A DNA stretch of 28,794 bases from a virus (lineage: Duplodnaviria; Caudoviricetes), in IMG/VR virus record IMGVR_UViG_3300046005_001196, positions 1-28,794 of that record; one strand, written 5' to 3'. The notes beneath the pieces are model-generated. The model did not search any database and was not told where the DNA came from. It was given only the letters and a program-made list of their open reading frames with translations. Below, one piece after another: positions 1 through 28,794 of this stretch. Within the stretch, counting starts at the first letter, position 1. Every line of letters begins with the position of its first letter. Position numbers and translations under genes: made by a program.

Positions 1-935
1 ATGTACCTACGGATCATTTTGTTTCTCACTTGGACATTGTCATACATTCCAGCTTCTTTTAATGCCCTCACGCGATCCGCGCTTAATGTGAAGGTCGCTT
101 TCGTGGAGCTACCACTATTGGCTTCCCTTCCCGATGACTCATTCATACTTCTAGGTCTTTCACGGACAACTCCTTCACTTGAATCATCATCGCCACTGTA
201 ATGTTCAGGCAATGTTTTTTTCAATCGGTTTGTGAACTCTTCCCAATACTTTTCAGTTCTTGGGTTGAATCCCTCTTTCAATAATACTTTGTCAACAGCG
301 ACTGCAATGGCCGAGTCTTGATCACCGACGTTCGGATCGTACCAAGAATTCTCACGCATCCATTTGCCAGCCATTTCAGCAACAACAGGATCCTGTGTTT
401 GCTGTGGTTGTTTGCTTGCTTCAGTCGCCTGACGTTTAAGGTTAGCTAACTTATCAACGTTGACCCGCGCTGAGTGCAACATCCTTTGCGCCCCGATCAT
501 CGCGTCACCGTCACCGGAGCGCGTGGCTTTGTTGATCTCCATTTCAGCGTACTCAAGGCGCACCATCTCATCTTCTAGTGCTTTATCCACCCGCACTTGG
601 TCTGCTGCGTTGGTGCGCTGTTCAACGGCGGATAACCGAGTTAATAGTTGGGCGTTTTCACGCTTCAATTGCTCATATTTGAAATCCTTTTCAGCCCGTT
701 CCTGAACATGCATCTGTTTCCGGGCTTTGCGCTTCTCACGTCTGATGCGCCTGATTTCTTCGGTGTCGCTGGCCTGATCTACGCCACCATCATCGGGCAC
801 GTGGTTTGATTCACCCTCCTCTCCCTCGTGTTGATCATCTCCAGGCTGCTCAATTTTTGAACTATCGACCTCAACCGTGCCATCACTTTTTTCGACAATC
901 GGCAGTTCGTCGTCTTCTCTATGTCCGGCGGCCAT
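1..935 (-). CDS. Probable capsid scaffolding protein (partial, runs off window start)
   Basis: Not in the ORF track because it has no stop in the window. ATG at 935 overlaps the upstream stop (TGATG). Manual translation is open to base 1: MAAGHREDDELPIVEKSDGTVEVDSS...RRIRREKRKARK...WMRENSWYDP...KMIRRY. Acidic N-terminus, coiled-coil character, position downstream of portal and GroES. Confidence 0.65.
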   Translation of the reverse strand, partial: MAAGHREDDELPIVEKSDGTVEVDSSKIEQPGDDQHEGEEGESNHVPDDGGVDQASDTEEIRRIRREKRKARKQMHVQERAEKDFKYEQLKRENAQLLTRLSAVEQRTNAADQVRVDKALEDEMVRLEYAEMEINKATRSGDGDAMIGAQRMLHSARVNVDKLANLKRQATEASKQPQQTQDPVVAEMAGKWMRENSWYDPNVGDQDSAIAVAVDKVLLKEGFNPRTEKYWEEFTNRLKKTLPEHYSGDDDSSEGVVRERPRSMNESSGREANSGSSTKATFTLSADRVRALKEAGMYDNVQVRNKMIRRY

Positions 936-1516
936 CAGTAAATCGCTTTCATGGCGAGGGGGTCGCCTGTCACAGCCGCAATAACTTCATGGTCGTTTAG
1001 CACAACGAACAATGCACGCTCATCTTTGTCACCGTATGGTACTTCCCATCTGTCACCGCCCCACTTGGGCACGCGGATGTAATCGCCTTCCGCGCACCAT
1101 GCGCCTTCTGGCCACGGCTCCATCGTGTCGCGCTTCTTAAATGCCAGCGGTCCGATCGCGATGACTTTACCCACCATGTTGTTGAATTTTTCGGCATCAG
1201 TGGTTTCCTTCACCAACATGATGCCTGATTCTGTGGTCTTCGCTTCTGTCGCTTTCAATTGAACAAGTATCCTCGCGCCCAATGGCCGCGCACCCGGAGG
1301 GATGACCGGGAATGCCCTATTCAACCTTTCTTGGTAATCTAATACTATTTCTGCGGCAACCACGCCGGGTTGACCTTCATATTCGCTATCCTTAAAGATG
1401 AATCTTCTTCCGAATGCTTGGTCAGCATCGTTTATTTTCCTTGCAGTAGGCTGCATCCTACCCGCCGCCATATCAGCCGCTAAATCCCGCTTTTGTTCAT
1501 CCATTAACTGTGCCAT
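935..1516 (-). CDS. GroES/Cpn10-like co-chaperonin with N-terminal extension
   Basis: Cpn10 signatures RPLGARILVQ, KTTESGIML (mobile loop), GKVIAIGP, GDYIRVPKWGG, VLNDHEVIAAV; RBS GAAAGGA upstream. Confidence 0.85.
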   Translation of the reverse strand: MAQLMDEQKRDLAADMAAGRMQPTARKINDADQAFGRRFIFKDSEYEGQPGVVAAEIVLDYQERLNRAFPVIPPGARPLGARILVQLKATEAKTTESGIMLVKETTDAEKFNNMVGKVIAIGPLAFKKRDTMEPWPEGAWCAEGDYIRVPKWGGDRWEVPYGDKDERALFVVLNDHEVIAAVTGDPLAMKAIY

Positions 1517-1560
1517 ATCATTTTCCTTTCAACGCGCATATCTCAGCGCAAGCAATGCAA

Positions 1561-1743
1561 TTACGCATCATTTTGTTCGTCCATCAACCCGTTTAAAATA
1601 TCCATCACCTTGTGCATCCCTTGAACGTATCCGGCTTTTGCTTTGTACTCCGCGAAATCCTTCGCCGTTCCATTTGCCAAGTACGTTGAAACATCGCTTA
1701 TCTCCGCCTGTACTGCGTCGATAAATTTGTTAACATCTATCAC
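1561..1743 (-). CDS. Small hypothetical head-module protein (60 aa)
   Basis: GTG start overlaps upstream stop; helical protein (LANGTAKDFAEYKAKAGYVQG) lying between portal and GroES. Confidence 0.75.
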   Translation of the reverse strand: MIDVNKFIDAVQAEISDVSTYLANGTAKDFAEYKAKAGYVQGMHKVMDILNGLMDEQNDA

Positions 1744-1889
1744 TTGGATGTCTTGTTCACTGGTGCTGGCTTCTTGTCACCACCTGACAGCGATTTACCA
1801 TCCAATGGAACGCCCATTGCCATGCGCTTATGCTGCGAAACAAGTTCGCTCTTCTGTGCTGCATCACTGCTGCTCTTCTCGTTCATCAT
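1740..1889 (-). CDS. Small hypothetical protein (49 aa)
   Basis: Manual translation MMNEKSSSDAAQKSELVSQHKRMAMGVPLDGKSLSGGDKKPAPVNKTSK; fills the gap exactly, with 4-nt start/stop overlaps at both ends. Confidence 0.7.
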   Translation of the reverse strand: MMNEKSSSDAAQKSELVSQHKRMAMGVPLDGKSLSGGDKKPAPVNKTSK

Positions 1890-4378
1890 GCTTCTCCATT
1901 CATAGATTGTTGTATTCTGTCCTGCAATCCCACAACCGTCTTTTCCTGCTCACCCTTCAGCTTTGCGGCCTCAACAGACAACTCAATCGTTGATATCCGC
2001 TCCTTCGTCAGGTTCTGCTCTGTCGCCATCGCTGCGGTCAGCTCATTCTTCTCTGTTGCTTGTTGGTGTGACAGCTCCAGCTTCTTGCCATCCATCGTTA
2101 TATCAGCCATATCCTTTTCCTTGCGCCTCTGTGTCTCAGCGAGTGATGCCTGCAGAATAGGGTCTTGCTGTGGTTGCGGTGCGTACTGCTGCGCTATCTG
2201 TGTGAGTTGCTGCAATGCAGCGGAGAACTGCTGGAAGCCTTGCTCGATGTCGTTGTTTACAGCATGTGCCGCGCCAGCAATGGCGTGGTCTATCTCCCGT
2301 AACCCTTTTTTCTTGTCGTACTTTGGCTTCAACTCGCCTGTTTCATGTGCTGCGTACTCCTCAACCCTTTGCGTGTACCACAACAGCATGTGCTGTTTGG
2401 CGTGCTCTATGGCCGCTGGCACAAACACTGGAGCCATTATCGGGTTAGAGCCTAATGCCGGGTTCATCGCGAAGGAGAACAGCGTCTCCAAGTGTGCCAA
2501 GTGGTCTTGCTCAGGATACGCAACAACTGCCCGCCCAATGGCCATCGCTGCGTTCTCGTCTGCCGCGTGCATTTCGATGTTCTTGTTGAACTGCGGCATG
2601 ATCTCAGCTACGTTCGGCACGCGCATCTGTTTCATGATCCTGCCATGAACGGCTCTTGGGTCGTACAGGCCGGGGGCTTCCTTCATCAGCTGCAAGATCA
2701 TTTGGTTCTGCGCTACCCGCTGACCTTCAGAGAATATGTGCGGGTCGCTGACCGGGATGATGTCGCTGCTGGACGCGAAGTCCGCTTCCGTTACGCCGAA
2801 CTCCTCCACCATGTCCTGCTGCTTTTGATCAATCAAATAATACTTGTTGATTCGTTGCAGGATCTTGAGCACACGCCTTTGTGAGTCGTGGAGCTTCGCG
2901 TGTATCGAGGAGAACACCACGGAGCCTTGCTCAATCAGAGCTTGCGTCGTGCCCACTGGCGCGTTGCTTGTGATGTCGGCGATCTTTTCTTCAGCGGTTG
3001 TCACCACACCTTTAGCCGCGTTGGTGATCCATCCTAACAATTCGAACAGCACAGGCGAAGGTGGATTGAACGGCATTGGCATTGCGATCTTGCGGATGTC
3101 GTCAACACCTACCGCGCCTTCAATCTCAACGATCTGCGTCACCTCGACACTCTTCGATTGCCCGGATACTTTCGCGCCCTTGAGCTTGAGCATCGTTGCA
3201 GTGTTGTTGATGTGGGCAGTGTCCAACAGAGCACGCAAAGCACCTGTTGCGCTTGCGGCCAAGCCGCCGATCAACTGGGGCAGGCCGATGGCATACGCAC
3301 CACGCCATGGAATGAACTTGAATTCAACCATCCAATCCAGCCGCTCTAACGTTTCGTCGCCGTCTTCCCAATTGCGATACAGGCCAACGATTGAATAGTC
3401 TTGGTCATCGATCATGAGCATGTACGGAGCTTCTTCGCCGCCTGTGATCTGGTCGTCCTCCAATGACAGGTTGCAACTCACGTGGTACATGCGCCTCAGG
3501 CGTTCTGTGTCGTCGGTGCCTTGATACTCCTTGCCCTCTATTTTCTGATTAGCCGACTCCGACAACGTGGCATCAGGTGCGAGTGAGGCCGCGCTATAAC
3601 TGCCGTCCAAGTACAGCCCGCGCTTGATCCTGCTCCGATACTCGAAGTCAGATATGTCCTGCATTTCGGTGGTGCGCTGCGCACAATAGAAATTGGTCGC
3701 GGAGAATGGCAACAGGATCCTGTCGATGGGTACGAACTCCGCGCATGGACGGCGCTTCTTAGCGTCCCACCACATCTTTAGAAACTGGCTGCCGCCCAAT
3801 GGTAGCTGGGTTAGCAACTGCTCGATCTCATCGCGGAACTCGACGATCTGCTCCGTCAACTGCCAGTTCATGAAGTCGCGTTTGCGTTCAGCGATCTCTA
3901 TTTTGTCTTCTGTGTTTTCACCTTTGATGTTTATCCGCACGGGACCATCAGGCGGGAATATCTCTTTCATGCCGCGTGCTGCGAAATCAACACACGCTTC
4001 GGCCATAACAGGGTGCGTTACACGTGCCGCGCCGGCAAATGCAGCACCGCCGGGAGCGTCATCGCCCATGCCAGTACGCCTGAGTCCCTCTTCATACTGC
4101 TCATCACGCTGCTTCCGCGCCTCTTTATCTGATTCGATGTTGTAGATGTATTGCAGGGCGAGGCTGGACAGTTCACTCTTGCTCACAACCGCTGCCAAAT
4201 TCTCGTAGAAGTCGCCGCCCGACTGCTGTTCACCGTCCAGCATGACCATGACGGAACCATCAGGCATTTCGACCAAGCCTTGATCCGTCATATCAACAGC
4301 GAAGTCTTCGGGCTGATATTCTTCAGGAGCGTACTGCTCAATGTCTGGGGTGGCTTGTTGTAAGGGGAAGTTATCCAT
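1886..4378 (-). CDS. Portal (head-tail connector) protein
   Basis: 830 aa with podovirus portal-like segments (ARVTHPVMAEA, RKRDFMNWQL, LPLGGSQFLK, GAYAIGLPQLIG, APVGTTQALIEQG) and a Q-rich coiled-coil C-terminus; head-module context. Confidence 0.9.
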   Translation of the reverse strand: MDNFPLQQATPDIEQYAPEEYQPEDFAVDMTDQGLVEMPDGSVMVMLDGEQQSGGDFYENLAAVVSKSELSSLALQYIYNIESDKEARKQRDEQYEEGLRRTGMGDDAPGGAAFAGAARVTHPVMAEACVDFAARGMKEIFPPDGPVRINIKGENTEDKIEIAERKRDFMNWQLTEQIVEFRDEIEQLLTQLPLGGSQFLKMWWDAKKRRPCAEFVPIDRILLPFSATNFYCAQRTTEMQDISDFEYRSRIKRGLYLDGSYSAASLAPDATLSESANQKIEGKEYQGTDDTERLRRMYHVSCNLSLEDDQITGGEEAPYMLMIDDQDYSIVGLYRNWEDGDETLERLDWMVEFKFIPWRGAYAIGLPQLIGGLAASATGALRALLDTAHINNTATMLKLKGAKVSGQSKSVEVTQIVEIEGAVGVDDIRKIAMPMPFNPPSPVLFELLGWITNAAKGVVTTAEEKIADITSNAPVGTTQALIEQGSVVFSSIHAKLHDSQRRVLKILQRINKYYLIDQKQQDMVEEFGVTEADFASSSDIIPVSDPHIFSEGQRVAQNQMILQLMKEAPGLYDPRAVHGRIMKQMRVPNVAEIMPQFNKNIEMHAADENAAMAIGRAVVAYPEQDHLAHLETLFSFAMNPALGSNPIMAPVFVPAAIEHAKQHMLLWYTQRVEEYAAHETGELKPKYDKKKGLREIDHAIAGAAHAVNNDIEQGFQQFSAALQQLTQIAQQYAPQPQQDPILQASLAETQRRKEKDMADITMDGKKLELSHQQATEKNELTAAMATEQNLTKERISTIELSVEAAKLKGEQEKTVVGLQDRIQQSMNGEA

Positions 4379-4380
4379 GT

Positions 4381-5871
4381 TTAGTTATGCATCGTCATGC
4401 GCTGGACATCTAGTGAAGGCTCAACCCAGCCGCCATTGGCCATCTTTTTTGGTTCTGGCGGGTATAGATGCGGGTTTGCCAGCTTTTGTAGTTCGATGAA
4501 CTCCTCCATGGTGAGTGCTCCCGGTATTTCTCGACCAGCAGCTTTTAACGCTTCGATCTCGGCAATGGTGAATACTTTGTGTGGATCAAATAAGCCGGCA
4601 TTGGCAAGGTCAGCGTATTCATCGAACGCGCCCTTCTTCACATAGTCCTGCATCATCGGAGTCAGTTCGTTGCGATACTCGGGGTTTTTCTCCATCCACT
4701 CTTTGACGCGCTGGCTTTCCCAACTGTTGCCGAATGGCTTCATTTCTGCGAGCCGCCTTACACCCGGCGTGTCCGAATAGTTTACTGCCTGTTGATATGC
4801 ATTCTGAACATGCGGCCTGCCTGTTGAATCAATTAGCACATGCAGCTCGCTGTCGCCGCCATATTTTAGTGCTGCCGCTTCACCCTGCGTACACCAGCCA
4901 CCAGCGCATCCGACCTCCTGCACCTTTCGCAAACCTTCGGGCGTATCTACGCCGGGCAACTTCCTCCAGCTATGGCCGCTAGGGTATTCATGTATCACTG
5001 GCAGTTGCAGGTTGCCAGCGAAGCCAGCGTCTTCCGCCTTCCGCGACAACGCCTCAGCTTCTTGGTTGGCAGTGTGCGTCATCCTGACGGCATCATGGAA
5101 AGCCATTCGACTTAATGACTCAGGACGAAGCGTTCCATCAGCCAGCTTGTTTCGCAGGACGTCTACTACGTGATTAAAGCCAAGCGCTCCTGGCCATTCG
5201 TGAACACCGTAAACCGTTTCGTCCGGAGGCAATTTGGAGAGCCAAGGTTCTTCCCTCAGCGTCCCCGCCGATTGATCTGAGACTTTTGCGCTGGTTATTG
5301 CTTCATCCGAAGCGGATTCCCAACCTCTCGCGGCTTGCGAGATGCCACGCGGCTCAGGGAATCCTGCAATGCTTCTTTTTGCTGCCAATGCGTTTGCATC
5401 AGCAACGCGATTATTGTTAGCGAAATCCTTATGCACGATACCCTGCTCCGCCAACGCTCTGACTCTATCCCCCTCTGTTCCCATTTCGTTCTTGATGTAT
5501 TTGGGGATGGCGGTGTTGATCCATTTACCGAGTGACGATAAAGGGACAGGAACAGCGCGGTCACCCATGAAATCCTCCACAGACTTGTTGAGCCAATTGC
5601 CGCCTTTATGCTTGACGATCCCGGCCATCCCGGCACCACCAAACTGCGCAGCAGCTTCACCCGGATCCATTCTCCCCCATCGTGCAGCTTCTTCCGCCAA
5701 CGTGCTCAATGGGTGTGTGATGCGCTCACCAACACCTTCCATGTAAGTCTGCGGTTGGTTCTGAATGCTAGGACGGCCATCACCCTGCATGCCTGCCTCG
5801 TAGAGAGAACGAGGTGACGCCAGTGCCATCCGCATAGCGTCAAGGCTCATTTCACTGTTGGCAGTGGGCAT
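4381..5871 (-). CDS. Probable virion/ejected protein with PcfJ-like domain
   Basis: GCAGGWCT...LHVLIDSTGRPHVQ resembles the PcfJ-like domain of phage polyvalent proteins; C-terminal KKMANGG motif; immediately upstream of portal. Confidence 0.55.
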   Translation of the reverse strand: MPTANSEMSLDAMRMALASPRSLYEAGMQGDGRPSIQNQPQTYMEGVGERITHPLSTLAEEAARWGRMDPGEAAAQFGGAGMAGIVKHKGGNWLNKSVEDFMGDRAVPVPLSSLGKWINTAIPKYIKNEMGTEGDRVRALAEQGIVHKDFANNNRVADANALAAKRSIAGFPEPRGISQAARGWESASDEAITSAKVSDQSAGTLREEPWLSKLPPDETVYGVHEWPGALGFNHVVDVLRNKLADGTLRPESLSRMAFHDAVRMTHTANQEAEALSRKAEDAGFAGNLQLPVIHEYPSGHSWRKLPGVDTPEGLRKVQEVGCAGGWCTQGEAAALKYGGDSELHVLIDSTGRPHVQNAYQQAVNYSDTPGVRRLAEMKPFGNSWESQRVKEWMEKNPEYRNELTPMMQDYVKKGAFDEYADLANAGLFDPHKVFTIAEIEALKAAGREIPGALTMEEFIELQKLANPHLYPPEPKKMANGGWVEPSLDVQRMTMHN

Positions 5872-5877
5872 GTGGAT

Positions 5878-6123
5878 TTATTTGGTCTTGGACTTTGCGG
5901 GCTTTGCTACAGGAGCTTCGTCTGCTTTTGTATAGAATTGCGCCAGTGCCTCGGGTGATATATACCACTGATCGATGGTGTTGCTCGGATCTACGCCTAT
6001 TTTGCCACCAGCACACGGCACGACGCCGGAACACACTTTGACATCACTCAAGCTCTCGCCGGGGACATAATCACGGAAGTAAGCGATTGTGGTTTTCTGA
6101 TACTGTTCAAAGCCTTCAAGCAT
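5878..6123 (-). CDS. Hypothetical phage protein (81 aa)
   Basis: RBS AGGAG, compact packing between TerS and the 496 aa gene; basic C-terminal tail. Confidence 0.75.
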   Translation of the reverse strand: MLEGFEQYQKTTIAYFRDYVPGESLSDVKVCSGVVPCAGGKIGVDPSNTIDQWYISPEALAQFYTKADEAPVAKPAKSKTK

Positions 6124-6141
6124 GCTGATGTCTCCTGTGGA

Positions 6142-6669
6142 TTAGTCTTGCGAAGTGGTGCGTCTGGTCAGCTCCATGTTCTTGATGATCTCGGCCATTC
6201 GGTCCATGTTGTCGCTGGACTCGCGCACGTCAACAGCGATTGCATCATCCCGACCAGTGCCTGCCAGGACAGTTCTGTCACCGTATTCAACTGGATTGTA
6301 GGCTTTTGCACGCCAGCGATAGTGTGATGCAATTTCCCGTGCGATAGCCACCGAACCCGCGACAGAGGTATCAGCACTGCGCAATTCGTTTACCGCCTCT
6401 TCGTCCCAGTGTCGGGCGGAGATGGCGCGTGCCTCCTTGATTTTTGCCGTGCGCTCAGCGTTGGCCAGCACCCATGCGCACATGTGAGAACAGGAAATAC
6501 CCTGACTGCGGGCGATCGAAGCTTGAGACTCGCCATTCATTATGCGTTCAACAATTTCATCTTCGATGTCTGTTAGCCGTTGGTGGACAGGAGAATCAGG
6601 TTTAGTTGCACTCTTCATATTCGCGCGGGACGTTCGTTTTTTGAATGACAAAGGCGTGATATTTTCCAC
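6142..6669 (-). CDS. terS: Terminase small subunit
   Basis: N-terminal HTH (IVERIMNGESQASIARSQGIS...AWV), helical oligomerisation region and RWRAKAYNPVEYGDR motif like Sf6-type TerS; GAGGAG upstream. Confidence 0.8.
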   Translation of the reverse strand: MENITPLSFKKRTSRANMKSATKPDSPVHQRLTDIEDEIVERIMNGESQASIARSQGISCSHMCAWVLANAERTAKIKEARAISARHWDEEAVNELRSADTSVAGSVAIAREIASHYRWRAKAYNPVEYGDRTVLAGTGRDDAIAVDVRESSDNMDRMAEIIKNMELTRRTTSQD

Positions 6670-6677
6670 ATGAAATA

Positions 6678-6706
6678 ATTCTCCTCGACTATTTGGAATA
6701 AAGCAA
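6678..6706 (-). promoter_or_regulatory. Putative sigma70 promoter for the head operon
   Basis: TTGCTT-17 nt-GAGAAT on the minus strand; same -35 hexamer as the promoters at 9443 and 18781. The -10 overlaps the GAGGAG RBS candidate, so uncertain. Confidence 0.45.
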
Positions 6707-6763
6707 GCTATTTATTGCACCAAGCACCTTTCCCTCAATTCTCCCCCAGCTCATTCCATTTTA

Positions 6764-6884
6764 CGAATGTGGGGGGCTGTGGGGGTGCAAGAAGCACGAC
6801 CCCTATAAATCATATTTCCCCTTAGATTCTGCTTATGGTTTATAGGAGTCCACGATCTTAGGGGGGCACAGCCACCCACATTCG
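6764..6884. repeat. Nested long inverted repeats (candidate origin or packaging site)
   Basis: Outer arms 6764-6781 / 6867-6884 (17 of 18 complementary); inner arms 6798-6814 / 6834-6850 (15 of 17); non-coding, between divergent operons. Confidence 0.85.
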
Positions 6885-6921
6885 GAGGGTGCATTATTGA
6901 GCTTGATGCCAAAAATAAAAT

Positions 6922-6950
6922 TTGCCAAGCAAAACTTTTCCAGGCATAAT
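6922..6950 (+). promoter_or_regulatory. Putative sigma70 promoter for replication genes
   Basis: TTGCCA-17 nt-CATAAT preceded by an A-rich UP-like tract (AAAAATAAAAT). Confidence 0.7.
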
Positions 6951-6980
6951 TTCAAACCTCAGACTTAGGCAGGGGCACCC

Positions 6981-7253
6981 ATGGCATTATCAGAACGAGA
7001 AATTTCCTGGCAGAAAAACAACCAGAGCAAGATCGACTCAGCAGCAAAGTTGCTGGAAAAACTAAATTGGCCGCAAGTCGTTTACTCAACGGCATTCAAC
7101 TGTGACAGAGACAGCATTCCTTTGGTGGCAAAAATACTCGGGTATAAAATCAGGCGATGTTCTTGGACGGAAGACGGAGTCTGGCGCAACAAGGACGGAT
7201 CACTAAAAGCATTTGTACTTTATGAAAGGGAGAAGAAGGATGGCGAGGCTTGA
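6981..7253 (+). CDS. Hypothetical protein (90 aa)
   Basis: First ORF after the promoter, AGGGG RBS, overlaps the Prim-Pol start. Confidence 0.65.
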   Translation: MALSEREISWQKNNQSKIDSAAKLLEKLNWPQVVYSTAFNCDRDSIPLVAKILGYKIRRCSWTEDGVWRNKDGSLKAFVLYEREKKDGEA

Positions 7254-9399
7254 GATTTTATCAGCGGCAAAAAAATACATCGCAATGGGCTGGAAGGTAT
7301 TCCCGTGTCACACAATTTCAGAAGACGGTGAGTGCTCTTGTGGCAGGAAGGCGTGCACAGACGCTGGCAAGCACCCGAGAACAGATACAGGATTGAAAGA
7401 AGCATCATCAGACACCGACCAAATAGAAGCGTGGTTTGGGGCAGGCTCTCCGCCGTCCAATATCGGAGTCGTTACTGGCAAGGTTTCTGGCATCACCGTG
7501 ATCGACATCGACATCGGCCACGGCAAGCTCGGTGCAGAGAGCTGGTCGGCACTCATAGCGGAAAAAGGCGAGCCGAACACATTGATGTCAAAGACTGGAA
7601 GCGGAGGCCTCCATGTGCTATTCAAATACAACTCGGCATTGAGGACAGGCACAAACAGGCTCGGGAAAGGAATCGACATACGCGGAGACGGAGGATACAT
7701 CATCGCTCCTCCATCAAGGCATCGCTCCGGCGGGGTCTACGAATGGATGAACGACACGCAGCTAGACGATCTTCCGGAGCATCTTCTGGCGAAGAAGAAA
7801 GATTTGCGCGGAAGCTACGAGCGACAAAAGAAATACACGGCTGTGCAAATAAAGAAAATGCTAGACCACATTCCGCAGGAAGACAGAGACACCTGGAGGA
7901 ATGTCGGCGTTATACTCGGCAGAGAATTCTCTCGCTCAGAGGACGCCTGGAAGATGTATTGCGACTGGTCTGGCGAGTGGGAAGGAAAGAAGGGCAGAAA
8001 CCACGACGAGATAATGAAGGAGGCATTTTACGTCATCAGTCAAGATCCAACTTCCGGCAGCAATCTTTCCGTCGGCACTCTCGTTTATTTGGCAATAGGA
8101 GGAGGCTGGACGCCAGAGACAGGCGTTGTGCCGATACAGAACTTCGTATTTTTCGCTCCTGGCAACAATTACATATATCGCCCAACCGCCAGCTTTTGGA
8201 TAGGAGCGGCAGTCGATTGTGCCGTTGGCAAGGTCAATAGCGAAGGCCAATTGTTGAAGGCTTCTCAGTGGCTGCAACAACACATGCTCGCCACCAGCAT
8301 GACGAAAACACCAGCACTGGAAGGTGATTACATAAAAGGCTTCGATTGCAGGGAAGGAGACTTGATCGTAGAGACGGGTTCCGCCGTGTTTAACGCATAC
8401 AGGAGGCCTGTGATTGAGCTGGGTGATGCCAACCTAGCTTCCCCATTCCTTGACCACGTCAAACGTGTGTTTGACAAGCCGGGCGATGCTGACCAATTTT
8501 TAGACTATATGGCACACAGAGTGCAGTTCCCTGCACAGAAGCCAAGATTCGCACTATTGATCGCTGGAGATCAAGGTGTCGGCAAAGACACCGCTGTGGA
8601 ATTCTGCGTCCCTGCCATCGGAGCTTGGAATGTAGCCAACACAGAGCCTGCAATATTGGATTCCGCATACAACGAATACGTCACGGCCACGCTTGTGCGC
8701 GTTAGCGAGGCGGCTAATCTGCACGACATGAGCAAGTGGGCTTTCAACGAGCGCATGAAAGTACTCATTGCAGGCTCTCCGGATTACGCAACCGTCAACC
8801 CGAAGTACGGTCACACCTATTCTGTCAAAATGCATTGTGGCGTCATCGTGACAACAAACCACCTGTTGACTGGCATTTACATTCCATCAGACGACCGACG
8901 CTACGACGTCATAGACTGCGCATCAAAGAGCGCAATGGGGCTGACAGACGACACAAAGGTGAAGGAATATTTTACGGTGCTGTGGGAGTGGTTCAACGAT
9001 GGAGGATTCGCACACGTGGCAGCACTGCTACATCGTCGTGACATCAGCAAGTTCTCTCCGAACAACGGCCAGCGAAAGACCTATGCCCACCAGAGCGTGG
9101 TCAGCTCATCATTCACTTCCGACCATGAATTCCTGGATGCGCTACACGAGATGGGGGAACCAGACATGCTGCGCAGTGACGCGATAATGGCAGTGCTTAT
9201 GCGCAATGGATCGGGACACGCAAAGGACTATGGAGGAAGGCTGTCACCCGCCTTGATGCGCCAGAAATACTTCATTCATCGCAATCCATTGCGTGCAGAC
9301 TCACGCTGGAAATACGACGGAAAACTTGCGACAGTATATGTAAAGCAAGGGTCGGACCCGACGAATGAGAAGCTACAGAGCTTAAAAGTCCCATTCTAA
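7240..9399 (+). CDS. Bifunctional primase-polymerase (AEP) / PriCT-2 / SF3-like helicase
   Basis: Start reassigned to ATG 7240 (RBS GGAG). Prim-Pol motifs GWKVFPC, GKHP, NIGVVTG, VIDID, TGSGGLH, GIDIRGDGGYIIAPPSRH; PriCT-2 (RDTWRNVG...DWS); Walker A GDQGVGKD and TTNH...DDRRY of NrS-1-like helicases. Confidence 0.92.
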   Translation: MARLEILSAAKKYIAMGWKVFPCHTISEDGECSCGRKACTDAGKHPRTDTGLKEASSDTDQIEAWFGAGSPPSNIGVVTGKVSGITVIDIDIGHGKLGAESWSALIAEKGEPNTLMSKTGSGGLHVLFKYNSALRTGTNRLGKGIDIRGDGGYIIAPPSRHRSGGVYEWMNDTQLDDLPEHLLAKKKDLRGSYERQKKYTAVQIKKMLDHIPQEDRDTWRNVGVILGREFSRSEDAWKMYCDWSGEWEGKKGRNHDEIMKEAFYVISQDPTSGSNLSVGTLVYLAIGGGWTPETGVVPIQNFVFFAPGNNYIYRPTASFWIGAAVDCAVGKVNSEGQLLKASQWLQQHMLATSMTKTPALEGDYIKGFDCREGDLIVETGSAVFNAYRRPVIELGDANLASPFLDHVKRVFDKPGDADQFLDYMAHRVQFPAQKPRFALLIAGDQGVGKDTAVEFCVPAIGAWNVANTEPAILDSAYNEYVTATLVRVSEAANLHDMSKWAFNERMKVLIAGSPDYATVNPKYGHTYSVKMHCGVIVTTNHLLTGIYIPSDDRRYDVIDCASKSAMGLTDDTKVKEYFTVLWEWFNDGGFAHVAALLHRRDISKFSPNNGQRKTYAHQSVVSSSFTSDHEFLDALHEMGEPDMLRSDAIMAVLMRNGSGHAKDYGGRLSPALMRQKYFIHRNPLRADSRWKYDGKLATVYVKQGSDPTNEKLQSLKVPF

Positions 9400-9442
9400 C
9401 TTATTGAATCAAAACAAAAACACAAAATAGTTGAAATAACGC

Positions 9443-9471
9443 TTGCTTTTATCAAACAACAGGTTCATGAT
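9443..9471 (+). promoter_or_regulatory. Putative early sigma70 promoter
   Basis: TTGCTT-17 nt-CATGAT with A-rich UP region, followed by hairpin CAGCGG/CCGCTG (9481-9498) and a conserved RBS block. Confidence 0.7.
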
Positions 9472-9505
9472 TCTTTTCGTCAGCGGAACTTGCCGCTGCC
9501 CACCA

Positions 9506-9529
9506 ACCAGAAAGAGGAGAAATAAAATG
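9506..9529 (+). repeat. Conserved leader/RBS block ACCAGAAAGAGGAGAAATAAAATG
   Basis: Identical 24-mer at 18833-18856; near-identical copy at 10975-10997. Confidence 0.9.
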
Positions 9530-9643
9530 GATGCACATGTTGATGAATATTATGCTTACTGGGAAGCGGTAGAAGCAGAGGAAGCTAACGATCAAATGCG
9601 CGCCGCCGAAGGTGCTTGGGAAGATGCAGGGTGCTATTCATGA
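9527..9643 (+). CDS. Small acidic early protein (38 aa)
   Basis: Strong RBS GAGGAG; MDAHVDEYYAYWEAVEAEEANDQMRAAEGAWEDAGCYS; stop overlaps next start. Confidence 0.75.
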   Translation: MDAHVDEYYAYWEAVEAEEANDQMRAAEGAWEDAGCYS

Positions 9644-9852
9644 AACTTACAACAACCCTAGCAAGAATCCGCAGACTCAGAGCAAAAATAGCCTACTCAC
9701 GGATCGCCCGCACAATCCTGCGCCCACTCACGGCGGAAGGGTGCCGCACTCACTGGTTGCAAGGCGCGTTAGCTGGTGATGATCATGCATGGCATATTGT
9801 CCGGTATAGCAAACTGCGCGGCCTGGTGCAGTGGATTGCCATTCATAGATAA
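9640..9852 (+). CDS. Hypothetical basic protein (70 aa)
   Basis: ATGA overlap with previous gene; N-terminus MKLTTTLARIR resembles that of the next gene. Confidence 0.6.
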   Translation: MKLTTTLARIRRLRAKIAYSRIARTILRPLTAEGCRTHWLQGALAGDDHAWHIVRYSKLRGLVQWIAIHR

Positions 9853-9865
9853 GAGGAGAATCAAA

Positions 9866-10558
9866 ATGACCCAACTTACAACAACACTAAACAAAATCCG
9901 CAAATGCAGCCCATGCGAGTCGGGGTGGAAAATTCTGCTCAAGCACCTCGACAAAACTGAGGCGGACGATGAACCACTGCTCTTTAGTGTTATCGTTGAG
10001 TCAAACGGTCTCACTTATGCTTTGTGGTGTACACGCGCTGCGCCTGAATATGACAAGGAGTGGAGGTTGTTTGCGGTATGGTGCGCCCGGCAGGTGCAGC
10101 ACATAATGGTAGATGTGAGGAGTATAGCTGCAATAGATGTTGCGGAACGATTCGCGCATGGAAGAGCTACAGATGAAGAGCGAGCAGCTGCGAGGGATGC
10201 TGCGAGTGATGCTGCGTGGGCTGTTGCGAGGGATGCTGCGAGTGTTGCGAGGGCTGCGTGTGCTGCTGCGAGTGTTGCTGCGTGGGATGCTGCGTGGGAT
10301 GCTGCGAGTGATGCTGCGTGTGCTGCGAGTGCTGCGAGTGTTGCTGCGAGTGATGCTGCTGCGTGGGATGCTGCGAGTGATGCGACTGCTGTTGCGACTG
10401 CTGCTGCGAGTGTTGCTGCGTGGGTTGCGAGTGATGCTGCGTGGGCTGCTGCGAGTGCTGCGACTGCTGCTGCGAGTGCTGCGTGGGCTGCTGCGAGTGC
10501 TGCGACTGCTGCTCAAAAAACCGAGTTCTTACGTGTCGTGTCGGGAGCACTAAAATGA
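9866..10558 (+). CDS. Phage protein with Imm5-like core and Ala-rich AAxD/A repeats
   Basis: Start reassigned to ATG 9866 (RBS GAGGAG). TTLNKIRKCSPCESGW, RLFAVWCARQV, AAIDVAERFAHGRATDEE, then AAW/AAR/AAS repeats. Confidence 0.8.
   Translation: MTQLTTTLNKIRKCSPCESGWKILLKHLDKTEADDEPLLFSVIVESNGLTYALWCTRAAPEYDKEWRLFAVWCARQVQHIMVDVRSIAAIDVAERFAHGRATDEERAAARDAASDAAWAVARDAASVARAACAAASVAAWDAAWDAASDAACAASAASVAASDAAAWDAASDATAVATAAASVAAWVASDAAWAAASAATAAASAAWAAASAATAAQKTEFLRVVSGALK
10187..10513 (+). repeat. Coding tandem repeat, ~12 nt unit GCTGCG-(AGG/AGT/TGG/TGT/ACT)-(GAT/GCT/GTT)
   Basis: Directly visible; encodes the Ala-rich tract and explains several overlapping spurious ORFs. Confidence 0.95.
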
Positions 10559-10719
10559 ACCCACCACTCACACCCGCCGAAAAGCTCGCCGCAGCAATCG
10601 AGTACCTGCGCACACGAGGCAAATACCTGCCCGATCAAGCCTGCACATTCAAGCCAACCAGCGCGATGAACACCGATGTCGCGGCCACTTTTGCACAACT
10701 ACGAAAGGAAGCAAAATGA
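10555..10719 (+). CDS. Hypothetical protein (54 aa)
   Basis: Start reassigned to ATG 10555 (RBS GGAG, ATGA overlap): MNPPLTPAEKLAAAIEYLRTRGKY... Confidence 0.7.
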   Translation: MNPPLTPAEKLAAAIEYLRTRGKYLPDQACTFKPTSAMNTDVAATFAQLRKEAK

Positions 10720-10805
10720 AACATTTCATCCTTGACTGCGTACTGCCGATATTATTCGGCGCGATTGTCGCGTTCCTGTTCGTCTACGCGGTACTCAGCG
10801 CATGA
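10716..10805 (+). CDS. Small membrane peptide (29 aa)
   Basis: Manual translation MKHFILDCVLPILFGAIVAFLFVYAVLSA; RBS AAAGGA; ATGA overlaps at both ends. Confidence 0.7.
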   Translation: MKHFILDCVLPILFGAIVAFLFVYAVLSA

Positions 10806-10993
10806 AAGGCGGCGCGCGACCCGGAGCAGGGCGCAAGCGTCTGCCACCCCACCTCCGCAAGAGCAACATCACAGTGCGCGTAACCCCTGCCGTCGCGCAA
10901 TGGCTGCGCGCACAGGAACAAAGTTACTCAGCATTGATTAACGCGCTACTCGCCACCGCGATGTGGCAAGACCAACCAGAAAGAGGAGGATAA
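10802..10993 (+). CDS. Ribbon-helix-helix DNA-binding protein, BrnA-like
   Basis: GGARPGAGRK followed by ITVRVTPAVAQWLRAQEQSYSALINALL, resembling the BrnA antitoxin C-terminal RHH. Confidence 0.65.
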   Translation: MKGGARPGAGRKRLPPHLRKSNITVRVTPAVAQWLRAQEQSYSALINALLATAMWQDQPERGG

Positions 10994-10994
10994 A

Positions 10995-11186
10995 ATGAAT
11001 CCAATTGTAAAAATATTAATGGAACGAGACGGGTTGACGGAACAAGAGGCCAAACAACGACTGCGGCTTGCACAGAATCGTGTTCTTGGAGGAGAAGACC
11101 CGGAAGAGGTGTTGTTTGATGAGTTCGGCATTGAGCCGGATTATGTGTTCGATTTGATCGATGGAATGTACGAGGTGGTTCGATGA
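10995..11186 (+). CDS. Hypothetical acidic phage protein (63 aa)
   Basis: Strong RBS block; ILMERDGLT...DPEEVLFDEFGIEPDYVFDL. Confidence 0.8.
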   Translation: MNPIVKILMERDGLTEQEAKQRLRLAQNRVLGGEDPEEVLFDEFGIEPDYVFDLIDGMYEVVR

Positions 11187-11479
11187 AAGACCCAACTTGC
11201 ACGGCATTGCTTTTTGATGAGCTGAAGGTCGCGAAAGATTTTAGAAGCGTCGCGCAGCTGATGGAATACACAAGACTTGATAAATTTCACGTGATGCACA
11301 CCCTGTATTACTTGAAGAAATGCAAGGCTGCCGACCTGGTCTCAGACTGCTCCGGCACATGGTGGTTTGCGACCCCGTCAACAGACAAAAGAATTTGCCA
11401 AATGGCAACAAGAAAGATCGAAAACGAACCAAGGAGGAAAAATGCGAACATTCGTATTCAAAAGAAACTTAACTGTTGA
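11183..11479 (+). CDS. Hypothetical protein, possible winged-helix
   Basis: RBS GAGG, ATGA overlap; helix pattern SVAQLMEYTRLDKFHVMHTLYYLKK followed by a beta-hairpin-like segment. Confidence 0.65.
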   Translation: MKDPTCTALLFDELKVAKDFRSVAQLMEYTRLDKFHVMHTLYYLKKCKAADLVSDCSGTWWFATPSTDKRICQMATRKIENEPRRKNANIRIQKKLNC

Positions 11480-11636
11480 AGAGATCTATTCCGTGCAGAT
11501 GTCAGACAAAATGGCAAATCCGTCTGTCGCACGCAGCATGTTGATGAGGCAACTCGCAAATGAGCAATTGACAGATGCCGTCAAATTAACCAACTCGCAA
11601 GTTATTAATACAGGGAGGATTGGCAAATGTCTATGA
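11442..11636 (+). CDS. Hypothetical protein (64 aa)
   Basis: Start reassigned to ATG 11442 behind AGGAGG. Confidence 0.65.
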   Translation: MRTFVFKRNLTVEEIYSVQMSDKMANPSVARSMLMRQLANEQLTDAVKLTNSQVINTGRIGKCL

Positions 11637-12214
11637 ACGTTCTTAATATCTTCTCTATGGCATCATCACTCTCGTCGATGCAGAGGTATTCTCAGACTTT
11701 CCTCAACAAAAAAGAGTCGGTGCTTGAGCACACAGGGTTCGTTGTCTTGTTTTGTTGCCTTGTGGCTCAAGAATTAATAGCAATAGGAAGGAAAGTTGAT
11801 TTAGGATTGCTTTTGAGCAAGGCCGCGTTGCATGATATTGATGAGATAATAACAGGTGATATTCCAAGGCCAACGAAATACTTTGATGAAGAGACCCGGA
11901 AGAACTTTGAAAAAATCGAAGTTTCTGGGATGGTCAATTTGATTAAGAGCATGGACTTGTGTCAATCAACTTTTCTTATTTGGAAGGGAAGTAAGGACGG
12001 TTACGAAGGCACGATTGTCGCAATTGCTGATGTTGCTGCGGTCGCATTTAAGTCTTGGGAAGAGACAGAATTATTGGGCAATAAAATGTTTTCCCACAAT
12101 GCCAATAATTTGGAGAGCCACCTTAATAAGATTTTATTGTCTGTGGATGATGAGTTCTTAAAGGGAATTGTTGTTGATCTTCTTAAATTAACAAGGAAAG
12201 CACAATGGAAATAA
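11627..12214 (+). CDS. HD-domain deoxynucleotide phosphohydrolase (YfbR/DatZ-like)
   Basis: R-Y..., ESVLEH, ALHDIDEIITGDIPRPTK and distal AD motifs typical of YfbR-type HD enzymes. Confidence 0.88.
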   Translation: MSMNVLNIFSMASSLSSMQRYSQTFLNKKESVLEHTGFVVLFCCLVAQELIAIGRKVDLGLLLSKAALHDIDEIITGDIPRPTKYFDEETRKNFEKIEVSGMVNLIKSMDLCQSTFLIWKGSKDGYEGTIVAIADVAAVAFKSWEETELLGNKMFSHNANNLESHLNKILLSVDDEFLKGIVVDLLKLTRKAQWK

Positions 12215-13221
12215 CAGTTCTTAAAATTGATTCTTTAGACATTCTAAATGAGGCTTGGAAAATTTCCAGACCCGGTGAGAGTTCAGAAGAAGTTTCAAAA
12301 ATACTATCAATTGATGCTCCAATTAATGATATTCCGTGCGCTGTTCTGCACATCACCAGCTCAATTGCAGAGAGGGAGGTGTTCGCCTCCTCCAGAGACC
12401 ATGTTATGTGGGCAAAGACATCCAGGGTATCAGACCCAACTGAATGGGGAATTCCGCTTGTTGGCAACCTGAAGGCTCTTCACGAAGAGCAGCTTGCAAT
12501 GAAGGCTTCCGGAGTGTCGCAAGATATCTACAGGATGCACATGCCGCTTGGGGCGATAACAGAATACACGATCAAGATTAGCATTAGAAGTCTGGTGAAA
12601 TTATCGGATTATTTTAAATACCTGAGCATTGATAATTCTGCTCTTGAAAAAGTTTTATCAGACTGGATTATGGAAGCTCCTCGGCCAAATTATAAACTGA
12701 CAAAATTCATGTCAAGAATAAATAGCTCTGGCAATGGTATTGTTGGTGATTTTCTAATTGTGACAATCAAGGCGTCGCTCGCTCTTCGGGCACAAGCTGT
12801 TCGTCACAAGCAATTCATCATCAAGGACGGTCTGGAGGAAATGTTGCTTGGTGGCGCATTCGAAGGGGTGTCGATCAAAACAGAAATTGATATGCAGCTT
12901 TGCGCCTCCATTGATTTTTGGAAGTCAATTCTGGAAAAAAGAAGTTGTTGGATGGCGCAGTACGGCTTTTGGTCGGACGTAATCATTCTTGTGCAGCAAT
13001 ATATTCCGCTCTCTGAGAATATGTTGCCGTGCAAGGAGTATTGCGTATTTGGGAAAGATGCGGAGCTTCGGTACACGGACAAAGATCCTGGCAGTCCGTG
13101 CCCGAAGCACATCATAATCAACAAGCGTGTGATTACAGAGCAACAGCTTGTTGACATCAATAAACAGTATGAGTTGGAGAAACGTCCACAATTTTGGAGG
13201 AAAATAATAAATGAAATTTGA
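12205..13221 (+). CDS. Divergent tandem ThyX-like (flavin-dependent thymidylate synthase fold) protein
   Basis: First half: AWKIS, AKTSR, SGVSQDIYRMHMPLGAITEYTIKISIRSL parallel ThyX AARVS, ELSGR, SGVPREVARIVLPL..T.....NARSL. Second half: AQAVRHK and KRSCWMAQ parallel Q..RHR and LR....AQ. Confidence 0.7.
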   Translation: MEITVLKIDSLDILNEAWKISRPGESSEEVSKILSIDAPINDIPCAVLHITSSIAEREVFASSRDHVMWAKTSRVSDPTEWGIPLVGNLKALHEEQLAMKASGVSQDIYRMHMPLGAITEYTIKISIRSLVKLSDYFKYLSIDNSALEKVLSDWIMEAPRPNYKLTKFMSRINSSGNGIVGDFLIVTIKASLALRAQAVRHKQFIIKDGLEEMLLGGAFEGVSIKTEIDMQLCASIDFWKSILEKRSCWMAQYGFWSDVIILVQQYIPLSENMLPCKEYCVFGKDAELRYTDKDPGSPCPKHIIINKRVITEQQLVDINKQYELEKRPQFWRKIINEI

Positions 13222-13699
13222 TCAAGTTTATGTGTATATTGCTGCACCGTTTTTTAACGCGGAACAGATCAAGATCGTGCAAGACATCGAAGACACGCTC
13301 CGCACAGCAGATGTGAAATTCTTTTCACCAAGAAGTGAAGGGGTGTTAATAGAGATCGCGCCACAGGATCGCGCAGCTCATCTTGAAAGGGTATACCAAA
13401 GTAACGTAGAGCATATGATGGATTGCAATGTGATGCTGGCGGTTGTTGATGGAAGAGACATCGGCACCATGTTCGAGATTGGATTCTTTGCGTCAAAAAA
13501 ACTCACAAACAAAGATAATTTATCAATCACATTTACTGATAAGTCCTTCGGGTTGAATGTGATGATACAGCAAAGCGTCGACGGACACTTGAAAGGTGTT
13601 GGTGATTTAACTATGCTTCTTGAGATGGTAAAATACAATGGCGGTATTGGTGAAGAGCAGCTGTCATTTTTTAAAGACTTCAATCAAAATGTTTATTAG
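13211..13699 (+). CDS. Nucleoside 2-deoxyribosyltransferase / nucleotide N-glycosidase family protein
   Basis: YIAAPFF, FFSPR, DIGTMFEIG (catalytic Glu) and LNVMI motifs of the NDT/DNPH1/MilB family. Confidence 0.9.
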   Translation: MKFDQVYVYIAAPFFNAEQIKIVQDIEDTLRTADVKFFSPRSEGVLIEIAPQDRAAHLERVYQSNVEHMMDCNVMLAVVDGRDIGTMFEIGFFASKKLTNKDNLSITFTDKSFGLNVMIQQSVDGHLKGVGDLTMLLEMVKYNGGIGEEQLSFFKDFNQNVY

Positions 13700-13709
13700 G
13701 GGACTCAAA

Positions 13710-14060
13710 ATGATCAAAAGAGCTATGCAAGAAATTGTTGCTGAATATAATTCACTTACAGGGCAAAACGTAAAGAGATTTGCGACAGCTGAAATCGGAG
13801 AGAAGCGACTCGCGCTTGCGAAGGGGAGCAAGCCTGTTCCTGTCCTAAAAACCAAGCCTATTCCAAAATGGAAAATGGCAGGAATTACGGTTGATGGATG
13901 TCCTTATCGAAGCATAAAGGAGGCTTTTGATAAACTCGGTCTGCCGCTCAACAAGCATGGCAAGTTAAGGTTGAGGCTGAAAGCTTCTGGCAAAGAAATT
14001 TTTGAGCACAACGGGAAGCAATACCACTTTGGGCTAATTGAACAAGGGAAATTATTATGA
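13710..14060 (+). CDS. Basic hypothetical protein, possible DNA-binding (NUMOD1-like HTH)
   Basis: Start reassigned to ATG 13710 (RBS AGGGG). ITVDGCPYRSIKEAFDKLGL; ends QGKLL. Confidence 0.7.
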   Translation: MIKRAMQEIVAEYNSLTGQNVKRFATAEIGEKRLALAKGSKPVPVLKTKPIPKWKMAGITVDGCPYRSIKEAFDKLGLPLNKHGKLRLRLKASGKEIFEHNGKQYHFGLIEQGKLL

Positions 14061-14566
14061 TTCCGGGAGCAGAATTGATTCGCTCACAAGGTGATGTGCG
14101 CACGGCATTGATGCATGTGGCCGCTGAAATTAATGCCAGACTGGCTAATACGAACCCATTGGTGCTGTCCGTGATGGACGGAGCCGTGGTATTTGCAGGG
14201 CAGTTGTTGCCACTTCTAAATTTCCCTCTTGAATTTGGGTGTTTGCACGTTTCGCGCTACGGCAACGACAAGCACGGGGGAGAGGTTCGTTGGAGAACCG
14301 AGTCAAAAAATCCAGCAGGTCGCGTGGTGCTGGTGCTGGACGACATTTTGGACGAAGGGGAAACATTATACGCTATCAAGCAGCGCATGGAAGAGCTTGG
14401 GGTGACAAAGTTTTATAGTGCCGTTTTCGCCGACAAGGACAATGGCAAGACCAAGCCGATACGCGCCGATTTTGTCGGACTTACCTTGCCAGACCGTTTT
14501 GTATTTGGCTACGGGATGGACATTGAGGGTGCGTGGCGCAATTTGCCTACAATTTATGCATTATAG
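14057..14566 (+). CDS. hpt: Hypoxanthine-guanine phosphoribosyltransferase
   Basis: PRPP-binding motif VLVLDDILDEGETL, HVSRY flexible loop, FVFGYGMD...WRNLP.IY. Confidence 0.95.
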   Translation: MIPGAELIRSQGDVRTALMHVAAEINARLANTNPLVLSVMDGAVVFAGQLLPLLNFPLEFGCLHVSRYGNDKHGGEVRWRTESKNPAGRVVLVLDDILDEGETLYAIKQRMEELGVTKFYSAVFADKDNGKTKPIRADFVGLTLPDRFVFGYGMDIEGAWRNLPTIYAL

Positions 14567-14574
14567 AGGACATC

Positions 14575-14880
14575 ATGAAAAAATCAGTGCCTACAATACT
14601 CACAGAGGCTGCAAAGACATACGAAGAGCGCAACAAGATTTATGGAGACACTTATAAAAACTTTGGTGGAGCGATGGCAGCTGCTTTCCCAAACGGGTTG
14701 GTCGTTAAAACTGCGGACGACTGGAATCGAATAGGTTTGCTGGTTCAAATAATGGGCAAGGTCACGCGCTATGCAGCCCAGTTCGAAAATGGCGGACACC
14801 TGGACAGCGCACACGACGCCTGTGTGTACGCGGCGATGCTTGAGGAGTTGACCGTTGAATATTCCTCAGTCGGGAGTTAA
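14575..14880 (+). CDS. All-alpha MazG-like / nucleotide-modification-associated (DUF1599/DUF6378-like) protein
   Basis: Start reassigned to ATG 14575 (RBS GAGGA). ERNKIYG, K.TRY and HLDSAHDACVYAAML pattern. Confidence 0.65.
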   Translation: MKKSVPTILTEAAKTYEERNKIYGDTYKNFGGAMAAAFPNGLVVKTADDWNRIGLLVQIMGKVTRYAAQFENGGHLDSAHDACVYAAMLEELTVEYSSVGS

Positions 14881-15013
14881 TCAACAGAAGGTGAAATTCT
14901 TCCAAGAGATTGCGCACGCATTCCAATTCTTGTCGCTGTACCATTCGTTGTCTGAGGAAGATCAATTGTCCGTTATGCAAATGCTAACAAAATTACAAGG
15001 TAAAAATAAATGA
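14855..15013 (+). CDS. Small hypothetical protein (52 aa)
   Basis: TTG start behind GAGGAG; MNIPQSGVNQQKVKFFQEIAHAFQFLSLYHSLSEEDQLSVMQMLTKLQGKNK; stop overlaps the HNH ATG. Confidence 0.55.
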   Translation: MNIPQSGVNQQKVKFFQEIAHAFQFLSLYHSLSEEDQLSVMQMLTKLQGKNK

Positions 15014-15507
15014 GTTCCCACAGACCTCCTCCCGTCAAAGGGAAAGCGTGGCAGCAATTGTCTTTTGAGGAAAGATTCAGTGCAAGTTTCACAATCAACA
15101 AAGACACTGGTTGCTGGGAATGGGACAAGGTGCACCCGACAAATGGTTATGGAGGAATTGTCTTTGGAGGGAAGCAACTCAGTGCTCACAGAGCATCATG
15201 GATATTTCACAAGGGGTTGGAGAAAGAAACTGATTGTGTCTTACACAGGTGTGATAATCGCCGATGTGTGAATCCTGACCACCTTTATGTCGGTGACAGA
15301 AAACAAAACCGAAAAGATTTCATGGAGCGCCACCCTAGGGCAAAAGAGCTTGTCGACATTGGACAGAAAGCGGCAACGAAAGGATCAAAGAAAAAGTGGG
15401 ACTCGATGACTGTTGAGCAAAGAAAAGATTTCTGTAAAAGAAGAGCAGAAGCTCAAGCCAAGAATGTTCACAACAGAGTCAAGAAATACAAAAGGAGAAC
15501 GACATGA
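15010..15507 (+). CDS. HNH homing endonuclease
   Basis: CWEW, GYG, AHRASW, VLHRCDNRRCVNPDHL..G...N..D; basic C-terminal tail. Confidence 0.9.
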   Translation: MSSHRPPPVKGKAWQQLSFEERFSASFTINKDTGCWEWDKVHPTNGYGGIVFGGKQLSAHRASWIFHKGLEKETDCVLHRCDNRRCVNPDHLYVGDRKQNRKDFMERHPRAKELVDIGQKAATKGSKKKWDSMTVEQRKDFCKRRAEAQAKNVHNRVKKYKRRTT

Positions 15508-16031
15508 CCATTTCCATTATACTGGATTGTGAAACAACGGGCTTGCCGCTCCCGGACTGCGCAGATCTGGACAAACAGCCATGCATCATCGAGCTTGCCG
15601 TTGCCAGAATCGAGGGTGGTAAGATCGTCGCCGAACACTCATGGTTGATGAATCCTGAGCGTCCGTTGGAAGCGATTATTACCAAGATAACAGGGTTGAA
15701 AGACGAAGACCTGGTCGACAAGCCAAAGTTCCGAGAATTGCTAGGCGAAATCGAAGAAGCATTCGGCGGTGCAGATCAACTTATAGCCCACAATGCACCG
15801 TTTGATGTAGGGTTGCTAGGGTTTGAGTTGTCCAGAGCCTGCAGGACTGGTTTCCCATGGCCTAAAACGACGATATGCACCGTACAGGAGTTCTTCCACG
15901 AGAAGGGCAGGAGATTGACACTTGCCCAGCTGTATGAATTGAAGCTCGGACGGCCTTTAGCGCAGACACACAGGGCAATGGATGATGTCAGAGCACTTGC
16001 TGAAATTTGCATTCACGAGAGGATTGTATGA
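15504..16031 (+). CDS. dnaQ: DnaQ-like DEDDh 3'-5' exonuclease (Pol III epsilon-like)
   Basis: Exo I LDCETTG, Exo II AHNAPFD, Exo III HRAMDDV; RBS AGGAG. Confidence 0.93.
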   Translation: MTISIILDCETTGLPLPDCADLDKQPCIIELAVARIEGGKIVAEHSWLMNPERPLEAIITKITGLKDEDLVDKPKFRELLGEIEEAFGGADQLIAHNAPFDVGLLGFELSRACRTGFPWPKTTICTVQEFFHEKGRRLTLAQLYELKLGRPLAQTHRAMDDVRALAEICIHERIV

Positions 16032-18772
16032 TCCAGCTACGCATCAGGACGGAATTCACATTTGGGCAGACTTATGCTCCCATCGACAAGGTGATTGCCC
16101 ACCTCAAGGAAACGGGGTGCACGGCAGCAGGAATTGTTGACCAAGGGAGCACATGGGGGCACGTCAAGTTCTTTAATAAGTGCAAGGAGGCAGGAATCAA
16201 GCCGCTATTGGGGGTTGAACTTGTCGTGACGGACGATTCCGACGAGTCTCCGCGTATGTGGTTTATTGCCAAAAATATGGAAGGGTTGCAGGAACTATAT
16301 CGTTGGTCAAGCAAGACATACCAGCAGCAGCTTCCCGGCAAACGCGGAGCTATCGCTGGTCTGCGCCGAGCAGATGTGATGAATATGTCAGACAACATCA
16401 TCAAGTTCGCAGGGGACATCATCGACGAAGAGTTCTTGAAGGAAGTCGGGGCATTCGCCGACATCAGTCCGGCCAGTCGAGTGCTGGCTATGAAGAAGCG
16501 GTCGATTGGATTGCCAATTGTCGGTGTGTCGGACAACTCGTACATTAAGCCGGAGGACTCAAAGACATTCGACTTCATGGGAGGTGGCAGGAAGCCTTCG
16601 CCGCAACACATATTGCTTGAATTGGAAGGACAGGACGTTGCGCAGCAGATCGTCGACAGCATCACGCTCGACGCGCTGCCAAAAGCACCGATGATACGCG
16701 CAGAAGGAGATGTAGAGGCATTGTGCCGTGAGGGCATAAAGTTCCGCAGGATGGAGGAAATGTGGACAGAAGAATACGAGCAGAGATTGCTATATGAATT
16801 GGGATTGATCAGAAGCAAGGATTATGATGCTTATTTCATCATCGTCGCAGACATGGTGTGCTATGCCAAGCAACGCATGCTGGTCGGTCCATCAAGAGGA
16901 TCAAGTGCCGGATCTTTGGTTTGCTATCTAATGCGCATCACAGAGGTGAATCCAATTCCTCCAAAATTGATGTTTGAGCGATTCATAGACATTAACCGCT
17001 CTGACCTTCCGGACATAGACCTGGACTTCCCCGATAAGAAGCGCCACGTTGTGTTTGAGTATATGGCCGAAAAGTACGGCGTCGAGAATACAGCGCACAT
17101 CGGAACGGTAAGTGTATACAGACCGAAGAGCGCATTGGTGCAAGTTTGCAAGAAGTTGAACATTTCGCCGTCTGCCACGGCAGCTGTAAAGGTCGCGATG
17201 ATTGAACGTGGGTCTGCCGACTCACGCTCGACCAGTTGTCTGGAAGACACGCTCAAGACGACAGATCCAGGGCGTAAGCTGGTCGAAATGTATCCGCAAG
17301 TGGTGATTGCCACCGAGCTGGAGGGGCACGCATCACACACGGGTGTCCATGCGGCAGGCCTGTTGGTGTGTAATGATAATATAACCAACTATTGCACCGT
17401 TGATGATAACGGTATCGCGCACGTCGAGAAAGGCGCGGCAGAAGAGCTTGGATTACTAAAGATTGACGTTCTTGGTCTGCGCACTCTTGGGGTGCTGGAA
17501 GACTCCGGGGTGCCGATTGACTGGTACAATCTGAAGTTCGACGATCCTGCCGCCTATGCCGTGTTCAACAGCGGAAGGTACAGCGGAATATTTCAATTTG
17601 AGGGGAGCGCATTGCGTTCTGTTGGAGGGCAGATAGACTTCACATCAATGGTGCAGATCGATGCTGTGACGGCACTGGCTCGTCCCGGTCCATTTGGTGG
17701 TGGTGTAACAGAGAAGTATATTAACCGCAGCAATGGCGAGAAATATGATCAATTGCACCCGGCTGTTGCGCAATATATGTCGGAGACATATGGTCTTCCG
17801 ATTTACCAAGAGCAGGTGATGGCAATTGTTCGTTACATCGGCAACTTCAATTGGGAGGACGCATCATTCATCCGCAAGTCAATGGCCAAACGGCTTGGAT
17901 CGGAATTTTTCAATACATTTTATGCGAAATTTGAAGAAGGTGCTATCAGCAATGGTCTTACGAAGGCACAAGCGGCAGACATTTGGGAATTGATAAAGGT
18001 GATGGGCACGTGGTGTATGAACAAGGCTCACACCTATAGTTACGCCATCATCAGCTACTGGACGGCTTACTTGAAGGCGCACCACCCGATGGAATTTGCT
18101 GCTGCCAACTTGCGCAATGCTAAGGACGAGGAAAGTGCTGTCGGATTGCTTCGCGAGATGGTTAAAGAAGGGTTGAAATATATTCCATTCGACATAGAAA
18201 GGTCTGAAGAGCATTGGGCGGCGAAAGGTGATGTGTTGTACGGAGGCTTTATGAATCTTCACGGCTTCGGAGAAGCGAAGGCGAAGAAGTTTTTGGAGGC
18301 ACGCAATGCAGGAAAGTTGACGCAGAAGATGCGCGAAGATGTGGCAAGTGCGCAAAATATATTCTCAGACTTGTTTCCGTTCAGGACGAAGTACGGCCAA
18401 ATGTATGATGATCCGAGCGGCAACGGGTTGGGGGGAGAATTGAGTCACATCGAAGACTTTGATGGTTCGCAATTTGGAAGCCACTTGTTGCTCGGAGAGA
18501 TCATCTACAAGAACTTGCGGGACATCAATGAGGATGTAAACGTCAAGAAGCGCGGAGGGAAGGTCGAAAAAGGACAGCCAACATTCATCGATCTAAGGTT
18601 GCGCGACGACACTGGCGAAATGTTAGCCCGTATCCATCGTTTCGATTACAAACGGATAGGCGAAGAGCTATTCAACACGATTCCGGAAGGAGCACACCTG
18701 TTGGTGCGTCTCAAGATTTGTCGCGGCATCAAGTTTGGCATCATCGAAAAATGGAAAAGAATTGATGTGTAA
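16028..18772 (+). CDS. dnaE: DNA polymerase III alpha subunit (family C)
   Basis: Start reassigned to ATG 16028 (overlaps dnaQ stop). PHP-like N-terminus (GIKPLLGVE), RGSSAGSLVCY, FERF, PDIDLDF, GVHAAG, LLKIDVLGL, YQEQVM, NKAH, YLKAHHP, HhH and OB-like end. Confidence 0.97.
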   Translation: MIQLRIRTEFTFGQTYAPIDKVIAHLKETGCTAAGIVDQGSTWGHVKFFNKCKEAGIKPLLGVELVVTDDSDESPRMWFIAKNMEGLQELYRWSSKTYQQQLPGKRGAIAGLRRADVMNMSDNIIKFAGDIIDEEFLKEVGAFADISPASRVLAMKKRSIGLPIVGVSDNSYIKPEDSKTFDFMGGGRKPSPQHILLELEGQDVAQQIVDSITLDALPKAPMIRAEGDVEALCREGIKFRRMEEMWTEEYEQRLLYELGLIRSKDYDAYFIIVADMVCYAKQRMLVGPSRGSSAGSLVCYLMRITEVNPIPPKLMFERFIDINRSDLPDIDLDFPDKKRHVVFEYMAEKYGVENTAHIGTVSVYRPKSALVQVCKKLNISPSATAAVKVAMIERGSADSRSTSCLEDTLKTTDPGRKLVEMYPQVVIATELEGHASHTGVHAAGLLVCNDNITNYCTVDDNGIAHVEKGAAEELGLLKIDVLGLRTLGVLEDSGVPIDWYNLKFDDPAAYAVFNSGRYSGIFQFEGSALRSVGGQIDFTSMVQIDAVTALARPGPFGGGVTEKYINRSNGEKYDQLHPAVAQYMSETYGLPIYQEQVMAIVRYIGNFNWEDASFIRKSMAKRLGSEFFNTFYAKFEEGAISNGLTKAQAADIWELIKVMGTWCMNKAHTYSYAIISYWTAYLKAHHPMEFAAANLRNAKDEESAVGLLREMVKEGLKYIPFDIERSEEHWAAKGDVLYGGFMNLHGFGEAKAKKFLEARNAGKLTQKMREDVASAQNIFSDLFPFRTKYGQMYDDPSGNGLGGELSHIEDFDGSQFGSHLLLGEIIYKNLRDINEDVNVKKRGGKVEKGQPTFIDLRLRDDTGEMLARIHRFDYKRIGEELFNTIPEGAHLLVRLKICRGIKFGIIEKWKRIDV

Positions 18773-18780
18773 AATAATTG

Positions 18781-18809
18781 TTGCTTTTATTTTGCAATTG
18801 GAAGATAAT
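18781..18809 (+). promoter_or_regulatory. Putative sigma70 promoter
   Basis: TTGCTT-17 nt-GATAAT, then perfect 7-bp hairpin 18816-18833 and the conserved RBS block. Confidence 0.8.
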
Positions 18810-18853
18810 GCTTCATCGCGCAATAGTGCGCGACCAGAAAGAGGAGAAATAAA

Positions 18854-19099
18854 ATGAAAATCCATCCCGCCATGCGTCACGTCAAGAGACTGTTCGAAGT
18901 TGCTGGATTTCAGATTCTATATGTTGGCACTTTGTCCGCGCACGTATGCTATCGAGGCTACGTCACGCGCCCGTTGATTATTGACGTTAAATTGTCACCT
19001 ATTGAGAACATTGGCAAGATTGATGTCTGCGAATTTTCCGACCAGCACCCGCTCTATGTTGATGTGATGAAGTTGCATGGCGTAAAGTTTGCATTTTAA
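18854..19099 (+). CDS. Hypothetical protein (81 aa)
   Basis: Own promoter and strong RBS GAGGAG. Confidence 0.8.
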   Translation: MKIHPAMRHVKRLFEVAGFQILYVGTLSAHVCYRGYVTRPLIIDVKLSPIENIGKIDVCEFSDQHPLYVDVMKLHGVKFAF

Positions 19100-19100
19100 T

Positions 19101-19190
19101 ATGAACTCCTACCAATTTAAAACCGAACCGTTCGCCCATCAGCTGACGGCGCTTGCGCTTTGCAAGGACGCGGAGGGCGTAACAGCATGA
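19101..19190 (+). pseudogene. Orphaned 5' fragment of an SNF2-type helicase gene (29 aa)
   Basis: MNSYQFKTEPFAHQLTALALCKDAEGVTA* aligns without gaps to the helicase start MLNYQYKTTPFAHQDSILKESWEDEYV (10 of the first 14 residues identical). Confidence 0.8.
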
Positions 19191-19885
19191 ACTACTCATT
19201 GCACTACGAGCGGTTAATTCAGCGGGCACGAGACCGCGCAAAGCCGGGCGAGTACACCGAACGGCATCACGCACTACCGCGCTGTTTAGGCGGCTCCAAT
19301 GATCGGCACAACTTGGTGCATCTTACGGCTGAAGAACATTATGTCGCGCACCAATTGCTTGTGAAAATGTACCCCGGAAACGGTAAGCTAGTATTTGCAG
19401 TCAACGCTATGCTACGTAGTTCGCGAAGGCATAAAGATCGCGCAGCGAATAAAAGCTACGGATGGATACGCCGAGCATTCGCGATACAATCATCCCTACA
19501 AAATTCGGGAGATAATCACCCAATGAAACGTCCAGAGGTTGCAGCAAAATTAAAAGGCGCGAACAACCCGATGTATGGAGTTAAAGGAAAAGCGCACCCA
19601 AACTTTGGCAAACCCGTAAAGCTTGATCAACGCGGGGCGAAAAATCATATGTTCGGTCGCGCTGGCGAGATGCATCATATGTTCGGGAAGCGCAACGATG
19701 CTATGCAGCGCCCGGAAGTTATCGAAAAGATGCGCGCCACATCACTCAATAAAACCGCTGAAGAAAAAGCAGCTATCCGTGAAAAGAAACGCGCGACATT
19801 TCGAAATCGCACGACTGAGCAACGTGAGCAATTCCATTCTAGGTATGCTGCAACGCGCACGAAAAATAAGGCGGCATCATGCTAA
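19187..19885 (+). CDS. HNH homing endonuclease with NUMOD3-like repeats
   Basis: Start reassigned to ATG 19187 (RBS GGAGG). ERHHALPRCLGGSNDRHNLVHLTAEEHYVAH nuclease motif; repeats GDNHPM, GANNPMYG, GKAHPNFG, GAKNHMFG, GEMHHMFG. Confidence 0.9.
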   Translation: MNYSLHYERLIQRARDRAKPGEYTERHHALPRCLGGSNDRHNLVHLTAEEHYVAHQLLVKMYPGNGKLVFAVNAMLRSSRRHKDRAANKSYGWIRRAFAIQSSLQNSGDNHPMKRPEVAAKLKGANNPMYGVKGKAHPNFGKPVKLDQRGAKNHMFGRAGEMHHMFGKRNDAMQRPEVIEKMRATSLNKTAEEKAAIREKKRATFRNRTTEQREQFHSRYAATRTKNKAASC

Positions 19886-21381
19886 ATTATCAATACAAAA
19901 CGACCCCGTTCGCGCATCAAGATTCAATTTTAAAAGAATCATGGGAGGATGAATACGTTGGGCTATTTCTTGAGCAACGCACTGGAAAAAGCAAGATAGT
20001 GCTAGATAACGCTGCCCAATTGCATCGAATGGGGCGCATCAACGGACTGCTAATAATTGCACCGAATGGCGTTCATCGAAATTGGATTGCGGACGAGATT
20101 AAAATCCACCTGCCAGACTGGTGCTCGCGCATAACCGCAACGTGGAGTGCGGCACAAACCAAAAAGAAAGGCGTGGAGCTTGAAGACCTGTTCAACGCTG
20201 GTCATGAGCTGCGTATCCTCTCAATGAACGTTGAAGCTCTTGGAACGAAGCGCGGGTATGATTTCGCAAGGCGATTCCTGAATGCGACCGCTTGCATGAT
20301 GGTCGTTGATGAAAGTACTCGCATCAAGTCGATGGGAACAGGCGTAACTAGAGCAGCTTTAAAGCTCGCACCGCACGCGAAGTATCGTCGCATACTGAAT
20401 GGCACGCCTGTGACTCAGTCGCCTTTGGATGTGTACGCACAGCTGCTGTTCCTGTCCGAGGACGCTCTGCCAGTGCAATCGCACGTGGCATTTAAGGCGC
20501 GATACGCTGACTACTTGCCAGCAAGTCATCCTATGATACAAGGCATCATGCGCAAGTCCGGCACGCGTTTTGTGCCGCCGATCATGGCAACGAACGACGA
20601 CGGCACCCCTGCATACAAGAACTTGGAAGAGCTGAAGCAGTGGGTTGACAAGTGCTGCTACCGCGTGACCCGCAAGGAGTGCGCTGACCTGCCTGAGAAG
20701 CTATACAAACGCTGGGAAGTCGAACTCGCACCGCATCAGGACAAGCTCATCAAGCACTACCTCCAAGCGATGAAGAAAGGCGAAACGCCGGAGCCGATCA
20801 ACAAAATGGTCGCCGTCATGCTGTACCAGCGCATGATATGCGGCATCATCCCGAAGCAGCTGACGGGCGGCGAACAGCACACAAAGGTATTTGACAGGCC
20901 GCTCGATAACCCGCGCATTCAGGCAGTGTTGGAAATCATCGAAGCATACCCTGACGCAAGCATCATATTCTGGGCGCGATTCAAAACTGACTTGAATGAC
21001 ATTTGCGCAGCGATAACGACCGCCACGAACAAACCGATTGCACGATATTGGGGGGACATTTCAAACGATGAACGCGAAGCAGCGAAGGAAGGTTTTCAGG
21101 CAAAGCGTCTACAATACTTTGTTGGGCAACAAGGTGCGGGCGGTGTGGGTCTACCGCTTCACGCAGCCGATGTTATGGTGTATCACTCCAACGACTTCTC
21201 CTTATACCATCGGCTGCAAAGTGAAGATCGTGCGGAAAATATGCTCAAGAAAACGGGGACGTTGATAATTGACATCGAAGCGGCGGGCACGGTTGACAGC
21301 AAGATCATCGATGCACTGCGCAACAAGAAAGACGTTGCTGATTTAATAACCGGGGATGAAAGCGGAAAGTGGTTAGAATGA
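19879..21381 (+). CDS. SNF2-type SF2 DNA helicase
   Basis: EQRTGKS (motif I), VVDES (II), LNGTP (III), IIFWARF, GGVGL, QSEDRA (VI). Confidence 0.93.
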   Translation: MLNYQYKTTPFAHQDSILKESWEDEYVGLFLEQRTGKSKIVLDNAAQLHRMGRINGLLIIAPNGVHRNWIADEIKIHLPDWCSRITATWSAAQTKKKGVELEDLFNAGHELRILSMNVEALGTKRGYDFARRFLNATACMMVVDESTRIKSMGTGVTRAALKLAPHAKYRRILNGTPVTQSPLDVYAQLLFLSEDALPVQSHVAFKARYADYLPASHPMIQGIMRKSGTRFVPPIMATNDDGTPAYKNLEELKQWVDKCCYRVTRKECADLPEKLYKRWEVELAPHQDKLIKHYLQAMKKGETPEPINKMVAVMLYQRMICGIIPKQLTGGEQHTKVFDRPLDNPRIQAVLEIIEAYPDASIIFWARFKTDLNDICAAITTATNKPIARYWGDISNDEREAAKEGFQAKRLQYFVGQQGAGGVGLPLHAADVMVYHSNDFSLYHRLQSEDRAENMLKKTGTLIIDIEAAGTVDSKIIDALRNKKDVADLITGDESGKWLE

Positions 21382-21387
21382 TAACGC

Positions 21388-21416
21388 TTGCGCAACTCCA
21401 CAAAGTAAGTTACAAT
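21388..21416 (+). promoter_or_regulatory. Putative sigma70 promoter
   Basis: TTGCGC-17 nt-TACAAT; upstream ATAACGCTTGC is shared with the 9443 promoter; followed by CAGAAATAGGAGAATAAATG. Confidence 0.7.
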
Positions 21417-21440
21417 TTGCATTCAGAAATAGGAGAATAA

Positions 21441-21791
21441 ATGTCAAAAGTTTTTGTAACTCACGAACCCACGAAATGGGATGAAACTGCACAGCGTCTG
21501 GTGCCGATCTTCAATTTAACGCCCGCTGCTGTGTACGGCGACCTTGAAATACTCCTGCCAGCAGGTGCATCGTTAATCAGCACAGTCCCTATGGTGCGGA
21601 TGATGCGCGACCGACTTGCGGGATTCAGTGATGACGACTATATCCTGCCCGCTGGAGATCCCGCCAGCATGATGGCAGCAGGCATGATCGCAAGCAGTTT
21701 GAACCACGGGCGGGTGAAAGTCCTGCGCTGGGACAGGCAGAGCCGGGCGTATATCCCTCTCCAAATCGACGTATCAGGCCGAGCAGTTTGA
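21441..21791 (+). CDS. Hypothetical phage replication-module protein (116 aa)
   Basis: RBS AGGAG; AAVYGDL, DDDYILPAGDP, VLRWDRQ..AY. Confidence 0.85.
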   Translation: MSKVFVTHEPTKWDETAQRLVPIFNLTPAAVYGDLEILLPAGASLISTVPMVRMMRDRLAGFSDDDYILPAGDPASMMAAGMIASSLNHGRVKVLRWDRQSRAYIPLQIDVSGRAV

Positions 21792-21800
21792 ATTGGAATT

Positions 21801-21857
21801 GTTGCCGAATGCCGCCTGCGTGCTGGTAGTCTTGGGCAACCCGGAACCATAACCGGG
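21801..21857 (+). promoter_or_regulatory. Structured intergenic leader (two hairpins)
   Basis: GTTGCC/GGCAAC stem (21801-21840) abutting CCGG/CCGG hairpin (21841-21856), ahead of the TTAGAAAGGA RBS. Confidence 0.45.
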
Positions 21858-21885
21858 AAGAACTTAACTTTAGAAAGGAAATACC

Positions 21886-22407
21886 GTGGAACATATACCA
21901 AGCAACGCTGACATCGCTGAAATAAGCGCACTCGCCCGCCGACAACGAGCACAGGAGCTTGAGCTCACCGTGTTAGAGGACTTGCTGAAATTAGCTAAGG
22001 CCGCGCTCAGGCAAACGCAAGAGGTAGACTTGCCGCTTGCTATGCAGCAGGCAGGAGTGGCCGAAATCAAACTACCCTCCGGCGAGAAGATCAGCATCAA
22101 AGATGATGTTTACGCGACCATGCCGAAGGGCACTGCCTGCGACGCTGCGCTGCTATGGCTTCGAAATCATGGGTTGGGTGACGTTATCAAAAGCGAGGTC
22201 ACGGTCTCATTCGGCAGAGACGAAGAGGAGCAAGCCACCGCCCTGCTCGCTGAGTGTCATGTTAACGGCTGGAACAATGCAGCATTCGCCGCTACCGTGC
22301 ACAACCAAACGCTTAAAGCACTCATCCGTGAACGCCTCGCGAAGGGTGCTGAATTCCCGATGGAGTTGTTCGGCGCAGGAGTTGTAACGAAGGCGGTAAT
22401 CAAATAA
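21886..22407 (+). CDS. Hypothetical phage replication-module protein (173 aa)
   Basis: GTG start behind AGAAAGGA; coiled-coil N-terminus, WLRNHGLGDVIKSEV, VHNQTLKALIRERL. Confidence 0.85.
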   Translation: MEHIPSNADIAEISALARRQRAQELELTVLEDLLKLAKAALRQTQEVDLPLAMQQAGVAEIKLPSGEKISIKDDVYATMPKGTACDAALLWLRNHGLGDVIKSEVTVSFGRDEEEQATALLAECHVNGWNNAAFAATVHNQTLKALIRERLAKGAEFPMELFGAGVVTKAVIK

Positions 22408-22410
22408 CAC

Positions 22411-22446
22411 CCGCTTGAGTCGGACGGCGGTTTAAACAAGTCCGGC
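22411..22446 (+). promoter_or_regulatory. Predicted H-type RNA pseudoknot upstream of SSB gene
   Basis: S1 CCGCT(22411-15)/GGCGG(22426-30); S2 GTCGGAC(22419-25)/GTCCGGC(22440-46); loops of 3, 0 and 9 nt. Confidence 0.6.
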
Positions 22447-22467
22447 AAACCTTAGAAAGGAATCAAA

Positions 22468-23244
22468 ATGAGTAAAGGCATCGTAGAAGCACAGGAAACA
22501 AAAGTCGCAGTAATGGCACCTCAGTTCGAGGACGACGCAGGCGCGGGATTCGAGCAAGCAGATTCAAGCGCGTATGCCATTCCCTTTCTGTCCGTCTTGC
22601 AAAGCATGTCACCGCAATGCAAGAAGTCAGACGGAGCGTATATCAAGGGCGCGGAGGAGGGCATGTTATACAACTCCGTTTCACAGGAAATAATTGACGG
22701 CACGACAGGTGCGATCGTCATCCCCTGCTACTTCAAGCGCAGTTTTATCAAATGGGCACCGCGTGACAGCGGCGGCGGGTTCAAGGGGGAATTGACTCCA
22801 TCCGACCCGCAAGTGGCGGCGGGTGTGGTGGATAACGATGGGCGGTTGATAGATAGCGAAGGCAACCTGCTATCCGACACCCGCACCCATTATGTGCTGG
22901 TGCTGGACGGCAAAGGCGGATATCAACCTGCTGTAATCAGTCTCGCCAGTTCACAGATCAAGAAGTCGCGCCAGTGGATGAGCAAGATGAACGGCATCAA
23001 GATGCAACGCGCTGACGGTACACACTTCACCCCGGCGATGTTCAGTCACCAGTACCGCATCACAACAGTATCGGAGAGCAACGACAAGGGCAGCTGGTTC
23101 GGCCTTAAAGTCGAGACACTCGGCGCGGTTGAAAGCGCAGAGCTATATCAAGCGGCGAAAGCCTTCCGCGATGCGGTGTCTAGCGGTGAGGTCAAGGAGC
23201 AAGTGCGCACCACCGATGGAATGGAAAAAGATATACCGTTTTAA
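22468..23244 (+). CDS. Probable single-stranded DNA-binding protein
   Basis: C-terminal DIPF like the bacterial SSB tail; aromatic beta-rich core (NDKGSWF); replication-module position; strong RBS. Confidence 0.65.
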   Translation: MSKGIVEAQETKVAVMAPQFEDDAGAGFEQADSSAYAIPFLSVLQSMSPQCKKSDGAYIKGAEEGMLYNSVSQEIIDGTTGAIVIPCYFKRSFIKWAPRDSGGGFKGELTPSDPQVAAGVVDNDGRLIDSEGNLLSDTRTHYVLVLDGKGGYQPAVISLASSQIKKSRQWMSKMNGIKMQRADGTHFTPAMFSHQYRITTVSESNDKGSWFGLKVETLGAVESAELYQAAKAFRDAVSSGEVKEQVRTTDGMEKDIPF

Positions 23245-23253
23245 TCGCCCGAC

Positions 23254-23272
23254 TGACCGCCGTAAGCGGTCA
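23254..23272 (+). other. Perfect 7-bp hairpin after the SSB gene
   Basis: TGACCGC-CGTAA-GCGGTCA followed by a C/A-rich run instead of a U-tract. Confidence 0.6.
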
Positions 23273-23309
23273 CCAAACAACCAACAGCAACGACAATAAT
23301 GACGGGGCA

Positions 23310-23537
23310 GTGATGAAAGCAACAATTGCATTCTTAAAACAGTTCAACGCGTGGCGGCGCGGGGATGAAACAGTCCCACGCCCGCACCCCGCAGCGATAG
23401 GGGTAGAGCTTGATCGCGCGATACGCGCAACGGAACGCTATGAAAAAGTGCGCATATTGAACCCTCGCCAGTTCAAAGCCTTGTGGGATCGCAACATGAA
23501 GGGTGAGCGGTTTGATGATTTGGTGGACGGCCTATGA
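23310..23537 (+). CDS. Hypothetical protein (75 aa)
   Basis: FNAWRRGD...P..IG..LD.AI and RYEKVRILNPRQF segments; stop overlaps next start. Confidence 0.75.
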   Translation: MMKATIAFLKQFNAWRRGDETVPRPHPAAIGVELDRAIRATERYEKVRILNPRQFKALWDRNMKGERFDDLVDGL

Positions 23538-23722
23538 TTTCGATAGTGAATGTCGCGCCAAATGCTAAGCATTCCGGACCGCACGTGTACGAGCTACGCA
23601 TAAACAGCCTTGTGATAACGCGCTTTGTGCATAATCGTGAGGAAAGTCTGGCAATATGCCTACGCAAAGCAGCGACCGCCGTTGACGATGCTCAATTACA
23701 ACGATTGATAGACGCGCTATGA
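23534..23722 (+). CDS. Hypothetical protein (62 aa)
   Basis: ATGA overlaps at both ends. Confidence 0.75.
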   Translation: MISIVNVAPNAKHSGPHVYELRINSLVITRFVHNREESLAICLRKAATAVDDAQLQRLIDAL

Positions 23723-24171
23723 AGCCTGAAACGAGATTGTGGAAAAGGATGCAACCGGGCATTGCGCCATTTTGTTTTGCGCAGAGAATTGAGAATCTGG
23801 TCGGCGAAGGTGTGCCCGATGTCGTGTTGCATTCGCGAGTTAGCGGACATTGCGCGTTCGTTGAGCTGAAATGCAGGCTTTTAATGCCAGTTAGGGAGAG
23901 TACCACTATTTTTAAGGGCGATTACGGCCTGCGCCCTGAGCAGGTGGCATGGATATACGGGCGTGCGATGGCTGGCGCGAATGTTTGGATCTTAGGGCAG
24001 GGGGGTGATTGGCTCGTTTTGGTCCACGGCAAGCATGCACGGGAATTGGAAAGTATGACGGCGGATGGTCTAATTCAGGTAGCGGGTTGGTACGGCGCAG
24101 CTCGTAAGACGGATTGGAAAGCTATGCTGGAAGCGGTTTTTAGAAATATTTTAGACAAAGAGGAAAAATAA
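23719..24171 (+). CDS. PD-(D/E)xK nuclease, VRR-NUC/Holliday junction resolvase-like
   Basis: E..LW, RIEN...GVPDV, FVELK, LRPEQVAW. Confidence 0.85.
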   Translation: MKPETRLWKRMQPGIAPFCFAQRIENLVGEGVPDVVLHSRVSGHCAFVELKCRLLMPVRESTTIFKGDYGLRPEQVAWIYGRAMAGANVWILGQGGDWLVLVHGKHARELESMTADGLIQVAGWYGAARKTDWKAMLEAVFRNILDKEEK

Positions 24172-24453
24172 ATGAAAATCACAATTCACATATACCAAGA
24201 GCAGTACACATGGGAAAAATCAGGACGCATCGAAGTCTACTCGTTCAAGCACGACAATTCACCAGAACGGCTCTGGCTTGATTCACACGAAATTGATCTT
24301 CCTGGGGTAGAGCTTATGCCTGATGCCACGCGGACAATATTACAGATTGCAGAATTGCGGGAAGAGGCTGCGCAGTTGCAATCAAAAGTGAATCAGCAAC
24401 TGAGCGAAATAGAACGCAAAATTGTCGCCGCTTCGCAATTATGCAACCGTTAG
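24172..24453 (+). CDS. Hypothetical protein (93 aa) with C-terminal coiled coil
   Basis: RBS GAGGA; abuts previous stop. Confidence 0.75.
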   Translation: MKITIHIYQEQYTWEKSGRIEVYSFKHDNSPERLWLDSHEIDLPGVELMPDATRTILQIAELREEAAQLQSKVNQQLSEIERKIVAASQLCNR

Positions 24454-24872
24454 TCGTTAAACCGCACCGCAGGACATGGGAGCAATGCCCCCGTGTGTGC
24501 GTAGTGTGTGGTGAAACCCACGCGGAAGGACAGCCAACGCCCAGCGGCAGGCAGTGCAAACAGGTGCAACCAAGCCGCTACGTTCCGACTCACGCGAAGA
24601 TAGGCCGTCCGCCGAAGGTTGCTGTTGACCGCACCTGCAAGATGTGCGGTGTGGCGAAGGCAACCGACCAGTTCAACGGGCTGCATTCGTTCCGCTGCTT
24701 GGCCTGTTGGGAGGAGGTGAAGGCGCAGTCCGTCGTGAAACAGCAATTGCTCAACGCAACATGGCGCGCCAACAATGCGGAGAAGGTAAGGGCGATTAAC
24801 GCGGCTGGCAATAAGCGGTGGCGGGAGAAGCAGAAACTTAAGAAGGAGGCGGCAGATGAAACCAACACATAG
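24441..24872 (+). CDS. Putative zinc-finger protein
   Basis: CVVC, CKMC and CLAC pairs, GRPPK, basic helical tail (WRANNAEKVR). Confidence 0.6.
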   Translation: MQPLVVKPHRRTWEQCPRVCVVCGETHAEGQPTPSGRQCKQVQPSRYVPTHAKIGRPPKVAVDRTCKMCGVAKATDQFNGLHSFRCLACWEEVKAQSVVKQQLLNATWRANNAEKVRAINAAGNKRWREKQKLKKEAADETNT

Positions 24873-25128
24873 ACGAATTGTAAGGGACGCCGAGTGTTAC
24901 CAGTGGACGGGTGATAATACTCAGGAAATCGTAGATTTTTTAGGTAAGCACGGCATGGTCGGCAGTCTATATCGAGACAAGTTCCTATCGGTACGAAAAG
25001 ACGGATTCGTCGTGCATACGATGTGGCCTGGCAGTTGGGTGATAGAAGGCGAGGATCACGAAATCAGGTTTTACAGCGATGAAAAGTTTCGGACGATGTA
25101 CCAAACTATCCCGCAAGGGTTGTCGTGA
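24856..25128 (+). CDS. Hypothetical phage protein (90 aa)
   Basis: RBS AGGAGG; QWTGDN..EI..F, GSWVI, F...Y pattern. Confidence 0.8.
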   Translation: MKPTHRRIVRDAECYQWTGDNTQEIVDFLGKHGMVGSLYRDKFLSVRKDGFVVHTMWPGSWVIEGEDHEIRFYSDEKFRTMYQTIPQGLS

Positions 25129-25142
25129 TTTTTCATAACGGG

Positions 25143-25390
25143 GTGCGCTGATGTTGAACCCAGTCTTATCAGCGTAGCACGCGGCGGTATGGTTCACGGC
25201 GTAAATAAACTGCCAAGCCGCCCAACCTCTGCCCTCAACAATCGCAATGAGGGAACGAAAACTGGAAAGCGATGACAGCTTGGAAAGACAAGCACCAACA
25301 CAGCTGCACCCTGTTCCTGCGATCTGCGATTAAAGGGTAAATCGCTTTCCCTGTGGGCGCGGACAGGTTCAGGGTGCAGCTGTGTTGGTG
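25143..25390 (+). ncRNA. Candidate structured non-coding RNA / cis-regulatory leader
   Basis: Five consecutive stems in a ~300 nt gene-free gap, the last closed by a perfect 21-bp inverted repeat (25293-25313 / 25370-25390). Confidence 0.6.
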
Positions 25391-25424
25391 AACGTAGCGG
25401 CAACACTTTTAGAAAGGAAGAACC

Positions 25425-25520
25425 ATGTTCATAAGTGGCTGGAAATATATAAAAGTCGGCTTGTTAGCGGTGTCGGTAACAGTGGGAGCGTGGTATTTAT
25501 TCTTCCACACCCTGCCATGA
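25425..25520 (+). CDS. Small membrane peptide (31 aa)
   Basis: RBS TAGAAAGGA; MFISGWKYIKVGLLAVSVTVGAWYLFFHTLP. Confidence 0.65.
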   Translation: MFISGWKYIKVGLLAVSVTVGAWYLFFHTLP

Positions 25521-25529
25521 GACCGCACA

Positions 25530-26927
25530 ATGGATGTTGACATACTATCAAGCGTTAACTGGAAGGCACTTCCGAGTGCTGACAGAATAGCGTATGTGGC
25601 GCATGCTGAATGGCTTAGCAAAGCACACCCGTATCAAGTGCCGCCGCCTATGGAGATGGATTGGTACGTATGGCTCTTGCTTGCTGGCCGTGGAGCCGGG
25701 AAGACCGCTGCCGCTGCCGAGGGTCTTTGGTGGTGGGCGTGGACGTATCGATTCAGGAGCTTGGTTCTGGCACCCACCAGTAACGACTTGAAGCACACTT
25801 GTTTTGAGGGTCAGTCGGGCTTGCTAAGCGTGATTCCCAGCAAATTGATCCAGTCCTACAATAAATCCGAGCATCAGATCATCCTAACCAACGGTGGTTC
25901 AATTCGCGGCATATCCGCTGACTCTTATGAACGCTTGCGCGGTCCACAGTTTCACGCCGCGTGGTGCGACGAATTAGCAGCATTCAACTATCTCGGAGAA
26001 GGTCAGGCATGGGACATGATGAACATGGGCTTGCGCTTGGGTGACAGTCCGCGTGTCATTGTGACAACCACGCCGCGTAACAAGGAGTTGATTCTCGAAC
26101 TCATAGATCGTGAGGGTGATGATGTAATCATAGACCGTGCCACCACATACGCAAACATCAAGAATCTCTCCAGCACATTTTCCAAGCAGCTAGAGAGGTA
26201 CAAGGGCAGCAAGCTGTACGACCAAGAGGTATTGGGGCAGGTTATTGATCTTGAGGTCGGCAAAGTAGTTAGCAGGTCGATGTTCAAGCTGTGGCCGCAT
26301 TCGAAAGCGTTTCCGAAGTTTGAATACATTGTGCAGAGTTATGACTGCGCATTTACTGACAAACTGTGGAATGACCCTACGGCCATGACCACATGGGGGG
26401 TTTTCAAGCCGCTTGATGGTCCGATGTCGATTCTGCTTATCGATTGTTGGGAAGAGCACCTAACCTTCCCAAGCCTCAAGCCGAAAGTGATTGAAGAATT
26501 TGGAGTAGTGTACGGCGAAGGCGTTGATGCAAGACGGCCTGATATGATACTGGTGGAAGACAAAGCTGCTGGAATTAGCTTGATTCAAGAACTCCAGAAA
26601 GCCTACCTGCCAGTCAGGGCATGGAATCCGGGCAGGGCAGATAAAATGCAAAGGCTTCAAATAACAGCGTCTGTATTCACGTCTGGCCGGGTATGGCTTC
26701 CTGAGAACAAAACCAAGCGCGGGTATGTGAGAGGTTGGGCAGAAGGTATGTTGAGCCAGCTTTGCAGCTTTCCAGATAGCACTCGTGATGACTACGTGGA
26801 CTCGACCACACAGGCTATACGGTTCCTGTCAGACACCGGATGGATTGAAATAAACTCACAACCATATGACCCAGATTCAGATTCAGACGAAAGCAACGAT
26901 ATGCAAGGCAACCCATACGCAGTTTAA
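25530..26927 (+). CDS. terL: Terminase large subunit
   Basis: Walker A LAGRGAGKT, LRGPQFHAAWCDE (Walker B), VTTTP, RNase H-like domain SYDCA...VEDKAAG...DDYVDS. Confidence 0.95.
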   Translation: MDVDILSSVNWKALPSADRIAYVAHAEWLSKAHPYQVPPPMEMDWYVWLLLAGRGAGKTAAAAEGLWWWAWTYRFRSLVLAPTSNDLKHTCFEGQSGLLSVIPSKLIQSYNKSEHQIILTNGGSIRGISADSYERLRGPQFHAAWCDELAAFNYLGEGQAWDMMNMGLRLGDSPRVIVTTTPRNKELILELIDREGDDVIIDRATTYANIKNLSSTFSKQLERYKGSKLYDQEVLGQVIDLEVGKVVSRSMFKLWPHSKAFPKFEYIVQSYDCAFTDKLWNDPTAMTTWGVFKPLDGPMSILLIDCWEEHLTFPSLKPKVIEEFGVVYGEGVDARRPDMILVEDKAAGISLIQELQKAYLPVRAWNPGRADKMQRLQITASVFTSGRVWLPENKTKRGYVRGWAEGMLSQLCSFPDSTRDDYVDSTTQAIRFLSDTGWIEINSQPYDPDSDSDESNDMQGNPYAV

Positions 26928-26942
26928 CTAAAGGAGAATGAA

Positions 26943-27173
26943 ATGAAATTATTATACACAGCACTACTCGTGGCTGCTGGCGCACTGCTGTTTAATAGTG
27001 AATACATCGCTAGCATAGGTTTCTTCATCTCCGGTATTTGCTTGGCCGTTGCTGCGAGTGTGCGTGACAAATATGAGATAGATATGGTGATTAAAGATCG
27101 TCAACTCGCAGTAGAACGTGAGTATAGATACGTATGTGTGGATAATTACATCAAACAAAGGGGAACGGTATGA
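26943..27173 (+). CDS. Hypothetical membrane protein (76 aa)
   Basis: RBS AAGGAG; two hydrophobic segments in the N-terminal half. Confidence 0.75.
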   Translation: MKLLYTALLVAAGALLFNSEYIASIGFFISGICLAVAASVRDKYEIDMVIKDRQLAVEREYRYVCVDNYIKQRGTV

Positions 27174-27264
27174 TCTATACAGAAGAGCTGCGCAATAATG
27201 TACGAAAGAGAAAGAATGAGGCTACTTGCACACGAGCTTTTAAATAGCAGAGGGGAGAACGAAA

Positions 27265-28089
27265 ATGATAAATTTAGAAAATGTGATAAAAGCAGCGCGT
27301 AAAATTGATTATTTTGGTTTACTGGGAAAAGAATATATTCTTGTTGACTTCTTGAAATCCTACAACGACCTGCAAGAAAAAGCCTGCTCCGATCCAGAAG
27401 CATGGCGTGAGAAATGCCGCGAGAAGCAAGCGGCGGGGGTGAAGTACGCGTGGCGAGACAAACTCGGAAACTGGAGAATGGAGGAGCAATTGGTTTTTTG
27501 TTTTGATAAAGAAAACTACCGAGAAGTTGTTGAAACACCCAAGCCACCGTTCCCTGATCTCGGAGGAATTCAGAACAGAATCCGCGAAGCACTAAACATA
27601 GAGGGGAAACATGGTAACTGGAACTTCGACCCGTACATGCATGGTATGTACAACGGGATGGAATTTGCCTTATCCATTGCAGAAGATAGAGAGCCTCAAT
27701 ATAAGGATGCTCCTGCACGCTGGCTATACAAGTGCAAAGGCATAGAAGAAACGCCCAAGCCAACAATCCCACACATAGCAGAACGCAAACTCTGGCTGGC
27801 ACAGAGAGAGGCGGGTACGAATGAGGTGTGGCAGATAAAGTATCCACCAGCAGGGAATTGGGTAGATATAGCCGATGGCACGGAGCCTCACTGGTGTCCT
27901 CAACATGAATACCGCGTAAAGCCCAAGACCGAAAAGCGGTATATGGCTATGGTTAAAACGGCAGAGGCTCGCCGAGTAATAGCCGTTTCATCCCGTGATG
28001 AGGAAACAAAAGAACAGTTTAGGGAACGGGTGATATATAGCCGCTGGACTTTACTTGGTGACATCGTTGAGAGGGAGACGGAGCTATGA
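27265..28089 (+). CDS. Modular hypothetical protein (274 aa)
   Basis: RBS GGAG; central HGNWNFDPYMHGMYNGMEFALS segment flanked by ETPKP repeats. Confidence 0.8.
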   Translation: MINLENVIKAARKIDYFGLLGKEYILVDFLKSYNDLQEKACSDPEAWREKCREKQAAGVKYAWRDKLGNWRMEEQLVFCFDKENYREVVETPKPPFPDLGGIQNRIREALNIEGKHGNWNFDPYMHGMYNGMEFALSIAEDREPQYKDAPARWLYKCKGIEETPKPTIPHIAERKLWLAQREAGTNEVWQIKYPPAGNWVDIADGTEPHWCPQHEYRVKPKTEKRYMAMVKTAEARRVIAVSSRDEETKEQFRERVIYSRWTLLGDIVERETEL

Positions 28090-28406
28090 GTGACGGAACG
28101 TTATTAGGAGACAGGAAAGCAGCCGCTGACGTGGTCAGGCGAAAAGAGGGGTATAGATTGGTCGTTGAATATTTGGACGCGGTAGAAGCGGAGCTGGCGG
28201 TGCTACGCTCTTTTGTTGATAAAATTTTGCCGCTATCCAAGCAGGCGGATGTGTCGTCCGAAGAAATTGCTATCATAGGGGCTAAGCACGGACTACTGAT
28301 CAAATCGACTGTCTATAAAGCGTGCTCACCGGGCTGCATATGCGATGACACGTTCAGCGAAGAAGAGTTTGCAGCGGGCGTGGCGTGTTATTGTTTAAAA
28401 TCTTGA
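28086..28406 (+). CDS. Hypothetical protein (106 aa)
   Basis: ATGA overlap; Cys-rich C-terminus (CSPGCIC...CYC). Confidence 0.75.
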   Translation: MSDGTLLGDRKAAADVVRRKEGYRLVVEYLDAVEAELAVLRSFVDKILPLSKQADVSSEEIAIIGAKHGLLIKSTVYKACSPGCICDDTFSEEEFAAGVACYCLKS

Positions 28407-28421
28407 GAGATAGGCGAAATT

Positions 28422-28794
28422 ATGAGACTCATCATCGAAACGATTGATACCGTAAATGAAGACGACACACGAGACAATGAATTTGTGCAGCTAATAGAGC
28501 GGCGCATTGGCGAATTTTACGATGTGTACCCCGTTCAATCATACCAGTGCATGGATCGCTTTTTAACAAGCGATGGGGCGATTGTAGAGATCGTCGCGGT
28601 GTCTTTTGTTCTCGAAACGCCTAACAATGAGGGGTGTCACGAAAGATTGACAAGCAAAATGTGTGACGAAATACTCTCCTTTTGGAAGGAAAAAGCATTC
28701 GTCGTCTGGCGGAAGCGACCAGAGTTCAGAGTGGACAATAATATCAACGGAGAGTCAGTAGTGCGACTACGCCTCAGGATAGGTGGGCATGGTT
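28422..28794 (+). CDS. Hypothetical protein (partial, runs off window end)
   Basis: ATG 28422; manual translation MRLIIETIDTVNEDDTRDNEF...VWRKRPEF...LRLRIGGHG is open to the end. Confidence 0.65.
   Translation, partial: MRLIIETIDTVNEDDTRDNEFVQLIERRIGEFYDVYPVQSYQCMDRFLTSDGAIVEIVAVSFVLETPNNEGCHERLTSKMCDEILSFWKEKAFVVWRKRPEFRVDNNINGESVVRLRLRIGGHG

Follow-up and report, generated by a model that had tools for sequence, protein, structure and literature searches.

Phages with modified thymine and the closest described systems

In the DNA of phage SP-15, part of T is replaced by 5-(4',5'-dihydroxypentyl)uracil, and the making of this chain has been an open question since the 1970s, with papers from 2018–2026, in their available parts, still assuming a hydroxymethyl start. 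According to PMC13697223, long-linker T modification is confirmed, within their group, for three phages only: Bacillus phage SP-15, Yersinia phage YerA41 and Cobetia phage Carin-5. The published nucleoside masses, as given in the accessible portions of the sources, are 346 Da (T+104) for YerA41, 330 Da (T+88) for SP-15 and Carin-5, and 362 Da for the Pbunavirus F8 (390 Da for 14-1). The 222 kb genome of SP-15, a myovirus, encodes PolA along with a reductase, a second ThyX and sugar transferases; its relevant gene set comprises gp127 (an NDT-family protein), gp129 (FabG-like) and gp130 (Thy1-like). The linkers of YerA41 and Carin-5 (104 and 88 Da) are decorated with phosphate and oligosaccharides; they depend on a UDG-fused PolA and prevent sequencing of the DNA, and the genes concerned are dispersed.

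The locus described here lies in a window of 28,794 nucleotides from a Caudoviricetes virus (IMG/VR record IMGVR_UViG_3300046005_001196). While the original prediction held that it matches no recognized pathway, we find that it resembles SP-15 gp127–gp130 and its counterparts in YerA41 and Carin-5, although the pathway there is itself unsolved. Like SP-15, it encodes a divergent ThyX-fold protein (hereafter TX), an NDT-family glycosidase (NDT; within 1 kb of the TX homolog in SP-15) and a YfbR-like HD hydrolase (HD; elsewhere in the SP-15 genome), and YerA41 (gp081, gp086) and Carin-5 (gene 49) likewise combine TX homologs with NDT and HD genes. In contrast to these phages, with their UDG-fused PolA and glycosyltransferase cluster, the phage type considered here (51.5 kb in a circular relative) has a DnaE, and none of the PolA, reductase, sugar transferases or second ThyX of SP-15. 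The window offers a minimal set of three genes, with no sugar transferase among them, for which an exact product mass is predicted.

A conserved three-gene core

Table 1. Genes of the run and the evidence for their assignment.
Feature	Position	Strand	Evidence
YfbR-like HD hydrolase, predicted 5'-deoxynucleotidase (core)	11627..12214	+	Pfam YfbR-like PF12917, E 6e-24
TX, divergent, probably two-domain ThyX-fold protein (core, proposed synthase)	12205..13221	+	tblastn, Foldseek, residue conservation
NDT-family N-glycosidase (core, proposed deoxyribose donor)	13211..13699	+	PF05014, E 1e-12; PDB matches 7o62, 6evs
Small basic protein (not core)	13710..14060	+	phrog_4730
Host-type HPRT, accessory	14057..14566	+	NCBIfam PRK09162 (NF006605), 218 bits, above cut-off 181
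DUF6378-like helical protein	14575..14880	+	PF19905, 25.2 bits, below cut-off 27.1; phrog_4889
HNH homing endonuclease	15010..15507	+	Family matches
DnaQ proofreading exonuclease	15504..16031	+	Clear family match
DnaE-type replicative polymerase	16028..18772	+	Clear family match

All of the reading frames first reported were confirmed in position and strand, and the HD, NDT, HPRT, DnaQ and DnaE identities are upheld by family matches. The genes overlap at five of the eight junctions, in line with the mostly overlapping start and stop codons noted originally, and HD, TX and NDT are indeed AT-rich (39–43% GC vs 50% for the whole window; the earlier hand counts of 21/60, 16/60 and 36/60 were exact). 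The genes listed for the run are present, but the HNH gene between the "MazG-like" gene and DnaQ had been omitted. Two labels gained no support: the "MazG-like" protein scores as DUF6378-like, albeit under the cut-off, with no MazG family match and none among the Atlas structure matches listed, and the supposed portal gene at 1886–4378 has no family match.

The conserved core is three genes, HD, TX and NDT, and the HPRT, basic protein and DUF6378-like genes, once counted as cassette parts, are not conserved with it. The HPRT, ~70% identical to Gallionellaceae enzymes, was considered as a core member and rejected, being found only in five near-identical loci, absent from the 75%-identical locus L006, and present in 0/79 metagenome loci and 1/26 TX clusters; it is lineage-specific. 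The small basic protein also occurs in Ralstonia phage PY059YO380, which is without the cassette and whose DnaE is 62.6% identical to that of the window (~40% for Pbunavirus-type enzymes). The DUF6378-like gene is the usual neighbor of DnaQ–DnaE in this phage group and is also found in L010, while the HNH gene is absent from the near-identical locus L004.

TX homologs are rare among cultured phages, with tblastn retrieving only 10 of 50,697 records, corresponding to nine phages; these include SP-15 gp130 (E 3e-11), YerA41 gp081 (E 5e-32) and Carin-5 gene 49 (E 3e-9), at only 22–28% identity (tblastn). All nine encode an NDT, and the window NDT matches only 21 cultured-phage records, among them eight of the ten TX records; SP-15 gp127 matches it at E 8e-15, and YerA41 gp086, annotated as a mannosyltransferase, is nevertheless a PF05014 protein. 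Among five further phages with SP-15-like polymerases, LIS04 carries both TX and NDT, and RP13, TM30, IME392 and phiLo have neither an NDT nor a TX-type gene. YfbR-like HD genes do occur without TX in RP13, TM30 and IME392, and no HD gene was found in Va2.

The same linkage is seen at uncultured viral TX loci (NDT in 64/64, HD in 63/64), at metagenome loci (70/79 and 66/79, all nine NDT misses lying at contig ends) and by TX cluster (26/26 and 24/26). Where 1.5 kb of flanking sequence was available at a viral or metagenome locus, both genes stand beside TX in every case (47/47 and 37/37). A scan of cellular genome contigs with one pattern, of limited sensitivity, found no TX. Taken together, the strict gene linkage and the relatedness to three phages whose T modifications have been measured support the original suggestion that the genes serve a modified pyrimidine and not simply the supply of dTMP. 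TX fusions were also considered as Rosetta stones and discarded, since the two long proteins concerned (P0082 and P0098) are without HD or NDT.

The ThyX-fold protein and its partner enzymes

The TX reading frame itself has no match in Pfam, PHROG or NCBIfam; however, 13 of 24 family members match Thy1, and its AlphaFold model (pLDDT 92) resembles ThyX structures, bearing out the ThyX-like identity first proposed. The Foldseek matches listed from the PDB are all ThyX (best E 2e-6), the top match overall is SP-15 gp130 (TM 0.73, E 6e-18), and outside the family a tandem protein of Microcystis LMM01 scores best (TM 0.53 across 442 columns). The tandem ThyX arrangement originally proposed stands for the N-terminal half (hhalign 95%, E 3.5e-8), but the C-terminal half resembles ThyX in its motifs and not at profile level (E 0.015), and a profile comparison of the two halves scored like shuffled controls, detecting no internal duplication.

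Equivalents of ThyX S30, R74, S/T88, R90, R147 and R165 are kept in the N-terminal half, and those of Q75, R78, H79 and R174 in the C-terminal half, where the R78/H79/R174 assignments are motif-level only because this half is not ThyX-like by profile. The dUMP- and FAD-contacting arginines are retained, as is the fold of Thermotoga maritima ThyX, an enzyme type that can use a free aldehyde. In contrast to that enzyme, TX has a C-terminal cysteine motif, always occurs with an NDT, and lacks the contiguous RHRxxSxxxxSxR motif, which is split between the halves (RH(R) at 200–202, TSR at 72–74). The folate-site histidine is gone: Ile36 replaces the folate-stacking H53, and Val75 replaces Y91, both residues with known folate-site roles (PMC11940539). 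Position 36 is I, L, V or M (the top four residues) in 150/164 TX sequences, and position 75 is Val in 143/164. Residues W18, S21, R22, R57, W69, R74, R128, R200, R246, W256, D285 and R289 are common to TX and the SP-15, YerA41 and Carin-5 proteins, which in a quick tree fall on separate branches (window TX, YerA41, SP-15/Carin-5), the long branches meeting. The four-cysteine motif, considered as a catalytic Fe–S site, was rejected in this role, as it is missing from the YerA41 homolog and is therefore not needed for the shared chemistry.

HD matches YfbR in the PDB (E 9e-8), and its residues R20, H35, H69, D70, E73, D78 and D135 are present in 32/32 non-redundant cassette members. The NDT has D83 in 26/26 and N116 in 25/26 non-redundant members, which we take to be the 5'-hydroxyl site from alignment to 6evs and 7o62 and the customary NDT numbering. 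DNPH1/MilB-type monophosphate hydrolases instead have an uncharged 5'-phosphate pocket. The Asp/Asn pair, a signature of nucleoside enzymes, would be the reason for HD being there. The NDT triad Y9, N65 and E89 is present in 26/26 non-redundant members, corresponding to the Tyr, Asp-or-Asn and Glu catalytic triad of the superfamily (PMC12884076). Two uncontrolled runs of TX–NDT complex prediction each scored 0.00.

A candidate deoxyribose route and its alternatives

Judging from sequence comparisons, TX very probably makes some thymidine modification. The specific route we favor, and consider somewhat probable, is that HD and NDT together release 2-deoxyribose, with which TX reductively alkylates C5 of dUMP, and that DnaE incorporates the resulting 5-(3,4,5-trihydroxypentyl)-dU. 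In this route, HD would dephosphorylate a deoxynucleotide at its 5' position; the substrate is probably dTMP, in which case dTTP would fall as well, although a purine is possible. NDT would cleave the nucleoside through Glu89 to give free 2-deoxyribose, with deoxyribose-5-phosphate as a fallback. ThyX accepts free formaldehyde via an N5 carbinolamine (PMC8316439), and the reduced FAD of TX may trap the sugar aldehyde at N5 in the same way; attack by dUMP C5 and reduction of the adduct would then yield a C5 deoxyribityl chain. The modified thymidine would be made before replication, with host kinases providing the triphosphate and the phage DnaE inserting the modified base in place of part of T, likely as protection against host nucleases. 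Neither a dCMP deaminase nor a nucleotide kinase was recognized, so that the host would have to provide dUMP and carry out the phosphorylation. The circular relative genome of 51.5 kb has no recognizable glycosyltransferase or reductase, and the predicted base is therefore a bare one of 346 Da; the original observation that no glycosyltransferase is visible also stands, as none was recognized in the window or in genome G001 among the ORFs inspected or scanned. NDT is more likely a side-chain supplier than the third depletion enzyme it was first thought to be. Literature searches, covering passages of main text, found no account of a deoxyribose route to the chain.

Simple arithmetic on dU minus H gives 346 with a deoxyribityl, 330 with a dideoxy and 362 with a ribityl chain, an agreement with the published masses that does not fix the structure. 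A 1978 study, by its title, reportedly found that ribose label enters the SP-15 chain. The principal alternative, which we consider unlikely, is that TX makes modified T otherwise, as a hydroxymethyl-dUMP synthase or with another aldehyde donor, HD and NDT only depleting or salvaging canonical nucleotides. SP-15 gp130 has been proposed to be a hydroxymethyluridylate synthase (PMC5977210), a 5hmdU start is assumed in the available parts of PMC12686479 and PMC13697223, HD lies ~0.5 kb from a divergent ThyA in IME392, and in Z phages dAMP is a substrate of DmtZ, a hydrolase that is itself a phage NDT. However, a hydroxymethyl route leaves unexplained the presence of NDT in every TX cluster and cultured TX phage and in neither of the ThyA-type phages RP13 and IME392, as well as the loss of the folate-site histidine and the three pentose-series masses; also against it, the chain of SP-15 is attached through carbon, and its formation is reported to precede DNA synthesis.

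It is considerably less probable that TX, however unusual, works as an ordinary thymidylate synthase in a cassette boosting dTMP supply and salvage, with canonical DNA. In the closest cultured relative, and likewise in a Pbunavirus, a single-domain ThyX occupies the TX slot, which would also fit the mere exchange of one dTMP source for another; the complete small genomes tested have no synthase-like gene besides TX, and the DNA of TX phages sequences readily in metagenomes. Against this, a neighboring dNMP phosphatase would counter dTMP supply, H53 and Y91 are lost, and a second, canonical synthase is kept by SP-15, Carin-5 and LIS04 (none besides TX was found in YerA41). Moreover, Pbunaviruses, with their single-domain ThyX, themselves carry modified T. 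They share the slot before DUF6378–DnaQ–DnaE, and the Ab27 ThyX, the one read, shows the H53-to-Ile and Y91-to-Val/Ala changes of TX; however, no YfbR-like HD was found, and TX is no closer to Pbunavirus-type than to canonical ThyX. Another substitution (uracil-DNA or a purine exchange of the 2-aminoadenine type, in which HD, NDT and HPRT would serve as DatZ, DmtZ and a salvage enzyme, respectively) is most improbable: HD and NDT-family enzymes do stand beside a synthase and polymerase as in the Z-DNA system (PurZ, DatZ, MazZ, DmtZ, DpoZ), with dATP triphosphohydrolase as the best PHROG label of HD (E 1e-21), a Tyr/Asn/Glu triad common to NDT and DmtZ, and an adjacent HPRT, but PurZ/PurA was found, as first noted for PurZ, in 0/5 genomes tested (control 14/14), the polymerase is a DnaE, HPRT is confined to a single cluster, DmtZ is without the Asp/Asn 5'-hydroxyl residues, and every characterized TX phage is T-modified.

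Returning to the deoxyribose route, we tentatively extend it, at slightly less than even confidence, to a ThyX-derived, folate-free enzyme class that would join whole sugars to uracil by a C–C bond, using deoxyribose (from HD and NDT) here and in SP-15, YerA41 and Carin-5, and ribose in Pbunaviruses. If true, the ThyX fold would gain a new flavin chemistry, the 330, 346 and 362 Da bases would all follow from a single chemistry, and a DNA modification unsolved for 50 years would be explained. Small DnaE phages would bear the bare, undescribed base 5-(3,4,5-trihydroxypentyl)uracil, a modified base would be predicted across a widespread group of sequenced phages (E up to 1e-30; 198 clusters at 50% identity), and the unexplained modified T of therapeutic Pbunaviruses would have a candidate enzyme. 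Relatives with a pair of SDR and glyoxalase-fold genes may remove one more hydroxyl, giving the SP-15-type T+88. Neither SP-15 nor Carin-5 yielded a glyoxalase-type partner, and the idea that the SDR decides between T+88 and T+104 was only partly borne out, as YerA41 (T+104) has three SDR-type genes, which lie >50 kb from TX.

Identity and gene linkage of the ThyX-fold protein

The cassette is a real feature. The nine ORFs that the original prediction had described between positions 11627 and 18772 are all present, its hand GC counts were exact on recount, and an HNH gene that it had overlooked lies in the same stretch. The HD hydrolase (HD), the divergent ThyX-fold protein (TX) and the NDT-family N-glycosidase (NDT) form an AT-richer block (39–43% GC vs 50% for the window). 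TX itself matches no family, and 13 of 24 relatives match Pfam Thy1; its predicted model (pLDDT 92.4) matches ThyX in the PDB, with SP-15 gp130 as the best viral structural match (TM 0.73). The family comprises 198 clusters (E ≤ 1e-30), its Atlas clusters are 95–100% viral, and only 10 of 50,697 cultured-phage records match it, corresponding to nine phages: phiXF1, GN1, YerA41, Va2, 150E35-1, GXN1, SP-15 (two records), Carin-5 and 1.031.O. Long-linker thymidines have been measured in three of these, SP-15, YerA41 and Carin-5 (PMC5977210, PMC9023294, PMC12686479, PMC13697223).

When only the window proteins served as queries, NDT was found in 64/64 viral TX loci and HD in 63/64; with profiles built from those loci, metagenome TX loci yielded NDT in 70/79 and HD in 66/79, and both in all 37 that extend 1.5 kb either side of TX. 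Since the collections overlap and one cluster contains 90 loci, the fair count is by cluster: the 134 of 143 loci with a sufficiently long TX fall into 26 clusters at 60% identity, in which NDT occurs in 26, HD in 24, DnaE in 21, an SDR in 15, a glyoxalase-fold gene and DUF6378 in 13 each, and HPRT in one. The gene order is not fixed (HD-TX-NDT, TX-NDT-HD, TX-HD-NDT and NDT-HD-TX). NDT is present in all nine cultured TX phages, which span PolA and DnaE lineages, and among five further phages with SP-15-like polymerases (EP_H11 left out) LIS04 has both TX and NDT and the other four have neither. Of nine TX genomes from cultured phages examined for HD (a set with LIS04 but not GN1), eight had it, Va2 being the one in which it was not found; HD also occurs in three genomes without TX, and is thus less specific than NDT. 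We note that an HPRT (P0171) and a TX (P0005), each 75% identical to its window counterpart, both have 5328 bases as the length of their longest contig, and may represent a second lineage member with HPRT.

Active sites and a proposed route from deoxyribose

Across 164 sequences, the N-half of TX keeps S21, R57, T72, R74, R110 and R128 (T. maritima S30, R74, S88, R90, R147 and R165), and the C-half keeps Q197, R200, H201 and R246 (Q75, R78, H79 and R174), the C-half mapping relying on motifs and predicted secondary structure because its ThyX profile score is not significant. T. maritima numbers were taken from alignments and, with a 12-residue tag offset, agree with those in PMC8316439 and PMC11940539; R174 is the residue that activates dUMP. 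Ile36 and Val75 replace the folate-stacking H53 and Y91. From these residues we infer two half-degenerate domains that jointly build the active site. A four-cysteine motif (C248, C276, C280, C299), likely a metal site, occurs in 156–157 of 164 TX proteins and is missing from YerA41.

HD retains its catalytic and metal residues. NDTs are able to release sugar to water. The window enzyme shares the triad Tyr9/Asn65/Glu89 with DmtZ, while also retaining Asp83 and Asn116, a pair tied to 5'-hydroxyl binding in nucleoside transferases (PMC12884076). YerA41 gp086 is annotated as a mannosyltransferase, yet its PF05014 match (E 8e-14) identifies it as an NDT.

ThyX accepts free formaldehyde via a flavin N5 carbinolamine (PMC8316439); a longer aldehyde in its place would give a C5 alkyl chain, and NDT, present with TX in every cluster, would free the deoxyribose that such a route requires. 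By arithmetic, dU (228) minus H plus reduced 2-deoxyribose gives 346, the YerA41 core mass; reduced 2,3-dideoxyribose gives 330, the mass in SP-15 and Carin-5; and reduced ribose gives 362, that of the Pbunavirus F8 nucleoside (362 Da; bioRxiv 10.1101/2025.03.31.646159). The 390-Da base of phage 14-1 fits no reduced chain (a hexitol would be 392). Ribose label enters the SP-15 chain, according to the title of a 1978 paper cited in PMC5977210.

That TX makes a modified thymidine is a prediction we hold with considerable confidence; that it does so from deoxyribose is one we favor by a smaller degree. Several points count against this proposal: TX is only 22–28% identical to proteins of the characterized phages, Pbunavirus ThyX is no nearer to it than canonical ThyX is, the SDR distribution is imperfect, and genes for dUMP supply or kinases are not recognizable. 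The modification type is already known, and the published accounts consulted propose a hydroxymethyl route without assigning enzymes; ThyA-type routes are the subject of PMC13326640 and PMC8989533. We did not find the deoxyribose route in the open-access main text searched.

The window phage and its relatives

The window differs at 4 positions over 21,014 bases from G001, a viral contig of 51.8 kb. The termini of G001 overlap by ~245 bases, so that it is probably a complete genome. Its remainder encodes packaging, lysis and structural genes; PurZ, ThyA, canonical ThyX, dCMP deaminase and SDR were not found in it, and no glycosyltransferase was recognized among ORFs read or scanned (short ones in part). 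With neither SDR nor sugar transferase seen, the window phage would carry a bare 346-Da base, which should be small enough for sequencing. The window HPRT shares ~70% identity with enzymes of Gallionellaceae, which hints at the host.

A further point against the proposal comes from Ralstonia phage PY059YO380, the nearest relative in culture: its TX slot holds a single-domain ThyX that shares ~41% identity with Pbunavirus enzymes. This may reflect an exchange of dTMP sources or one of modification modules. In PY059YO380 and Pbunavirus Ab27, this Pbunavirus-type ThyX has Ile at H53 and Val/Ala at Y91. An enzyme of this type is a candidate source of the 362-Da modified T in phage F8, with ribose as the starting material.

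Where an SDR adjoins the cassette it is mostly paired with the glyoxalase-fold gene, a possible deoxygenation module. Genes beside the cassette at seven loci encode a HAD phosphatase with a cytidylyltransferase, an aminotransferase, a sulfotransferase, TylF and other methyltransferases, and a 2OG-Fe(II) oxygenase; this variability suggests that decorated linker bases exist as a family. In 24 related loci, the gene after the cassette resembles that for a pyrimidine-dimer glycosylase.

Positions of features in the window and in compared loci (L numbers)
Feature	Position	Strand	Remark
GroES/Cpn10-domain protein	window 935-1516	-	head module
260-aa protein, long Ala-rich repeat	window 9776-10558	+	phrog_18326; repeated DNA at ~10100-10500 underlies the repeat
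HD	window 11627-12214	+	
TX	window 12205-13221	+	contains four-cysteine motif
NDT	window 13211-13699	+	
Homing endonuclease	window 15010-15507		one side of DnaQ-DnaE; missing from near-identical locus L004
Homing endonuclease	window 19160-19885		other side of DnaQ-DnaE
YerA41 gp086	L008:18392-18928		
Pbunavirus-type single-domain ThyX	L085:6230-7147		Pbunavirus Ab27
Pbunavirus-type single-domain ThyX	L010:7205-7930		PY059YO380
303-aa protein, GxGxxG start	L010:5170-6081		PY059YO380; directly upstream of ThyX
SDR, mostly with glyoxalase-fold gene	L047, L050, L057/L058, L065, L068-L071, L073		
Variable tailoring genes	L059:11119-12473, L069:12583-13491, L072:10780-11538, L068:7566-8306, L054:6116-6634, L053:14464-15162, L048:13350-13931		
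Pyrimidine-dimer glycosylase-like gene	L020:10782-11264		and relatives
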